Source: an uncultured delta proteobacterium (GTDB lineage Bacteria; Desulfobacterota; Desulfobacteria; Desulfobacterales; JAFDCJ01). From it: a stretch of DNA of 64,000 bases. Within the stretch, counting starts at the first letter, position 1. Every line of letters starts with the position of its first letter. Where the stretch lies: contig CAVYNY010000013.1 of the NCBI GenBank assembly GCA_963769935.1, positions 576,001-640,000 of the forward strand. The letters run 5' to 3'. Under the pieces are notes generated by a model. That model ran no database searches and was not told where the DNA came from. It worked only from the letters and a program-made list of their open reading frames with translations. Below are positions 1 to 64,000 of this stretch, piece by piece. Made by a program: the position numbers and the translations under genes.

Positions 1-31
1 ACTCAATTGGTTGCAACATATTACGGCCGAA

Positions 32-50
32 CTGCAACATGGTTTTGCAG
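32..50. promoter_or_regulatory. candidate sigma54 enhancer (bEBP UAS) palindrome
   Basis: CTGCAA-N7-TTGCAG; TGCAACAT also at 12-19 and 33-40 (21 bp apart); about 170 bp upstream of a sigma54-like promoter. Confidence 0.4.
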
Positions 51-212
51 CCCAGGTTGCTGTTCGGCTGGCGGAGGACAGACTATTTCTCAGGCTGAAT
101 GCTTGTTGGTCCACAGCCTGTCGGCCGCCGCCGGTCGATAATCCATCCCGGCGGCCGTGATAGGTGTCAGAAATTGAAACACTATGCAAAAAAGGCTGAC
201 AATGCCCCGTCC

Positions 213-228
213 TGGCACAGTTTTTGTA
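213..228 (+). promoter_or_regulatory. sigma54-like promoter (variant -12)
   Basis: TGGCACAGTTTTTGTA = GG-N10-GT, upstream of the metK-like gene. Confidence 0.45.
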
Positions 229-550
229 GCAACCCCTTCGGGAAGGCAGCCCCAACGCAGCGTCTCAAACAAAGGAACGGCTCATATCGAATAAACAACT
301 GGAGCCCATGCACTGAAAACCCCGCCCTAGTAAGAAAGTGCAGGCATCGCTCTGTGGATCGGCGATTTGCCCGCGATGGCCGGGTATCATCACCGACCGG
401 TTTAAACTTAGGAGGGATCCTGATGAACCCAGCACCGAGGAACGACCATACGCAAGCGTGTGGAGCTTTCTTTATCTATGCGGTCTTTTTGCCTGCTGGC
501 GCCGATGGACCACCGGCCTCTATTCTCGAGCTGAAACAAAGGAGCATCAG

Positions 551-1759
551 ATGGGAAACAGATACGTTCTGACCAGCGAGTCGATATCGGAAGGCCATCC
601 GGACAAGGTAGCGGATCAAATTGCCGATGCTATTCTGGATCTCTATCTGGCAGCCGACCCCCATGCCAGGGTGTTCTGTGAAACCGTGATCACCGAGGGC
701 AAGGTTATCGTGGCCGGAGAAGTCTCTTCCATCGTACCGGTGCCGGAAGAAAAAATTGAGGCGGCGATCCGGGAGGTGGTCCGAGATGTCGGCTACGGAG
801 ATCCGGTTTGGGGGTTCGGTGCGGATGCCTTTGTTTTGCAAAATGATCTGAATAACCGCTGTGGTGATGGATATAACGGCGAGCAGCAAGAAGACAACGA
901 GGCCGATGCCGGGAGGCAGGGAATCGTGTTCGGGTACGCCACCGATGAAACTCGCGAAAAAATGCCGCTGCCCATCCAGCTGGCTCACCGTCTCATGAAT
1001 CGCCATGCCGAAGTGCGCCGAACAGGCGAGCTGCCCTGGCTCGGGCCGAGTGCCAAGGTCCAGGTAACCGTTAGCTATAAAAATGGTGTGCCGTCAAAAG
1101 TCGAGCAGGTGACCCTTGCCACCCGTTGCAACGCCACGGGGAACGGAGCCTCCCTGCGGGAGGCGCTAGTCGAAGCCATTATCAACCCCGTGGTCCGGGA
1201 GCCATGGCGTGCCGGGGATATGGGCTGCCTGGTAAGCCCGGTAGGCAGCCGGGGGAACGGACGGACGGGGATCCATATCGGCGTGAGCGGCCGAAGGGTT
1301 GCTTCAGACACTTACGGAGGCAGTTGCCCCAATGGGGGCGGCGGGCTTTCCGGCAAGGACCCGACCCGTCTGGAACGCTTCGCGGCCTATGCGGTCCGCC
1401 AAGTCGCCAAGAACCTGGTCGCCGCCGGGATTGCCCGGCGTTGCACGGTCCAGTTGGGCTACGCGTTGGGAAAGGCCCGGCCGGTGACCATGAACATCGA
1501 TTTTCACGGCACGGGCCGTGTTCCTGAAATAGAGACCATGGCGGTGGTGAACCGAGTTTTCGATCTGAGTCAGTCGGGCACTATCAATCGCCTGCAACTG
1601 CTGCGGCCGATATACCGCCACTCCTCCGTTTACGGTCACTACGGGAGAGAAAAGGATCCCTATACATGGGAAAATGCCGATCAGGCGGACGTTCTTCGGG
1701 GCTTGGTCGCCGTGGCCCTCTCCAGCAAAGACTGTCCATCCATCTTCGTCGCCCTGTGA
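551..1759 (+). CDS. degenerate S-adenosylmethionine synthetase (MetK) paralog
   Basis: TSESISEGHPDK, DTYGG and SGKDP motifs and full MetK length; AAGGAG RBS before ATG 551; many substrate-binding residues substituted. Confidence 0.9.
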   Translation: MGNRYVLTSESISEGHPDKVADQIADAILDLYLAADPHARVFCETVITEGKVIVAGEVSSIVPVPEEKIEAAIREVVRDVGYGDPVWGFGADAFVLQNDLNNRCGDGYNGEQQEDNEADAGRQGIVFGYATDETREKMPLPIQLAHRLMNRHAEVRRTGELPWLGPSAKVQVTVSYKNGVPSKVEQVTLATRCNATGNGASLREALVEAIINPVVREPWRAGDMGCLVSPVGSRGNGRTGIHIGVSGRRVASDTYGGSCPNGGGGLSGKDPTRLERFAAYAVRQVAKNLVAAGIARRCTVQLGYALGKARPVTMNIDFHGTGRVPEIETMAVVNRVFDLSQSGTINRLQLLRPIYRHSSVYGHYGREKDPYTWENADQADVLRGLVAVALSSKDCPSIFVAL

Positions 1760-2077
1760 CAGCCGGTTCGTTTTCCGGCCGGTTGTCAGTGACTGCCGAC
1801 CAGTGTCCACGAACGGAACCCTTGTCACAAATAAAGACACTTCCAGGTATGCGCGCGTGTAAAAGGCGGTAACTGTCAGGATAGGGATAAACGAGCCGGG
1901 CCGAAATCTCCTGCCGAGAGGCGATGGCGTTCCCCGCCACGCTACGCGACCCGACTATCGTTGACTCCCCGTCCGACACGGGATCAGCGAGCCGTCCGTA
2001 CCCTGCATGTCACATCTGTAGACAATTGCCCGCGAGCACCCCCTGCCGAAGAACTTCCCTTGCATAAATATATATAA

Positions 2078-2123
2078 AATCAATGGCTTAAAGTTTTTAT
2101 TAAACCCCGGCACACTCCTTGCG
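2078..2123 (+). promoter_or_regulatory. IHF site plus sigma54 promoter of the glycyl-radical operon
   Basis: AATCAATGGCTTA (WATCAA-N4-TTR) at 2078-2090; CGGCACACTCCTTGCG (GG-N10-GC) at 2108-2123. Confidence 0.8.
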
Positions 2124-2206
2124 TAAGCAGTTCTCGAGACGTCTCCTCGAGAGAAAAGATTTTGTGGCACTAAAAATGGCTTTCACCCTTAGCGGAGGTA
2201 TTCCAA

Positions 2207-4930
2207 ATGACTAAAAACCCTAAAAAACTAAGAGATGTTTTGGCGGATGCCGGGATCCCCATGGATTTCCAGTCCGGTGGGGTCGCTCCCGACATACTGG
2301 TGGACCGCGAAGTAAAGCGCCAACCCCATCCCCGCGTACAGAAGCTGAAAGATATCTTCATGGATACGCTTTCATCCGCCACCAACGAATTCACCTATTG
2401 GTATACGCGGGAGTACATGCTGCACGACAATGAAATCCCGGTGGTACGCCGGGCCATGGCCCTCAAGAGTGCCTTTGCACACTCCACTCCGGTCATCTTC
2501 CCGGGGGAGTTGCTGACCATGCGCAAGGCCCCGTATTTCCGTGGGTCTTTCCCCATGCCCTGGCTTTCCGAGGGTTTCTATATGGCCAAGGAGGATGAGT
2601 TCTACCAGGAGGCCCTCAAGCGCGGATCAACGTCCGTGGATGAACATTCCAAATTCGGCCAGGGTGGAGGCAACGTGCCGAAAAGCTTCGGCAAGGTGGT
2701 TTCCATCGCCGGCAAATTCGGCATGCGCCAAGAGGAGATCCCGGCTCTGCTGAAGCTGGCCCGGATGTGGTACGGCAAATCCGTCGACGACCTGGGCAAC
2801 AAGTATGAGAAGATGGTGCCCAGCTACGGCACCAAGGAAAAGATCATGCGCAACATCGTTTGCATGTTCGATTCCGGCTTCACTCTGCCCCAGGGCCGCG
2901 AGGTCATCAATTACTACTATCCTCTAGAGTACGGCTTCGACGGTATCATCGAGATCGCCCGGGAAGGGAAGGCCGAGGTGGCCGGAAGGGCTGACGGCGA
3001 CGGCATGGTCGGTATAAACCGGCTGTACAACTACGAAGCGGTCATCCTGGCCGTGGAAGGAGTCCAGGCCTGGGTGCTGAACTACGCCAAGGAGGCCCGG
3101 CGCCTGGCTGGCATTGAAACCGACGCCCGGCAGAAAAAAGAGTACGAAGAGATGGCCGAACGTCTTGCGTGGATTGGTCACAATCCGCCGCGGACCTTCA
3201 TCGAGGCCTTTCAGATGATCATCACCATCCACATGGCAGTGCTCAACGAAGACGCCATTTCCGGGATGTCCCCGGGCCGCGTCGGGCAGGTCCTCTACCC
3301 GTATTTCGAGCAGGATATTGAAGCCGGCCGCATCACCGAAGACGAAGTCATCGAGCTTCTGGAGCAGGACCGGGTCATTAAGACCTCCATCGACTGTTTT
3401 GCTTCCATGGGCGTGGTCGGCGGCGTCCTCTCGGGCAACACCTTCAATACCCTGTCCATCGGCGGCTTGGACCGCAACGGCAAAGCCGTGGCCAACCGCC
3501 TCGAATACCTGATCTTGGAAGCAGGAGCCAACAATGCCATGCCCCAGTCCACCCTGGCCCTGCTATACAACGAAAAGCTCCCGGACGATTTTCTCATGCT
3601 GGCCATGGAGGTCATCAAAACCGGTGCAGGGTATCCGGCCTTCATGAACGACGATGTAGCCCAAGTCTTCCTCAAGCACCAGTATGGCCCCGAAGGGCTT
3701 GATTATAAAGATGCCCGGGCCTGGGCCATCGGCGGCTGCCTGGAAACCTCGGCCTGCATCTGGAAACCGCTGCATCTCAACGGCAAGGAATACTGGATTC
3801 CCGGCGGCGCCGGACAGCCCACCAGCGTTGGGGTTCACTTCATCTCCATGCCCAAGGTCCTGGAGCTGACCCTGAACAACGGCAAGGATCCCAGGACCGG
3901 CGAGCAGGTCTACGCCCCTCACAACAAGGCCCTGGCCACCTATGATGAGCTCTGGGAACAATACAAGCTCTACTGGCAGGAAACCGTCCTGGCCCTGGAT
4001 CTGTGCAACAACATCCAGCACGATGTCTGGCGCAAGAACAACATGGCGATTTTCAACTCCATGCTTAAGCCCGACTGCCTGGACAAAGGGCATCTGATCA
4101 ACGAACTCGGCTACCGTTTCAACGCTTCCTTCAATGTGGAGAGCGCCGGCACCATCAACCTGGTCAACTCCCTGGCGGCTCTGAACAAGCTGGTCTACGA
4201 CGACAAGGTCGTGACTCTGGAAGAGATGAAGGCCGCCATGAAGGCCAACTTCGGGTTCAAGACCGCCCATGAGATCAACTCCTTCTCCCTGGCCGATCAG
4301 GAAAAGGCCGAAAATGCAGGCGATGAATGGGACAAGGTCCACCACCTGTGCCTGCAGGCGCCCAAATACGGCAACGACGATCCGTATGCCGACAACATTC
4401 TGCGGGAATGGGAGAATTTCTTCTGCCCGGACTGCGCCAACTATGAATCCCTCTACGGTCATCCCCTCTATGCCTGTCAGATCTCCGTCTCCACCCACGG
4501 CGCAATGGGGTCGGCCACCCTGGCAACACCGGACGGGCGTCTGGCCGGAACCACCTTTGCGGATGCCTCCATGTCGGCTTACCCCGGCACGGATCGCAAC
4601 GGGCCTTTTGCCCTGATGAACTCGGCGTCGGTCTGGGATCATTCCATGTCCCAGAATTCTCAGCTCAACATCAAGATCCACCCCACCGCCATCAAGGGGT
4701 TGGAGGGCGCCAGGAAACTCCTGGACATGATCCGGGCTTACATGCGCAAGGGCGGCTTCCATGTCCAGTTCAATATCGTGGATTCCAAGGTGCTCAAAAA
4801 CGCCCAGGAGAACCCCCAGAACTATCGCGACCTCATGGTCCGGGTGGCGGGCTTTACCCAATACTGGGTCGAAATCGGCAAGAGCGTACAGGATGAACTC
4901 ATCGCCAGAACCGAATACGAAGGAGTCTAA
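2207..4930 (+). CDS. hpdB: glycyl-radical enzyme, 4-hydroxyphenylacetate decarboxylase large subunit-like
   Basis: 907 aa PFL-like; C-terminal RVAGF glycyl motif; GGCLE thiyl loop; QGRE, SGNTF, VHF and NVES motifs as recalled for HpdB/CsdB; small subunit follows directly. Confidence 0.85.
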   Translation: MTKNPKKLRDVLADAGIPMDFQSGGVAPDILVDREVKRQPHPRVQKLKDIFMDTLSSATNEFTYWYTREYMLHDNEIPVVRRAMALKSAFAHSTPVIFPGELLTMRKAPYFRGSFPMPWLSEGFYMAKEDEFYQEALKRGSTSVDEHSKFGQGGGNVPKSFGKVVSIAGKFGMRQEEIPALLKLARMWYGKSVDDLGNKYEKMVPSYGTKEKIMRNIVCMFDSGFTLPQGREVINYYYPLEYGFDGIIEIAREGKAEVAGRADGDGMVGINRLYNYEAVILAVEGVQAWVLNYAKEARRLAGIETDARQKKEYEEMAERLAWIGHNPPRTFIEAFQMIITIHMAVLNEDAISGMSPGRVGQVLYPYFEQDIEAGRITEDEVIELLEQDRVIKTSIDCFASMGVVGGVLSGNTFNTLSIGGLDRNGKAVANRLEYLILEAGANNAMPQSTLALLYNEKLPDDFLMLAMEVIKTGAGYPAFMNDDVAQVFLKHQYGPEGLDYKDARAWAIGGCLETSACIWKPLHLNGKEYWIPGGAGQPTSVGVHFISMPKVLELTLNNGKDPRTGEQVYAPHNKALATYDELWEQYKLYWQETVLALDLCNNIQHDVWRKNNMAIFNSMLKPDCLDKGHLINELGYRFNASFNVESAGTINLVNSLAALNKLVYDDKVVTLEEMKAAMKANFGFKTAHEINSFSLADQEKAENAGDEWDKVHHLCLQAPKYGNDDPYADNILREWENFFCPDCANYESLYGHPLYACQISVSTHGAMGSATLATPDGRLAGTTFADASMSAYPGTDRNGPFALMNSASVWDHSMSQNSQLNIKIHPTAIKGLEGARKLLDMIRAYMRKGGFHVQFNIVDSKVLKNAQENPQNYRDLMVRVAGFTQYWVEIGKSVQDELIARTEYEGV

Positions 4931-4931
4931 A

Positions 4932-5195
4932 ATGAAGAAACTATCATACCGCGACACGCGCAACTATGCGCCCATTGATGTGATCAAGGGCATCGACCTG
5001 CAAACCAAAAAATTCGTTATGGGGGATGCGGAGGCACCCGAGGGGGCCGAGATGATGCCCAAGTGCAAGTTCTGCAAAAACTTCACGGAGACCGAGGACT
5101 ACCTGGGAATCTGCGAATCGTCCAGGAATGATCCGAAGTTCATGTCTTACGGCGACATGTATGCGACGACTTGCGAAACATTCGAGGCCAGATAG
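4932..5195 (+). CDS. hpdC: HpdC-like decarboxylase small subunit (87 aa)
   Basis: ATG 1 nt after the large-subunit stop, AGGAG RBS; CKFC...GIC...TC C-terminal Fe-S ligands; resembles HpdC/CsdC. Confidence 0.8.
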   Translation: MKKLSYRDTRNYAPIDVIKGIDLQTKKFVMGDAEAPEGAEMMPKCKFCKNFTETEDYLGICESSRNDPKFMSYGDMYATTCETFEAR

Positions 5196-5207
5196 CGTTG
5201 CTGACCG

Positions 5208-5245
5208 CCGATGGCGGACGCGGCGGGGTGCCGCCCCGCCATCGG
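5208..5245 (+). other. GC-rich intercistronic hairpin
   Basis: CCGATGGCGG ... CCGCCATCGG inverted repeat, no U-tract. Confidence 0.55.
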
Positions 5246-5316
5246 GATAACGCGGGGCATCGGCCAAGGCCAAAAGCCACACGGCGGACGGCCCTGCAAG
5301 AAAGGGAGATGTTATT

Positions 5317-6645
5317 ATGGATGACACGAGAGCAAAAAGATACGGGTGGTCGGTTGTGGCGGCCTCCTGGCTGGCTGTGTTCTGCCTCTTCGGCTACCGG
5401 GCGACGTTTGCCATTCTCAAAGGCCCCATGAGCGCCGATTTAGGCTGGAGTCAGACCCAGGTCACCCTGGGGTATTCTCTGATGATGATGTTCTATGCCG
5501 TGACGGCCTTTTTCAGCGGGATGATTCTGGACAAATGGGGCACGAAGCCGGTTTACACGGTTGCCGCCATTTTTGGCGGGCTGGGCTTCTACACCACCAG
5601 CCTGATCAGCAGCCATCTGGCCTATTTGTTTACTTTCGGGCTTTTGGCAGAGATTGCAACGGGCATGCTGTGGGTGACGTCCACGGTTTCGGTGCGCAAA
5701 TGGTATGTCGGCAGATCCTACGGCACCATGTGGGGCATCGCCTTTGCCGGAGCGCCCATGGCCCAGTTTGTCCTGGCGTATGTCACAAAGGCGGCCCTGC
5801 GGGGCGATGCGGCGGACACCTGGCGGGGGGCAATGGTCCTTCTATCGGCGATCATGTTCGTTCTGCTGGTACTGGCGGTGATCCTGGCGAAGCGCAGCCC
5901 GGAAATATACAACATGAAACCCTTCGGGGAAATCCCCACCCGCGGGGGTGCGGCCCCGGCCGCGGAATACGAGTGGGGGGTCAAGGAGGCTTTTTCGACC
6001 TTTGCCGTCTGGGGGGCCATTCTTATGTTCTTGACCAGCATGATGGCCGAATTTCTCATCTGGACCCAGGTGGTCAGTTTCTGGGTGGCCGATCTGGGCT
6101 GGACCCGGGATACGGCGGTGCAAAGCTACGCCGTCATCGGGCTAGTGGGCATTTTCAGCATGCCCCTTTTGGGCATCGTGGCCGACAAGGTGGTGCAGGC
6201 GGTGGGCAACGAAGTCAAGGGGCGGAAGATCATGCTGTTCGTGGGACCGTTAACCGGGATCTTCGCCTGCGTCTTCCTGCTGATGTCGGGCAAAACCATC
6301 ATCTGGGCCTATGTGGCCTGCGTGATTTTCGCCATCTACTGGGCCATCGTTCCCGGCGGGGTCGTAGGGTACTGCGGGGCGGTTTACGGCCGCAAGACGC
6401 TGGGCAAAATCTGGGGGCTGTCCACATTAATTGTCATGGGCATCGGGCCTTTTACCGGTTCGTTCATCGGCGGCTGGCTCAAGGATGTCTCCGGCAGCTA
6501 TACCTATTCGATCTTTTATGCTCTGGGCTCTTTCGGTGTGTCAATGCTTCTGGCTCTGGCCTTGCCCATACATGCCCGGCAGAAGAGGTTCGCTCGGGTT
6601 TCGCTGGGTTTGCCCTCCGGTGAGGTGGCTCCGGCAGTGAAGTAA
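5317..6645 (+). CDS. MFS transporter (OFA/monocarboxylate-like)
   Basis: about 12 hydrophobic segments; GMILDKWG motif A. Confidence 0.9.
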   Translation: MDDTRAKRYGWSVVAASWLAVFCLFGYRATFAILKGPMSADLGWSQTQVTLGYSLMMMFYAVTAFFSGMILDKWGTKPVYTVAAIFGGLGFYTTSLISSHLAYLFTFGLLAEIATGMLWVTSTVSVRKWYVGRSYGTMWGIAFAGAPMAQFVLAYVTKAALRGDAADTWRGAMVLLSAIMFVLLVLAVILAKRSPEIYNMKPFGEIPTRGGAAPAAEYEWGVKEAFSTFAVWGAILMFLTSMMAEFLIWTQVVSFWVADLGWTRDTAVQSYAVIGLVGIFSMPLLGIVADKVVQAVGNEVKGRKIMLFVGPLTGIFACVFLLMSGKTIIWAYVACVIFAIYWAIVPGGVVGYCGAVYGRKTLGKIWGLSTLIVMGIGPFTGSFIGGWLKDVSGSYTYSIFYALGSFGVSMLLALALPIHARQKRFARVSLGLPSGEVAPAVK

Positions 6646-6874
6646 CATTTCGGAACGGCAAGTTAAAGGCTCCCGGTTTTGGCCGCCGTCATCGAGTCCG
6701 GCGAAGCGGGACGGCAGCGTAAACCAAGGCGTCCGGAATCGGGAGCTGCACTTAATGTTCATTCGCGGCGGGCAACCGTCGCTTCTATCGGCGATCCGGG
6801 GATGCGCACCAACCCGCGGCCCCTCAACCAAAGGCCTCTTGCGAGGCAGCCACAAACAGAAGGAGGAGTGATCG

Positions 6875-7888
6875 ATGAAAACTGACAAGCCCTCGGTGAC
6901 GGACAGGCAAAGCGTGGATATCACTTCAGGTGAGCCCAAAGCGCGGTGCCCTTTGGGGTCGGCGGTCCAGGGGCTGATTTTTGATATCCAAGGTCACTCC
7001 ATCCACGACGGTCCGGGCACCCGCACCACCGTCTTCATGTCCGGCTGCCCGTTGAGCTGCATCTGGTGCTGCAACCCTGAGGGGCTGCATCGCCAGCCGG
7101 TGGTTATGTACAAAGAGAGCAAATGCGTGTGCTGCGGCAAATGTATCGAAGCCTGCCTTTACGGAGCCGTCAGTGTCTCCAGGGAGGGCAAACTCGAACG
7201 GGTTCGAAGCCTGTGTAACATCTGCCGGACCTACGAATGCATCGGGGCCTGTTACCATGAAGCCATCGGACTCAGTGCCAAGTACTATTCGGTTGATGAC
7301 CTGATGCGCGTCTTTCAAAGGGACCGCCATTTCTGGGGTTCGCGGGGTGGGGTGACCTTCAGCGGCGGCGAGCCGCTTATGCAGCGGGAATTCATGACCG
7401 CAATGCTGAAGCGTTGCAAGGAAGGCTATATCCACACCTGCATCGAAACCACCTCCTGCCTGGATACCGATTACTTCCTCGGCATCATGCAATATGTCGA
7501 GTGGGCGTTCACCGACATCAAGCATATGGACCCGCAGGTCCACCGGAAGATCACCGGCGTGGACAACAAGCTGATTCTGCATAACATCCGACGCCTAGTT
7601 GAGGCTGACTGGGGCGGCTTTATCGTGCCGCGGATTCCCGTGGTACCCGCCATCAACGATACGGATGAGAATATCCGGGCCACGGCGCAATTCGTCCGAA
7701 GCTGCGGCCTGGAACTGATCAATATCCTGCCGTTTCACCGGCTCGGCGAATCCAAATACCGCCAACTGGGTCAGTGTTATCAGCTGGCCGATCAGGCGTC
7801 GCCTGCGGCGGAACAGATGAATCACCTGAAGAAGATAATCGAGGATGAAGGGCTGTACTGTTTTGTGGGCTGGGAGACCCCCTTTTGA
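6875..7888 (+). CDS. hpdA: glycyl-radical enzyme activating enzyme
   Basis: HDGPGTRT, CPLSCIWC radical-SAM motif, ferredoxin insert (CVCCGKC, CNIC..C..C), GGVTFSGGEP. Confidence 0.9.
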   Translation: MKTDKPSVTDRQSVDITSGEPKARCPLGSAVQGLIFDIQGHSIHDGPGTRTTVFMSGCPLSCIWCCNPEGLHRQPVVMYKESKCVCCGKCIEACLYGAVSVSREGKLERVRSLCNICRTYECIGACYHEAIGLSAKYYSVDDLMRVFQRDRHFWGSRGGVTFSGGEPLMQREFMTAMLKRCKEGYIHTCIETTSCLDTDYFLGIMQYVEWAFTDIKHMDPQVHRKITGVDNKLILHNIRRLVEADWGGFIVPRIPVVPAINDTDENIRATAQFVRSCGLELINILPFHRLGESKYRQLGQCYQLADQASPAAEQMNHLKKIIEDEGLYCFVGWETPF

Positions 7889-7975
7889 ATCCGTCTCCGT
7901 TGTTCAGATATAATGCCGCCATTCCCGAAACCGTGAGTGAATTCCCGCGCACCAAGTCATGCGAAGGAGACCGCC

Positions 7976-8533
7976 ATGGATAAAATTGCCACGGCCTGTG
8001 AGGCACTGATCCGGCAAATCATCGACCTGGAATGGGATATGTTCAGTCAGGTTAAATCTCAGAGCGAGGCAGTCTGCCAGCGACAGCCGGGAACCTTTCG
8101 CAGGATGCGCTGGATGAGCCACTGTGTGCTGCCATCGGCTGTCTTGCAGTCCTACCGGGATGATTTGAAGGCGGCCCAGGAGGCCGGGCGCAACCTGATG
8201 ACGGAAAAATACGCCCGAATGCAGGGATTGCTGCCCCCGCGGCAGGACAACCCGCTCATCGAAGATATCGTGGAAGTGGAAAGCGGATGGCTCAACGAGC
8301 TCATTGGAAAATATCCACGGATCTTCACTCGGGCCCAGGCGAGCTTCTGTCATTATGCCCGCAGCGAGTTGGGTACCTACTCGGAACACACCATTGAGCT
8401 GTATTGTGCCCATGTGAAAGAGGCCGAGGCAATCGGTCGCAATCTGGTCAGGGAACGATATACTCGCCTCTTCGGTCAAATGGGCATAGGCACCATCGAA
8501 GACGTAGATCGCGGTCGGGCGGCCCGTGGTTGA
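7976..8533 (+). CDS. DUF4125-like protein
   Basis: IIDLEWDMF..CQ..F..MR and GRNLMTEKYARM motifs; AAGGAG RBS. Confidence 0.75.
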   Translation: MDKIATACEALIRQIIDLEWDMFSQVKSQSEAVCQRQPGTFRRMRWMSHCVLPSAVLQSYRDDLKAAQEAGRNLMTEKYARMQGLLPPRQDNPLIEDIVEVESGWLNELIGKYPRIFTRAQASFCHYARSELGTYSEHTIELYCAHVKEAEAIGRNLVRERYTRLFGQMGIGTIEDVDRGRAARG

Positions 8534-8797
8534 CTGCAGACTGCATACTGGAAATGGTCACATTTAAATATGGTCAGTGGAAGCCCTGGCTGCCCCTGGC
8601 CGCCGACGTTAGCCATAAAGAGTCGAGACGGCTTCCAAGGCAGCTTATTCAACAGGTGGCCATTCTGATACCGGATAACCGGTAATATGTTGCCGATAAA
8701 CTGGATATTTCCTTATTAAATAGCAACAAATTACCATCTATAGAATTATACTTGATTTTCAATTTAATTGGTAATATATTGCTGATTAGAACATTAG

Positions 8798-9187
8798 ATG
8801 GAGGTTAATCAGCAAAAAATGTTTTATAAAATCGATTTCTCGGTAGCAACGAGTGGTCAGATCGAAGCTGCCCTCTGCAAGCGCTTGGAAAGCATACGGC
8901 TTTCCCGTAACATAACCCAAGCACAACTCGCTGAAGAAGCCGGCGTCTCGCCTAGAACCATCGGACGGCTTGAAAAGGGCCAAGGTGTTTCCATGGATAC
9001 TTTCATCCGGATTATGATGGCGCTTAGCATACAGCAAAATCTTGAAGCCCTGTTGCCGGATCCAAAGGTGAGACCAATCGAACGGGTTGGCATGGGCGCC
9101 GGAGAGCGTCAGCGCGCACGCCCTGCTAAATCGATGGATGAACTTCCAACTTGGTCGTGGGGTGACGGGGAGGACGATGGTGAATAA
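8798..9187 (+). CDS. XRE-family HTH regulator (HipB-like antitoxin)
   Basis: RLSRNITQAQLAEEAGVSPRTIGRLEKG; overlaps the start of a HipA-like remnant; true start may be 8819. Confidence 0.85.
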   Translation: MEVNQQKMFYKIDFSVATSGQIEAALCKRLESIRLSRNITQAQLAEEAGVSPRTIGRLEKGQGVSMDTFIRIMMALSIQQNLEALLPDPKVRPIERVGMGAGERQRARPAKSMDELPTWSWGDGEDDGE

Positions 9188-9407
9188 TGATGCACGCGTC
9201 GTTCTGTGGGGTAGTCACCGCACAAGCTTATGATCCGCTTCGGTAAAGCTATTGAAGAGCAATGTTTTGCGCGCATTGGACGCCCTTCATGTTGCGTGTG
9301 CTCTTGAGTGGCAGGCTGATCTCTTTGTAACCTCAGACCGAAGGCAACTTACGGCCGCCATGAGTACGGGTCTTCGTACTGAATACATAGGCCAGCCAAT
9401 CAGTTGA
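9177..9407 (+). pseudogene. HipA N-terminal stub joined to a PIN/VapC C-terminal fragment
   Basis: MVNNDARVVLWGS.. (HipA-like start), TGA at 9231, then LRALDALHVACALEWQADLFVTSDRRQ (PIN motif). Confidence 0.7.
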
Positions 9408-9492
9408 GCTGACGGGAAAAAGCTGGCGATTATTCGCTAAGATCTGTGCCACCTTGTGAGTTATCTGGCTCGCAGCTCACTTCCACATTGGC
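9391..9492 (+). mobile_element. degenerate attC-like site
   Basis: GCCAGCCAATCAGTTGAGCTG ... CAGCTCACTTCCACATTGGC; both AAC and GTT cores mutated. Confidence 0.55.
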
Positions 9493-9562
9493 TTGCAGGA
9501 GAGATGCCAAGAAATATGGCAAAACAAAAGCAACTATCCCGACGCTGCTCAAGCTTGGAGGA

Positions 9563-11248
9563 TCACTGAGACGCCAGCGGTGCAAGGTGGTTGCGTTCAA
9601 GGTACTCTTTGCCCTGGGATGAGGTAATCACCAGCAGCCGGTCCCCCGCTTGAAGGAGGGTGTCCGGATGGGGCAAACGAATCTGACCCTCGCGCAAAAT
9701 AGCGATAAGTTCAAACTCGCCTCCCAGCTCTTCAGAAGGGCCGAAGCGGGCCGGTTTGCCAACCCAGGCGCTTTCCGGCCGAAGGATGCCGATAGCCAAC
9801 TGCTTTCCCTCCGACAGGTTTACAGCTACCCCCGATTTCAAGAGTGTCATAAGGTCCAGATGACAAACCTTGTTGGGCTCACAAACCCATGGTTTGCACA
9901 CAAGGTCCAGAGCAATGCAAGTGTTTTCCATATCATGGGCGGGCGACTCGGCTCTGGAAGGCATCTGCGCCTCGTAAAGACTCCGATACTTGAGGGGGGT
10001 GGAAAGGATTGTCTGCACGAGGTAGCTCAGCATCACGGCCAGAGCTGCAGGGACAAGCAACTGATAGCCTCCGGTCATCTCTGTCACCATCAACAAGGTG
10101 GCAATCGGCACCCGTGCGGCACCGCCAAAAACGGCTGCCATACCAACGATCACGAAAGCCGCCGGCGGCTGATGAAAGAGTCCGGCCATGAATCCGCCGG
10201 CCATTCCCCCAACGACCAGACTGGGTGCGAAAACGCCGCCGGAGCCGCCGGATGAAACGCTCAGGGCAAAGGCCAGCATTTTGGCAAAAATCAGGGCGAG
10301 CAGCAACATCAGCGACAAACGCCCATTGATTGCTTCCTGAATCCAACCGTAACCGCCCCCCAGCACCTGGGGGAGAACAAGTGCCAACAGGCCGACACAA
10401 AGACCGCCGATGGCCGGTTTGATGTGCGGCGGAAGAGGTATTTTGTGAAAGAAGTCCCGCATACCGTAAAAGACCATCGGTAAAAGTGTTGCCACTATCC
10501 CGCTGCCGACACCGAGCACCGCATACCAGATATAATCGGTGAACATAGGGACGCTCAAGTCCGGGGGCACCTGGAAAAGGGGTTGCCATCCCACAAACAC
10601 GCCGTTAATGACATAGGCCACCAGGGACCCCAGCATGGTGTAGAGCAGGGCGGCTGCTTCGAATTCCATATCGGCGTACAACACCTCGATGGCAAAGATG
10701 GCGGTCCCAATGGGCGAGCGGAAAATCGCTGCGAGCCCGGCGGCCATGCCAACGAGTACCAGAAGGCGCCGGTCCTCGTCCGAACGTTTGGTCAGACTGG
10801 CGTATATCGCTCCGATCCCCGCACTCATCAGGGCCGTCGGTCCCTCCCTTCCGGCGGCCCCGCCTGACCCTATGGTTATGGCCGAAGCCACTGCTTTCAG
10901 CGGAGCCACCCGCGCGCGGATAAAGCCTGCGGCACGGTGAAAGGCTTTCACCGCAGTGTCAGTGCCGTGTCCCTCCGCTTCGGGTGCCAGGCTGTAAACC
11001 AGAATACCCGAGATGAGGCCCCCCAGGGTGGTGCTCAGGGGAATCCACCACAAGCCATGCGAGCCAATCACCTGTTTGAGCACGCCTCCCTCGTCCGGCA
11101 GTCCCGGCGGGGAATATCCCGCCAACCCGCCCAGGAAGAGGGCTTCGGCTCCCTTCAACATGAGCGTGAAAACTTGGGCGCTGAGGGCCCCCACTACGCC
11201 CAGCAATACCGTATCGATGATGATCCATTGATTTCGGCCGGTTTGCAT
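9563..11248 (-). CDS. ClC chloride channel/antiporter with C-terminal TrkA-C domain
   Basis: GREGP, GGVFAP and EMTG motifs; PHPDTLLQAGDRL. Confidence 0.93.
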   Translation of the reverse strand: MQTGRNQWIIIDTVLLGVVGALSAQVFTLMLKGAEALFLGGLAGYSPPGLPDEGGVLKQVIGSHGLWWIPLSTTLGGLISGILVYSLAPEAEGHGTDTAVKAFHRAAGFIRARVAPLKAVASAITIGSGGAAGREGPTALMSAGIGAIYASLTKRSDEDRRLLVLVGMAAGLAAIFRSPIGTAIFAIEVLYADMEFEAAALLYTMLGSLVAYVINGVFVGWQPLFQVPPDLSVPMFTDYIWYAVLGVGSGIVATLLPMVFYGMRDFFHKIPLPPHIKPAIGGLCVGLLALVLPQVLGGGYGWIQEAINGRLSLMLLLALIFAKMLAFALSVSSGGSGGVFAPSLVVGGMAGGFMAGLFHQPPAAFVIVGMAAVFGGAARVPIATLLMVTEMTGGYQLLVPAALAVMLSYLVQTILSTPLKYRSLYEAQMPSRAESPAHDMENTCIALDLVCKPWVCEPNKVCHLDLMTLLKSGVAVNLSEGKQLAIGILRPESAWVGKPARFGPSEELGGEFELIAILREGQIRLPHPDTLLQAGDRLLVITSSQGKEYLERNHLAPLASQ

Positions 11249-11563
11249 GTCTATCTCCTTCGAGATGTGCTATGCGCACTTATCCCACCCGCATAGAACC
11301 GAGCACACTTGGTTTTTCCTCTTCCCCCCGACTGATGACGGGCCCTGAAAAAGATTTGGATAAAAGAAATAACAAATCCATACCGAACGTTTCGAACGCT
11401 AACGATTTTTTAAATATACGGAAAATAAACTTGGGTTTGAATGGGTTCAATCCTGTATAATAAGACTGGAATCAGTGTATCTTTTTGGCGCCGCAGGGAG
11501 ATAGCGGCTCATGCTCTAACCGGTCTCTCCACTCCTCCATTATCATCCAGAAATATTTCTATA

Positions 11564-11593
11564 TTGACACACATAATAATGTTGGCATATTAT
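11564..11593 (+). promoter_or_regulatory. sigma70 promoter of the TA operon
   Basis: TTGACA-N18-TATTAT. Confidence 0.55.
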
Positions 11594-11625
11594 AGCTATA
11601 ACTATCAATATAAATGGAGTGTCCT

Positions 11626-11859
11626 ATGCGCACTATTCAAATGACACTTGATGATGATCTCGTAAAAAAGGTCGATGCTATAGCAAATGAGCTTCAAACA
11701 ACACGCTCTGCGTTTACGCGAGATGCATTGCGGGAAGCGGTTCAACAATACAACATTCGCCGTCTTGAATTGAAGCACCGCCAAGGCTACGCGGTTCGCC
11801 CAGTCAATGAAGAGGAGTTCAGTGTCCGGGAAAAAGAACAAAATTGGGGGGATGAATGA
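11626..11859 (+). CDS. ribbon-helix-helix antitoxin
   Basis: MRTIQMTLDDDLV..TRSAFTRDALR; ATGA overlap with the toxin gene. Confidence 0.85.
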   Translation: MRTIQMTLDDDLVKKVDAIANELQTTRSAFTRDALREAVQQYNIRRLELKHRQGYAVRPVNEEEFSVREKEQNWGDE

Positions 11860-12167
11860 AGAGGGGTGAGATCAGATGGTACAAATTCAAAGCTGCTGAT
11901 AAGAAACGGCCGGTTTTAATTTTAACCCGCAATTCCATACTGGAGTATCTTGGGGAAGTCACCGTGGCCCCGATCACCACGACCGTTCGGGATATACCTA
12001 GCGAAGTATTCCTCTCAAAACAAGACGGGATGATAAAGGACTGCGCAATAAACTTCGATCACCTTCAAACGGTGTCGAAGGGAAAGATTGGATCGCTGAT
12101 AACAACACTTTCTATAGATAAATTAGAAAAAGTGAGAGCGGCCGTACAATTTGCCCTGAACCTATAA
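11856..12167 (+). CDS. mazF: MazF/PemK toxin
   Basis: MKRGEI..KKRPVLIL..VTVAPITT. Confidence 0.9.
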   Translation: MKRGEIRWYKFKAADKKRPVLILTRNSILEYLGEVTVAPITTTVRDIPSEVFLSKQDGMIKDCAINFDHLQTVSKGKIGSLITTLSIDKLEKVRAAVQFALNL

Positions 12168-12433
12168 CGGGCAATTGCCCTTTGGGAAAATAAAGCAAAT
12201 TTTGAAATATTCCCGTATGTCTTTAGAAAAAAACAAAATGATAATGAGGCGGTAGAATTTGCCTAACACAGCCACTGGAACGGATCAGTCTTCCCACCGC
12301 TGAGCTTCGCCACGGCACAGCGGCGTAAAGATATCGGTTTTACCTAAATGCCGTGCAGGATTGGCCTGATTTTTTGCCGCTGCTCACCGGCGGCAGGCAT
12401 TCAATATTTTCATGAATCAGGAGTCCCGGGAAC

Positions 12434-13096
12434 ATGAAAGAGCAAGGAATGAATAAGAAGCTCCTATTTTTTGTACTTCTCTCGCTGGTTGGCTCTGCCA
12501 ATGGTCTTTTTCCTGCGGAGCCTTCCTCGGGTATGGCGGAATATGAACGTGATTCAACCGCACTGTTCAGGTCTGCAGACTCATTTGAGACCGCATTGCA
12601 TATCTGGCAGACACCGGAAGATATCAACGCGTGGATCGCCGGCAATTTCTCATACGACATGGATCGAGCGGCACGGCTTTCTGAAACGCAAAGAACAAAG
12701 AATGTGCAGCTCTCGGTATATACCCCTGATGAACTCTTCACTATTAAGACCGGTGTGTGTGTTGACCTGTCACGCTTTGGGGTCGAGACGCTCAGACGCA
12801 TAGATCCGCAGAGTGAACCGCACTACCTGATGATTGAATTCGAACCAATACAAATTGCGGGAAATACACTTCGATTTCATTGGCTGGCGAGCTTTAAACG
12901 TGACGGCAAACGTTTCTTTTTCGCTGACTCGAAGCGCCCAGGATATATTGCCGGCCCTTACGGTGATGCGCGAGACTTCATAAACGAGTATTCGCTGTAT
13001 AGAGGTCGAAAGATCATTGCTTTTCGGGAATTGGAGTCGTACCAAAAACAGCGCCGGACCAAGGCAATGACGCAACAGGTAAAAAGGAAGCCCTAA
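12434..13096 (+). CDS. secreted hypothetical protein, possibly transglutaminase-like
   Basis: signal-like N-terminus; GVCVD..HW..D pattern; stop codon lies within an attC-like CCCTAAC. Confidence 0.7.
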   Translation: MKEQGMNKKLLFFVLLSLVGSANGLFPAEPSSGMAEYERDSTALFRSADSFETALHIWQTPEDINAWIAGNFSYDMDRAARLSETQRTKNVQLSVYTPDELFTIKTGVCVDLSRFGVETLRRIDPQSEPHYLMIEFEPIQIAGNTLRFHWLASFKRDGKRFFFADSKRPGYIAGPYGDARDFINEYSLYRGRKIIAFRELESYQKQRRTKAMTQQVKRKP

Positions 13097-13219
13097 CAAT
13101 GGCATAAAAATGGACGTGTTATTCCGTGCGGTTTCTACAGACGACAGTCTGTATTAAGTGGCGCACCAGCTTAATTTTTCGGTCTGATACTCGCCCGTCA
13201 TTTACGCCTGGTGTTGGAC
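13091..13219 (+). mobile_element. attC-like site
   Basis: CCCTAACAATGGCATAAAAATGGAC ... GTCATTTACGCCTGGTGTTGGAC imperfect inverted repeat with AAC/GTT cores. Confidence 0.7.
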
Positions 13220-13239
13220 ATGGAGATATATTTATTATT

Positions 13240-13560
13240 TTGAACACTCACTTTCTCACCCGCCATCGACGAAAGCTGTATTTTGCATTAGCTTTTGTCA
13301 TTATTGTTCACCTGCTCAATATTTTTGTATTTGCCAAATATTTTAGCGAATTTGCATTCGCTTCATTTTGGTTATTGATGTTTCCCGGTTTTGTCTCAAT
13401 ATATTTGATTCTTGCTGCCGCCTTTGAATTTACATTAAGAAAAAGACGGAAAACGGTCTTAAGAACCGTTGAATTTATTTTTCTGGGATTACTTACGGGC
13501 GCAACAACTTTTATATTCTTGTTTTCGCTATGGTATTTTGGCGGCCTTAAATATGTTTAA
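13240..13560 (+). CDS. AT-rich small membrane protein (cassette-like)
   Basis: 3 hydrophobic segments; follows the attC GTT core; start uncertain (TTG after GGAGA). Confidence 0.5.
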   Translation: MNTHFLTRHRRKLYFALAFVIIVHLLNIFVFAKYFSEFAFASFWLLMFPGFVSIYLILAAAFEFTLRKRRKTVLRTVEFIFLGLLTGATTFIFLFSLWYFGGLKYV

Positions 13561-13823
13561 AGTTATATTTCTCCTTCAAAAAGAGTCATTCAAATCGCCC
13601 GCTGTTTCCTCCCCTAAACAGGAACCCTAGGTTCTGCAATCTCCAAAAACCGGAACATGGAATTCCACCTGTCCGTATATAATCTATATTCGGCCAGCTA
13701 CCCCTCTTGTCGGCTTTCATACGTCTACCAAAAAAGTAAATGGGATGACAGGGCCATTCCCCGGCAGTTCCGGGGCTGAAAGCCAAAAAATAGATTTATT
13801 ATAAAAAACAGTTAGTTGCATTG

Positions 13824-13839
13824 TGGCATGGTATTTGCT
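13824..13839 (+). promoter_or_regulatory. sigma54 promoter
   Basis: TGGCATGGTATTTGCT = GG-N10-GC. Confidence 0.7.
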
Positions 13840-14174
13840 CAAAATAATGTGGTGGCCGTGTCGATCGCCGCTTTTAATGAAGCAAAATATATAGTGACGG
13901 ATATTTAGACCAGCGCCCGGCAGCTGAATTTCATTGAACATGAAGTTGCCGTTGTCGGTACGGTAGAAAGACAATGGGTCAAAGCTTATCCGCACGTTTT
14001 CGATTTTTATGGTTTTGGCGTCAAGCCTATGCATATATGCAAAATCTTTAGAGCGCGCTATCGCCGGATCTGATCAAGCACAAGACAGGCTTCATTTATT
14101 TAATCCGGATTCACTCATGTCAGCAGGCTAAACCTTTCTAGGATGGCTCTTAACAAAAGGCATGGAGGTGTGTA

Positions 14175-15617
14175 ATGGAAAGCAAGCTATTCAAAACGGA
14201 AGATTGGTGGGCGGTATGGATCGGGATGTTCATCTTTATTATCGGATTGGGACCCATGATCGGGTGGGATACCCTGGGGTGGGCCGCAAAGCCGAATACG
14301 TGGACAGCGCTCTCGAAGGGGGTGACACCCTTTTCTAAGGGTTATGAGGGCATGTCGGGGTTTTTTTCTCTGGTCTTAACTTATCTGGCATTAATTGTGG
14401 TCCTGGGTATCGGGGCAAAGTCGCTGGGTGCGAAAATGGGTAAATTCCTGTATGGATTTACCGTGATATTCTGGCTGACGTATGCCTGTGTTTTAATAGG
14501 AAATTATGCCTATATTGCCGTGAATGCCCCTGCGGATCTGCAAAAATTCGGCATCGGCTGGTCATTAAAGCTGACCGGTGAAGCCGGTTTGATTGTGGCG
14601 TTGCTGGCCGGTCTTTTCATCAGCAATTTTTTGCCGGATTTCGCGGAAACGCTGAAAGAAGCAACCCGGGCCGAGTGGTATATTAAAACCGCCATCGTGA
14701 TTCTAGGCGCCGGAATCGGTGTCAAGGCCGCCGGAGCGCTCGGACTTGCATCTGCCGTGATGTTTCGGGGTCTGTGCGCCATCGTTGAAGCCTATCTCAT
14801 TTACTGGGCGCTGGTTTACTGGATCTCGAGAAAATATTTCGGTTTCAGCCGGGAGTGGGCGGCGCCGCTGGCCTCCGGCATTTCTATTTGCGGGGTTTCC
14901 GCGGCAATCGCTACCGGCGGAGCGATCCGCGCAAGGCCGATTGTCCCGATCATGGTTTCGTCGCTGGTAGTGGTTTTCGCAGTGGTTGAGCTTCTGGGTC
15001 TGCCCTTTCTGGCCCAGGTGTTCCTTTATAAAGAACCGCTGGTGGCAGGGGCCTGGATGGGACTTGCCGTTAAAACCGACGGGGCCGCGGTGGCCAGCGG
15101 GCAGATTGTGGATTCCCTTATTCTTGCAAAGGCCCTAACCGCTCAGGGCATTAAATATGAACCGGGCTGGCTGCTTTCAACCGCCACGACGGTGAAGATT
15201 TTTATCGATATCTTCATCGGTGTATGGGCGTTTATTCTGGCTGTAATCTGGACCACCAAAATTGAACCGGTCCCGGGGGAAAAGGTCGGCGCCGGTGAGA
15301 TTTGGGAGAGATTTCCGAAGTTTATCATCGGATATGCGCTCACGTTTCTGCTCATGCTGGCCGCATGCCTACTCTTTCCGGGCATTGTCGCAAAGGCGAA
15401 ACTGGCAACCGGTGAAGCTGACAACTTCAGAACGCTCTTCTTTGCCCTTACCTTCTTTTCCATCGGGTTGGTGTCCAATTTCCGCAAACTCTGGGAAGAG
15501 GGTATCGGCAGGCTGGCCCTTGTGTACATAATTTCTCTTTTCGGGTTTATTATCTGGATAGGGTTGCTCATTTCATGGATCTTTTTCCACGGCGTCAGAC
15601 CGCCGGTAGTTGGCTGA
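14175..15617 (+). CDS. putative sulfate exporter (PSE/YeiH) family transporter
   Basis: EDWWAVW, GISICGVSAAIA and ERFPKF motifs; GGAGG RBS. Confidence 0.88.
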   Translation: MESKLFKTEDWWAVWIGMFIFIIGLGPMIGWDTLGWAAKPNTWTALSKGVTPFSKGYEGMSGFFSLVLTYLALIVVLGIGAKSLGAKMGKFLYGFTVIFWLTYACVLIGNYAYIAVNAPADLQKFGIGWSLKLTGEAGLIVALLAGLFISNFLPDFAETLKEATRAEWYIKTAIVILGAGIGVKAAGALGLASAVMFRGLCAIVEAYLIYWALVYWISRKYFGFSREWAAPLASGISICGVSAAIATGGAIRARPIVPIMVSSLVVVFAVVELLGLPFLAQVFLYKEPLVAGAWMGLAVKTDGAAVASGQIVDSLILAKALTAQGIKYEPGWLLSTATTVKIFIDIFIGVWAFILAVIWTTKIEPVPGEKVGAGEIWERFPKFIIGYALTFLLMLAACLLFPGIVAKAKLATGEADNFRTLFFALTFFSIGLVSNFRKLWEEGIGRLALVYIISLFGFIIWIGLLISWIFFHGVRPPVVG

Positions 15618-15637
15618 ATCTATAGAGGAGGACTATT

Positions 15638-15802
15638 ATGACGACAGAGAAACCCAAAGTCGCAGAAGAGCTAAAGAAGATGGAGTACGAACCGCTGCTG
15701 CCGATTGAAAAAAAACTGATTTCATCGAGCCTGATTCTCGGCGCTATACTCCTGGGAATTCTGATTTGGATAAGCTATACTTTCTTCCCCGGCGGGCATT
15801 AA
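15638..15802 (+). CDS. 54-aa single-TM protein, likely partner of the PSE transporter
   Basis: GAGGAGG RBS; MTTEKPKVAEELKKMEYEPLLPIEKKLISSSLILGAILLGILIWISYTFFPGGH; below the ORF-track cutoff. Confidence 0.75.
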   Translation: MTTEKPKVAEELKKMEYEPLLPIEKKLISSSLILGAILLGILIWISYTFFPGGH

Positions 15803-16058
15803 TTTGAAGCGCACCAGCGAGCGCCATCCCCGTCCCGCGGGATTGCGGAGATGGCGAGCGCCTATCCGAATTAGACAATGGAATGCGTCCGGGCTTGGAT
15901 TTGCAGGGGGCATGCACCTGATCCTGAAGGTCGATCTGCCCCCTGCCGCGCAAAAATCATCTGAATACCGCAGTTGCGGATCTGGAAGAGGCCTTAAGCA
16001 GAAGTGCGAACAGCTTTGGCCGGTCTGCAAAAAGGTTCAGCCGTAAAGGAAAAGCTTT

Positions 16059-16388
16059 ATGAAAATGGCAAATATTGCGTTCGGAGTTACAGACTGGTCG
16101 GAGATCGAAAAGACAGAACATAAGGGTGAAAGGGGCATTGCCTACTGGCGGACAAGAGAGTTTGGCGGCATCCGGGTACGTATGGTCGATTACTCGCCAG
16201 GATATCAGGCCGATCATTGGTGTTTAAAAGGACACATTTTGCTGTGTATTGAAGGTGAGTTGCACACCGAGCTTTCTGATGGCAGGAAATTCACTCTGAC
16301 TCCAGGGGTCAGCTATCAGGTGGCTGACAATGCCGAGCCTCATCGCTCCTCTACAAGCACAGGGGCAAAACTATTTATCGTCGATTAA
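16059..16388 (+). CDS. DHCW-motif cupin protein
   Basis: ADHWCLKGH, EPHRS. Confidence 0.88.
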   Translation: MKMANIAFGVTDWSEIEKTEHKGERGIAYWRTREFGGIRVRMVDYSPGYQADHWCLKGHILLCIEGELHTELSDGRKFTLTPGVSYQVADNAEPHRSSTSTGAKLFIVD

Positions 16389-16505
16389 TATGGCACTGAA
16401 GCAGGCCTGCTCAACCAACAAGACCGAAGCACAAAATGAACCGGGCGCTCACAAAGCCGGGCGCCGGTTAGCGCAATGCTTGATCAATCAATATAGGAGA
16501 AAATC

Positions 16506-16952
16506 ATGAAATTGCCTGAGTATGTAACTGTTGATGAAGTAAAACGAGTCTGCAACGAAATTGGCTTGCGTGACTGGTCCAGAATCACGGATCCAACTGT
16601 TTCAGCAGAAGAAGCATCCACGATACTTAATATTGTGAACACCCAGGGAATGAATATACCCCTTGAGGCGTTTCGAAAAGGTTTAGAAGTTGAGCTTGAA
16701 CATGGAACAAGATTTGGGGATGCAAATGTAACGAACAACCACCCAATCCTGACAGGCAAGATCGTTATCGCCCATCTTAAAGAGACGATGGACTATTATG
16801 AAAGAATCGATGTTGCCGAAATGGAGGGTGATTTATTGAAAGCGATTCTGTCTCGAAATATCGAGAAAATAGAATCAAAGTTTAAAAAACTCATCGAAGC
16901 GCAGAAGTTACTGAATCAATCCGTTGCCGGCCAATTGAAGAAACGCAGCTAA
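16506..16952 (+). CDS. DUF5661-like protein
   Basis: GLEVELEHG..IAHLKE..DYY; stop codon lies within AGCTAAC. Confidence 0.75.
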   Translation: MKLPEYVTVDEVKRVCNEIGLRDWSRITDPTVSAEEASTILNIVNTQGMNIPLEAFRKGLEVELEHGTRFGDANVTNNHPILTGKIVIAHLKETMDYYERIDVAEMEGDLLKAILSRNIEKIESKFKKLIEAQKLLNQSVAGQLKKRS

Positions 16953-17183
16953 CATTCGGGTGCCTTGGGGACCGCTCGTGCCTTGCAGTCTGTTAAGTGA
17001 GCCCTTAGTACATGAGATCATCACAGACATCAGCAACCATGTCGCGGGTGACGGTTCAACAGCAACAGTTATCGGCCCCGCCAGGGGTTTGCAGATACCA
17101 CTGCCGATAACCGTCACCATTGAACCGTAAAAAAAATGAACACTGCAGATGAATTTGAGTAAAGTGTTATTTCCGGCAGTGAA

Positions 17184-17711
17184 TCAACAAGACCCCCCGC
17201 CCCCGCCGCCGCCACCGCCACCGCCGCCGCCATCCGGCTCCGGTGGCTTGGGTCCGGCAACCTTCTCGAGTTCCTGGACCTTTTGCTGAAGCGCTTTCTC
17301 CTGGCCTCTTAGACGTCCCAAATCATGCTGACACCGATTTATCTCTTTTTGGGCCACTTCCTGATTCAGCCGGTGCATCTGAACCTGTTCGGCCACATAA
17401 GGGGTCGGACTAGATTCAACCATATCCTTGGCCATGCTTGGCCCGCTGGGATGTCCCATTGCTTCCATAATTCCATTATGGGAGTCAATGTTGAGCTGGC
17501 GCGCATCCGCCAAGTCCTGTTCGGTCTTGGAAATCTTTAGCTGGACTTTGGCAAGGTCGGATCTTGCCTGGGCCAAATCCTTGGACTCTTTGGACATGGG
17601 CACATGATCAACCATAAAGTCGGTCACGGAGCTGGTGACCGAATTAATGGCGGACTCGCAACCTGCCAAAACCATTAGAGAACAAATAAGAACAAACACT
17701 GCTTTTTTCAT
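17184..17711 (-). CDS. coiled-coil lipoprotein with poly-Gly-Ser-Cys tail
   Basis: lipobox LAGC; heptad-rich body; G12-SC C-terminus. Confidence 0.75.
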   Translation of the reverse strand: MKKAVFVLICSLMVLAGCESAINSVTSSVTDFMVDHVPMSKESKDLAQARSDLAKVQLKISKTEQDLADARQLNIDSHNGIMEAMGHPSGPSMAKDMVESSPTPYVAEQVQMHRLNQEVAQKEINRCQHDLGRLRGQEKALQQKVQELEKVAGPKPPEPDGGGGGGGGGGGGGSC

Positions 17712-18105
17712 AGGCGGTTTTCCCTTCTTGTATTTGTTGTTCATAACGTCGGAATGTTTTTATGATAAAATTTGCTGAGAATGGTAATTTCTCATTCGTA
17801 CGGGTCCCTTGGCTAAAGTCAATCACAGGCCAGCATGGACATTAAGATTCCATAGGCTATCACTGTATTTATCGTTGAATTACGGGATTACTTTAGTAAA
17901 ATTTTCTGGATATTACCTGAATATTGCACTGATCTGAGGCTTTCCTCTGCAAGGCACATAAATGCGACGCCGTAGTGCGCTATACGAGCCCTTAATTAAG
18001 CTGCTGTTTGAAGTTCGGAGGCTCGAACCTCGGTTCAACGCGCCAGGGCGGCTGCATCCCAACGGAAGGGGGTAAAGGCAGCAAAAAGTAAAGAATCCCG
18101 GCCCA

Positions 18106-18140
18106 GCTTCCTGCCCGTAGGCCTACAGCCCGGAGGGAAG
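18106..18140 (+). repeat. ~35 bp GCYTCC..GCCTAC..CGGAGGGAG element, copy 1
   Basis: near-identical to 50854-50887; related to 50933-50965 and 51993-52027 (minus strand). Confidence 0.8.
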
Positions 18141-18191
18141 ACCGGGTTTTTGATGTTAGATTAAAAATGCACGGAGCGGCGATTTTAGGAT

Positions 18192-18485
18192 ATGAAGGCA
18201 GCTGATATAATATGCGTTGCGCTGCTTGGGCTGCTTGCTCCCCTGTTCGGCTTCGCTCAGGAAGCGACGCAATCTGATGTTGAATCTCTTTTGAACCGAA
18301 TTGAGACGGCCTACAGCGCAGTCGCGAACTACCAGGTGAATATAGAGGTCAGAGACTACCGGCCCGGTGCGGAATTCGAAACCAAAAAATTTTTGTATAC
18401 CTATAAAAAGAAGCCGGGTATCAGCGGCGGGACAGCCTGGCCGCTCGGACGCCTCTCCTGGGCTTGGATGAGCTGTAATCTTTAA
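18192..18485 (+). pseudogene. truncated secreted LolA-like protein
   Basis: signal peptide plus YSAVANYQV..FLYTYKK, then an abrupt change in composition. Confidence 0.45.
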
Positions 18486-18794
18486 GCGACTATCGGAAGC
18501 AACCTGAGATTATTTGGCTTCCGCTTGCCAGTGATTTCGATAATGGCGGTAAGTTGATGGCTCTCCGTGGAACTCCCTATAAAGTACCGACCCCTATTTT
18601 CTCTTTGGTATCTTCGAGTTCATGTTTATATTCGTAGGTGTGAAATCTTTTGTACCGAGAAAAAGTTTTCACCGGAACAAAATTGAAATATGAATCGCAA
18701 AACTCTGAAGGATGCCTGCGAGCAGCTCCAGTCGGGCTTTCCATCCAGCGAATGGACCCGGCGGGCTTCACCCTACCGCCTGCTGTAACCGTCA

Positions 18795-18825
18795 AAAAGG
18801 GGATGCGCCGGGGTGCATCCCTTTT
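18795..18825. terminator. hairpin with A and T flanks
   Basis: AAAAGGGGATGC-N8-GCATCCCTTTT. Confidence 0.5.
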
Positions 18826-18918
18826 CGGTTTAGCGTATTTGGAATACCAGCTAATTGCGGCAGTTTTTGGCAGGCGGAAATTGGGGGAGGAGGGGTTTCT
18901 AAGCTTGAGGAGCTGATA

Positions 18919-19527
18919 ATGAATAAAACCAGGCTTGAAGCGTTCAGCGACGGCGTACTCGCAATCATTATTACAATCATGGTATTGGAATTGAAGGTGC
19001 CTCACAGCGCCGGCATCGAGGCGCTGGCGCAATTGTTCCCCGTGTTCTTGAGTTATGTATTGAGTTTCGTCTACCTTGGCATCTACTGGAACAATCACCA
19101 CCACATGCTGCACGCCAGCCGCAAAGTGACCGGCTCGATACTGTGGGCCAACCTTCACCTCCTGTTCTGGTTGTCGCTGGTACCGTTCGCAACCGGCTGG
19201 ATGGGCGAAAATCAGTTTGCCGCGGCACCTTCAGCGATTTATGGTGCGATTCTGCTCATGGCTGCCATCGCGTACTGGATATTGCAGCAATTGATCATTG
19301 CATCGCAGGGGCAGGACTCGCTCTTAAAGAAGGCGATCGGCGGCGATTGGAAGGGTAAACTCTCGCCGGTTTTGTACGCCGTTGCGATTGGCATGGCCTT
19401 TTGGTCGCAATGGGTCTCCATTGGCCTATATGTTCTAGTGGCACTCATTTGGCTGGTGCCGGATCGGCGGATCGAGCGCGTCCTATTGAACCAGAATACC
19501 GAAGCGCTCAGGCAGTTAAAGGATTGA
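18919..19527 (+). CDS. TMEM175-family potassium channel
   Basis: RLEAFSDGVLAIIITIMVLE, YWNNHH; GAGGAG RBS. Confidence 0.93.
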   Translation: MNKTRLEAFSDGVLAIIITIMVLELKVPHSAGIEALAQLFPVFLSYVLSFVYLGIYWNNHHHMLHASRKVTGSILWANLHLLFWLSLVPFATGWMGENQFAAAPSAIYGAILLMAAIAYWILQQLIIASQGQDSLLKKAIGGDWKGKLSPVLYAVAIGMAFWSQWVSIGLYVLVALIWLVPDRRIERVLLNQNTEALRQLKD

Positions 19528-19662
19528 ATGCAAGAGGAATAGCGGAGATTCCCAAGCCGGTCGCGGCGCTGATGCTTTACCGGACCGGCCGGGGCAGCCG
19601 CAATCATGTTGCCCCAGCCCCCGAATCGCACAAACAACAAATTAAGAGTAGAAAGCAGGCGA

Positions 19663-20508
19663 ATGAAATACGCCAAATATCATGCCCTGGGCAACGATTA
19701 CATTGTCATCGACCCGGCCAAAATTCGGGACCAACTTTCTGAAAACATGATCCGCCGGATCTGTCACCGAAACTACGGGATTGGATCTGATGGTATTTTG
19801 CTTGGCCCCCTTGACAGCAGCGTCTGCAATTTCAGGCTGCAGATTTTTAATCCTGACGGCAGCGAAGCTGAAAAGAGCGGAAACGGTCTGCGCATCTTTG
19901 CAAGATACCTTTGGGATGAAGGTATCGTCGCCGAAAAGTCTTTCACGGTTGAGACGCTCGGTGGTGCAGTTACATGTCAAGTCGATCCCGACGGCAAGAC
20001 GGTGAAGGTGGAGATGGGCGAAGTCAGCTTCGACAGCACGGTTATCCCGGTTGCGGGCGACCCGCGCGAAGTGCTGAATGAAGAAATTGAAACTGAAGGC
20101 CGTGTTTTTATATTTTGCGCGGCGACGGTCGGCAATCCTCACTGTGTGGTTCGTTCGAAACATCCGACACCCGAAGAGGCCCGCCGCTATGGTCCGCTGA
20201 TTGAAACCGAACCCCGCTTTCCGAACCGTACGAATGTTCAGTTCATGCAGGTCATCGATCGTAATAACATCCGGATTGAAATATGGGAACGCGGCGCCGG
20301 CTACACGCTGGCTTCAGGCAGCAGCAGTACGGCTGCGGCTGCCGTCGCTCACAAGCTTGGTCTCTGCGAACCGGACATCATGGTCCATATGCCGGGCGGC
20401 CGCCTTAACATCCGGTTCAACAACGGCTTTTTCGCCACCATGACCGGCCCGGCGACAAAAATCTGTGACGGCGTAATGACATCCGAAATGTTCAAGGAAA
20501 GCTCCTAA
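19663..20508 (+). CDS. dapF: diaminopimelate epimerase family protein, Ser/Ser active site
   Basis: HALGNDY, GSDGI, VGNPH, WERGAG; EKSGNG and TLASGSS replace the CGNG and ACGTG motifs. Confidence 0.85.
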   Translation: MKYAKYHALGNDYIVIDPAKIRDQLSENMIRRICHRNYGIGSDGILLGPLDSSVCNFRLQIFNPDGSEAEKSGNGLRIFARYLWDEGIVAEKSFTVETLGGAVTCQVDPDGKTVKVEMGEVSFDSTVIPVAGDPREVLNEEIETEGRVFIFCAATVGNPHCVVRSKHPTPEEARRYGPLIETEPRFPNRTNVQFMQVIDRNNIRIEIWERGAGYTLASGSSSTAAAAVAHKLGLCEPDIMVHMPGGRLNIRFNNGFFATMTGPATKICDGVMTSEMFKESS

Positions 20509-20584
20509 CCCGGACCAGCCTAAACCAATCAGGAAATCAAAAGGGATCACATCTTAAATATTTAATAATTGGAATGAATTCTTA

Positions 20585-22843
20585 GTAGAGTAGAACATCG
20601 GTGCAGTGGCTGCAGGCGTCGGCGGCATCTCTGCCGATTTCCCGGCAGACCTCAGTCCGACTACCATACCTTCCTTCCCTTAGTCCCCTCGTCGAACCGG
20701 ACGTCGGGTTTTCCCCGGTACGGCTCACCGACGACCTTCCCCATGTGTTTATCAGTAACCGTTGTCGTTGAATTACAGTGACTAACCGAACTGGTATAAT
20801 CCCAGTCGAACAACTAAATTGTTGTGGACTCTCCAAGTGCCCCTCGATCGATCACTGTACTTCCGCCTCAGGAATATTCGCAGCCGTTCGCGGACAAAGG
20901 CATTGAGTTTGCGAAGCCCTTTGAGCACCGGTCTTGTCGCTTTGTGATAATTGTTCCAACCCCGTATTACCGGTGTCAGCTCTTTTATCAACTCCTCCAG
21001 CGACAGACTATAGCGGCGCCCGATGACTTGCCTTACTCGCTGCCTGATGCGCCCCATCGAACGCTCTGAAGGCCATAATGCGCAGAACTGCTTTAATTTC
21101 GAGTTCTTCTTGCGCACCGGGCACACACGGAAATGCACGCCGAGAAAATCAAACCCGTCTTTCGCTTTAACCATACGCGTTTTATCCGGGTGCAGCTTCA
21201 AGCCAAGACGTCCCAGCATCTGCTCCACCTGCTTTTTAACCTGCTTTCCGTTACGCCACAGCAAGATAACAAAATCATCCGCATATCTTACCAGTGTTCC
21301 TGGAATTCCCGACATCTGGAACATTTTGTCAAACGAGTGTAGATAGATATTGCTCAGCAACGGTGAAATTACACCACCTTGCGGAGTTCCCAGCCCGTTC
21401 GTTTCGATATATTTGCCCTCTTCCATGACCCCGGCTTCCAACCACATGCGAATTAACTTTAAAACACGAGCATCAGCGATGCGGCGTTCAACCAGTTCCA
21501 GTAGAATATCCTGGCGAATATTGTCGAAAAATCCCGTTATATCGGCGTCAAAAACGATGCGCTGACCTTTGAAGGTAATCCTGCGTTCTATTATACGGAT
21601 CGCGTCATGGGCGCTTCGCCCCGGACGAAATCCGTGAGAACAATCCAAAAAATTGGCCTCAAATATCGGCTCGATTACCAGTTTGGTCGCCATCTGGCAA
21701 ACGCGGTCAAAAATAACCGGAACCCCAAGCGGCCTTTTCTCAGGTTTGCCCGGTTTGTCGATATAGCACCGCAGCACTGGCTGCGGCCGGTACCGCTTGC
21801 TTTTTAATTGCTCGCGGACTTCCGCCAGAAATTGATCCACACCAATTACATCCTCGATGTATTCAAAATCCTGCCGATCGACTCCAGGTGCACCCTTGTT
21901 GGCCTTGACGCGCTTCCAGGCCTCCAAAACAACATCTTCACGATAGATCTTATCGTAAAGAGCCCCGAATCTCCTATCCAGCGACTGCTTCGCTGCATGG
22001 GACAGTTTAGACTGCAAGTCAGAAACTTTATTCCGCACGTTCATAGCTCCTTGAGCACTCATGCCTTCTTACTGTTACCAGATAGAAATGCAACTGGTGT
22101 TTAAACCGGTGATGATTCGGGACAGTTCGAGTTCTTGGCCCGGTGGTCGCACCGTTCCCCAACGACTGCCGGTTGGGTTTTGTTAAAGCGGGGTCCCCGT
22201 AAACCCGCACCTTATCCTCACCCTCAAATCTATCCACTGTTCCGCATTTCAACTCACACCCTAAACGCGGTCGAAGTATGGCCCCACGCTCAGGACAGGT
22301 TATGTTGTCCTGCCCGTCGTCACTTCCAGGCCACTCCGACTTCCCTACGCCCATCACCTCCATCTTGCCGGTTTCACCCGACTTGATACAGGCTTACCGC
22401 AGGCGGAGACCTGCGGAGACGCTGGGATCTCAGGTCTTTCCTCCATTATCTGTCACCGCATGCCGTTGGCCTTACCCCGGGTCCCTACCAGGTGCTCATA
22501 CCCTTTGCTTCCCTGGTAGCTCTGGCCTTCTCCCAAATTATAGAGGATCGGCGGGTATCCCTGCGATGCAGGGTTTATCCCTCAATCGGACTCTCCCAGC
22601 TATAGCCGTCCGATCACATCTTACGAGGCTGCACCATTCGCGTCATGCTACGGCCTGCGGTTTTGGCCGGCACCCCTGACTGGGTAAAACCCGCATGTCC
22701 TGCGAGCCGTCTCGGTACCGTGTCGGGGCAAGTTCAGCCCGCGTGTTACCACGCGAACCCGCCCTCTGCCTTCATATCCATAAGGGCAACTGATATGATA
22801 ACCTCCTTTCAGGTTACTAGATAATGGTCTCGCGACCTCGTAC
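20585..22843 (-). mobile_element. group II intron, about 2.26 kb
   Basis: domain V GAGCCGTACCGGGGAAAACCCGACGTCCGGTTC; domain VI ending CTACTCTAC at 20585; inferred 5' end GTACG at 22843; contains the RT ORF. Confidence 0.85.
20782..22062 (-). CDS. ltrA: group II intron reverse transcriptase/maturase, no endonuclease domain
   Basis: GAPGVD, SHGFRPGRS, GTPQGGVISPLLSNIYL, YADD, RGWNNY maturase; 426 aa. Confidence 0.95.
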   Translation of the reverse strand: MSAQGAMNVRNKVSDLQSKLSHAAKQSLDRRFGALYDKIYREDVVLEAWKRVKANKGAPGVDRQDFEYIEDVIGVDQFLAEVREQLKSKRYRPQPVLRCYIDKPGKPEKRPLGVPVIFDRVCQMATKLVIEPIFEANFLDCSHGFRPGRSAHDAIRIIERRITFKGQRIVFDADITGFFDNIRQDILLELVERRIADARVLKLIRMWLEAGVMEEGKYIETNGLGTPQGGVISPLLSNIYLHSFDKMFQMSGIPGTLVRYADDFVILLWRNGKQVKKQVEQMLGRLGLKLHPDKTRMVKAKDGFDFLGVHFRVCPVRKKNSKLKQFCALWPSERSMGRIRQRVRQVIGRRYSLSLEELIKELTPVIRGWNNYHKATRPVLKGLRKLNAFVRERLRIFLRRKYSDRSRGTWRVHNNLVVRLGLYQFG

Positions 22844-23110
22844 ATAATTAAGATGCGACCCCTCCTCCCGCAAAGATGTGACCCCTCCTCCCGACACAAA
22901 ATTTTTACCAAAAAGTGATACTTTCGTGAGGACTAAGTGATTAAGGCCTCTTATTAATAGGAAAGTGTCGTCAAGAGTTCCCCTGCCTGATCGAATAATT
23001 TTTATAGCTCGCTTTCAAAAAAAACAAGTTTATATCAACTCAACTTTTCGACCATCAACCCAAGCCCGGTTTCCATTTGGAGCCCGGGACCCTAAAAGAG
23101 AGGAGGTCTT

Positions 23111-25615
23111 ATGATACGCCGAAAAATACTGCAGCTTTGTCTGGCCGGCCTTTTGGTCGGTGCCGCCGGAGTCGCCCAGGCCGATAAAAATTCAGCTTCA
23201 ACGTCGGTCCCGTCCCCGCAAGCCTTGGCAAAAAAAATGGCGGCGGTCAGAGTCCCTTTTATTGAAAATAAAGGGCAAATCGCCAATGATGATGTTCAGT
23301 TCTATGCCCAGACGTTCGCCGGAACATTATTTGTTACCAAGGAAAACCATTTAGTGTATTCATTGCCGCAAAAAAATCACAAAAATGCCGGGGCAGTTTG
23401 GGTGTTTCGTGAATCGTTTGTCGGCCGGCGGCAAACACGCCCCCGGGGTGAGCGTGAAAGCCCTGTCCGGGTGAGCTACTACAAAGGCAATGATCCACAC
23501 GCCTGGCAAAAGCAGGTGCCGGCATTCGACGGCATTGCTTTGGGCGAGTTGTTTCCGGGAGTCCGCGTGTCGCTCAAGGCCGCGGGCAACAATGTGGAAA
23601 AATTGTTCTATGTGTCGCCGGGCGCCATACCGGATGCGATTAAAATCGATGTCGACGGCGTTCGGTCTATGTCCATTAATGCACAGCGGCAATTAGTCCT
23701 GGATACGGCGCTGGGCGATATTGTTTTTACGGCTCCCATCGCCTACCAGGTGATGGACGGCAAACGGCAGGCAGTTGATGTGGCATATACGCTTGCCGAC
23801 GGCCGCTACGGATTCAAAGTGGGTGATTATGATAAAAATTATGAACTGGTAATTGATCCGCTGCTGGCCTCCACTTATATCGGCGGCCACAATCCGAGCC
23901 CGCCGGGAAATTATGACGACGATATCATCTATGGCATGGTCGCAACTGCTGACTCGGTCTATATCGCCGGCGCCACCCAGTCGCCTGATTTTCCAGTCGA
24001 GATGGGATATGATGAAAATCTTGACAGCGCTTACCCCGACGGCTTCATCACCCAACTGACCAGCGATCTATCGACCCTGGTTGCGTCTACTTATATCGGG
24101 ACCCAATATTTCGACCGGGTGCAGGACATTGCCGTGGATGACAGCGGCCTGATCGTCGCGGTCGGCCAGGCGGGTTACGGGTTTCCGGTAACGAACGGGG
24201 CTTATACCTGGAGCGGCACCACGCCCGTCGGCGGGGGATTCATTGCCAAGTTCAGCGCCGATTTGGCGAACCTGGTGGCTTCCGCTGTGGTGACGCCTTC
24301 CGATTATCCACTGCAGGTTGCCCTGGGCAATGATGGCATCTATTTTGGCGGCCGCACCAATAATCCCGGTTTCCCGATTACACCGGGTGCCTACCGTTCC
24401 ACCTGCTGCCCGGCGGGAGGATTCGGCATCCGCGAGTATGATGGTTTTGCCGGCAAGATGTCTTCGGATTTAACCAGCCTGGAAGCCTTGACTTATCTCG
24501 GGGGAGACAGCGTCTCGGGAATTGCGGTGGCGTCCGACGGCACGGTGTTTATTTCCGACGGCACCGATAATGCAATTACCGGCTACCTGGCCCGCTTCGA
24601 TGACGTTCTCACCAGTCGTCTGGCTTACCTGAGCTACTATCCGGGCAGCACCAGCGGCAGCAGCCGCACCTATTTTAATGATGTGGCCGTTGGTGACGGC
24701 TTTGTCGTGGCGGCCGGCCAGACTTACATGAATGATTTGCCCGCTACCGACGGTGCCTTTGATACCAACTGCGGTTCGGATGGCGTTTGTGACGGTGTGG
24801 GGTCATTGCTGGTGCCCAAGCCCGACGGTTTCGTCGCCAAATACAGCCTTGATCTGCAAACCACGCTGGCCTTGACTTACCTGGGCGGATCTGACGGCGA
24901 ATCGTGCCGTTCCATCGCATTGGATGCGAACGATGACGTCTATGTTGCCGGTGAAACCTTCTCCCCGGATTTCCCCACCTCCGCCGATGGCGCCGACACC
25001 GGCTGCGGCACCGACGGACAATGCAATCCTTCCGGTACCTATAGCACTCCCACGGCCGACGGCTTTGTGGTTAAACTGTCCGCCGACTTGTCGCAGATGC
25101 TGTATGGCAGCTTTATCGGCGGATCGGACGAAGATCGCCCGAACGTTATTGCCGTAAATGATGCAGAGGGGGTCTATGCCGCCGGCTATACCCGGTCGCC
25201 AGACTTTCCGGCAACAGCCGGCGCCTTGGATAGGACCTATAACGGCGGCACGTCGGATGCTTTTGTCAGTCTGTTTGACGCCGCAGGCGATGGTTCCGGC
25301 GGCGGGGGTGGCACGCCTCCCCCCAATGAGGCACCGGTGGCCGACGCCGGCAGCGATCAAACCGTCGGTTCGCGGCAGCGCGTGTATCTGGACGGCAGGG
25401 GATCAAATGACGCCGACGGTCAAATCGTCCAGTATCACTGGACCCAGGCAGCCGGGGCTGCCGTATCAATAAAAAACGCCAATTCCGCGGTGGCGAATTT
25501 TACCGCGCCCAGACCTCGGCGCGGTGCAACCATAACGCTGGTGTTTGAATTGGCAGTGACCGACAACCTGAATGCCACAGCCACCGATCAGGCAACCGTA
25601 AAAATAAGTCGATAG
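23111..25615 (+). CDS. secreted SBBP/beta-propeller repeat protein with C-terminal PKD-like domain
   Basis: signal peptide; FIENKGQ, LVIDPLLASTYIGG, repeated G.T.SPDFP units; PVADAGSDQ. Confidence 0.88.
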   Translation: MIRRKILQLCLAGLLVGAAGVAQADKNSASTSVPSPQALAKKMAAVRVPFIENKGQIANDDVQFYAQTFAGTLFVTKENHLVYSLPQKNHKNAGAVWVFRESFVGRRQTRPRGERESPVRVSYYKGNDPHAWQKQVPAFDGIALGELFPGVRVSLKAAGNNVEKLFYVSPGAIPDAIKIDVDGVRSMSINAQRQLVLDTALGDIVFTAPIAYQVMDGKRQAVDVAYTLADGRYGFKVGDYDKNYELVIDPLLASTYIGGHNPSPPGNYDDDIIYGMVATADSVYIAGATQSPDFPVEMGYDENLDSAYPDGFITQLTSDLSTLVASTYIGTQYFDRVQDIAVDDSGLIVAVGQAGYGFPVTNGAYTWSGTTPVGGGFIAKFSADLANLVASAVVTPSDYPLQVALGNDGIYFGGRTNNPGFPITPGAYRSTCCPAGGFGIREYDGFAGKMSSDLTSLEALTYLGGDSVSGIAVASDGTVFISDGTDNAITGYLARFDDVLTSRLAYLSYYPGSTSGSSRTYFNDVAVGDGFVVAAGQTYMNDLPATDGAFDTNCGSDGVCDGVGSLLVPKPDGFVAKYSLDLQTTLALTYLGGSDGESCRSIALDANDDVYVAGETFSPDFPTSADGADTGCGTDGQCNPSGTYSTPTADGFVVKLSADLSQMLYGSFIGGSDEDRPNVIAVNDAEGVYAAGYTRSPDFPATAGALDRTYNGGTSDAFVSLFDAAGDGSGGGGGTPPPNEAPVADAGSDQTVGSRQRVYLDGRGSNDADGQIVQYHWTQAAGAAVSIKNANSAVANFTAPRPRRGATITLVFELAVTDNLNATATDQATVKISR

Positions 25616-25740
25616 CTGAGGGTTTTTCAAGTATTCCATCATTCCAGAATTCCATTATTCCATGATGGAGACAAGAGCCCGACCGTCAAAGAATAACCTG
25701 TATTTTCATATAGCCGTGGAATTTAGAGACGATTAATCAT

Positions 25741-25767
25741 CGGGCGCTTTTTAAGCGCCCGTTTTTT
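25741..25767 (+). terminator. rho-independent terminator
   Basis: CGGGCGCTT-TTT-AAGCGCCCG-TTTTTT. Confidence 0.8.
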
Positions 25768-26014
25768 ATCGCCCGCCTGAGTTATGGCTGAAAAATCAGG
25801 TCCGCCCCCGAACGCAGGCTCCCTTTTGAGCCGTTGACACACCTGTCTAAATTAATTATCTTTCAAAAATTCTTATCATCCGAAAACCCACCCGCAACTC
25901 TGGTCTGAATTGTCTGCGGCATATTGCCTCACGAGGGCAGCGTGCGTTCACCGCAAGGGGCGAATCCGTTTTGTGATCAGTCAGCGATGGGAGCATTCCT
26001 GGTGCCGAGGGCAT

Positions 26015-27469
26015 ATGAACGATTCCGTACCTCTCAACAAATGGCTGGTACTGTCCCTGGTGGCCGTGGGCATTTTCATGTCCACCCTGGACGGTTCGAT
26101 CGTCAACGTGGCCCTGCCCACCATCATGGCCGAACTCGGTGTGCCGCTTACCACGGTTAAATGGGTGGTGGTAATATACCTGCTGACGGTATCGTCTCTG
26201 CTTCTGTTCTTTGGCCGCCTCTCGGACATTCGTGGCAGGCGCTGGGTCTACAGCCAGGGACTGGCGGTTTTTTCCCTGGGCTCCCTTTTGTGCGGCCTGG
26301 CTCCGAATGCCGCCTGGTTGATCGTCTGGCGTGCCCTGCAGGGAGTGGGAGCCGCCATGATCATGGCCTGCACCCCGGCTCTGGTGGTAGATGTCTTTCC
26401 GGCGCAGGAACGGGGCCGGGCCCTGGGCATGGTGGGGATGGTCGTGGCGGGCGGCCTCACCATGGGACCCGCCTTGGGCGGAATACTGCTGCAGTTCTTC
26501 CACTGGCGGGTAATCTTTTATATCAACGTACCCGTCGGTGCGGCCGCTGCGGCCGCCGTCCTTGTGCTCCTCAGAGGAGGCCCGGAAACGATATCACCGG
26601 AGCCGATTGACTGGCCGGGCACAATTCTGCTGATGGTTTGCTTTCCGGCCCTTTTGACGGCCCTTTCCCGGGGGGGCGAGTGGGGCTACACCTCGCCCCA
26701 GACGCTGGGTCTCGTCTGCGTGTTTCTCGTTTGTCTGATTCTTTTAGTCGTGGTGGAAACCCGCAGCCGTTTTCCCATCGTGGAGCCGGCGCTGTTTTCG
26801 GTCCGGCTTTTCTCGGTGAGCATCGCGGCCGCCGTGACCCTTTATATCAGCCTGTTCACGATATCTTTTATCATGCCCTTTTACCTCGTCAATCCGGCCG
26901 GATTTCCAATGGCCAAAACCGGCGGCATTCTCGTCATCCCGTTTTTCTTCCTCTTTATCTGCGCCCCGATTGCCGGCAGCTTGAGCGACAAAATCGGCTC
27001 ACGTCTTTTATGCACACTGGGACTGTCCTGCATGGCCCTTTCCCTGCTTTCCTTTGCGCGGATGCCGGCCGGCACGGACATCTGGCCGGTTGCCTGGCGG
27101 CTGGCCCTGGCCGGAATCGGCACCGCTACTTTTACCTCGCCCAACAGCGCGGCCGCCATGAGTGCCGTGGCCCAGCAACGCCGGGGAATCGCCGCGGCCC
27201 TCGTCGCCACGGCCCGCAACCTGGGCATGGTCTTCGGTGTCGCGACAGCGGCGGTCATCTTCAACGCCTCTTTCCAAAAAGCCTCGGGCGGACAAAGCCT
27301 GCAAAACTACCACCCCGGCCTGGAAGGGGCTTTTATGACCGCCTTTCACCACGTCATGCTGTGGGGCGCCGCCGTAGCCGCTTTCGGTGCGATGTTATCG
27401 GCGCTGAGGGGCAAAGATTTTAGAGTAGGAAGGCCGGCCAAAAGCAAACCGGGCGGCTCGCATATTTAA
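26015..27469 (+). CDS. DHA2 (EmrB/QacA-like) MFS efflux transporter
   Basis: LDGSIVNVALPTI, GRLSDIRGRR, WRVIFYINVPVG. Confidence 0.92.
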   Translation: MNDSVPLNKWLVLSLVAVGIFMSTLDGSIVNVALPTIMAELGVPLTTVKWVVVIYLLTVSSLLLFFGRLSDIRGRRWVYSQGLAVFSLGSLLCGLAPNAAWLIVWRALQGVGAAMIMACTPALVVDVFPAQERGRALGMVGMVVAGGLTMGPALGGILLQFFHWRVIFYINVPVGAAAAAAVLVLLRGGPETISPEPIDWPGTILLMVCFPALLTALSRGGEWGYTSPQTLGLVCVFLVCLILLVVVETRSRFPIVEPALFSVRLFSVSIAAAVTLYISLFTISFIMPFYLVNPAGFPMAKTGGILVIPFFFLFICAPIAGSLSDKIGSRLLCTLGLSCMALSLLSFARMPAGTDIWPVAWRLALAGIGTATFTSPNSAAAMSAVAQQRRGIAAALVATARNLGMVFGVATAAVIFNASFQKASGGQSLQNYHPGLEGAFMTAFHHVMLWGAAVAAFGAMLSALRGKDFRVGRPAKSKPGGSHI

Positions 27470-27614
27470 TGGCTTATTTCTTGCGACAGCCGCCGCGGTC
27501 TGGTATACTCGCCGCCGTGTACCCGCAGGCAGGCTGCGGACATCCGCCCAATTGCGTGCTGCCCGGTCGTCCTTGCCGTTAAAGGTATTTTGTCATCAGC
27601 TAAGGAGATGCTTT

Positions 27615-28250
27615 ATGCCGCATTTTACTCATCTGCCCCTGTTCATTCTGGCCTCGGCGGTGCTGCTCGTCACTCCCGGTCCTGCAGTCCTCTATATTCT
27701 TGCCCGCAGCGTGGATCAAGGCCGCCGCGCGGGTCTGGTTTCCGTGTGCGCCATCGAAACGGGCAATTTCGTGCACGTCATCGCGGCAACCCTCGGGCTG
27801 TCCGCCCTGCTCCTCTCATCGGCCCTGGCCTTTACCATTGTGAAGTATCTGGGCGCCGCCTACCTGGTCTACCTTGGCCTGCGCAAGATATTTTCGCGCC
27901 GGTCCGTCCAGGCAAACGGCAGCAGCCAGCAACAAAGCCTGCACCGGATCTTTTCACAAGGCGTGATGGTTGCGGCCTTGAATCCGAAAACAGCGCTGTT
28001 CTTTGTCGCTTTCCTGCCGCAGTTTGTCGACCCGTCCCAGGGCGCAGTCGCTCTGCAAATGTTGGTTCTGGGATGCCTCTTTGTCACGATGGCGCTGGTA
28101 AGCGACAGCCTGTATGCGCTGCTGGCCGGAACGGTCGGACAGTGGCTCAAAAGCTCTCTTGCGGCCGTACGCGCAGGACGCTATTTGATCGGCGGTGTGT
28201 ATATCGGACTGGGGGTAACGGCGGCCCTGACCGGCGCACGCCGGCACTAA
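27615..28250 (+). CDS. LysE/RhtB translocator
   Basis: TPGP, KYLGAAYL, LNPKTALFF. Confidence 0.92.
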   Translation: MPHFTHLPLFILASAVLLVTPGPAVLYILARSVDQGRRAGLVSVCAIETGNFVHVIAATLGLSALLLSSALAFTIVKYLGAAYLVYLGLRKIFSRRSVQANGSSQQQSLHRIFSQGVMVAALNPKTALFFVAFLPQFVDPSQGAVALQMLVLGCLFVTMALVSDSLYALLAGTVGQWLKSSLAAVRAGRYLIGGVYIGLGVTAALTGARRH

Positions 28251-28395
28251 GGGCTTGCCCGCGCCGGGTTTATGCATATTTTAATAACAATAGACCGGAG
28301 CGTTAAGGAAACACGAGCCCACAAACCAGCCCGAAGTTGATGCGGGATGAGTGGCGGGGCTCCTTTTGAAACCACTTCGCGTTTAAGGAGGATCT

Positions 28396-28824
28396 ATGGA
28401 TCGACCCTTTGCAGCAGAGAATACAAAAGAGCGTAATAGACTGATTTCGCTCGTCGGACGGTTAACAGACCAGGAGCTTAGACTCCCTTTAGGCAATGAT
28501 TGGACGATCGCGGTCGCCTTGGCGCATCTGTCATTTTGGGATCAGCGCGCCCTGTTTCTAATGCGAAAATGGCGGAAGAGCGGGGTTGTCGAACCGTCAC
28601 CGATAGACGTTGATCTCACAAATGATTCACTCCTTTCTCTATGGTTGGCACTGCCACCGCGGGCGGCGGCCGATCTCGCGGTGTCATCTGCTGAGCAAAT
28701 AGATCGTGAACTTGAAGACGCCCCTTCTGATCTGATCACCAAAATTGAACGCCTTGGTGAAAATTCCAGGCTTTACAGGTCCTTACATCGCAAAATGCAT
28801 GTCGACGAGATCGAAAAGAGGTAA
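28396..28824 (+). CDS. DinB/MDMPI-like protein
   Basis: WTIAVALAHLSFWD..HRKMH; AAGGAGG RBS. Confidence 0.7.
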   Translation: MDRPFAAENTKERNRLISLVGRLTDQELRLPLGNDWTIAVALAHLSFWDQRALFLMRKWRKSGVVEPSPIDVDLTNDSLLSLWLALPPRAAADLAVSSAEQIDRELEDAPSDLITKIERLGENSRLYRSLHRKMHVDEIEKR

Positions 28825-28901
28825 AGAATGACCACCAAGAAAATGTCACGTTACGAAAGCCCTTGTGCCAAATACATCTACGAGCTTGAGGAGGATTAGG
28901 T

Positions 28902-29596
28902 ATGCATGCCCACGGCCTGCAGCACGTTCCATTTGAAGGTCTCGGCAGCATCGAGCCATGGCTTATATCGGCCGGATACAGGATAACGAATACCAGGTTC
29001 TTCCACACAACCGAACTGCCGCGTCCCCAGGAAATAGATTTGTTGGTCGTGATGGGAGGTCCAATGAGCGTCAACGATGAGCGCGAGTTTCCGTGGCTGG
29101 CACAGGAAAAGCGCTTTATTCGCAGCGCCATAGACCTCGGCAAACCGGTTTTGGGAATCTGCCTCGGTGCCCAACTCATAGCCACGCGATGGGGGCGCAG
29201 GTATATCCGAATCCCGTCAAGGAGATCGGCTGGTATCCAATCCAAGGCGTTGCAGCGGAGGGCGGATGGACTTTCAGCTTCCCGCCGTCGGTGGAGGTTT
29301 TCCACTGGCACGGCGAGACTTTTGACCTTCCGTCCGGGGCCGTCCGCCTGGCGAGAAGTGAAGGCTGTGAAAACCAGGCGTTTCAGCTCGGCCGGTTGGT
29401 TATCGGTTTACAGTTTCATCTGGAGACCACACCTGCGTCGGCGCGAGAGATGGTCTCGCACGGACGCGCAGAATTGGTGCCGACGAGGTTTGTGCAGCCT
29501 GAGACGGCCATTCTCGCCGCCTCCTCTGAGAAATACCGCGAAATCAACCGCTTGATGGCTGAAGTGCTCAAGTTTCTGACACGCGTCGACGGCTAA
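28902..29596 (+). pseudogene. type 1 glutamine amidotransferase with one frameshift
   Basis: HVPFEG, GGPMS and GICLGAQ in one frame; EIGW, FHWHG and GLQFHLE in another; shift near 29183. Confidence 0.85.
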
Positions 29597-29718
29597 CAGG
29601 GAGCTGCACCGGGCATAAGCCGGCAACATGCATTGGCTGCCTGCCTTTGATCCTGCTTAATCATTAAACGTCAAGTAAGACACTCCCAGCGGCGCAGCTG
29701 CCGGGGTGGGCGTCGGAC
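29591..29718 (+). mobile_element. attC-like site
   Basis: GGCTAAC (contains the upstream stop) GGGAGCTGCACCG ... CGGCGCAGCTGC...GTCGGAC. Confidence 0.55.
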
Positions 29719-29760
29719 AGACAAAATAGATTGGAAACGAAGTTTTCAACGTTTAAATCT

Positions 29761-30210
29761 ATGCAACGAAATATAGCTAAACTCAAACCGGCGGTGGACA
29801 AACGGGTGTTGCTGTTTCTGGCCGGTTTTATGTGGGTCGGTGTCGGAGCAATGCTGCTGTATTTATCATATGCCTGGCTGAACGCTTTTCATGTACCCGG
29901 CTCGTTCGTATTCGAAGCGAGCGGCGTTGCCGCGGCATTGGTAATCCATCACTTCGGATTTTTGAAAATTGTAGACAAGAACCTGGGACGCATTCTGCCG
30001 ATGGAGGGAAAAAGATGCATTTTTTCTTTCTTATCATGGAAGAGTTACCTCCTGGTCGCCATAATGATTGCACTGGGCGTATTGCTGCGGCATTCCCCGA
30101 TACCAAAACCGTATTTATCGGTGCTGTATACAGCAATCGGCCTGGCACTTGTGCTTTCGAGCGTTCGGTACTTAAGGGTCCTGCTGAGTCAATTCAGAAA
30201 CACCAAATAG
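29761..30210 (+). CDS. hypothetical 4-TM membrane protein
   Basis: four hydrophobic segments; start could be 29731. Confidence 0.75.
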   Translation: MQRNIAKLKPAVDKRVLLFLAGFMWVGVGAMLLYLSYAWLNAFHVPGSFVFEASGVAAALVIHHFGFLKIVDKNLGRILPMEGKRCIFSFLSWKSYLLVAIMIALGVLLRHSPIPKPYLSVLYTAIGLALVLSSVRYLRVLLSQFRNTK

Positions 30211-30279
30211 CCGCCGAGGGAAGATGAAGATCGCTAAACACCTAACAATACCCGTTCTCATACCAGCTACCTATTCTAG

Positions 30280-30393
30280 AAAGAATTTGCGGCCGGCGGC
30301 AATATTTTCGCGATAGCACGCGAACTCGACATTTCCCGAAATACGGTTTACAAAAAATTAAAGGAAGCGCACCGGAAACGACTGGAGTTGTAG
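30280..30393 (+). pseudogene. Fis-type HTH remnant of a sigma54 activator
   Basis: GGNIFAIARELDISRNTVYKKLK with no start codon. Confidence 0.6.
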
Positions 30394-30521
30394 GCCGCGG
30401 TTGCGGATGCCGGTTTCATGGTTTCAGGCTCAAATCTCAGGTCACCGCCCGGAAGGTTTAAAGGACAGGGGCATATCCCGCCGGGATGCGACAGCTGGAA
30501 ACGAGATTGAATTCCGGCTTA

Positions 30522-31625
30522 TTAATCACGCCACGGAAACACTTGCGGCCATTTTTCAGGCAGGCAGCGGGTATACATTCTTGAATATTCGGTGTCGACT
30601 CCGAGTTCTTCGGCTGCATGCCAGGCCCAGCGCGGGTCGAACATCATACCGCGCGCCAGGGCGACGATGTCGGCTTTACCGCCGGCGATGATTTCTTCCG
30701 CCTGACGCGCTTTGGTGATCATCCCCACCGTCCAGGTCTTTATCCCGGTTTCCGCCCGGATCAGCGCCGAAAACGGCACCTGGTAGCCGGGCCCGAAAGC
30801 TATCTTCTGGCGCAGATCCAGGCCGCCCGAGCTGACGTCGATAAAATCGCAGCCCAGCGATTTCAGCGCCTCGGCGAAAACCACGGATTCTTCCACGTTC
30901 CATCCCCCTTCCATCCAGTCAGTGGCCGATATTCGAATACCCAGCGGCTTGTCGTCCGGCCAGACCGCGCGCACGGCCTCGAATACTTCCAGCGGAAAGC
31001 GCATGCGATTCTCGAGTTTGCCGCCGTACTCGTCATGGCGCCGGTTGCTGAGGGGCGACAGAAACTGATGCAGCAGATAGCCGTGAGCGCCGTGCAGTTC
31101 GATGAGATCAAAACCGATGCGGGCCGCCCGTTCGGCGGCAGCGACAAATTCGGCTTTGACCGCCGCCAGACCCTCGCGACTCAAAGCCTGCGGTACGTGC
31201 CAGTCCGATCCGAATGGAATCGCCGAGGGCGCGCAGGTTGCCCAGGGGCGTTCACCGGCCGCCAGTGATTTGCCGCCCTCTGACGGCAGCTGCGCCGACC
31301 CCTTGCGTCCGGCATGCGCCAGTTGGATCCCCATGGGGGTCACGCCGTACCTGCGGCAGAAGTCGATCACCCGTTTTAACGCCGCTTCGTTCTCATCACT
31401 GTAAAGGCCCAGGCATTGGTGCGTGATGCGGCCGGCCGCCGATACGGCCGTGGCTTCGGTCATCACCAATCCGGCCGCTCCCATGGAAAATTGGCCCAGG
31501 TGCATCAGGTGCCAGTCGATTGCCGAGCCGTTTTGAGCGGCGTATTGACACATGGAAGAAACCGCGATGCGGTTCTTCAAGGTAAGACTGCGAAGTTCTA
31601 CAGGGGAAAAGAGTAGACTTGACAT
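30522..31625 (-). CDS. NADH:flavin oxidoreductase (old yellow enzyme, YqjM/NamA-like)
   Basis: NRIAVSSMCQY, QLAHAGRK, HGAHGYLLHQFLSP. Confidence 0.93.
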   Translation of the reverse strand: MSSLLFSPVELRSLTLKNRIAVSSMCQYAAQNGSAIDWHLMHLGQFSMGAAGLVMTEATAVSAAGRITHQCLGLYSDENEAALKRVIDFCRRYGVTPMGIQLAHAGRKGSAQLPSEGGKSLAAGERPWATCAPSAIPFGSDWHVPQALSREGLAAVKAEFVAAAERAARIGFDLIELHGAHGYLLHQFLSPLSNRRHDEYGGKLENRMRFPLEVFEAVRAVWPDDKPLGIRISATDWMEGGWNVEESVVFAEALKSLGCDFIDVSSGGLDLRQKIAFGPGYQVPFSALIRAETGIKTWTVGMITKARQAEEIIAGGKADIVALARGMMFDPRWAWHAAEELGVDTEYSRMYTRCLPEKWPQVFPWRD

Positions 31626-31941
31626 GAACAAAAAGACTCCTTTTTACCAAAAATTTCTTTTTCGGTCAAACTGGTCCCCCGACCATATAAACTTCGGCGG
31701 CCGGCGGCGGTGCTGAACTTTGAACCCTGAACCTATCAGATAGGATAGTAACCACAGACATTTTTTGATGTCAACGCCTATTTGGAAAAGCAGGCCAACG
31801 GGAAGAAGCCCGGCCGGCGAAAAGGAAGATTTCCAATTTACTGTCAGCTAAAACTACTTATATTCTAATTGCAATACTCTGAATTGCCTCAAATGCCTTT
31901 TTATTCCAATAATAAAATTTCCACACGAAGGAGAAAATAAC

Positions 31942-33357
31942 ATGAAAATGCATGTTGGCACCGGCTGGATCGACAAGCCGGAAGTTATAAAAGTTTTCAA
32001 TCCTTACGACGGCAGCGTGGTTGATACCGTCCCGAAATCAGACCTGAAAGACGTGGAAACGGCCATCGCTACTGCCGTGAGGGGCGCCCGGATAATGGCG
32101 CAGCTGACCGGATATGAGCGCTACCGTCTTCTCCATCGAGCAGCGGAGCTTTTGGAGGAACGGGCCGAGGAGTTTGCCCGTACAATTACGCTGGAAGAGG
32201 GAAAAGTTCTGGCCGAAGCCAGATTTGAAGCCGGGCGCACAGCCGAAATATTGAACCTGTCGGCGGAGGAAGCCAAACGCCTTTACGGTGAAACGATTCC
32301 ATTGGACGGAGGTCCCGGGGTTCGGGGAAAATTTGGATTCACCGTTCGGGTGCCGTGCGGGGTCGTATTGGCCATTTCCCCTTTTAATTTCCCGCTCCAT
32401 CTGGTGTGTCACAAGGTCGGCCCGGCGCTGGCCGCCGGAAATTCAGTGATTGTCAAACCCGCCACGGACACCCCCCTGTCCGCCCTCAAGCTGGTAGAAC
32501 TTCTTTTGGAAGTCGGATTTCCGGCAGAGGCTGTTCAGTGTTTAACCGGGTCCGGCGGAGAAATCGGAGATGCCTTGTGCGCTGATCCCCGAATCCGCAA
32601 GATATCGTTTACCGGAAGCCGGGATGTCGGCGAACATATCTGCAAGACGGCGGGACTCAAGAAAGTGACCATGGAGTTGGGCTCCAATTCTCCCCTGATC
32701 GTCATGCCCGATGCCGATCTGGACAAGGTCGCCGCCATAACGGCCGCGACCGGATATTCCAACGCCGGCCAGGTTTGCATCTCGGCCCAACGGGTCATGG
32801 TCAACGATAAAATATACGACGATTTTCTGGCTGCTCTCAGGCAGAAAGTCGCCGCCATCGCTACCGGCAATCCATTGGAAGAGAATGTAAAAATGGGACC
32901 CATGGTCCGCGAGCAGGATGCCGTGCGCGTTCAGGAATGGGTGCAGGACAGCGTCAAACATGGTGCCAGCTTATTGGTCGGGGGCGAAAGACAGGGGACG
33001 ATGTTGGCACCGACCTTAGTAGCAGATGTCAAACCCGACATGCGCATCTCCCGCGATGAGGTTTTCGGCCCCGTTGTCGGCACCACGCGCTTTAACGATA
33101 TCCACCAGGCGATCGAATATGCCAACAATACCAGATATGGATTGAGCGCGGCCATTTTTACCCGGAACCTCGACTGGGCGATGAAGTTCATCCAGGGAGT
33201 TGAATCCGGCAACATCCACGTCAACTGGGGCCCGCAATGGCGCACCGATCTGATGCCTTACGGCGGACTGAAAGAAAGCGGCATGGGCAAAGAGGGCCCG
33301 CGCTATGCGGTGGAGGAAATGACGGAAACGAAGATGGTGGTCATGCACCTGGAGTAA
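31942..33357 (+). CDS. aldehyde dehydrogenase
   Basis: PFNFP, FTGS, MELG, GQVCIS, EVFGP. Confidence 0.95.
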   Translation: MKMHVGTGWIDKPEVIKVFNPYDGSVVDTVPKSDLKDVETAIATAVRGARIMAQLTGYERYRLLHRAAELLEERAEEFARTITLEEGKVLAEARFEAGRTAEILNLSAEEAKRLYGETIPLDGGPGVRGKFGFTVRVPCGVVLAISPFNFPLHLVCHKVGPALAAGNSVIVKPATDTPLSALKLVELLLEVGFPAEAVQCLTGSGGEIGDALCADPRIRKISFTGSRDVGEHICKTAGLKKVTMELGSNSPLIVMPDADLDKVAAITAATGYSNAGQVCISAQRVMVNDKIYDDFLAALRQKVAAIATGNPLEENVKMGPMVREQDAVRVQEWVQDSVKHGASLLVGGERQGTMLAPTLVADVKPDMRISRDEVFGPVVGTTRFNDIHQAIEYANNTRYGLSAAIFTRNLDWAMKFIQGVESGNIHVNWGPQWRTDLMPYGGLKESGMGKEGPRYAVEEMTETKMVVMHLE

Positions 33358-33415
33358 AGGGTCCTGGCCCACAGAACCGGGTTTTCAATGTTAAAACTAA
33401 GACGGCGCCGGCCAG

Positions 33416-34261
33416 TTATTCGATCGCCAACCCGGTCTCCTCAAAAATCGGACGCAGAAAATCCAGGCTTTCGCGGCCGGCTTCATCCGGTGTGTCCTGG
33501 TAGGTATATAGCTCCAGACTGATATCCCCCGTGTAGCCAAGCTGCACCATGGAGGTGAAAACCTCTTTGAACTCAACAGCACCCCGGCCGGCAATCAGGT
33601 GATTGTGTTCCCGGCCGGGCGCAATATCTTCCAGGTGCACGTGCCCCACCCACTGGAATAACTCCTCAAAAGCCTGCCGGGGATCTTCTCCCACACAGAA
33701 AAAATGACCGATGTCAAAATTAAGACCGATGACTTTGGACTGCACGTCCTTGATAAAGTCCTTAAACTGAGCCTTGGTTTCAATCATGAGATCCGGTTCG
33801 GGTTCCACCAGAATCATAACGCCCAGCTCTTCTGCCAGTGAAACCACCTGCGCCAGTCCCTGGTGAAAGAGATGCAGGGCCTCCCGCCGGGCCAGGCCGT
33901 TCAGCGGGCCGCCCGGCGGAATCGAAATGTTGGGGCAGCCGATTTGTTTGGCAATTTTCAATGAATCAAGGGTGTGGCGGATACGGATCTCTCGGCGGGC
34001 TTTATCCGGTTCGATCCAGGAGGGCAAATAGGTATCGCCCACGGCGAAAAGCGTGAAACTGTTAAGGTTGGTCACCTTTATATTATTTTTAGCGATAACT
34101 TCATTGAGATGGTCTATTTGACGCCGGTCGAAATCAGGCGGATACAGATGCGGGCGATCGCCCATGATCTCGACGCCTTTAAAGCCGAGGCGTGCTATTT
34201 TTTCAATTGCTTCCGTCAGGGAAAATTTTTTAAAGGCGTTGGTGCTGTATCCGAATACCAT
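33416..34261 (-). CDS. sugar phosphate isomerase/epimerase (xylose-isomerase-like TIM barrel)
   Basis: VEPEP, DIGH, HVHLED, SLELY. Confidence 0.88.
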   Translation of the reverse strand: MVFGYSTNAFKKFSLTEAIEKIARLGFKGVEIMGDRPHLYPPDFDRRQIDHLNEVIAKNNIKVTNLNSFTLFAVGDTYLPSWIEPDKARREIRIRHTLDSLKIAKQIGCPNISIPPGGPLNGLARREALHLFHQGLAQVVSLAEELGVMILVEPEPDLMIETKAQFKDFIKDVQSKVIGLNFDIGHFFCVGEDPRQAFEELFQWVGHVHLEDIAPGREHNHLIAGRGAVEFKEVFTSMVQLGYTGDISLELYTYQDTPDEAGRESLDFLRPIFEETGLAIE

Positions 34262-34437
34262 AATCAGTTCCTCATCTCTGTAATTTCAGTTTGAACATTT
34301 TTGTTTTCAATACTTAACCTGGATTAATCGTAAAATGCCTAAAATGCACTAAAATGCCTAAATTGCCTAAAGTTATGGGGTCGCTGCGCTTCGTCCTTTA
34401 AAAATCGACAGGATACCTCAATTTTAGGCATTTCAAT

Positions 34438-35619
34438 TTATTCCAAGCTTCCTCCGCCGGAAATCTTCTCACGACACTCGCGTTCCAGCCGCGCCAGGCT
34501 GGTTACCTGATCCTGAAACGTCAGCGGCGGCGACTCTCCCACGGTCTTTTTAAAATAGAAGCCCAGCTCCGGGACCGGACCGCGGCGGCCTGCCATTTGC
34601 AGGGCCGCCGCCCACCGCGCCAGGTCTAAAACGAGGGGCGCTGCCAGAATGGAGTCCCGGCCCAGCAGATTGACCCGGATGCTCATGGGCAACCCGAACA
34701 TTCCCTTAAAATCAATGGCATCCCAGGCTTCCTTCGCATCGCCGCGCGGCGGGTAATAGTCGATATGGACCTTGTGAGCCGGTGCCCCGTAATTTTCGCC
34801 GACCCTGTAGCCTAGAAGGTCATCCAGCAATTGGGTTTTGTTGCTCAATTTGCCGGCCGCCCGGTCAGGATCCATCAGGTTGGCGCCGTCGGCATTACCG
34901 AGGATGTTTAGACTGTACCATCCATCGATCAGCAGGTTGCGGGCTTTCAGGGCGGATGCCAGGACCACTTTCAAATAAGTCTGGCCGGTCTTGCCGTCAC
35001 GCCCGGCAACCGGCACACCCTGCTTAACGGCTTCATCCAGCAGCACCGGGATTTCAACAATGTTCGGCGTAAAATTAACAACCGGCACACCGGCCGATAT
35101 GGCTGCCAGGCTGTAAGCCAGATCCGGCATAATACCCGTTTGCGCTTCGGCATATAACTGCGAAAGGCTATTGCATCCCGCGAGCTGATGGGACGCCGCC
35201 GCCGGCAACAGATTGACAAAGACCGCTCTGGCACGGGAATTCTGCGATTTAAAATTGATGATATCCCGGGCAAGCTGCTCAACCTGGTCCTGGAGGCCGG
35301 CCGTGGAGGCCGGGGCTTGCAGCACAGGTATACGGTCGAGATCCCGGGCATGCGGTTTCCAGATGGATTCGGCAATTACGCCGTGTCTTTGTATGGCAGC
35401 CGTGAGACTTTCGTCGGTGTTGTCCCATCCGGCCAGCCGGGTGGCCTGCAGAGGGCCCAAAAAAGAGAACAAATGTCCGGTTGTCAAACTGGGCACAACA
35501 GGCGCGGGATCGTGCCGCATGACAGTGACCGCCGCAGCCAGAGTGGAGGCCACAGCTCCCTTGGCGCCGGCCACCAGCAGAAGCAGAGCATCGGAGTCGG
35601 TATTATCTGATCGGGTCAT
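34438..35619 (-). CDS. ino1: myo-inositol-1-phosphate synthase
   Basis: GRDGKTGQT, NILGNADG, GDAKEAWD, DSILAAPLVLDL. Confidence 0.9.
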   Translation of the reverse strand: MTRSDNTDSDALLLLVAGAKGAVASTLAAAVTVMRHDPAPVVPSLTTGHLFSFLGPLQATRLAGWDNTDESLTAAIQRHGVIAESIWKPHARDLDRIPVLQAPASTAGLQDQVEQLARDIINFKSQNSRARAVFVNLLPAAASHQLAGCNSLSQLYAEAQTGIMPDLAYSLAAISAGVPVVNFTPNIVEIPVLLDEAVKQGVPVAGRDGKTGQTYLKVVLASALKARNLLIDGWYSLNILGNADGANLMDPDRAAGKLSNKTQLLDDLLGYRVGENYGAPAHKVHIDYYPPRGDAKEAWDAIDFKGMFGLPMSIRVNLLGRDSILAAPLVLDLARWAAALQMAGRRGPVPELGFYFKKTVGESPPLTFQDQVTSLARLERECREKISGGGSLE

Positions 35620-35869
35620 TAAAAATATCCTGGATGAAAATGGGTAAACGGCAAGTCATTAAATAACCATGAGTATATAAGGGAATGCATCAGGAGTGTC
35701 AAGCAGGTAAATGGGATCGGCAGGCTGCGTCAAGATCAGCGCTGGTTGAGTCGGGACAGAATACATCCCTTCCTATGCGACCTGCCTGCAATGCCTTTAA
35801 AAAGAGTCGCGGTCAATGTAAAAATTTGGTTTATAACTCACACGATGTCCGATGCAGGCAGGCGGGTAT

Positions 35870-36487
35870 TCACTTTTTTAGAGTTTGCGCTTCGATCGGA
35901 AGGGCTGCTTCGGCAGCCAGGTATTCAAATAAGGTGATGGAATCCCGGCTGTCCCACTCGCGGGGTCCCAAGGCGATGCCGATCACCTGGCCGGTCTTAT
36001 CAAGAATGATGGTGGTTGGAATTACCCGCAGGCCAAAGCCGGCACCGCTCGCCCCGCTTGAATCCAGCAGAGCCGTGAAAGTCAGGTTATTTTTCCTAAA
36101 AAAATCTTTAACCCGTGGCGCGCTGTCCTGTATGCTGATCGTCACCATTGCGAAATCCTTATTTCTTAGCTTCCGTTGCAATTTTTCCATCGCGGGCATT
36201 TCTGCCACACACGTTGGGCACCAGGTCGCCCAGAAATTAAGAAACACAATTTTGCCTCTGAAATCGGAAAGCCCGACACTGATGCCGTTTAAATCCGGCA
36301 GGCGGATGTCAACGGCATTTGGGCTGTGCCGGACCCTGACAACCTCCATTTTTTCCAACAGCCGATCCACATCATGACGGCCCGGTTTGGCCTCGGCCAG
36401 GGGATTGGCATCAAGGACAAAAAATACTGCCAATCCGGAGCCGATCAATAGAACACAAATCAAGGCTATCTTTATGTTTTTTTTCAT
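35870..36487 (-). CDS. TlpA/ResA-type thioredoxin
   Basis: N-terminal TM segment; FLNFWATWCPTC. Confidence 0.9.
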   Translation of the reverse strand: MKKNIKIALICVLLIGSGLAVFFVLDANPLAEAKPGRHDVDRLLEKMEVVRVRHSPNAVDIRLPDLNGISVGLSDFRGKIVFLNFWATWCPTCVAEMPAMEKLQRKLRNKDFAMVTISIQDSAPRVKDFFRKNNLTFTALLDSSGASGAGFGLRVIPTTIILDKTGQVIGIALGPREWDSRDSITLFEYLAAEAALPIEAQTLKK

Positions 36488-36552
36488 CAGGAAATTTATG
36501 CCCGTATTCCGGGCCCAGCAGATTCATCACAAAAAAAATATGGCCGCCACCA

Positions 36553-37330
36553 TCATCCGGTATAAAGGCTGCCGCCGGCCAGTGCTTGAATCCGGACGGG
36601 GGGCGGCTCTATTTTTCTTTCACCTTTGGGCCCTGTTTCGATTCTTCTTAAATTGGGACGATCTTCCCGCAGCTTGCCGTCGGAAACTCGCATAATGCGC
36701 TGGGCAAAGCCGGCACAGTCCGGACTGTGCGTCACCATGAGGATGGTCATGCCGTCCCGGTTAAGCTGAAGCAATAATCTCATAATTTCCCGGGTGGTCT
36801 GGGTATCCAAATTGCCGGTAGGTTCATCGGCCAGCAAAACCGGCGGTTCATTGACGATGGCCCGTGCAATCGCAACTCTTTCACTTTCTCCACCGGAAAT
36901 TTGATTTGGAAGGCGATGGGCTTTTTCACCCAACCCCACCTGACGCAAGGCTTCCTGCGCCATGGTTCGCTTCTTCCTGTTGCCGGCTTTAACAACCGTC
37001 AGCGGCAGCATGACATTTTCGACAACCGTCAGATAGGGTACGAGATGAAAGCTCTGGAAAATAAATCCCAGAAACTCCCGGCGAAAATCCGCCCTTTGTT
37101 CCTGCCGCAGGCCGTAGACGTCAATATCGTCGACTATCAGCCTGCCTGAGGTGGGGGCGTTCATGGCGCCCATCATCCCAAGCAGTGTCGATTTGCCGGC
37201 CCCGGATTCTCCCATTATGCCGATGAATTCACCTTCCTTGATTTGAAAGCTGATGTCATCAACGGCCGTAACAACCGCATCTCCACGGCCGTAATGTTTT
37301 AGTCAGGTTTTCAGCCGCTATATAGCTCAT
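36553..37330 (-). CDS. MacB/LolD-type ABC ATPase, apparent +1 frameshift near the start
   Basis: GESGAGKS, ISGGE, LLADEPTGNLD; N-terminus MSYIAAENLTK is out of frame at the T4 run 37297-37300. Confidence 0.85.
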
Positions 37331-37388
37331 ATATTAATTCCTTACTTGATTATTCTTTAAGTGGTCAAATAAATCCGAAGCACGAATG

Positions 37389-37488
37389 CCTGCCTGCCAA
37401 AGCCATATCGCTGACTTTGAATTATGATAGAAATTCTACTCCCTCTTCGAGCAGAAATATTGGCCGTGAAGTGGCATTGGCGGGCAGG
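37389..37488. mobile_element. 100-bp MITE-like insertion with 17-bp terminal inverted repeats
   Basis: CCTGCCTGCCAAAGCCA ... TGGCATTGGCGGGCAGG (15/17 match); removal restores GCACGAATGTCGAAATACGAAAC. Confidence 0.6.
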
Positions 37489-37530
37489 TCGAAATACGAA
37501 ACAAACTCTAATATTTTGTCATACCGCTTA

Positions 37531-38688
37531 CTACAGCGCCCGCAGGGCTTCATTCGGATCCAGCCGGGATGCCATAAACGCCGGATAGGCGCTCGAAAGC
37601 AAACCGACGGCCAGTGCAATGACAAAAGCGGCCCCGGCCAGCTCCCAGCTAAACGGAACAATTTCGGAGTGGCTTTCGCTAAACACCGCCAGAGCGGCCC
37701 GCGTGGCGCCAAATCCTGCAAAATAGCCGATGATGCCGGCCAAACCCGAAACTACGGCCGCCTCCATGAAGACGATGCGCATGACATGGCGCTTGCGAAA
37801 TCCGATCGCGCGAAAGATGCCGATCTCATCGGTCCGCTCCCTGACACTGCCCATCATCGTCACCAGAACCACCAGACTGCCGATCAGCAGAATGACCATC
37901 GAAATGCCGTAGGAAAATTTTTTAAACTGCGCCAGCGTCTCCATCCGGCTTTTGACAACCTGCTGGATGGCCATTACCTTGGCGTCGGGAAGCACTGCGG
38001 AAATCTGTTGCACCATGGCATCAATCGGGCAATCTTTGCAGAGAGCGGCGACTTCCGCCATTGAAACCTGCCCCTGTTTGTCGAAAACCGTTTGCGCCGT
38101 CGCAAGCCTGGTAAATATCAGCTGGTCATCCTGGGATCCGGTGGGTTGCAGTATGCCGGCAACGGCTAAATTATGATTGTTTATTTCAAGCCTGCTGCCG
38201 ATCTCCAAATTAAGCACCCGGGCGGCTTCAGCTCCCAGTATGATGCCGTCGGCCTCCGGCAGATCGCCCTGCAGCTTCCACCAGGGCTTTAAGATTGCGG
38301 CGGCCTTAAAATCGACACCAGCCATGAGAACTTTATGTTGGCCCACGTTGGCGACTCCCAGGACCAGCGGCCCCAAGGCCGCGATATTTCTTGAATTCTT
38401 GATAGTGTCCACCCGCGCCAGATCCGCCTGGTGAATTTCCTTCATCTCAAAAGACACGCCGCCCAGCGACAGCCCGCCATAGGAGAGTGCCAGATTCTCG
38501 GTTCTGGGAAGGATCAGAATGTTGGCCCCGTACTTTTCGAGCTTGTGATTGATATCGTTGCTCATGGCTTCAAGATAGCTGATAATTCCCACCACCGTCG
38601 ACACGCCGATGACTAGACCGGCCAGCACAAAAGCGGCTTTGCCTTTGCGCCGCAGAAGGTTTTTCATTGCTATGGAATTAAGGTTCAT
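37531..38688 (-). CDS. FtsX/MacB-type ABC permease
   Basis: ERTDEIGIFRAIG; 1+3 TM architecture. Confidence 0.92.
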   Translation of the reverse strand: MNLNSIAMKNLLRRKGKAAFVLAGLVIGVSTVVGIISYLEAMSNDINHKLEKYGANILILPRTENLALSYGGLSLGGVSFEMKEIHQADLARVDTIKNSRNIAALGPLVLGVANVGQHKVLMAGVDFKAAAILKPWWKLQGDLPEADGIILGAEAARVLNLEIGSRLEINNHNLAVAGILQPTGSQDDQLIFTRLATAQTVFDKQGQVSMAEVAALCKDCPIDAMVQQISAVLPDAKVMAIQQVVKSRMETLAQFKKFSYGISMVILLIGSLVVLVTMMGSVRERTDEIGIFRAIGFRKRHVMRIVFMEAAVVSGLAGIIGYFAGFGATRAALAVFSESHSEIVPFSWELAGAAFVIALAVGLLSSAYPAFMASRLDPNEALRAL

Positions 38689-38780
38689 TATCGATTCCTT
38701 ATTTTAAAAAACGAATTAAAACAGATGGCACACCGAAAATATTCAGTCTTCAATACTCAATCTTCAATATTCAATTCTGA

Positions 38781-39341
38781 TCAGGCCTTTCCGTCTAATT
38801 TAAAGTACTGCCCACCTTCCTGGATATCTTTGATCTGGATGACGACCTTGTCGTTCTGCATGCTTCTGTTCAAGGGCGCCGGATTGCAGCCGCCCTGGAT
38901 TTCATTGACCAGTACTGAGGCAAAGCGGCGGCCGCAGTTGCGGCAGACCATATAATCGCCGTCCTGGTAATAGCCTTTGCCGGCCGGCCAGCAAACATCA
39001 CAGGCATCGAATGCCGCCCGAATGATGCCGTCCGAACTTTTAAGAATGAAATAGCGAATGGTCAAATTACCGTCCGCATACTCGAAATGACGGGCCTTGC
39101 CGTCCTCAAACAGACGGGCGGGAAAAGAGACGAAGGTGCTGGTGGCCGTGACCGGAGCAGATGCAACCGCCGGACCGCTGCCCCTGCGGGCTGTCATGTA
39201 AAAAACAGCCGCACCCGCGATGACAACCACCCCGATAAGGGCGATAATAATCGGCATTTTGTTGGTTTTTTCAGTTCCGAGAACAGCCGCCTTTTTAGCT
39301 GCCATTTTATCCTGATTCTTTTTATCTGATTTTTTCGACAT
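38781..39341 (-). CDS. DUF2318 membrane-anchored Fe-S/metal protein
   Basis: DACDVC..CRNC..GGCNP. Confidence 0.85.
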   Translation of the reverse strand: MSKKSDKKNQDKMAAKKAAVLGTEKTNKMPIIIALIGVVVIAGAAVFYMTARRGSGPAVASAPVTATSTFVSFPARLFEDGKARHFEYADGNLTIRYFILKSSDGIIRAAFDACDVCWPAGKGYYQDGDYMVCRNCGRRFASVLVNEIQGGCNPAPLNRSMQNDKVVIQIKDIQEGGQYFKLDGKA

Positions 39342-39496
39342 GGTAACTCCTCCTTATATTGGATTTGAGCTGATTGGAGCCGGCTGCAGCTTCCGCGACC
39401 AAAACGGAAGGAAAAAAAGGGCAGCGCGTGAAATGTTTTACAGTAAACTACGAATTGCGTATTTGCGGCAGACATTCGTCCGCGCCGGGTGAAGTA

Positions 39497-39931
39497 TCAA
39501 ATGAGATAGGCGTGGTTCTGCAGATATAGGGGCGGCAAGTTGTATCTCTGGTCCGCAGGTTGAAAAATAATATTGCCGCTGAAATACCGGCTGCCACTGA
39601 AAGAATCGCTTGAAATAGCTGATGGACCGAATACAACATGACGGAGACTGCAGTACGAGACCGGAATAACCTCCGGTAATTTATAGGGCCGTGTGGATTG
39701 CAGGCCGCAGGGACTCAGCGGAACTTCGTTGCAGAAGGCTATCGAAGATTGCACCTGTTTTTGCGTGTGATGCGGCATGCCCGTCGGGCCGGTCTGACAG
39801 CAGCATTTCATACCGCAGTCCGCAGCGGCCATAGTGCCGGCAGCAAACAGACTGTTGCTGATAATAAGAGCCAGGGCAAAGCACATGCCCTTCAAAATGA
39901 TCGAACTCGATATTTTACGAATTCCATTCAT
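39497..39931 (-). CDS. Cys-rich exported hypothetical protein
   Basis: signal-like segment; CGMKCCC; PPLYLQNHAYLI tail typical of metal-operon leader proteins. Confidence 0.6.
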   Translation of the reverse strand: MNGIRKISSSIILKGMCFALALIISNSLFAAGTMAAADCGMKCCCQTGPTGMPHHTQKQVQSSIAFCNEVPLSPCGLQSTRPYKLPEVIPVSYCSLRHVVFGPSAISSDSFSGSRYFSGNIIFQPADQRYNLPPLYLQNHAYLI

Positions 39932-40174
39932 GGGCGGCCAATATACAGACTACCACATTGTGTTGTCAATAATAATTATTGAAAATTTTCCGCTAAAAGC
40001 CGATCGAAGAAGACGGCAAGACGGCATGCATCAATTCTCTTTACAAGATCGCCTATCGTATTTATAATTACGGAAAATCGGCTTCCGGAAGGGAAGCCAA
40101 TTATCTCAGGGTGTCGGCAATCAAAATGATCATATCAAAAGCAAAAGAATATATTCGGAAAGAAAGGATTCAAG

Positions 40175-40648
40175 ATGAGCTACGATTTCAATGCGGACGA
40201 TGTACTTGAAATGGCTGAACAGATGGAACGCAACGGCGCAAAATTCTATCGCACTGCCGCTGAAAGCACGCAAGATATCGGTAACAAGAAGTTTTTGCTG
40301 GAACTGGCCTCCATGGAAGACCAGCACGAAAAAACGTTCAAGGCGATGCGCGCCGAATTGTCCGCCAAAGAAAAAGAATCAACCGTTTTTGATCCCGAAG
40401 ACGAAGCGGCTCTATACTTGCGCGCCCTTGCCGACACCCGCGTCTTTTTTGAAAAAAAAATTGACGTAACTTCCCTGAAAGAAATTCTCAAATCCGCCAT
40501 CGAGGCTGAAAAAGACTCCATCGTTTTTTATCTGGGGATGAAGGAGGCGGTGCCCGAAAAATATGGCAAAGGAAGGTTGGACAATATTATCAAAGAGGAA
40601 ATGGGACACATCAGGCTGCTGAGCAGGAAACTGGTGGAAGAGAAATGA
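40175..40648 (+). CDS. ferritin-like/rubrerythrin-domain protein
   Basis: MERNGAKFY, EDQH, EKDSIVFY, EEMGH. Confidence 0.9.
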   Translation: MSYDFNADDVLEMAEQMERNGAKFYRTAAESTQDIGNKKFLLELASMEDQHEKTFKAMRAELSAKEKESTVFDPEDEAALYLRALADTRVFFEKKIDVTSLKEILKSAIEAEKDSIVFYLGMKEAVPEKYGKGRLDNIIKEEMGHIRLLSRKLVEEK

Positions 40649-40650
40649 AG

Positions 40651-40886
40651 GTTTCAGGGTTTAGAGGTTGAGCATTCAAAGGTTCAAAGCGGATTGAATA
40701 TTGAAAATTGTAGATTGAATATTTAAGGCGTTCCGTCTTTTTTAATTAGTCGAGCTGCTATTTTAGACCGAGACTAACATTGCCGGCCAATAGTTGAAGA
40801 AAGGCTAAAATCGATAGTATTCCACCAATTTTCAATATTCAATTTTCAATCTTCAATTATAACCATGACCCCTGAACTCTGAACCT
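40651..40886. repeat. nested inverted heptamer repeats
   Basis: outer GGTTCAGGG-like/CCCTGAACTCTGAACC arms; inner ATTGAAT/TTCAAT arrays. Confidence 0.7.
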
Positions 40887-40889
40887 GTA

Positions 40890-41579
40890 TCATTCCATCT
40901 CCTTGCCGAAGGCGGCCAGATCTTCCAACCCGGCGCGATCAAGTACGGTGATCTTTTTGCCCTCGACACGAATCAAATTTTGGCCCGACAGCTTGGCAAA
41001 GATGCGGGATAATGTTTCCGGAATCGTGCCTAGAATGCTGGCCAACTGCCCCTTGGAAATCTTCAATGTGATGACATCGTCAACCCCCTGTTCTTCGGCC
41101 AGGTAGATAAGATAGGATGCCAGCCGGGCCGGCATTTCTTTTAGCGACAGGTTTTCGATCTGAACGGCAAACTGGCGAAGTTTTTTTGACATTACCGCCA
41201 GCATGTTCAGGGCCAACGAGGGATTGGCTGCAATCAAATTCACGATGGCGGCTCTGGGCAAAAAGAAAACCCTTGAGTTCTCGAGAGCCTGGGCATTGGC
41301 CGGAAATCTCTGGCCGGCGAAAACGGAAACTTCCCCGAAGGGCTGACCGGGACCTAAAATGTGCAAAATCTGTTCTTTGCCTTCGGGCGAAACTTTAAAA
41401 ACCTTGAGGCGGCCTTCGCCCACAATAAAGAAGCCCTTGCCCTCATCGCCCTCCGAAAAGAGAATTTCACCCTTGTTGACCTTTTTCTCCACGGCGATCT
41501 GTTTGATGGCAGCAATCTGATCGCCGGGAAGGCCGTTGAATATCGGAATGGCGGAAATAACATCAGGTGTTTTTTTCAT
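40890..41579 (-). CDS. Crp/Fnr-family regulator (HcpR-like)
   Basis: cNMP-binding domain FGE; HTH GTIPETLSR. Confidence 0.9.
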   Translation of the reverse strand: MKKTPDVISAIPIFNGLPGDQIAAIKQIAVEKKVNKGEILFSEGDEGKGFFIVGEGRLKVFKVSPEGKEQILHILGPGQPFGEVSVFAGQRFPANAQALENSRVFFLPRAAIVNLIAANPSLALNMLAVMSKKLRQFAVQIENLSLKEMPARLASYLIYLAEEQGVDDVITLKISKGQLASILGTIPETLSRIFAKLSGQNLIRVEGKKITVLDRAGLEDLAAFGKEME

Positions 41580-41632
41580 AATAGGGCAGATAACCAAATA
41601 AATCGGATTTGATCAATATTTTTCTCTTCGTT

Positions 41633-41646
41633 TTGATCTAAGTCAA
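41633..41646. promoter_or_regulatory. Fnr/HcpR-type box
   Basis: TTGAT-CTAA-GTCAA between divergently transcribed genes. Confidence 0.75.
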
Positions 41647-41742
41647 GGCATTATAAGAATTGTTGGGATAAATTAGGCTTAAAATAAAAAATCAAACGCT
41701 GCTGATGACGGCGATTGATTGAAAATCGAGAGGATATCACCC

Positions 41743-42471
41743 ATGAAATGTCCCGGACAAGACACCCAATACTGGCAGGCGGGGGCAATCTTTGAAGTTA
41801 AATGCCCGAAGTGTGAACATACAGTGGAGTTTTTCAAGGATGACACGTCTCGCAAATGCGGCAATTGCGGTCATCGGTTTGTCAATCCGCAGATGGATTT
41901 TGGCTGCGCTTCCTACTGCCAGTATGCCGAACAGTGCATCGGGAATTTGCCGCCCGAGCTTTTGGCCCAAAAAGAAGCTTTGCTCAAAGATCGGGTGGCT
42001 ATCGAAATGAAACGCTACTTTAAAAGCGATTTTAAAAGAATCGGCCATGCCACCCGGGTGGCGCGGTATGCCGAACGCATCGGCAAAAGTGAAGGCGGTA
42101 ATCTGGCCGTAATCTTATCGGCGGCTTATCTGCACGACATCGGAATTTTGGCCGCCGAACAAAACCACGGCAGCACGGCCGCAGAATATCAGGAAAAAGA
42201 AGGGCCTCCCATCGCCAGATCAATTTTAATCAAGTTGGGCGCCCAGGAGGAACTGATTGAGGAGGTCTGCGATATCGTCGGGCATCATCATCACCCCGGA
42301 TCCGACGACACCATCAATTTCAAAGTGGTCTATGATGCCGACCTTATTGAAAACCTTGACGAAAAGGTGAAGGAAAACCCGGCCGGCAGGGACAGACTGG
42401 CGAATAAAATAGAAAGAATTTTTTTAACCGCAAGCGGTCGCGAAATCGCAAAAGAAGTTCTGTTGACCTGA
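41743..42471 (+). CDS. HD-domain phosphohydrolase with N-terminal Cys-rich domain
   Basis: CPGQD..CPKC..CGNC..CASYC; H..LHDIG..HHH..DAD. Confidence 0.88.
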   Translation: MKCPGQDTQYWQAGAIFEVKCPKCEHTVEFFKDDTSRKCGNCGHRFVNPQMDFGCASYCQYAEQCIGNLPPELLAQKEALLKDRVAIEMKRYFKSDFKRIGHATRVARYAERIGKSEGGNLAVILSAAYLHDIGILAAEQNHGSTAAEYQEKEGPPIARSILIKLGAQEELIEEVCDIVGHHHHPGSDDTINFKVVYDADLIENLDEKVKENPAGRDRLANKIERIFLTASGREIAKEVLLT

Positions 42472-42575
42472 ACGGTCATCCGGTATCATAAAGGCGCGCA
42501 TGGCTAAAGTTTTCGAAAAATAAGTTGGTCACGAATTGACACGAATGACCACGAATTATTGTAAAGGGAGAGATC

Positions 42576-43352
42576 ATGAAAGTTATACGTAAAATTATAG
42601 AAATCGACGAAGACCTCTGTGATGGTTGCGGCAATTGCGTGCCGTCCTGCGCAGAGGGTGCCCTTGAAATCATAGACGGCAAAGCCCGGGTGGTAGCCGA
42701 TATTTATTGTGACGGCCTGGGCGCCTGCTTGGGTGAATGCCCGACGGGTGCTCTCAACATTGTTGAAAGAGAAGCCCCTGAATTTGATGAAGAAGCGGTC
42801 GAAGAATATCTGGCCGACAAAAAGAATGAAGAAGCCGGGCAGCGAAAGGTCCTGCCGATGGTTGCCGGCGGCTGCCCGTCGGCCAGACTGCAGACATTTG
42901 ATTCGGCAAGGGCCGCTGCCCCTGTGGCCCGGTCGGTCGGCCCATCTGCCGAACCTGAAGCCGATTCCGCTCTTTCTCACTGGCCGGTCCAGATTATGCT
43001 GGTCCCCCCGACGGCACCGTTTCTGAAAGGTGCCGATCTGCTGGTATTGGCTGACTGTGTGCCGGTCGCCTTCCCGAGCCTTCACAGAGATTTTCTGCAG
43101 GGCAAGGCGGTCATGATGGGCTGTCCGAAATTTGATGACGCCCAGCATTATGTCGAAAAATTTGCCCAGATCTGCAAAGTTTCCGGCATTAAAAGTATCA
43201 CCGCGGTGGTCATGGAAGTGCCCTGCTGTTCGGCCCTCCCCATGATCGTGAAAAAAGGCATGGCGCTTTCCGGCGCCAAAATCCCGCTGGAAGAGGTGGT
43301 TATCAGCACGAGGGGAAAAATCCTGGAACGCCGGCAGGTACAGGCGACCTAA
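42576..43352 (+). CDS. 2x[4Fe-4S] ferredoxin-domain protein (HcpR-regulon type)
   Basis: CDGCGNCVPSC, CDGLGACLGECP, GCPKFD, MEVPCC. Confidence 0.88.
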   Translation: MKVIRKIIEIDEDLCDGCGNCVPSCAEGALEIIDGKARVVADIYCDGLGACLGECPTGALNIVEREAPEFDEEAVEEYLADKKNEEAGQRKVLPMVAGGCPSARLQTFDSARAAAPVARSVGPSAEPEADSALSHWPVQIMLVPPTAPFLKGADLLVLADCVPVAFPSLHRDFLQGKAVMMGCPKFDDAQHYVEKFAQICKVSGIKSITAVVMEVPCCSALPMIVKKGMALSGAKIPLEEVVISTRGKILERRQVQAT

Positions 43353-44059
43353 AAACAGGCGCACGGCTCAAGGCGCAAGGCTAAGGGCTCTGGGCTCAAG
43401 CGCCACCTCTGACGGTCGCGGTCGGCCATTCTGATCAGGTTGGAGACTGCGTAAAAATGCCGATGGCGTTAAAGCAGTCTTCTGCGAGCCCTCCGGGTAT
43501 ATGCATCAGTTTTCTTGAATTTTCTAGGTTGGGCAGGTTTCGGTCATTGATTATTGTGATTTGGAGTTTGTTTGTTATTTGGTGCTTGGATTTTGGAAAT
43601 TATTTTTCGTCGGCTGCCATCTGTCTTCTGTCATCCGTCGCCTTTACGCTATGCTCTCTGCGCTATGCCCTCTGCGCATTGCCCTGCCCGGCCGCATTCT
43701 GCCTTCCAAATAATCAGTCTTGCGAGACACATGTGTTTCAAAAATTAATCTGAGACCGTATTGCAAAACTCTTTTTATTGTGATATTCAGCGATTACCTT
43801 TCGCCGTCTTAAAAATTCTTTTAAATCATAACATTATCATGTATCGCATATCGCTGTGACAGCATCTTTTTTTAAACACAGTTCGATGCAGGGGCAGAGG
43901 CTTGTAGACGCTTGGAATTAGCGCACCGCCGTTAATGTGCCGTCGGGTTCATCACGTATGGCATAAAAATTGAAGTTCATACAACAGTTGGGCTGTTGGC
44001 AGCAACGGGTCGCGAAACTCGTATGTTGAACTTCAAATTTTACCGGGGAGTGTAAAAGC

Positions 44060-44278
44060 GTGAAACCCTGCAACCGGCACATCGTCAAAACATTAAAGCT
44101 CGTCGACGAAATGATTAATCTTGCGGACCTGGGAGACACCGACCGGGAAGACAACGGATGCGGCATTCTTTACGGCGTCCTGCGCGATTCTGCTTTCAAA
44201 CTGAGAAAACTGGCTGAAGAAGAAAAACTGAATCACATCCGCAAAGGCTGGTGGCAGGATGACGAATCCTATATGTGA
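44060..44278 (+). CDS. small hypothetical protein
   Basis: [21 protein letters not shown]; co-oriented with the stress genes. Confidence 0.65.
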
Positions 44279-44319
44279 AAAAAATGCCGGCTAAAACTCT
44301 AGAGGTTGGAGGGAAAAAG

Positions 44320-44895
44320 ATGGCAGGATTGAAAGGCACTCAAACCGAGAAAAATCTTTTGACCGCATTTATCGGTGAATCGCAGGCCCGCAACCGCTAC
44401 TCCTATTATGCGAGTCAGGCCAAAAAAGAAGGGTATGTTCAAATATCTGATATATTCTCCCAAACGGCCGATCACGAACGAGCACATGCCAAGCGCTTTT
44501 TTAAATTCCTCGCAGGCGGCGAAGCTATGATATCCGGCGCTTTCGCGGCCGGCATCATCGGCACGACGGCCGATAATTTAAAAGCAGCTGCCGCCGAGGA
44601 AAACCATGAATACACCGAAATTTATCCCGGTTTTGCCAAAGTCGCCGAGGAGGAGGGCTTTGGGGAAATCGCCGCCGTCTTGCGGGCCGTGGCCGTGGCC
44701 GAAAAGCAACATGAAAAAATGTACCTGGACTTGGCGGCCAACATTGAAGCCGGACGTGTTTTCCAGCGAGAGTCAGCGGCAGTCTGGCGCTGCCGCAAAT
44801 GCGGCTACCTGCATCGGGGAAACTCGGCGCCGAAATTATGCCCGGCATGCGCCCACCCCCAGGCTCACTTTGAATTATTAGGAGAAAATTGGTAG
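44320..44895 (+). CDS. rbr: rubrerythrin
   Basis: [23 protein letters not shown]. Confidence 0.95.
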
Positions 44896-44995
44896 TTTCG
44901 CTAAATATTTAAATCGTTGGCGGGAATTCATCATCTCGATCTATTCCACCAATCAACCGATCAACTATTCGACTGTACTGAAAGGAGGCAAAAGA

Positions 44996-45370
44996 ATGGC
45001 TGAAAAATTGCAAGTCTACAAATGTGAGGCCTGCGGCAACATCGTTGAAGTTATCCATGGCGGCGAGGGCGAACTGGTTTGCTGCGGAGCGCCGATGAAA
45101 CTGATGGTCGAAAATACGGTGGATGCGGCCAAAGAAAAGCACGTACCGGTCATCGAAAAAGTTCAAGGCGGCGTAAAGGTGAAGGTCGGCTCCGTGGCGC
45201 ATCCCATGGAAGAAAAACACTACATCGAATGGATTGAGATCATCGTCGACGGGAAAGCAGACCGCCAGTTTTTAAATCCCGGCGAGGCACCGGAGGCAAT
45301 GTTTAAAACGGACGCCCAAAAGGTCACGGCGCGTGAATATTGCAATCTACATGGTCTATGGAAAGGATAG
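44996..45370 (+). CDS. dfx: desulfoferrodoxin (superoxide reductase)
   Basis: CEACGN..CCG, EKHVP, HPM..HYI, CNLHG. Confidence 0.96.
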
Positions 45371-45375
45371 TTGAT

Positions 45376-45891
45376 ATGTTATCAGAGAAAATGCAGGGGG
45401 CGCTCAACGGCCAGCTGAATGCGGAGCTTTACTCCTCATACCTGTACCTGTCAATGAACGCTTATTTCAGAAGTATCAACCTTGATGGTTTCGCCAATTG
45501 GATGTCTATTCAGGCTCAGGAAGAGTTGACGCATGCCATGAAATTTTATGACTTCATCAACCAGCGCGGCGGTAAGGTGAGGCTGCAACAGGTCGAAGCC
45601 CCGCCATGGCAATGGGATTCTCCCCTGGCGGTTTTTGAAGCGACCCTGGAACACGAACAGAAGGTTACCGGCCTGATTAATGCGCTGGTGGATCTTGCTC
45701 TGACAGAACATGATCATGCCACCAATATTTTCCTTCAGTGGTTTGTATCGGAGCAAGTTGAGGAAGAAGAGAGCGTCAACGGTGTTCTGGAACAGTTAAA
45801 GCTGATGGGAGAGGCCAAAGGCGGTCTTTTTATGATTGACCGCGAACTCGCCAAACGCAGTGCCGGCGGAGCACCTGCCGCGGCTCAATAA
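45376..45891 (+). CDS. ftn: non-heme ferritin
   Basis: [28 protein letters not shown]. Confidence 0.95.
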
Positions 45892-46101
45892 TATTGGTAG
45901 GTTGTCGGTGGCGCGTTGTTTGTTGTTTGCCGCCGGCGGCCTTTCGGTCGTTGACAAACGACGGGCAGGCGGCAAGCGGCCGGTAACCGGCAGATTGGTC
46001 CCAATGTAGCCGGAGATCACCAGGCGGCTTCCGTCTGCCGGTAATCTAACACCCGTAACAACGGACAACAAACAACGCCCAAATATGAAGGAGGTAATTG
46101 T

Positions 46102-46269
46102 ATGCCAAGCTGGAAATGCTCGAATTGCGGCTACACCTTTGAAGCGGACGCGCATCCCAATGCGTGTCCGTCATGCAAGGAGAAATGCGAATTTCTCGAT
46201 AATACCTGCTATACGCCGGATTGCGCCTACGAGGGTACCGATGACAGAATCGGTAAACCGAAAGCCTGA
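46102..46269 (+). CDS. 55-aa rubredoxin-like protein
   Basis: AAGGAGG RBS; WKCSNCGY..CPSC..C..TCYTPDC; not in the ORF track. Confidence 0.85.
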   Translation: MPSWKCSNCGYTFEADAHPNACPSCKEKCEFLDNTCYTPDCAYEGTDDRIGKPKA

Positions 46270-46375
46270 TTCTGCTTAAACAGACGGAGGGCCGAGTAGA
46301 CCGTCTCCTCAGGTTGATCGATGACACTAGGCGTAAAATTTAGGCACGGTAATTTAGCGTGTGGGAGAGAATAAT

Positions 46376-46810
46376 ATGGCAAAAATCCTTATCGTCTATG
46401 CCACCAGGACCGGTGAAACTCAAAATATCGCGGATCTGATTGCCGAAGGAATTCGGTTTTCCGGCCATCAAGCAAAAGTCGCCAGCGTCAAAGAAATTAA
46501 AAATGAAGCCGATCTGGCAGGCTATGACGGCTATGTTTTTGGATCGTCTACCTACCATGGCGAGATGCTTCAGGGCATGAAGACCTTGCTGTTTCTGGCC
46601 GAGAATGCAAATCTTGCCGGCAAAGTCGGCGGCGCCTTTGGCTCCTTCGGATGGAGCGGTGAAGCCAACGACCGTATTTTTGATACCATGAAGCACATCT
46701 TTAAAATGGATATGGTCGGCGATACGCTGCGATTAAAGTCAAGCTCCCTCGGTGGCGGCCTGCAGATGGCCCAGGAATACGGAAGGCAGATCGCCAAAAA
46801 ACTAGGTTGA
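46376..46810 (+). CDS. flavodoxin
   Basis: YATRTGET, GSSTY, AFGSFGWSG. Confidence 0.92.
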   Translation: MAKILIVYATRTGETQNIADLIAEGIRFSGHQAKVASVKEIKNEADLAGYDGYVFGSSTYHGEMLQGMKTLLFLAENANLAGKVGGAFGSFGWSGEANDRIFDTMKHIFKMDMVGDTLRLKSSSLGGGLQMAQEYGRQIAKKLG

Positions 46811-46858
46811 AGATACTAACTATCATAAATCAAATACCAATACATTGTGGAGGACGTC

Positions 46859-47074
46859 ATGGCTGATAAAGTTTCAACCCCCCAGCATTGCCCCGGTTAT
46901 GCCGATTTTAAAAATTTAAAGGTGGTTGTCTGCAAATGCAGCAAATGCGGCAAGGAGAAAGAAATCTTTTCAGATGAATTCAATAAGGCCCACACGTGCA
47001 GCGGATGCAATGAACCCATCGATTTTAGCGCCTGTTCGATCGAAGGGGAAGGCAAAAGTATTTCTCCACGCTAG
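46859..47074 (+). CDS. small zinc-ribbon protein
   Basis: GGAGG RBS; HCPG..CSKC..EIFSDE..CSGC. Confidence 0.75.
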   Translation: MADKVSTPQHCPGYADFKNLKVVVCKCSKCGKEKEIFSDEFNKAHTCSGCNEPIDFSACSIEGEGKSISPR

Positions 47075-47167
47075 GCGCGAATTGAGTTGGGCGAGTGGTG
47101 GTGGACAATGGTCAATTGGGGTAAAATCCCTAACTTGTAACTTATAAAATTTGTGAGAAGAACATCA

Positions 47168-48157
47168 ATGCTGGTTGTCGGTTTACAGGGTAGTCCCAGG
47201 AAAAAAGGCAATACCAATTTTCTGCTCTCAGCGTTTATGGAGGCGGCCGAAAAAAAAGGCGCTCGAACCCATACGGTTGATGTAACGAAAAAAAATATTT
47301 TTCCCTGCAAGGAGTACACCGTCTGCGAAAAAAAGGGCTTTTGCCCGATTGATGACGATGTCCGAGATGAAATATATCCGTTGTTGCGCCAGGCGGATGT
47401 GGTGGTTTTGGCAACACCGATCTTTTTTTACAACATGAGCTCCCAGCTTAAGGCCGTGATCGATCGTTGTCAGATGTTCTGGGCCAGAAAATATAAACTC
47501 AAGCTGAAGGATCCCGGCGCCGATATGCGACGCGGGTTTTTACTTTCAGTCGGGGCCACCAAAGGCAAGAACCTGTTCGAGGGCCTTCAACTGACCACCC
47601 AGTATTTCTTTGACGCCATCTGGGCAAAATTTGAAGGCAGCCTGACCTATCGCGGGATCGAGGGACCCAACGACATGGCCGGCTATCCGACGGTTCTGGA
47701 AGATGTTGCCAAGGCAGTGGACAACACCTTGGCCCCCTTCCTGGGAAGGAAAAAAGTGCTTTTTGCCTGCCGCGAAAATGCCTGCCGCAGCCAGATGGCC
47801 GGTGCCTTTGCTCAATTTACAGCCGGTGATAAATTCGAGGTCCTGAATGCGGGCAGTGAGCCCGCCGAACAGGTAAATCCGGATATGGTTGCGGTTATGC
47901 ATGAAAAGGGCATCGATATGGGATATCGGGTTCCGCAATCAATTGCGGCGGTAATTTCACACGCTAAGCCTGACTATATCGTCACCATGGGGTGTAAAGA
48001 GGAGTGCCCGCATGTCCCGGGTGCACGGAGACTGGACTGGGATCTGCCGGATCCGGCGGGCAAGCCGATAGAATTTATGCGGGACGTTCGCGATGAAATT
48101 GAAAAAAGAGTAAAAACCTTCATTGACGACATCGCCTCACCCGGACCGGACGGTTGA
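47168..48157 (+). CDS. iron-sulfur-flavoprotein-like FMN reductase fused to an ArsC/LMW-PTP domain
   Basis: GSPRKKGNT, TPIFF; CRENACRSQMA, TMGC..CP, WDLPDP. Confidence 0.85.
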   Translation: MLVVGLQGSPRKKGNTNFLLSAFMEAAEKKGARTHTVDVTKKNIFPCKEYTVCEKKGFCPIDDDVRDEIYPLLRQADVVVLATPIFFYNMSSQLKAVIDRCQMFWARKYKLKLKDPGADMRRGFLLSVGATKGKNLFEGLQLTTQYFFDAIWAKFEGSLTYRGIEGPNDMAGYPTVLEDVAKAVDNTLAPFLGRKKVLFACRENACRSQMAGAFAQFTAGDKFEVLNAGSEPAEQVNPDMVAVMHEKGIDMGYRVPQSIAAVISHAKPDYIVTMGCKEECPHVPGARRLDWDLPDPAGKPIEFMRDVRDEIEKRVKTFIDDIASPGPDG

Positions 48158-48240
48158 AACGAAGCGAAAATCCGGATTTAGCACGCAACGATAACAGATA
48201 CGCCCAATAAGAAGAAAAATTAAAAAAAAGGAGGAAACGC

Positions 48241-48399
48241 ATGGACAGGTATGTATGCACGATTTGCGGTTATGTGTACGATCCGGAGCAGGGTGACCCG
48301 GACAATGGAGTGGCTCCCGGAACCAAATGGGAAGATGTGCCTGATGACTGGGAATGCCCGGTGTGCGGCGCGCCCAAGGATGATTTCGAAAAGGAATAA
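48241..48399 (+). CDS. rub: rubredoxin (52 aa)
   Basis: [31 protein letters not shown]; not in the ORF track. Confidence 0.97.
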
Positions 48400-48435
48400 A
48401 AGCAGGCTCAAGTTTTGAAAAATTTACAAGAATTC

Positions 48436-48483
48436 GATGCCCTTTTTAGGCAGAAATCCGACATTTCGTCTAAAAAGGGCATC
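48436..48483. terminator. inverted repeat after rubredoxin
   Basis: GATGCCCTTTTTAG-N20-CTAAAAAGGGCATC. Confidence 0.55.
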
Positions 48484-48701
48484 CATTTTTTGGGATCGAA
48501 ATTTGTTTCCCAACCAAAAAACCTCAAACGGCATGCAGGTTGCCTAAAAATGAATCATGTTTATCTTAAATCCTTCGGACGCTAGGGTTCACGAAAAAAT
48601 AAGTTCATAATCTTAGGCGTTGGGGCGCCCGACTGACAAGGCGCGAAAACGCAGAAATATAAGGGAAATCGTTAACCTGAAAATTTAGACTGAGGAGTAA
48701 A

Positions 48702-49901
48702 ATGGATCCGCAACAAATTTCGGAAGGTATTTTCAATGTCGGTGTTACAGACTGGAATATTAGGGATTTCCATGGATATTCCACCGAGCTTGGCACGACC
48801 TATAACGCGTTTCTAATTGTAGATCGGAAGACGGCTCTGGTGGATACCGTAAGGCAGGGCTTTTCCGACCAGTTGCTCGACAATATCTCCAGGGTGATCG
48901 ATCCCAAAAAAATCGATTATGTGATCAGCAATCACACCGAAATGGACCACTCCGGGAGTCTGGCCCGGGTGATGCATCGCATCGGCGAAGACAAGCCTAT
49001 CTATTGCTCGAAAATGGGCCACAAAAACTTGGCGCAGCATTTCCGGCAAAAGTGGAATTACAGGCCCGTCGCCAACGGGGAAGAACTGAGCCTGGGCCGC
49101 CGCACGCTGATGTTTCTGGAAACCCGCATGATCCACTGGCCGGACAGTATGTTTACCTATTTGAAGGATGACAAGATCTTATTTTCGAGCGACGGCTTTG
49201 GCCAGCATTACGCGGGGCCGGAAAAATATGATGATGAGGTCGGCGACAAGATCATGCAGCATGCCAAAAAGTACTTTGCCAATATTCTGCTGCTGTATTC
49301 GACCCACATCCAAAAGCTGCTGGACAATGTATTGAGTCTGGGCCTGGAATTCAAGATGATATGTCCGGATCACGGCATTATTTGGCGCAAAGATCCGGCC
49401 AAAATCGTTGATGCTTACGTGCAGTGGGTCCGCCAGGAACCCCGGCCGAGGGCCGTGGTGGTATACGATACCATGTGGCACAGTACGGAGAAAATGGCCG
49501 AAAACATTGTAGCAGGCATCAACCGGGAAGGGATACCGGCGATGCCGCTGCATTTGAGAAAATGGCACCGCAGTGAGGTAATGACGAAAGTTTTTGACGC
49601 CCGCGCGGTCGTGGTCGGGTCGCCGACATTGAACAACCAGCTGTTCCCCTCCCTGGCGGACTTTCTCACCTACATGAAAGGGTTAAAGCCGTTGAACAAA
49701 ATTGGGGCGGCCTTTGGTTCCTATGGCTGGAGCGGTGAGGCCGTTAAAATGATCAACAACGAGCTCGAGGCCATGAAGTTTGAAATCATCGATCCCGGGC
49801 TGAGAGTTCAATATGTACCGGACAAAGAAGCCCTGGCAAACTGCTTTGAACTGGGCCGTAAGATAGGTAAGGCCGTCAAAAATGAAAATACCGGTTGTTG
49901 A
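48702..49901 (+). CDS. fprA: flavodiiron protein (FprA/Roo)
   Basis: HTEMDH, HWPDSM, SSDGFG, PDHG; C-terminal flavodoxin domain. Confidence 0.95.
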   Translation: MDPQQISEGIFNVGVTDWNIRDFHGYSTELGTTYNAFLIVDRKTALVDTVRQGFSDQLLDNISRVIDPKKIDYVISNHTEMDHSGSLARVMHRIGEDKPIYCSKMGHKNLAQHFRQKWNYRPVANGEELSLGRRTLMFLETRMIHWPDSMFTYLKDDKILFSSDGFGQHYAGPEKYDDEVGDKIMQHAKKYFANILLLYSTHIQKLLDNVLSLGLEFKMICPDHGIIWRKDPAKIVDAYVQWVRQEPRPRAVVVYDTMWHSTEKMAENIVAGINREGIPAMPLHLRKWHRSEVMTKVFDARAVVVGSPTLNNQLFPSLADFLTYMKGLKPLNKIGAAFGSYGWSGEAVKMINNELEAMKFEIIDPGLRVQYVPDKEALANCFELGRKIGKAVKNENTGC

Positions 49902-50103
49902 ATTAAGTGACTGCAAAGTATGCGGTGTCTGTGTGGAAGCCTGTCCGGAGGTATTCCGATTAAATGAAGCCGGCTACATCGAAGTCATCGATTTGGCAGG
50001 CTATCCGGAAAAAGATGTCAATGAAGCCATTAAACACTGCCCGGCCGATTGCATCTCCTGGCTTGATGAATTAAAGGCAGAAGATACCAAGCTAAAATCA
50101 TAA
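49882..50103 (+). CDS. single-cluster ferredoxin
   Basis: CKVCGVC..CPEVF..CP. Confidence 0.88.
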   Translation: MKIPVVELSDCKVCGVCVEACPEVFRLNEAGYIEVIDLAGYPEKDVNEAIKHCPADCISWLDELKAEDTKLKS

Positions 50104-50107
50104 GGGA

Positions 50108-50827
50108 ATGCAAAACCAGAAATTAGGCGGTCGCAAGATCAAGAAAATGATTCAGCAGTTGCTGCTGGCCGAAGATTTTAAAGAGGGGATTGATGCGATT
50201 TGCCAATTGCCTCCCAGGCAGGCTGTCAATCCGCTCTTTTCCTTTTTGTGCAGCCCGGACGAACGGTTGAAATGGCGCGCGGTAACGGCAATGGGCAGGG
50301 TTGTCTCCGATCTGGCCGCAATCGATTTTGAATCAGCCAGGGTCATCATGCGACGCTTTATCTGGCAATTGAACGACGAATCCGGCGGGATCGGATGGGG
50401 CTGCCCGGAGTCGATGGCTGAGGCGATGGCCCAAAATGAAAGACTGGCCGAGGAATACGGGTCCTTGCTGATATCCTATATCCAGCCCGCCGGTAATTTC
50501 CTGGAACATGAAATCCTGCAGCGGGGCGTCATCTGGGCAATCGGCCGATTGGCCCACAGCCGTCCCGAGTACGTCCGGTGGGCGGCGGCGTTCCTTCGGC
50601 CCTATATGGCCTCCGCGGACCCCATTCTCAGGGGCCTGGCGGTCTGGGCCGCAGCTCCCATCGCCGGCCGGGAATTGATTCCAGGACTCAAGCAGCTTAT
50701 CCATGACCGCGGCGAACTCAGCCTATACTGCAATGGAGATACGGCTCGTTATTCGGTGGGACGACTGGCCGCCACGGCATTAACGGCTGCCGAACAGCGC
50801 AGGCTTAACTCTGTAAATGACCTGTGA
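50108..50827 (+). CDS. HEAT-repeat protein (DVU0298-like)
   Basis: RVIMRRFIWQLNDESGGIGWG. Confidence 0.8.
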   Translation: MQNQKLGGRKIKKMIQQLLLAEDFKEGIDAICQLPPRQAVNPLFSFLCSPDERLKWRAVTAMGRVVSDLAAIDFESARVIMRRFIWQLNDESGGIGWGCPESMAEAMAQNERLAEEYGSLLISYIQPAGNFLEHEILQRGVIWAIGRLAHSRPEYVRWAAAFLRPYMASADPILRGLAVWAAAPIAGRELIPGLKQLIHDRGELSLYCNGDTARYSVGRLAATALTAAEQRRLNSVNDL

Positions 50828-50969
50828 TTAAGGCAGTAAAGAATCCTGGCCCAGCTTCCTGCCCGTAGGCCAACAGCCCGGAGGGAGGGGTGCTCGTCAC
50901 CGTCAGATAATCCATGGAATAATGGAATACTGGCCTCCGGCTCGGAGAGCCTACGGATCGGAGAGAAAA

Positions 50970-51770
50970 ATGGAATGGACGCCGGAAGCAGATGATGCCG
51001 TAAAAAAAGTGCCTTTTTTTGTGCGCAAGCGCGTCAGGGAACGGGTTGAAAAGGAGGCCCGTGAGGCCGGTAAAGCGGTGGTCTCACTGGCCGATGTCAA
51101 GGCCACCCAGGCGCGTTATCTGAAGGGTATGGGTTCGGAAGTTAAAGGCTATCAGGTTGAGACTTGTTTTGGACCCGGCGGATGTCCCAACCGGGCGGTC
51201 CCCAGTGATCATCTGCTGGAGCAAATTGAAAGTCTTATCGCCAAAGAAGATATCCGCGGGTTTCTCAAAGACCGTGTAAAAGGAGAGCTGAAGTTTCATC
51301 ACGAATTCCGGCTGACGCTGGCCGACTGCCCCAACGCCTGCTCCCAGCCCCAGATTAGAGATATCGGCATCATCGGTGCCTGCTCGCCGGAATTAACCGC
51401 CGAACCCTGCTCCCGGTGTGAAACCTGCGTTGAGGCCTGCCGGGAAGATGCGATCAGCCTGGACAGTGAAGCCGAATGTCCACAAATCGATTACACCCGA
51501 TGTCTGAACTGCGGCAAATGCATGCAGGTTTGTCCCACCGGAACGATTGCTGAAGGCACCAAAGGTTTCAGGGTGCAGCTGGGGGGCAAGCTGGGCCGCC
51601 ATCCCCAGCTGGCGCGGGAACTGCCGGGTATTTACAGCGAGCAAACGGTAGTCGAAATCGTGAGAGACTGCATTCGACTCTACAAACAACGCAGCCGGCT
51701 CGGAGAACGTTTCGGTCAAATTCTGACCTCTGCCGATTTTGCCGAACTCGCCGAACGATTCCGCAGTTGA
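50970..51770 (+). CDS. sulfite/nitrite-reductase-like 4Fe-4S protein with N-terminal PCP_red-like domain
   Basis: MEWTPEA..VPFFVRKR; CPNACSQPQ..DIG; two ferredoxin motifs; GGKLGRHP. Confidence 0.8.
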   Translation: MEWTPEADDAVKKVPFFVRKRVRERVEKEAREAGKAVVSLADVKATQARYLKGMGSEVKGYQVETCFGPGGCPNRAVPSDHLLEQIESLIAKEDIRGFLKDRVKGELKFHHEFRLTLADCPNACSQPQIRDIGIIGACSPELTAEPCSRCETCVEACREDAISLDSEAECPQIDYTRCLNCGKCMQVCPTGTIAEGTKGFRVQLGGKLGRHPQLARELPGIYSEQTVVEIVRDCIRLYKQRSRLGERFGQILTSADFAELAERFRS

Positions 51771-52142
51771 TACGGAATTTCCTTGAATTTGACAGATTGA
51801 TTTTCGATACTAATTATTAGGTGTATCTCGTGTGAAACTACATTTAGTTTCTTCCACGATCAGACTGGACGCTCGCGGCCAGAGGCGGCGCTTATATGAA
51901 ACTTATAAGATCCGATACTATTTTTACGAAGGGTCTTACCGCTGAGCGCGTAGAGAGTGCGGAGATTAATTAAACTTTTCTTTCCCGGCGTTCTCCCACC
52001 GGGGCGTAGGCCCTATGGGCCGGAGGCTGCGAGTTCAGCGGTGAACTACTGTGTTTCCTTTTCGATCGGATCGGCCGCTTTTCAGGCCGGCGGCTGGACT
52101 GAAACAGAAAACGGTATTTCACAACCAGAAAGGAAGGTAACT

Positions 52143-52346
52143 ATGGCAAAAGAAACCTTGTCAATTCCAAATATTTCCTGCGGCCATTGTGTCATGGCCA
52201 TCAAAAATGAATTGAAGGAAATGAAAGGTGTTAAATCGGTGGAAGGCAGCAGCGAGTCCAAGACCGTTGACATCGAATGGGATGCGCCGGCCACCCTGGA
52301 AAAGATCAAATCAACGCTGAAAGAAATCAATTACCCGCCGGCCTAG
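52143..52346 (+). CDS. copZ: copper chaperone
   Basis: ISCGHC HMA motif. Confidence 0.9.
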   Translation: MAKETLSIPNISCGHCVMAIKNELKEMKGVKSVEGSSESKTVDIEWDAPATLEKIKSTLKEINYPPA

Positions 52347-52398
52347 CCGGCCTAGTTCCGAACTTTGAGAAATCGTACGATTTCAGCTGATTTTAACG

Positions 52399-54864
52399 AT
52401 GGCAGAGCAAAAATTTACATTGCCGATAACCGGCATGACCTGCGCCAATTGCGCCGCCAACATAGAACGGGCGGTCAAGAAACTTGATGGCGTGGCGGAT
52501 GCCAGCGTCAATTTCGCCGCCGAAAATGCAGCGGTCTCCCTTGACCCGCACGAGGTGCAGCTGCAGGACGTGGTGGAAAAAATCACTAAATCCGGTTACG
52601 GGGTCACGACCGCCAAAATCGAAATGCCGGTCACCGGTATGACCTGCGCCAATTGCGCCGCCAATATCGAACGGACCTTGAACAAGAAAGTCTCCGGGGT
52701 GCTGAACGCCGCGGTGAACTTTGCCTCGGAGCGGGTGTTGGTGGAGTATATCCCCGGTATCGTCGATGTCGAAGACATCGTCGGCGCCATTGAAAAAGCC
52801 GGTTACGGTGCCATTCCCCCCGAGGAAGGCCAGGACGCAGAAGACGTCGAACAAAAGGCGCGTGCGGCCGAAATCAAAAACCAAACCCGCAAGTTCGCGG
52901 TGGGGGTTTTGTTTGCCCTGCCGCTTTTTGTTTTCAGCATGGGCCGTGATTTCGGTCTCATCGGGCCCTGGAGCCATGCCGCCTGGGTCAACTGGTTTTT
53001 CTGGGCCTTGGCCACACCGGTCCAATTTTACACCGGTTGGGACTACTATGAGGGTGGTCTGAAAAGTCTTAAAAGCAAAAGTGCCAATATGGATGTGCTG
53101 GTGGCCATGGGGTCGTCGGTGGCCTATTTTTATTCTGTGGCTGTTTTGCTCTTGCCTTTCCTGGGCGACCAACAAGTCTTGGGCGACCACGTTTATTTTG
53201 AAACTTCGGCGGTCATCATCACCCTGATCAAACTGGGCAAGATGCTCGAATCCCGCACCAAAGGCCGCACGGGCGGCGCCATCCGCAAGCTGATCGGTTT
53301 GCGACCCAAAACGGCTACTATCCTGCAAGACAACAGCGAAATAGAAATTCCGCTTACCCGGGTCAAGGTCGGTGACACGGTGATCGTACGCCCGGGTGAA
53401 CGGATACCGGTGGACGGCATCGTGCTCGACGGCCGGTCGGCCGTCGATGAATCCATGCTCAGCGGGGAGCCGCTGCCGGTGGATAAACAGACCGGGGATA
53501 TGGTGGTCGGCGGTACGATCAACGGCCAGGGTCTTTTGCGATTCAGTGCGACCCGGGTCGGCAAGGAAACCGCCCTGGCCCAGATTATCAAACTGGTTCA
53601 GGAAGCGCAGGGCAGCAAAGCGCCCATCCAGGCGCTGGCCGATAAAGTTGCGGCCGTATTTGTGCCGGGCATCATCGCCATTGCATTTGCGGTCTTTATT
53701 CTATGGTGGACCCTCACCGGTGATTTTGTTCCCGCCATGATCCGGCTGGTGGCGGTTCTGGTCATCGCCTGTCCCTGTGCCCTGGGGCTGGCCACCCCGA
53801 CGGCCATTATGGCCGGCACCGGCAAGGGAGCTGAAAAAGGCATCCTGTTTAAAAGCAGCCAAGCCCTGGAAACTGCGACCAAACTCAATACGATTGTGCT
53901 GGATAAAACCGGCACCATCACCATGGGCAAACCAATGGTGGTGGACGTCATACCTGTCAAACCCCAGTGCGAAACCGCAGAGGCGCTTTTGAGATTGGCG
54001 GCTTCGGTTGAAAAAGGCTCCGAGCATCCGCTGGGCAAGGCCATTGTAAACGAGGCCAAAACCCGCAAGCTCGATCTTCTGGAAATACGGGATTTCACGG
54101 CGGCCGGCGGCTCCGGTGTCCAGGCCGGCGTGGCGGGCAAGACGGTGATGGTCGGAAAGCCGAAATGGTTTCAGGAATTGGGCACCGATCTCAGCACCGC
54201 CGCAGAACAGATCGAAACCCTCCAATCGGAGGGCAAAACCGTGATGGTGGTAGTAAAAGAAGATGCGCTGTACGGCCTGATATCCGTGTCCGACACGCTG
54301 AAACCGGAATCCAGGGACGCCATCCGGCAGCTCCACAAACAGCATCTTAAAGTTGTCATGCTGACCGGCGACAATCAGCAAACCGCTCAGAGCATCGCCT
54401 CCCAGGTCAATATTGATGAAGTTCTGGCTGAAGTGCGCCCGGAAGAAAAATCATCCAAAGTCAAAGAGCTGCAGCAAAATGGAGAGTTGGTCGGCATGGT
54501 CGGCGACGGCATCAATGATGCCCCGGCTCTGGCCCAGGCCGATGTAGGGCTGGCCATAGGTACCGGCACCGATGTGGCTATCGAAACCGCCGGCGTCATT
54601 CTTGCCAGCGGCAGCTTGATCGGGGTGCCCCGCGCCATCCAGCTCAGCCGCGCTACCATGCGGACGATCAAACAGAATCTTTTCTGGGCCTTTGGCTACA
54701 ATGTCATTCTGATTCCGATTGCCGCCGGAATCCTTTACCCCTTTGAATCCCTGCCGATTATGCTGCGGCAGCTTCATCCCATCCTGGCCGCCCTGGCCAT
54801 GGCCTTCAGCAGTATTTCCGTTGTGAGCAACAGCCTGCGACTGTACAGAACCAAGATCAAGTAG
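52399..54864 (+). CDS. copA: Cu(I) P1B-type ATPase
   Basis: two GMTCANC motifs, [22 protein letters not shown]. Confidence 0.97.
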
Positions 54865-54944
54865 AGAATCCTGGCCCAGACGGCCAGGCACTCAATGTTG
54901 AAATAAAGTATTGCCAGCTCCAAGAACCTGCCGGACTTCTCTTT

Positions 54945-55520
54945 TTGGGTTTTTGTGATAAAAATGTCACGCTCGCGCCCTCCCTGGAATACTGGCGGGA
55001 TTTCGCAGAACTGTTTACCCGGGCATTAAGCCGGACGCCTGAACTTGAGCTCTTGCGACATAAAGCGCACATCGCCGTTGACAAACATCAGCTCGCCCAT
55101 TTTGCAAACTGTGCCCCGTTAATGCCGGGATCTGAATATATCAGCACAGAACTGTTAAAAGCGGTTTGGTCAAAATTAAATGCGGCATTTTCCCAAGCAA
55201 TAAAAACCTATAACGGTACCGTTGCAGAATTTATCCGGACCTATAGTCCGGAAGTACATCTGGTGGCCCGGGTATTTTTTCATCTGGCTGAAATTAAAGA
55301 TGAAAACTATCCCTTTGCGTTTCTGGCCACCTATTCCACCCGATTGAACCAACAGGGAAAATCAAAACACCTGCCCCTCAAATACGCCTTAAGAGAATAT
55401 GAATCCGACAGGGACAAATTGCTGGAAAGGAACCTAAATAAAGAACGAATCAATTTTAGATTGATGAGCCGCCGGAAAAGTATCCGGAAGGGGATGAATA
55501 TTAATGCACCTTTTGTGTAA
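54945..55520 (+). pseudogene. N-terminal fragment of an SNF2-type helicase
   Basis: RVFFHLAE..YPFAFLATYS..HLPLKYAL resembles the N-terminus of deltaproteobacterial SNF2 proteins; no helicase motifs follow. Confidence 0.6.
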
Positions 55521-55779
55521 CCTTTAAATACCTATCGGCTCTCTACAGGCAATTCTCGGCGCGTCTTTTTAAATATTGCGAAAATTTCTAACTTATCAGT
55601 AAGTTAAATGAGGCAATCGATTTTCATACGATCAATATTTTTCGCCTCAATTCATAATCTTTTTAAATCTGTGCCATATTGGATTTGTCATGGCATTTTT
55701 GTTTGTCAATCTGTGTTGTCCGGCCTCTAAAAAAAAGTGGACAACGGCTCGATTAATGCGTAAATAAAGGAAAAAGCCA

Positions 55780-55938
55780 ATGAAAGAAATTATTATCATG
55801 ATGGCAATAGCGGGCATCTGGTTTTTGCTCCAGGCTTACATATTGCCGAAACTCGGAGTATCCACCTGACTGAAAGAATCTTGTCAGGTGACAAGCAAAA
55901 ATGACCACCGCAAAGAATCCGAATCACGGGATAGTTAA
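55780..55938 (+). CDS. candidate 52-aa membrane selenoprotein (UGA at 55867)
   Basis: AAGGAAA RBS; TM segment then LGVST-U-LKESC; SECIS-like hairpin at 55880-55895. Confidence 0.65.
55880..55895 (+). promoter_or_regulatory. SECIS-like hairpin
   Basis: CTTGTC-AGGT-GACAAG starting 10 nt after the in-frame UGA. Confidence 0.6.
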
Positions 55939-56521
55939 AGATAATGATTTTGGTCTGATCCAGGCCATAAACTCCGGCCAGGTTGATAAGTTTAATGAAC
56001 TCGTTAAGCGGTATGAACAGAGGCTTTACAACTTCAGCTTGCGGATGTGCGGCGATCACAGCGATGCCGAGGACATGGTCCAGGATACATTTCTAAATGT
56101 CTTCAAATACTTAAAAGATTTCCGCTATGAAACTAAATTTAAAAACTGGCTCTACAAAGTCGCGGCCAGCACCTGCATTAAAAAAAGGCGCAGATCTAAA
56201 TTCGCACCGGAAAAGGAACTGTCTTTAGATGAATTCCGGCCGGGTGAAAAAGTCGAAGCTGTCGAAAAGGTGCCGGAGTGGGCGTTAATGCCTCTGGATA
56301 AGCTGCTCAATGAAGAGCTTTCCAGTGTCGTCCACCGGTCAATTTTATCCGTTCCTAAAAAATATCGTATGGTGATCGTTTTGCGGGATATTGAAGGCTT
56401 CAGCACGGCCGAAACCGCTCAAATTCTTAATCTGTCACCGGCGAATGTAAAAGTGAGGCTCCACCGGGCACGGCTTTATTTAAGGGATAAACTGAAAGGA
56501 TATTTCGAAAATGAGCAATGA
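55901..56521 (+). CDS. ECF sigma factor
   Basis: DAEDMVQDTF, FKNWLYKVA, region 4 VKVRLHRAR. Confidence 0.95.
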   Translation: MTTAKNPNHGIVKDNDFGLIQAINSGQVDKFNELVKRYEQRLYNFSLRMCGDHSDAEDMVQDTFLNVFKYLKDFRYETKFKNWLYKVAASTCIKKRRRSKFAPEKELSLDEFRPGEKVEAVEKVPEWALMPLDKLLNEELSSVVHRSILSVPKKYRMVIVLRDIEGFSTAETAQILNLSPANVKVRLHRARLYLRDKLKGYFENEQ

Positions 56522-56774
56522 CGACCATGATCGTAAACATTGCCTGGCGATGTTTGAAAAACTCTCTGAATACATCGACGGCGAACTGGATCATGCCACC
56601 TGTGAAAAAATTAAAAAACACGCTGAGGAATGTGTCGCCTGCTTTTCCTGCCTTGAAACTCTGAAAAGAACCGTAGCCCTGTGCAAAAATGTCGCTGAAA
56701 AACCGATCCCGCTGGAACTATCCAGAAAGCTGCAAGCAATAATCCAGCGTATGCCGAAGGCTACCACGTTGTAG
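56511..56774 (+). CDS. zinc-binding (ZAS/zf-HC2) anti-sigma factor
   Basis: LSEYIDGEL..HAEECVAC. Confidence 0.9.
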   Translation: MSNDDHDRKHCLAMFEKLSEYIDGELDHATCEKIKKHAEECVACFSCLETLKRTVALCKNVAEKPIPLELSRKLQAIIQRMPKATTL

Positions 56775-56956
56775 GCGCTTAGAAGCTCCCATCTAACAAC
56801 AGGTTGTATAATACGACTTGAGGTGTAACGTAACCCCAGTCGCCGACCGCAGAGCGCCAAGTTTGGTCGGGTTGGAAGCGATGCGAAGATACCAATGGCC
56901 TTTATGGAGTTTTAAACGAGCCTTCCGTTTGCATGAGTCACAGCCAGCAAGATATA

Positions 56957-57196
56957 AATTCCAAATTACAAGCACCAAATAACAAATAAATCCCAAATTA
57001 CAATAATCAATGACCAAAACCCGCCAAACCAAGAAAATTTAGCTCTGGTTTTTTCGTATTTTACAACTTTCGCGCTTTCGTGATAGTAGATCGCCCATTT
57101 ATCGAATTCGATCACCAAAACAGATTGAGTCCGGTTTGGAATTTTGTATTTTGGTCATTGGAATTTATTTGTGATTTGGAATTTGTGATTTTGATT
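56957..57196. repeat. inverted element of degenerate ~7-bp units
   Basis: AAATTCCAAATTACAAGCACCAAAT.. arm with a complementary TTTGGAATTT.. arm; homologous copy at about 43536-43601 (minus strand). Confidence 0.75.
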
Positions 57197-57314
57197 TGCG
57201 CCAGCACCAGGGAGAGATCTGTTTTATATTTTCTGCCTCCTGAGATTTGACATGACATCCGCTTGGTTTTTCTAGAGTTTCATCTCAGGTGTCATCACCG
57301 GCGCCGTTTCAAAC

Positions 57315-58076
57315 TCACCCGTGCAGCTCAACCGAAATTTTCCCCGCCTCCTCCCTGGTCAGTGACAGATGATACCCCCGCACTTTCACGTCAACCTTGT
57401 CATTGCAAGGCGCCAGGGACTCGACTTCGATAATACTCCCGGATGAAACGCCCATATCGTTTAATTGCTTACCGATTGCGCTGCGGCCGGTGATCTTGAT
57501 GATCTTTCCCCTTTGCCCGGGATCCATGTCGTTTAAGGACACCGCCGCTTGCGATCCATTGCGCATATGTTGTTCTCTCTTTTTCAAATCTGCCAGGCAG
57601 GTAGAAATGTAGTTTGTACATTTAAGCGCGGTATCGCCATTTTCGCAATGGCGCCGAAACCCTTTCAACCATTCTTGGCCGCCCCGAGGACAGATTTCCA
57701 TGAACTCCACGAAGTTTATAAGCCGGTTGAGTATCTTTTCAGATATGGCATGTTCAATTTTACAAGAAGCCTCTTCGGCCTCCGCGTCATCCAGCAGGAG
57801 GATTTTGACGAAGAAGTCCTTGAGCGTCTCGTGCCGCCGGACAACGTCAACCGCCACCGCCTGTCCCTCGGCGGTAAGGCTAATGATGTCGTAGGGGGCA
57901 TAGTTCACATAACCCTTTTCCGAAAGGGTGCGCAGCGCACCTGTTACCGACGACTTGTTGACATTCAGCCGTTCGGCAATGTCCTTGGCCCGGGCGGCCT
58001 TCTTTTCAGCGGAGATGTGAAATATTGCCTCCAGATAGTCTTCCATGTTCGAACTGAGTGCTTCCCTGGCTGCCAT
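57315..58076 (-). CDS. DtxR/MntR-family metal regulator with C-terminal FeoA domain
   Basis: EDYLEAI, RRHE, ACKIEH; FeoA-like tail. Confidence 0.92.
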   Translation of the reverse strand: MAAREALSSNMEDYLEAIFHISAEKKAARAKDIAERLNVNKSSVTGALRTLSEKGYVNYAPYDIISLTAEGQAVAVDVVRRHETLKDFFVKILLLDDAEAEEASCKIEHAISEKILNRLINFVEFMEICPRGGQEWLKGFRRHCENGDTALKCTNYISTCLADLKKREQHMRNGSQAAVSLNDMDPGQRGKIIKITGRSAIGKQLNDMGVSSGSIIEVESLAPCNDKVDVKVRGYHLSLTREEAGKISVELHG

Positions 58077-58180
58077 ACGATTAACCCTTTAATTGATTGA
58101 TCATTGTACAAATTAGCCGCTTCGCCCCAATTGTGGAATGAGGCAGAAACGCATGTCTCAAAAACGACCCAATGCTCACA

Positions 58181-58372
58181 TTAAGATGCAGGCTTTTCGA
58201 AATGTTTAATATGCTTTTGTCTCTCTTGCGGAAATTCACAAGCGGAAGCATCTACCGGACAAGAAGTGCAGCCGCAACCGCACTGATTGCCTTTTTTGTA
58301 TTTTTTATAGTAGCTGCGCCCTAAAAAAGCAGCCGCCATACCGACAATGATTACCACAACTATAGTTTCCAT
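58181..58372 (-). CDS. FeoB-associated Cys-rich membrane protein
   Basis: TM segment plus CGCGCTSC. Confidence 0.8.
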   Translation of the reverse strand: METIVVVIIVGMAAAFLGRSYYKKYKKGNQCGCGCTSCPVDASACEFPQERQKHIKHFEKPAS

Positions 58373-58486
58373 CATTATTTCAACATCCTTGGAGTTTTTA
58401 AATCAGCCTGAAATTGAATTTCTAATCCTGACAAAAACACAATTCCTAAACCAATCCAGCACGATAACTCAACAAACGCTATAAAC

Positions 58487-60712
58487 TCAATTAACACCGA
58501 CGCCCAGAACCGAACCAACCTGATAAATCGAAACTGCCAGAACAAAAGCCAGCAGCGTGTTAAAAACAATTGCAAAAGCCCCCCATTTCCAGGACCCGGA
58601 CTCCCTTGAAATACAAACCACCGACACGAAACAAGGGGAATAGAACATGGTAAATACAATTAAACTCAAAGCCACCAGCGGCGACCAGGCTGGATCTTTA
58701 GCCAGCGCCGCGGACAGGACCCCGCTTTCCTGTGGATCAACTTCCCCCATGGAATAGGCCGTGCCCAGGGTGGAGACCACCACTTCCTTGGCGGCGAATC
58801 CGCCCACCAGGGCGATATTGGTGCGCCAGTCGAATCCGGCCCAGCGGGAAACGTATTCCAGCGCTCTTCCAATGCGGCCGGCTATCGAATATCTCAAAGC
58901 GGTTTCGGCTTCCCGGTATTTAATACCGTTCAGCTGCCTTTTTAAAGTTACCGCTGCCCCGGATAGCTCGGTTGCGGCCCCGTTGTTTTCCAGCTCACGG
59001 ACGGTTGCAGCCGGTGCGGTATTCAGCAGGGCCTGACGCTGGGTCTCGAACTGCTGTACTTTGGAATCCGGCAGTCCGGGAAAGGTCATCATGGCCCACA
59101 AAATGATCGAAAATCCCAATATGACCGTGCCGGCTTTTCTGACATATTGCCGGGTCCGCTCCCAGGTATGGATCGCCAACCCCTTGAATGTCGGCATTCG
59201 GTAGGGCGGCAGTTCCATCACAAAAGGGGTGGCCGCACCTTTTATCACCGTAACCCGCAGCAGTTTGGCCACCAGCAGGGCGCCGGCCCATGCGCCCAGG
59301 GTAATCACAAACATGATCAGCGCCTCATGCCTGGCAAAAAATGCGGCGATCAAAAGGGCAAATACCGGCAATTTGGCCCCGCAATTCATAAACGGTACGG
59401 TGAGCAGGGTCGCCAGCCGCTCCCGCGGTGATTTTAAGGTCCGGGTGGCCATAACACCGGGTACGGCACATCCCCCGGCAATGCCCCCGGACACGATAAA
59501 GGCCATCACCGAGCTGCCGTGCAGTCCAAATATTCGAAACACTCTGTCCAACATAAACGCCACCCGGGCCAGGTAGCCGGAATCCTCCAAAAAGGCAATG
59601 CCGAAGAACATAAACATAATCAGCGGAACAAAACCCAGAACCCCGCCCACGCCGTCGATAATGCCCGACACAATCAGAGACTTGAGAAGGCCGTCCGGTA
59701 AAATTGCGCCGACCCCGGCCCCGATCCAGCCGAAAATGGTCTCCAGCCATCCCACCGGCACTGCGCTGTAAGTGAAAACCACCTGATAGAGGCCGGCAAT
59801 AATAGCCAGCATAATAAGGGGGCCGAGAAACCGGTTGGTTAAAACTTTGTCGATCCGATCCGAGCTGTATAAGCGGTTCGGATCATATTTTTGATAGATG
59901 ACGCCCTGCTTCAGGATGGACTTGATGTAGCCGTAGCGCTGGTCGGCAATCATGGCCTCCGGGTAAGTATCCAGCGTCTCCAGCAGGTGATGAGACACTT
60001 TTTTTACCGTTGCCTGCAGTCTGGCAGCCAATTCCGGATTTGCCGACCGGCCCTTCTCCAGGATCTGCTCATCATTTTCCATGTATTTTAACGCGATCCA
60101 GCGTACCGGATAGGTGGCGGTAAGAAAGTTTTCGGCTTCGATCTCCTTTTCCATTTCGATCAGAGCGCGGTCCACGTCGTCGCCATAGGAAATCTTGAGA
60201 GGAACAAATTCCTTATTTTCCTGCACGATCCGGGCGGCGCTCTCCATCAATTCCTTTTTCCCCTGGCCGGAGCGCGCGATGGTAGGCACTACCGGCACGC
60301 CTAAAAGAGTGGATAATTTGCGGGCATTGATTTCGATACCCCGCTTGTGGGCCACATCGATCATGTTCAGGGCGATGCACACCGCAACGCCCATTTCAAG
60401 GAACTGCACGGCCAGGTAAAGATTGCGCTCCAGATTGGACGCATCCACGATGTTGATGACGACTTCCGGTTTCCGGTTGACCAGAAAATCCCTGGCAACC
60501 ACTTCCTCCAGGGAATAAGCCGTAAGCGAGTAGGTACCGGGCAGATCAACAATGTGCAGCTGAAAATCCTTATTCGTGTACAGGCCTTCTTTTTTCTCGA
60601 CCGTCACCCCCGGATAGTTGCCGACATGCTGCCGGGCACCGGTCAATTCATTGAAAAGGGTGGTTTTGCCGGAGTTCGGATTACCGGCCAGAGCAACCGT
60701 TGCCTGCATCAT
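58487..60712 (-). CDS. feoB: ferrous iron transporter B
   Basis: GNPNSGKT, VGNYPGVTVE, DLPGTYSL, PFVMELPPYR. Confidence 0.97.
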   Translation of the reverse strand: MMQATVALAGNPNSGKTTLFNELTGARQHVGNYPGVTVEKKEGLYTNKDFQLHIVDLPGTYSLTAYSLEEVVARDFLVNRKPEVVINIVDASNLERNLYLAVQFLEMGVAVCIALNMIDVAHKRGIEINARKLSTLLGVPVVPTIARSGQGKKELMESAARIVQENKEFVPLKISYGDDVDRALIEMEKEIEAENFLTATYPVRWIALKYMENDEQILEKGRSANPELAARLQATVKKVSHHLLETLDTYPEAMIADQRYGYIKSILKQGVIYQKYDPNRLYSSDRIDKVLTNRFLGPLIMLAIIAGLYQVVFTYSAVPVGWLETIFGWIGAGVGAILPDGLLKSLIVSGIIDGVGGVLGFVPLIMFMFFGIAFLEDSGYLARVAFMLDRVFRIFGLHGSSVMAFIVSGGIAGGCAVPGVMATRTLKSPRERLATLLTVPFMNCGAKLPVFALLIAAFFARHEALIMFVITLGAWAGALLVAKLLRVTVIKGAATPFVMELPPYRMPTFKGLAIHTWERTRQYVRKAGTVILGFSIILWAMMTFPGLPDSKVQQFETQRQALLNTAPAATVRELENNGAATELSGAAVTLKRQLNGIKYREAETALRYSIAGRIGRALEYVSRWAGFDWRTNIALVGGFAAKEVVVSTLGTAYSMGEVDPQESGVLSAALAKDPAWSPLVALSLIVFTMFYSPCFVSVVCISRESGSWKWGAFAIVFNTLLAFVLAVSIYQVGSVLGVGVN

Positions 60713-60942
60713 TCGTCGACCTCCACTTCAATAAAATCGGCTTCATTATTTCTCAAAGTCAGGGTGGCCCCCCGAACTCTCAATGCCACCGGGTCGTAGA
60801 GCGGAGCCCGGCCCCGGATCCTGATTTCCGTTCCCGGAACCAGCCCCATGTCCCGGAGACGCCGGCCCAGGTCGCCGCCCACTTTTACCGCAGCAATCGT
60901 GCCGGCTTGATCATCGCTCATATTGCGCAGGTTTATCCGCAT
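60709..60942 (-). CDS. feoA: ferrous iron transport protein A
   Basis: RRLRDMGLVPG, APLYDP. Confidence 0.93.
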   Translation of the reverse strand: MRINLRNMSDDQAGTIAAVKVGGDLGRRLRDMGLVPGTEIRIRGRAPLYDPVALRVRGATLTLRNNEADFIEVEVDE

Positions 60943-61029
60943 TGCAGAATCTGCCTCCTTGCATTATTGCACCCCATATATTTCGATAGGTATCCGGGTT
61001 GCGACGTATTGTGTGTTTCAACCAATAAT

Positions 61030-61045
61030 GTTAGGTATATCAAAC
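61030..61045. promoter_or_regulatory. candidate DtxR-type operator
   Basis: GTTAGGTATATCAAAC imperfect palindrome just downstream of a minus-strand TTGACA (61055-61060). Confidence 0.5.
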
Positions 61046-61081
61046 TTTATACGTTGTCAATAAAATAATTAGGAGAGGTTG

Positions 61082-62443
61082 TCAGGCGGGATTTATTCCA
61101 TACTCTTTTAATTTGAGCTGCAGGGTGCGGCGGCTGATGCCCAGAATGTCCGCGGCATGGGTGCGATTGCCGCCCGTTTCGTCCAATGTCCTCAAGATCA
61201 TTTCTTTTTCCACTTCCTTCAAGGATCGGCCGGCTGAAAGATTCAGACTCGGCTCTTTGAGTTCCACATCGAGTTCTTTCAAATTTTCGGGAAATTCCAG
61301 GGGGGTGATCATTTCGCCCCGCGCCATGATAACCGCCCGCTCGACGACGTTTTCGAGCTCGCGGACATTACCCGACCAGTCATAGCGCATCAATAAATCC
61401 ATGGCGCGCGGTGTAAAGCCTTTGATTACCCGTCTATTCTTTTCCGCAAAATGTTTTAGAAAAAAATCCGCCAGCAGCGGGATGTCCTCGCGGCGTTCCC
61501 TTAAAGGCGGAACCGCGATGGTAACCACGTTAATGCGATAATAGAGATCCTCCCGGAACCGGCCTTGCCGGATCTCTTCCTCCAGGTTTTTATTGGTGGC
61601 GGCGATCACGCGGGTGTCGACTTTGATTGTCTGGGTGCTGCCGATGGGTTCAAACTCACGTTCCTGAAGTACTCTGAGAATCTTCGCCTGGGTGGTAGGC
61701 GACATCTCTCCGATTTCATCCAACAGGATCGAACTGTTATGGGCCAGCTGAAAGCGCCCCTGTCTGCGCGCCGCGGCGCCGGTGAAGGCGCCTTTCTCAT
61801 GGCCGAACAATTCGCTTTCCAGCAGCGTCTCGGGCAGGGCGGCACAATTGACTTTGATGAAAGGCCGCTGCGCCCGGGCGCTGTTCTGGTGAATCGCATT
61901 GGCTATCAACTCTTTGCCGGTGCCGCTTTCGCCGATAATCAGTACGCTTGCCTCCGTTGGGGCCACCAGAGCCATGGTTTCAAATAATTGTTTCATGGCG
62001 GGGCTGCGGCCGATAATGTTGGAAAAATCAAAGCGATCGTTCAGCTGCTCCTTGAGGTAAAGGTTCTCCTGTTCAAGCTTTTGAAACCGCAAGGCCTTGG
62101 CCACCAGAATTTTGAGCTCTTCAATGTCAAGCGGTTTGGTCAGATAATCGTAGGCGCCTGATTTGAGAGCGTCGATGGCCGTATTCACGGAGGCATAGGC
62201 CGTCATGATGATAATCGGAATCCCCGGGCTGATGTCCTTGATTTTCTGCAGCGCCTCGATTCCGCTGAGGCCCGGCATGCGGATGTCCATTAAAATCAGG
62301 TCATAAAATTTCTCTTCAACAGCCTGCACCGCCTGATTGCCGTCGGCTGCTTCCCTGATTTCATAGCCTTCGGTGGACAAAACCGCCGTTATCATTTGGC
62401 GATGGGCGGATTCATCATCCACCACGAGAATTTTTGGTTTCAT
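61082..62443 (-). CDS. sigma54-dependent response regulator (ZraR/AtoC-like)
   Basis: receiver domain, GESGTGKE, GAFTGA, Fis HTH. Confidence 0.95.
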   Translation of the reverse strand: MKPKILVVDDESAHRQMITAVLSTEGYEIREAADGNQAVQAVEEKFYDLILMDIRMPGLSGIEALQKIKDISPGIPIIIMTAYASVNTAIDALKSGAYDYLTKPLDIEELKILVAKALRFQKLEQENLYLKEQLNDRFDFSNIIGRSPAMKQLFETMALVAPTEASVLIIGESGTGKELIANAIHQNSARAQRPFIKVNCAALPETLLESELFGHEKGAFTGAAARRQGRFQLAHNSSILLDEIGEMSPTTQAKILRVLQEREFEPIGSTQTIKVDTRVIAATNKNLEEEIRQGRFREDLYYRINVVTIAVPPLRERREDIPLLADFFLKHFAEKNRRVIKGFTPRAMDLLMRYDWSGNVRELENVVERAVIMARGEMITPLEFPENLKELDVELKEPSLNLSAGRSLKEVEKEMILRTLDETGGNRTHAADILGISRRTLQLKLKEYGINPA

Positions 62444-62612
62444 GGCTCAATTATTCCAAGCTTTGAATAGGTCTGTTTATACACAGCGTCATAATTAATG
62501 CAGTATTCGCCTTTTTGTGGTTGGTTTATAGCCTACCGTACCGGGCCAAATAGAAAGAACGCTGTGTATGTATGCACAATGATTTAAGTCGTCATGTATA
62601 ACTCTTCGTTTC

Positions 62613-64000
62613 TCAGGTCGCTTTGCGAGGTTGACGGTCGATATTGGTCGGTATGATCATGGTAAAGCGACAACCTTTAATGGTTCCGGCAGGCGGGCTT
62701 TCAACTTTTATCTCTCCCTGGTGGTTTTCCACGATTTTATGGACAATCGCCAGTCCCAGACCGGTGCCCTTTTCCCGCGTGGTAAAAAAAGGCTCGAAAA
62801 TTTTTTCTTTCTGGTTCGGTGCAATGCCGCAGCCGTTGTCGGCGACCCATATATGGAGACACGATTTATCGGCGTTAAAGTCGGTACCTATTTCGATGCG
62901 GCCTCCCTGATCCACAGCTTGCAGCGCATTTAAAAGAAGATTGAGCAGCGCCTGGGTCATCTGGTTGGCATCCAGCGGAAGTAGGCTGACATCGGCAACT
63001 TGGGTTTCGATTTGAACATTGCGTGAATCCGCCTCGGCCTTCACCAGACGCACCGAATGTTCGATCAGCTCCGTCATATCCGTTGGCGCCAGCTCAGCCT
63101 CCATGGGTCGGGCAAAAGTCAGCAGATCGGTAACCACCCGGTTGATTCGATCGACTTCGGAAACCATGGTGGCGGCATACAGTTGTTCCTGAGGTTTATC
63201 CTTCAGGGCATGTCTCAGAAACTGGGCGAAACCGCGAATCGAACTTAATGGATTGCGGATCTCATGGGCGATGCCGGCCGCCAATTCCCCGATGGCGGCC
63301 AGTTTTTCCGAGCGTCTGACTTTTTCCTGCAACTTTTTTATTTCACTTAAGTCGCGCAGCACGATCACCGCCCCCTGGCATGTGCCCGCATCATCCCGGA
63401 TCGGGGTAGCACTCAACGCCAGGGGAATTACTTCACCGGTTTTTTTCCGGTGCTGAATTTCCTGATCCAGCACGGCCACATAATCCGTAATGGTGCGGCG
63501 AATACCGGAAGCGGTGAAATCAATAACAGAGCTTAAGTCTTGGCCTTTGGCCTCGGATTCCGGGAGATCGAGCAGATCGAGTGCCGGCTGGTTGTAGGAG
63601 GCTATTCTGCCCTCGGTATCGATGCTCAACAGGCCGTTGGCCATGCTGGCGATGACCTGCCGGGTGTAGTCCTTCGTCTGCTTGAGAGTCTTGTCGACCA
63701 GGTAGTAATTCTGGATAACGAAAATAAAAAAAAGGGCCCCCGACCCCAGCACCAGAATAATGGCGGCCATAATGAAGGCATGCAGGATATCGGCCCGCCG
63801 GGCCTGGGCCAGAGGTTCCATTTTCATACCCAGGACAATGGTATCACCGCTATGGGAATGCGGCGGCAGACGTGGTTCGAATAACATCTGCGGTTTTGCT
63901 GCCGCGTCATGGACGGTTCATACATGGGAGTAAAAAGTTTGGCGAGCTCATAAATCTGATGATTATCTCCGCGCCGCACGATGCGGGTGAGAATCTGATC
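62613..64000 (-). CDS. PAS histidine kinase (ZraS-like), partial, apparent frameshift near 63890
   Basis: AHEIRNPL, N/G boxes; the upstream frame from the window end (IYELAKLFTP) is out of register with 63887. Confidence 0.88.

Follow-up and report, generated by a model that had tools for sequence, protein, structure and literature searches.

The window, a stretch of 64,000 nucleotides from an uncultured delta proteobacterium, carries six co-oriented genes on the plus strand at 551-8533, encoding a MetK-like protein, HpdB, HpdC, an MFS transporter, an activase and a DUF4125 protein, as the initial annotation had described. The gene for a divergent activator lies just outside the window, in the stretch L001; this activator and the one-cluster type of HpdC were both absent from that annotation. 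The features are as follows.

L001 18240-19640, minus strand: PAS-sigma54-Fis activator, divergent, 360 bp before the window
213-227, plus strand: sigma54-type -24/-12 site before the MetK-like gene (one mismatch)
551-1759, plus strand: MetK-fold protein, likely a pseudoenzyme (402 aa)
1823-1839, plus strand: distal enhancer (UAS), motif TGTCAC-N8-ACA, where the divergent activator is predicted to bind
2008-2024, plus strand: proximal enhancer (UAS), same motif
2078-2090, plus strand: IHF consensus match, past both enhancers and ahead of the sigma54 site
2108-2122, plus strand: putative sigma54 -24/-12 promoter of hpdB
2207-4930, plus strand: HpdB, predicted glycyl-radical 4-hydroxyphenylacetate decarboxylase large subunit (907 aa)
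4932-5195, plus strand: HpdC, small subunit of the one-cluster type (87 aa)
5317-6645, plus strand: MFS transporter, predicted 4-hydroxyphenylacetate importer (442 aa; PF07690)
6875-7888, plus strand: HpdA, putative radical-SAM activase (337 aa), carrying the motif for the SAM cluster as well as auxiliary ferredoxin cysteines
7976-8533, plus strand: DUF4125 protein of an hpd-linked subfamily (185 aa; PF13526), all-helical

A single contig from run X1 covers 1227-2265 and thus spans the MetK-like/hpdB junction, which makes misassembly unlikely, although the run may be related to the source sample. A search of L001 and window positions 1-9000 against Rfam gave no match, and the 49-codon ORF at 423-572 matched no Pfam family.

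Judged by its sequence, the core of the locus is a member of the known, oxygen-sensitive 4-hydroxyphenylacetate decarboxylase (HPAD) family. HpdB scores 1571 bits against the HPAD model NF033715 (cut-off 1150), and its best PDB match is 2y8n_A (1023 bits; next structure 292). The catalytic set comprises Cys511, Glu513, Glu645, His544, Arg231 and the glycyl residue Gly882, with Cys511, Glu513, Glu645 and Gly882 corresponding to HPAD Cys503, Glu505, Glu637 and the glycyl Gly; the roles of these residues are described in the available parts of PMC13450708 and PMC6181972. The locus shares with the Clostridium scatologenes enzyme (PDB 2Y8N/2YAJ; NF033715/NF033716/NF033717) a large subunit, a small subunit and a putative activase, as well as the catalytic Cys, both Glu, the His, the Arg and the RVAGFTQ glycyl loop (PMC13450708, in part).

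Among the glycyl-radical enzymes that the initial annotation had put up for comparison (HpdB, IAD, PhdB and AAD), HPAD is the closest, with PhdB compared by description alone. Identity as IAD was rejected on three grounds: the score against NF033718 is 683 bits (cut-off 1100), Glu645 is present where IAD lacks the second Glu and has Leu616, and hpdC is present where IAD has no small subunit. The equivalent residue, Glu637, is what separates HPAD from IAD in the available text of PMC6181972. AAD (7E7L) was likewise set aside, since 7e7l_A scores 242 bits versus 1023 for HPAD and AAD works without an accessory subunit. PhdB is described as having no Glu637 equivalent (PMC13598205, in part), and the presence of Glu645 here sets HpdB apart from it by description, not by sequence.

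In C. scatologenes numbering, taken from the PDB alignment of HpdB, residues Arg223, Ser344, Gly345, Phe405, Cys503, Glu505, His536, Phe537 and Glu637 are identical here and in 63/63 relatives. The pocket exception is Ile219, replaced by Leu next to a one-residue insertion, so that the substrate range may differ somewhat; the Leu is common to 62/63 relatives. This exception, together with environmental, non-gut hosts, the possession of an own regulator and porin partners, would fit a subclade with an HPAD-like mechanism that prefers another hydroxylated arylacetate, such as 3,4-dihydroxyphenylacetate or a lignin-derived analogue. We regard such a preference as very unlikely, because the phenol- and carboxylate-binding residues are all invariant, including the residue that discriminates HPAD from IAD, and because clostridial relatives in the set carry the same Leu. 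HpdB is predicted to convert 4-hydroxyphenylacetate to p-cresol and CO2; the proposed import and decarboxylation of an arylacetate is supported to this extent, with the pocket residues pointing to 4-hydroxyphenylacetate.

The small subunit departs from the textbook enzyme. HpdC scores 69 bits against NF033716 (cut-off 50) and matches PF18671 and PF18524, but where the C. scatologenes small subunit binds two clusters, HpdC has ligands for one. It contains four Cys and no His. Alignment to 2y8n_B shows that the C-terminal cluster ligands are kept (Cys45/48/61/81), whereas all four N-terminal [4Fe-4S] ligands are lost, His/Cys/Cys/Cys being replaced by Tyr/Thr/Asp/Pro. HpdC is thus predicted to hold only the C-terminal four-cysteine cluster, and as the canonical pair of sites (3Cys-1His plus 4Cys) is incomplete, we class HpdBC as a variant and not as canonical HPAD. 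The N-terminal ligand set is an all-or-none trait in 63 relatives (4/4 in 29, 0/4 in 33 and 1/4 in one), and the C-terminal ligands are 4/4 in all 64 HpdC sequences. More than half of the sampled relatives have the one-cluster form, including cultured Crenobacter, Desulfobaculum and Tannerella forsythia, and HpdB residues 267-268, 452 and 469 co-vary with the cluster type. On a single origin of this form the trees differ: the HpdC tree needs one change, or two once the ligand columns are masked, whereas a tree of the C-terminal half of HpdC and the HpdB tree need four each. The family itself and its pairing with an MFS transporter are already known; no mention of the one-cluster HpdC type was found in the literature searched.

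The best NCBIfam matches of the MFS protein are monocarboxylate/OFA types, all under cut-off. An HPAD-MFS pairing has been published for Olsenella scatoligenes, where the transporter alongside HPAD was proposed to take up arylacetates (PMC6181972, in part). The activase falls below the cut-off of its best family (NF033717, 395.7 bits versus 420), as do 4/4 tested activases of the subclade (376-407), one clostridial activase scoring 530; its cysteines are invariant across 35 sequences.

A survey of 66 hpdB loci found the activase in 59, the small subunit in 58 (by tblastn), an adjoining MFS gene in 44, DUF4125 in 25 and MetK in none. Two further genomes of the same order, bringing the total to 68 loci, have the order activator-hpdB-hpdC-MFS-hpdA-DUF4125 and again no MetK. 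The cassette also occurs in Tannerella, Bacteroidales and Melioribacteraceae. T. forsythia (L017) has an HpdB 75% identical to the present one, the hpdB-hpdC-MFS-hpdA order and a one-cluster HpdC, but neither DUF4125 nor the present activator lies within 8 kb; its HpdC ligands are not mentioned in the part of PMC6181972 available. Relative to C. scatologenes, the present locus differs in that the MFS gene precedes the activase gene, in the addition of DUF4125 and a cognate sigma54 activator, and in the absence of hpdDEFG/J/K, which belong to the clostridial cluster (PMC13285125, in part).

The DUF4125 protein (164.8 bits against PF13526, cut-off 25) is a conserved companion of hpd loci, as the initial annotation had suspected: it occurs at 25/45 loci of its own HpdB subclade and 0/21 outside, and is missing from 12/34 subclade loci for which 5 kb or more of downstream sequence is available. 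It is not HPAD-specific. Searches for its fold gave no clear structural match (Foldseek best E 0.37; VIA-align best Z 4.2, rmsd 1.9 over 56 aligned residues), and the Atlas clusters were all DUF4125. A role as substitute for the lost cluster was considered and rejected, with DUF4125 at 18/34 one-cluster and 7/29 two-cluster loci. Elsewhere, LrcL (DUF4125) and LrcM (DUF4037) belong to a limonene/perillyl-CoA operon (PMC12583861), which likewise expresses DUF4125 within an anaerobic acid-catabolism operon; that operon has no decarboxylase, and the present genome has no DUF4037 match.

Turning to regulation, the two sigma54-type sites, the IHF site and the UAS-like element reported initially are present, and the UAS has a second copy at 1823-1839. 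Sigma54-type control of hpdB is supported by the 2108-2122 site, the enhancers and similar sites 71-130 nt before hpdB in 18/33 relatives scanned, and rpoN is present in the genome. The count of sigma54-type matches alone is not significant, as the window holds two versus 0.64 expected and 15/100 shuffles reach two; the genome background of a one-mismatch site is 0.03 per kb. For the enhancer motif, two matches compare with 0.18 expected, and 1/100 shuffles reach two. The motif precedes hpdB in 15/17 loci with an orthologous activator versus 2/49 without, counts that are to be read with the motif having been derived from the same upstream regions and many loci being close kin. The sequence which we take to be the IHF consensus matches four times in the window versus 2.5 expected, so that the match at 2078-2090 is significant by position only. 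Scans for sigma70 promoters and terminators stayed at chance level.

The divergent activator combines a PAS sensor, an AAA domain (PF00158, Walker A, with GAFTGA at 227) and a Fis-type HTH (PF02954). Its gene lies 2567 nt from hpdB, versus 298-950 nt in the 14 relatives whose divergent activator gene adjoins hpdB. It likely binds both TGTCAC-N8-ACA sites and senses the substrate. Control in C. difficile is different: hpdBCA, of the same enzyme family, is induced by 4-hydroxyphenylacetate, as is predicted here, but from a SigA-type, SigL-independent promoter that needs an AAAAAG-N13-CTTTTT repeat, and its regulator was unidentified in the available text (PMC7925072), whereas the present locus has a PAS-sigma54 activator and the TGTCAC-N8-ACA enhancer.

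The MetK-like gene sits between the activator gene and both enhancers. Its product scores 383 bits against TIGR01034 (cut-off 309), has the three MetK Pfam domains and is modelled with the three-domain fold (pLDDT 85). Compared with E. coli MetK (1RG9), it keeps E8, H14, D16, K17, E42, E55, K165, R244 and K265 and has an extra conserved C-terminal tail. In the SAM-contact set described in PMC8727953 (H14, E55, Q98, I102, D163, R229, F230 and D238), however, 2/8 are kept and Q98, I102, D163, R229, F230 and D238 are replaced, the Q98/I102 loop aligning poorly; D118R, K245R, K269R and D271E are further changes. Among 265 other matches, D163 is kept in 257, F230 in 244 and D238 in 251. The remodelled active site proposed earlier is thus borne out, and the protein is likely a catalytically dead pseudoenzyme. 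An intact housekeeping MetK is encoded elsewhere on the contig. As the paralog passes the NCBIfam cut-off, it would be named a SAM synthetase, a likely misannotation that is corrected here.

The initial annotation had seen the MetK-like protein as an accessory of the system, and a dedicated role, in SAM supply or SAM/methionine sensing, with co-expression alongside the decarboxylase would agree with the adjacency and co-orientation of its gene, its own sigma54-type site, an intact reading frame and modelled fold, and conservation of that fold in a four-sequence clade sharing the C-terminal tail (from a quick tree; closest intact relatives 49-51% identical). Read-through into hpdB is also possible given the one-mismatch site and the lack of a clear terminator between the two genes, but no hpd-type enhancer lies upstream of the 213-227 site, and both enhancers lie 3' of the MetK-like stop codon. 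Moreover, MetK is found at 0/68 hpdB loci (59/66 having at least 2.5 kb of upstream sequence), which by the initial annotation's own criterion speaks against MetK as a partner. Six of eight SAM contacts are lost and the substitutions vary by clade member, K245 for instance becoming R, T, A or M. Both observations speak against SAM synthesis and against a single new chemistry. We consider a dedicated accessory highly improbable; the MetK-like gene is likely an unrelated insertion outside the conserved cassette. No counterpart was found in 22 genomes of the genus (best 43%), in 400 of the phylum, or in 400 of the order, where one 51% match is an intact, SAM-riboswitch-led MetK; a metagenome scan with generic motifs over 2/64 parts gave only 39-49% matches. 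A decayed SAM-I riboswitch at about 307-505 was rejected: the resemblance to a G350 leader is marginal (12/500 shuffles and 63/2000 random genomic 300-mers score as high; z 1.5-2.9 over 12 settings) and Rfam reports nothing.

As to the fate of p-cresol, it had been suggested that the product feeds further anaerobic degradation in a probable sulfate reducer. The latter designation is supported by dsrA (above cut-off) and dsrD, which would also suit a decarboxylase serving as the first catabolic step, with p-cresol passing via 4-hydroxybenzoyl-CoA into the benzoyl-CoA pathway with sulfate. Consistent with such a route, the pathway marker Oah is above cut-off, several HcrA-like genes are present (best 895 bits, under the cut-off of 995) and 6/66 loci have an acyl-CoA ligase gene in the vicinity of hpd. 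Cresol attack by sulfate reducers is, however, thought to proceed by fumarate addition via HbsABC (PMC4148979), and just two PFL-like GREs are encoded in the genome, the present HpdB and a HypD, neither being of the HbsABC kind. No p-cresol methylhydroxylase flavoprotein was recognised with the queries used among 16 FAD_binding_4 matches, five of which were judged by eye from their N-termini and three checked against PDB; these three are EncM-like, DprE1-like and glycolate/lactate dehydrogenase-like, none a cresol hydroxylase. The occurrence of the same cassette in Tannerella, Bacteroidales and Melioribacteraceae also speaks against a catabolic first step, which we deem unlikely. With no entry enzyme found, p-cresol is likely an end product, though at 96.7% completeness and 5.4% contamination, and with Oah and the sub-threshold HcrA-like proteins present, such an enzyme may have been missed.

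We therefore propose, with a probability of roughly 70%, that 1823-8533 is an hpdB-hpdC-MFS-hpdA-DUF4125 HPAD operon with a one-cluster HpdC, likely importing 4-hydroxyphenylacetate and converting it to p-cresol, and that the MetK-like gene is a separate, dead insertion. The divergent activator would sense the substrate, bind both enhancers and, with IHF, open the 2108 promoter, while the MFS protein would import the acid, after the proposal in PMC6181972 (in part). As is known for the family, HpdA would install the Gly882 radical, using SAM from the housekeeping MetK. Cys511, Glu513 and Glu645 would then run a Kolbe-type decarboxylation (chemistry as in the available part of PMC13450708), with HpdC bound to HpdB and carrying only its C-terminal cluster. 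p-Cresol would leave the cell, and the gain may be proton consumption, serving pH control or the proton-motive force, or else that competing organisms are held back in their growth. DUF4125 might be a soluble protein that assists anaerobic acid-catabolism modules in general, perhaps most plausibly in enzyme maturation or upkeep.

More tentatively, the locus may represent a widespread HPAD subtype of Gram-negative anaerobes, with an active one-cluster HpdC, a co-varying HpdB, its own sigma54 sensor and enhancer and a DUF4125 subfamily of unmatched fold, next to a small family of MetK pseudoenzymes retained for a non-catalytic role; this broader reading is possible but falls short of an even chance. 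If it is true, the textbook enzyme could do without its second cluster. The natural one-cluster form, available in the cultured organisms named above, offers a ready control, and the activator with its enhancer is a candidate 4-hydroxyphenylacetate sensor that might serve in biosensors. With the survey, the predicted producers of p-cresol come to include sulfate reducers, Ignavibacteria and Bacteroidales.

The hpd locus and the activator gene upstream of it have the following layout, which bears out the initial annotation for all six genes, their common orientation, both sigma54-type sites, the IHF consensus and the UAS-like element at 2008.

551-1759, MetK-like gene
2207-4930, HpdB gene
4932-5195, HpdC gene
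5317-6645, MFS gene
6875-7888, activase gene
7976-8533, DUF4125 gene
213 and 2108, sigma54-type sites
2078, IHF consensus
1823 and 2008, UAS-like element TGTCAC-N8-ACA, both 3' of the MetK-like stop codon
18240-19640 of L001 (the sequence before the window), minus strand, PAS-AAA-Fis sigma54 activator with GAFTGA, divergent, ending 360 bp before window position 1

HpdB scores 1571 bits against the NCBIfam model of 4-hydroxyphenylacetate decarboxylase (HPAD; cut-off 1150) and 683 bits, below the cut-off of 1100, against that of indoleacetate decarboxylase. Among solved glycyl radical enzymes (GREs) it matches Clostridium scatologenes HPAD best (2y8n_A, 1023 bits; next best 292), with 242 bits for arylacetate decarboxylase 7e7l. 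We collected 66 related loci from GTDB genomes, sought neighbours by tblastn, and compared HpdB residues in the 63 with long enough matches (three short matches left out), reading the numbering off the alignment to 2y8n_A. The window protein and 63 of 63 relatives agree at Arg223, Ser344, Gly345, Phe405, Cys503, Glu505, His536, Phe537 and Glu637. Phe214 is retained in 62 of 63 relatives, and Leu replaces Ile219 in the window protein and 62 of 63 relatives; these are pocket positions of HPAD. The roles of Cys503, Glu505 and Glu637 are described in PMC13450708 and PMC6181972. For the activase the closest model is that of the HPAD activase (395.7 bits), but it falls under the cut-off of 420, as do those of four subclade relatives tested (376-407 bits), while one clostridial activase reaches 530 bits. 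As HPAD with an MFS transporter, including an uptake hypothesis for the latter, and the T. forsythia HPAD are already in PMC6181972, the core is a known kind of enzyme.

What the initial annotation overlooked is the one-cluster type of the small subunit. The solved HPAD gamma subunit holds two [4Fe-4S] clusters, one with four Cys and one with three Cys and one His (PMC13450708), whereas the window HpdC, with four Cys and no His, would have ligands for one. In the alignment to 2y8n_B, the residues at His3, Cys6 and Cys19 of the solved subunit are Tyr, Thr and Asp, respectively, and at Cys36 there is Pro or a gap; the four C-terminal cysteines are retained. The comparison took in 63 relatives: two further ones and 61 from the 66 loci, five of which end inside hpdB. 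In these the N-terminal ligands number four in 29, none in 33 and one in one, nearly an all-or-none trait; all 64 of 64 proteins retain the C-terminal four. One-cluster forms also occur in T. forsythia ATCC 43037, Crenobacter and Desulfobaculum. In HpdB, Met267 accompanies 32 of 33 one-cluster and 0 of 27 two-cluster subunits, and position 469 is Val in 32 of 33 one-cluster but Cys in 23 of 27 two-cluster cases, the groups being set apart by only about four label changes on the HpdB tree. We found no description of a one-cluster HpdC in the parts of the HPAD literature searched; the Selmer group reportedly compared the Tannerella system and may have remarked on its one-cluster subunit. Separately, locus L015 carries hpdC in two tandem copies (10711-11257), and loci L045-L047 from Crenobacter and Craterilacuibacter (Neisseriaceae, cultured betaproteobacteria) have a one-cluster hpdB-hpdC-MFS-hpdA cassette with a different sigma54 activator located downstream.

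The L001 activator is 54-62% identical to activators adjoining hpdB in relatives and is likely the cognate hpd regulator. Of 17 loci with an orthologous activator (50% identity or more), 15 have TGTCAC-N8-ACA no further than 500 nt from hpdB; of the 49 lacking such an activator, two do, both being Holophagales contigs that end inside hpdB. Because the motif was discovered in the regions later counted and many loci are kin, these figures express co-occurrence rather than a statistical test. Exactly two copies occur in the 64-kb window, against 0.18 expected. C. difficile hpdBCA is SigL-independent, with its regulator unidentified there (PMC7925072), in contrast to the predicted sigma54 activator and enhancer here, and neither hpd nor hydroxyphenylacetate nor cresol is named in the main text of a Clostridiales sigma54 regulon survey (PMC6615313).

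An extension of this system by the MetK-like protein, as initially proposed, was not borne out by the neighbourhoods of hpdB. MetK was found by tblastn in 0 of the 66 loci (at least 2.5 kb upstream present in 59), and the two further genomes with HpdB over cut-off among 400 of the same order read activator-hpdB-hpdC-MFS-hpdA-DUF4125 without it. Of the 19 relatives with an orthologous activator, 14 have it adjacent and divergent, 298-950 nt from hpdB; here that distance is 2567 nt. Both enhancers also lie 3' of the MetK-like stop codon, and the MetK-like gene is thus an insertion, about 2 kb long, that separates the hpd activator from its predicted enhancers. A single contig of run X1, covering 1227-2265, bridges the metK-like/hpdB junction.

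The MetK-like protein passes TIGR01034 and has a predicted MetK-like fold (pLDDT 85). PMC8727953 lists eight SAM contacts, however, and of these it retains only H14 and E55; D118, K245, K269 and D271 (MetK numbering) are substituted as well. An intact housekeeping MetK is encoded elsewhere on the contig. The protein has few relatives. P0002 (60%) and P0003 (57%) group with it in one clade (support 99, quick tree), and searching 1.84 billion representatives with a profile added the fragment P0121. A C-terminal tail is common to the four proteins, each of which has lost D163, F230, D238 and K245, though by differing substitutions. Identity to the two full-length relatives is higher at columns highly conserved in other MetKs (66 of 84 and 63 of 88) than at variable ones (85 of 175 and 80 of 179), which fits selection on the MetK fold and not on a new active site. 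Degenerate MetKs recur, as 20 of 265 other matches are likewise altered at no fewer than six of 24 sites. Eight homologues (P0012, P0144, P0152, P0153, P0165, P0174, P0191 and P0255) have 10-14 of 24 active-site positions altered, P0012 on a long branch separate from this clade. Window 307-505 bears a marginal colinear resemblance, below significance for a claim, to the SAM-I riboswitch leader of an intact metK (L164 6740-6838) and is possibly a decayed riboswitch; a 49-codon ORF (423-572) with a good ribosome-binding site and no Pfam match overlaps the MetK-like start.

Neighbours of the 66 loci comprise an activase in 59, a small subunit in 58, MFS in 44, DUF4125 in 25, an alginate-export-type porin in 21 and DUF4037 in 14. 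DUF4125 as a companion, the other proposed accessory, held up: it occurs at 25 of the 45 loci in the window's HpdB subclade (43 placed by tree, two by identity) versus 0 of 21 outside, or 22 of 34 versus 0 of 17 where at least 5 kb downstream is present. One branch (support 99) splits 34 hpd-linked copies from 30 others, the best 30 of 55. The family is broad (within the order, 55 of 401 genomes encode it, versus three with HpdB), adjoining elsewhere other GREs and carboxyltransferase, HMG-CoA-lyase-like, methylmalonyl-CoA mutase and hydroxyglutaryl-CoA dehydratase genes; LrcL of the limonene operon belongs to it (PMC12583861). The model is confidently all-helical (pLDDT 90). DUF4037 is a frequent partner; neither it nor the porin was found in the host genome by a family search that also gave no match in any control genome. 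Among the matches listed, the GRE-decarboxylase literature lacks the term DUF4125; the gene neighbourhoods shown in PMC6181972 (Supplementary Fig. 9) may be relevant to the link with DUF4125. Holophagales-type loci (L026, L027, L029, L030, L031, L033) carry, upstream and divergent from hpdB, DUF4037 and two tandem DUF4125 paralogs, the second having lost conserved motifs. An unassigned GRE cluster occurs in two genomes of the order (L200 1-10109, L201 5993-16001); its two GRE genes are accompanied by DUF4125, DUF4037, an aldehyde oxidoreductase, two methyltransferases of the MttB family and a gene of the phosphotransferase family.

The host genome, of 8.0 Mb with 96.7% completeness and 5.4% contamination, encodes dsrA, dsrD and rpoN. 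HpdB is missing from 22 same-genus genomes (best match 34%) and transposase remnants sit 5' of the locus, which suggests horizontal acquisition. The region appears plastic, given an XRE/HipB-like HTH gene (8798-9187) and an RHH plus PemK/MazF-like toxin-antitoxin pair (11614-12167) in the window, and a DDE/DUF4277 transposase and IS200-like fragment in L001 (7823-9505, 17214-17738).

Cresol breakdown in sulfate reducers is thought to proceed by fumarate addition via HbsABC (PMC4148979). The initial suggestion that p-cresol is made for further degradation found little footing: the host's two PFL-like GREs are HpdB and one HypD over cut-off, neither of HbsABC type, and no p-cresol methylhydroxylase was recognisable in the genome, three candidates having been compared with the PDB, though Oah and HcrA-like genes are encoded. 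An EncM-like flavoprotein (422 bits to 6fye) is encoded at L210 590-2017 (G000:C16) of this likely sulfate reducer. The better reading is that p-cresol is an end product rather than feeding degradation. A pH and proton-motive-force hypothesis for HPAD appears in PMC6181972, and the gain here would lie in pH control, proton-motive force or antagonism. The picture left standing is that of a conserved HPAD subtype whose small subunit is of the one-cluster type, for which a dedicated sigma54 sensor and an enhancer are predicted, and which has DUF4125 as a companion.

What the first reader, a model, noticed from the sequence alone, without database searches (positions are those of the whole stretch)
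551..1759. Intact MetK paralog with the adenosine and methionine pocket rewritten
Compared with E. coli MetK as recalled: QSPDI>RCGDG, GAGDQG>DAGRQG, PDAK>PSAK, STQH>ATRC, GRFVIGGPMGD>GSRGNGRTGIH, GRK>GRR, KVDR>RLER. GHPDK, CE, GE, the PxAK Lys and GKD are kept, and these are mostly metal/triphosphate contacts. The ORF is full length with no stops. Inference: a repurposed enzyme (other nucleotide or amino acid, or tripolyphosphatase) or a pseudoenzyme regulator, rather than simple decay.
Basis: partly seen in the sequence, partly recalled or inferred. Interest (0 to 1): 0.78.

Follow-up and report, generated by a model that had tools for sequence, protein, structure and literature searches.

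The report
Dead SAM synthetase beside cresol-forming operon
A bacterium found in soil DNA keeps an intact second copy of the SAM-making enzyme MetK whose substrate pocket is scrambled differently in each of four related lineages, so it likely no longer makes SAM and likely survives as a non-catalytic partner of the predicted p-cresol-forming genes next to it.

Summary
Observation confirmed. ORF 551-1759 is a full-length MetK-fold protein (43% to E. coli MetK) with 9 of 11 adenosine/methionine contacts replaced; an intact metK lies elsewhere on the contig. It belongs to a small clade of four lineages (55-68% identical, one lacking its N-terminus) sharing a new C-terminal tail. The fold is under purifying selection: conserved-site excess 0.35 against at most 0.19 in neutral simulations. 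The pocket replacements differ in every lineage, and triphosphate/metal residues are kept no better than other invariant sites (20/27 vs 256/369). That favours a pseudoenzyme over a re-specified enzyme. The gene sits between a divergent PAS/sigma54 activator and hpdB-hpdC-MFS-hpdA (4-hydroxyphenylacetate decarboxylase); the two other genomes found with this cassette lack it. Its closest intact relative with readable DNA is a SAM-riboswitch-led accessory metK. The partner is unknown; my lead guess is feedback on the activator (about 0.2). Against: constraint is relaxed, no RNA data, relatives' neighbours unnamed. It passes the TIGR01034 cut-off, so it will be mis-annotated as active. No paper found. 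The scan noted dead MetKs on other DNA (unchecked notes), none matching this clade.

The parts
551..1759 (+). MetK-fold protein with degenerate active site (P0001, 402 aa)
   Evidence: (TIGR01034 383 bits, cut-off 309)
1706..1756 (+). Clade-specific C-terminal tail (residues about 386-402), past the end of E. coli MetK
   Evidence: motif only in the 7 clade sequences among the proteins held; 11 of 21 positions from residue 382 identical in all four lineages; pLDDT under 50 at 395-402
539..544 (+). Ribosome-binding site AAGGAG
   Evidence: sequence
165..201 (.). Candidate activator sites: exact TGT-N11-ACA at 165-181 and a one-mismatch copy at 185-201
   Evidence: one exact copy in this 910-bp region is not significant alone (238 of 2000 shuffles)
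213..227 (+). Candidate sigma54 -24/-12 promoter for the MetK-like gene (TGGCAC-N5-TTGT, one mismatch)
   Evidence: the pattern occurs 6 times in 64 kb against 6.0 expected, so position is the only support
1823..1839 (.). TGT-N11-ACA candidate activator site upstream of hpdB
   Evidence: 6 exact copies in three hpdB upstream regions, 0 of 2000 shuffles reach 6
2008..2024 (.). Second TGT-N11-ACA site upstream of hpdB
2078..2090 (+). IHF-consensus match (consensus recalled)
2108..2122 (+). Candidate sigma54 promoter of hpdB (CGGCAC-N5-TTGC)
2207..4930 (+). hpdB, 4-hydroxyphenylacetate decarboxylase large subunit (glycyl radical enzyme)
   Evidence: NF033715 1571 bits, cut-off 1150
4932..5195 (+). 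hpdC small subunit
   Evidence: NF033716 69 bits, cut-off 50; PF18671, PF18524
5317..6645 (+). MFS transporter
   Evidence: 60% identical gene at the same place in G126 and G073
6875..7888 (+). hpdA-type radical-SAM activase
   Evidence: best family NF033717, 396 bits, below its cut-off of 420; above the TIGR02494 cut-off
7937..8533 (+). DUF4125 protein, also in the G126 and G073 cassettes

Best explanation
This is a MetK-fold protein that has lost most substrate-binding residues, likely cannot make SAM, and is likely kept by selection as a non-catalytic binding partner that would be co-induced with the neighbouring 4-hydroxyphenylacetate decarboxylase cassette. Shown: the fold (predicted model), the loss of pocket residues, selection on the scaffold, a conserved new C-terminal tail, an intact housekeeping metK, and the position between activator and hpdB. 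Inferred history: an accessory metK of the SAM-riboswitch-led kind entered the activator-hpdB spacer, would at first have supplied SAM to the activase, lost the riboswitch and later lost catalysis. Inferred mechanism: it would still dimerise (the E42-R244 cross-subunit salt bridge is kept) and would use its surface and tail to bind a protein of the cassette. My lead guess is feedback control of the divergent PAS/sigma54 activator (about 0.2 overall), ahead of binding the activase HpdA (about 0.15), mixing with housekeeping MetK (about 0.15) or another partner (about 0.1). The confidence figure is for the pseudoenzyme reading as a whole.
For: Pocket: 6 of 33 adenosine/Met cells kept in the three full-length lineages against 256 of 369 at other invariant sites; 1 of 11 vs 73 of 123 sites kept in all three, Fisher p=0.002. 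Of 12 catalytic residues listed in PMC7271947 (passage; mapped to E. coli numbers by me), P0001 keeps 7, P0003 5, P0004 8, and P0126 4 of the 8 it covers; intact relatives keep 12. Replacements differ among lineages. Selection: all-three identity is 90/143 at canonical-invariant sites and 37/132 at variable sites, a difference of 0.349 against mean 0.00 and maximum 0.185 in 2 x 2000 neutral simulations; all three frames stayed open in 0 of 2000 in each set. One clade, SH-aLRT 99, stem 0.65 (quick tree). Model pLDDT 87, pTM 0.88, TM 0.87-0.89 to E. coli MetK chains. E42 kept 3/3 and R244 4/4; the human equivalents Glu57-Arg264 form the dimer salt bridge. Intact metK next to an ahcY-like gene (identified by eye from its sequence) at C13:145.5-146.8 kb keeps 12 of 12. 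The P0003 and P0004 contigs show the same layout: divergent gene upstream, same-strand gene 485 and 294 bp downstream. The closest intact relative with DNA (G350, reading as P0007) has a SAM-I riboswitch 75 nt upstream.
Against: No partner is shown. The cassette lacks the gene in 2 of 2 other genomes found with it, so it is dispensable there. P0126 lacks about 100 N-terminal residues although its contig is 26.6 kb, so one lineage may be broken. Constraint is weak: conservative changes make up 0.29-0.375 of differences, against 0.26 +/- 0.04 neutral and 0.375-0.45 in intact pairs, and P0001-P0003 (0.29) is within one SD of neutral. Strain variants are 4 non-synonymous: 2 synonymous here and 6: 8 in the neighbours (p=0.096). 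50 of 123 other invariant sites change in at least one lineage. The promoter candidate is a one-mismatch match at chance frequency. The position of the clade next to the riboswitch-led group is not resolved in the tree (support 54).
Confidence: 0.6

Rival explanations
1. A half-enzyme: SAM synthesis is lost but the second MAT reaction (tripolyphosphate hydrolysis) or polyphosphate/metal binding is the selected function.
For: H14, D16, K17, E42 kept 3/3 and R244 4/4; this group is kept more than the adenosine/Met group (5/9 vs 1/11, p=0.05). Residues 1-20 are among the best-kept windows (14/20). Human MAT mutants with 2.5-4.5% SAM synthesis keep wild-type PPPi hydrolysis (PMC6850014 table passage).
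Against: Retention equals that of other invariant sites (p=1.0). K245 is lost in all four lineages (R/T/A/M), K265 is Gln in P0003, K165 is Arg in two and D271 is Glu in two. E42 and R244 are also explained by the dimer salt bridge. The triphosphate/metal assignment of these nine residues is partly recalled.
Confidence: 0.15
2. Late-stage relaxation: the gene was an active SAM supplier for most of the clade's history and is now drifting towards loss, with no present function.
For: Near-neutral amino-acid change spectrum for P0001-P0003; non-synonymous strain variants including E55D; GC3 0.675 against 0.73-0.77 in the cassette genes; P0126 truncated; rare (4 lineages; no clade member in 60 relatives, 400 order and 400 phylum genomes, overlapping samples); protein databases list only open frames, which biases the open-frame test.
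Against: The site-class test does not depend on open frames and exceeds every neutral simulation. The pocket is lost in all four lineages while the new tail and shared changes such as H189C, T242S, F262L and V270L are fixed in all four, which points to loss of catalysis before they split, followed by about 2 substitutions per site of total tree length.
Confidence: 0.13
3. A re-specified transferase or ligand sensor that takes another nucleotide or amino acid, or an aromatic such as hydroxyphenylacetate or p-cresol, in the old pocket.
For: The catalytic His and the metal ligands are kept. Archaeal MATs use different residues for the Met carboxyl and the adenine amino group (PMC3853416). P0001's pocket is strongly cationic (+6).
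Against: No shared new pocket: residues and charge differ in each lineage. The aromatic stacking residue and both ribose Asp residues, which archaeal MATs keep, are gone. The two pocket loops are among the least conserved windows (101-120: 1/20; 221-240: 4/20).
Confidence: 0.08
4. Still a slow SAM synthetase dedicated to the activase, like the SAM synthetase gene of GRM3 glycyl-radical loci.
For: Passes TIGR01034; sits by a glycyl radical enzyme and its activase; GRM3 loci encode a SAM synthetase (PMC4207490 passage); K245R, K269R and D271E are conservative in P0001.
Against: D118R, D163S, F230R, D238H, Q98R and S99C occur together; single changes at such sites cut activity to a few percent (S114A, R264A); K245 is T/A/M in the relatives.
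Confidence: 0.04

Closest known systems
Bacterial methionine adenosyltransferase MetK/MAT (EC 2.5.1.6; TIGR01034; PF00438 + PF02772 + PF02773; E. coli chains 7LL3, 1XRA)
   Same: All three domains, predicted fold (TM 0.87-0.89), 43% identity, H14/D16/K17/E42/R244 kept, passes the family cut-off.
   Different: 9 of 11 adenosine/Met contacts and 5 of 12 listed catalytic residues replaced; extra conserved C-terminal tail; second copy beside an intact one.
SAM-I-riboswitch-led accessory MetK group (P0005-P0011; G350:C86)
   Same: Highest identity outside the clade (46-51%) and shared xFHGTG marker.
   Different: These keep 12 of 12 catalytic residues (3 checked). G350's copy has a riboswitch, and I saw no glycyl radical enzyme gene by eye among the ORFs of the 20 kb read. 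No riboswitch is detectable in our leader.
Dedicated SAM synthetase of GRM3 glycyl-radical microcompartment loci (PMC4207490; called GrpR in earlier scan notes)
   Same: Second metK-type gene in a locus with a glycyl radical enzyme and its SAM-dependent activase.
   Different: Here the enzyme is a decarboxylase cassette, none of the neighbours I scanned is a shell protein, and the active site is degenerate. That GrpR is intact I take from unchecked scan notes only.
Prozyme, the dead AdoMetDC paralog of trypanosomes (PMC6221367, start of abstract seen)
   Same: Catalytically dead paralog of a SAM-metabolism enzyme kept beside an active copy.
   Different: Different fold. Prozyme's heterodimer with the active enzyme is established; no partner is shown here.
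Accessory repressors of sigma54 aromatic activators, such as MphX (PMC3063778, title and start of abstract seen)
   Same: Extra gene linked to a divergent sigma54 activator of aromatic metabolism; a works-like analogy for my lead guess.
   Different: No homology shown or tested; no evidence here for repression.

Membership tests
MetK/MAT enzyme | Three-domain MAT fold over the full length | tested here: met
   Pfam N, M and C domains; AF2 pLDDT 87 from an alignment mostly of intact MetKs, Foldseek E 3e-51
MetK/MAT enzyme | TIGR01034 score above curated cut-off | tested here: met
   383.3 vs 309.4 bits
MetK/MAT enzyme | Twelve conserved catalytic residues | tested here: not met
   7 of 12 (relatives 5 of 12, 8 of 12, 4 of 8)
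MetK/MAT enzyme | Adenine stack, ribose Asp pair and Met ligands (F230, D163, D238, Q98, K269, I102 and others) | tested here: not met
   2 of 11 kept in P0001
MetK/MAT enzyme | Cross-subunit salt bridge E42-R244 | tested here: met
   by sequence only: E42 3/3, R244 4/4
MetK/MAT enzyme | Dimer or tetramer assembly | not tested
   no complex prediction was obtained
MetK/MAT enzyme | Makes SAM from ATP and methionine | not testable with these tools
   needs an assay
Riboswitch-led accessory metK | SAM riboswitch in the leader | tested here: not met
   Rfam none; nhmmer profile of 11 relatives' SAM-I none; alignment to G350's switch no better than 722 of 1000 shuffles; fold z 0.45
Riboswitch-led accessory metK | Shared ancestry with that group | tested here: inconclusive
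   highest identity and a shared marker, but tree placement weak; riboswitch seen for one member only
GRM3-type dedicated SAM synthetase | Adjacent glycyl radical enzyme and activase | tested here: met
   for relatives only the layout is known
GRM3-type dedicated SAM synthetase | Intact active site | tested here: not met
Pseudoenzyme | Catalytic or substrate residues lost while the fold stays under purifying selection | tested here: met
   protein-level test, no codon-level dN/dS across lineages
Pseudoenzyme | Non-catalytic function through a partner | not tested
   no interaction or expression data

The most novel reading that the evidence does not exclude
A SAM synthetase recruited to feed a glycyl-radical activase was converted into a dedicated regulator of that system: a MetK-fold pseudoenzyme that binds the sigma54 activator (or the activase) through its new tail and sets p-cresol production. 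This would be an undescribed regulatory use of the MAT fold.
Probability: 0.25. Interest if true: 0.8.

Novelty: new variant of a known kind. Interest (0 to 1): 0.52.

Why it matters
MetK is treated as a near-invariant housekeeping enzyme. A selected, pocket-dead copy tied to a glycyl-radical decarboxylase shows the fold can be kept for a non-enzymatic job, and it gives a small testable system: four natural variants with different pockets and one shared tail. It also passes the NCBI equivalog cut-off, so pipelines will call it an active SAM synthetase and count it as SAM supply for the activase. The clade is rare and its job is unshown, which limits the score.

Tried and rejected
SAM riboswitch remnant in the 230-550 leader: rejected. 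Longer start at GTG 338: not favoured, given the RBS before 551 and the relatives' starts. More clade members: two degenerate patterns in JGI metagenome contigs and one in IMG/VR found 0; the C-terminal region search found only P0002 and one weak hit among 26 candidates; the GTDB locus scan used universal motifs, covered 1 of 64 parts and returned 80 loci at 40-46% identity, used only as background; genome searches found none in 60 relatives, 400 order and 400 phylum genomes apart from the intact G350 copy (overlapping samples, some incomplete); the top 10 of 188 plasmid records were at 43-45% and all 188 below 60%. HpdB searches: 2 of 400 order genomes, 0 of 22 genus genomes, 1 of 400 phylum genomes (the same G073), no plasmid. 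Naming the neighbours of P0003 and P0004 through an activator search failed. Expression: no RNA holder listed. Complex prediction with the activator: no verdict, the queue was full and the job never ran. ESM Atlas returned only MetK clusters. The careful tree did not finish; the quick tree is reported. Literature searches with no relevant hit: 'methionine adenosyltransferase' + 'pseudoenzyme' (4 papers, none on a dead MetK by title and abstract start); '4-hydroxyphenylacetate decarboxylase' + 'metK' (0); metK + paralog + catalytically inactive + SAM synthetase (0); 'MetK-like' (0); S-adenosylmethionine synthetase + inactive homolog + bacteria + metK (0). The library lacks most subscription papers, and I read no supplements.

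Full report
Observation. Window 551-1759 encodes an uninterrupted 402-aa protein, P0001. It matches MetK chains in the PDB at E about 1e-99, scores 383 bits on TIGR01034 against a cut-off of 309 and has all three Pfam MAT domains. An AlphaFold2 model built on 79 sequences, mostly intact MetKs, has pLDDT 87 and superposes on E. coli MetK chains with TM 0.87-0.89. I took the adenosine/methionine contacts from passages of PMC3853416 and PMC8715544: E55, Q98, I102, G117, D118, D163, T227, R229, F230, D238 and K269. P0001 keeps 2 of these 11. In 77 full-length background MetKs (of 80 GTDB loci) nine of the sites are invariant. The genome has one other copy, at C13:145.5-146.8 kb, 41% identical, keeping 12 of 12 catalytic residues listed in PMC7271947.

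Relatives. The word-index search (8000 candidates scored, 120 listed) gave P0002 (99%), P0003 (60%) and P0004 (57%), then intact MetKs at 51% and below. A profile search of 1.84 billion cluster representatives added P0126 (296 aa, 55%, lacking the N-terminal part). These form one clade (SH-aLRT 99, quick tree of 36 rows). They share a C-terminal tail found in no other protein held and fixed changes such as H189C, T242S, F262L and V270L. No further member turned up in 60 relatives, 400 order or 400 phylum genomes or in pattern scans. Degenerate MetKs also occur outside the clade: 19 of 148 other representatives change 4 or more of 18 key sites (alignment not hand-checked). The five of these placed in the tree did not fall inside the clade.

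New enzyme or dead enzyme. Over the three full-length lineages, 6 of 33 adenosine/Met cells are kept, against 256 of 369 at other invariant sites (p=0.002 by site). The replacements disagree: D163 S/S/R/I, F230 R/A/V/Q, D238 H/Q/P/K, K245 R/T/A/M, and net charge over 11 pocket positions is +6, -1, +2, +1. A re-specified active site should be shared, and this one is not. The triphosphate/metal group (H14, D16, K17, E42, K165, R244, K245, K265, D271; assignment partly recalled) is kept in 20 of 27 cells, the same as background (p=1.0), though better than the adenosine/Met group (p=0.05). E42 and R244 have a structural reason to stay, as the human pair Glu57-Arg264 bridges the dimer. Tripolyphosphatase activity does survive mutations that remove most SAM synthesis in human MAT, so I leave that rival at 0.15.

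Selection or decay. All-three identity is 90/143 at canonical-invariant sites and 37/132 at variable sites. In neutral simulations at matched divergence (star tree from the window's DNA, substitutions only, two sets of 2000) the difference averaged 0.00 and never exceeded 0.185, against 0.349 observed; all three frames stayed open in 0 of 2000 in each set. The open-frame result is biased because databases list called ORFs; the site-class result is not. Constraint is nonetheless weak. Conservative replacements are 0.29-0.375 of differences, against 0.26 +/- 0.04 neutral and 0.375-0.45 for two intact pairs. Low-depth contigs from soil DNA runs show 4 non-synonymous and 2 synonymous codon variants in 402 codons here, and 6 and 8 in 1773 neighbouring codons (p=0.096; 0.037 if R366K from protein records is added). 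For this count I dropped a cluster of X4 differences at 5611-5653 that comes from one divergent contig, and 36 rows were not shown. One variant hits the Met ligand E55. P0126 may be a broken copy.

Setting. Upstream and divergent, just outside the window (G000:C13:574240-575640), lies a PAS-AAA-HTH sigma54 activator. Downstream are hpdB, hpdC, an MFS transporter, an hpdA-type activase and a DUF4125 gene. G126 and G073 carry the same six-gene cassette (HpdB 77%) with no MetK-like gene in it, so the gene is an insertion in, or was lost from, the activator-hpdB spacer. TGT-N11-ACA occurs twice upstream of each of the three hpdB genes (6 copies; 0 of 2000 shuffles reach 6) and not at spacings 9, 10, 12 or 13, which marks it as the likely activator site; I chose the motif after looking at the regions. 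One exact and one near copy lie at 165-201, ahead of a one-mismatch sigma54 site at 213-227; these are not significant alone. hpdB has its own candidate promoter and IHF match, so the MetK-like gene is likely a separate unit. The P0003 and P0004 contigs show a divergent gene upstream and a same-strand gene downstream (at least 662 and 234 residues, cut by contig ends), but neither is named. The link to hpd is therefore shown for one lineage and only compatible for two more. The closest intact relative with DNA, in G350, follows a SAM-I riboswitch; our leader has none. The cassette is 57-58% GC within a 42-51% GC stretch with transposase genes upstream, and hpdB was not found in 22 genomes of the genus, which suggests a patchily distributed island.

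Mechanism. Shown: fold by prediction, pocket loss, scaffold selection, tail, location. Inferred: no SAM synthesis; co-induction with hpd; retained dimer; a binding role. Among partners I rank the activator first because the gene sits beside it and seems to lie under its control, the usual arrangement for feedback regulators of sigma54 activators (recalled; MphX seen only as title and abstract start). The activase is second because the ancestor would have served it, as proposed for the SAM synthetase of GRM3 loci (PMC4207490 passage). Mixing with housekeeping MetK has a precedent in the inactive rat R265H/wild-type heterodimer, but the two proteins are only about 40% identical, and lowering SAM while inducing a SAM-dependent activase is hard to rationalise. 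None of this was tested; no complex prediction was obtained.

Novelty. By sequence and fold it belongs to the MAT superfamily. It fails the catalytic-residue test for a MetK enzyme. Five literature searches found no description; subscription papers and supplements were not seen. Earlier scan notes describe dead MetKs in Patescibacteria, in phages and behind a P-type ATPase, and intact GrpR copies in glycyl-radical loci. I did not check those notes, and none describes this clade or an hpd link. I saw passages only of PMC4207490, PMC8715544, PMC3853416, PMC7271947 and PMC6850014, and listings with abstract starts for PMC6221367 and PMC3063778. Verdict: a real, selected, rare pseudo-MetK; new variant of a known kind; interest 0.52.

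Noticed in passing
window 165-201, 1823-1839, 2008-2024; L107 2332-2948; L108 11137-11507: TGT-N11-ACA is a candidate binding site for the PAS/sigma54 activator of the hpd cassette, present twice upstream of hpdB in three genomes. I did not find this activator-led hpdB-hpdC-MFS-hpdA-DUF4125 cassette described in one search (listings only).
   Followed up: partly
window 7937-8533; L107 8552-9040; L108 5065-5550: A DUF4125 gene follows hpdA in all three cassettes (44% identity), a candidate uncharacterised accessory factor of the decarboxylase.
   Followed up: partly
P0276 against P0275 (activator, L002 14240-15640): The activator record from a 51-kb contig of the same length as P0002's is 337 aa instead of 466 and jumps after residue 228 into the later sequence: an apparent in-frame loss of much of the AAA domain, or an assembly error.
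   Followed up: no
P0149, P0154, P0157, P0158, P0170, P0179, P0196, P0260 and others: 19 of 148 cluster representatives change 4 or more of 18 key MetK residues and lack this clade's tail; P0170's cluster has 5 members. Degenerate MetKs seem to have arisen several times.
   Followed up: partly
P0008, P0127, P0128, P0129: MetKs with intact pockets and long N- or C-terminal extensions (90-240 aa) that match no Pfam family.
   Followed up: no
G000:C16:164686-164783 (L112): The genome's one SAM-I riboswitch above the cut-off has no metK within 1.5 kb; the same holds for the 10 others fetched from relatives.
   Followed up: no
window 5974: One X2 contig has a 1-base insertion in the MFS gene (frameshift or assembly error).
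   Followed up: no
window 8798-12167: Downstream of the cassette: an HTH_3 gene, a CLC channel with TrkA-C domain (minus strand) and an RHH/PemK-type toxin-antitoxin pair.
   Followed up: no
G007:C131:2805-3945: A metK copy in a same-genus genome matches in four pieces, apparently frameshifted, beside an intact copy elsewhere.
   Followed up: no
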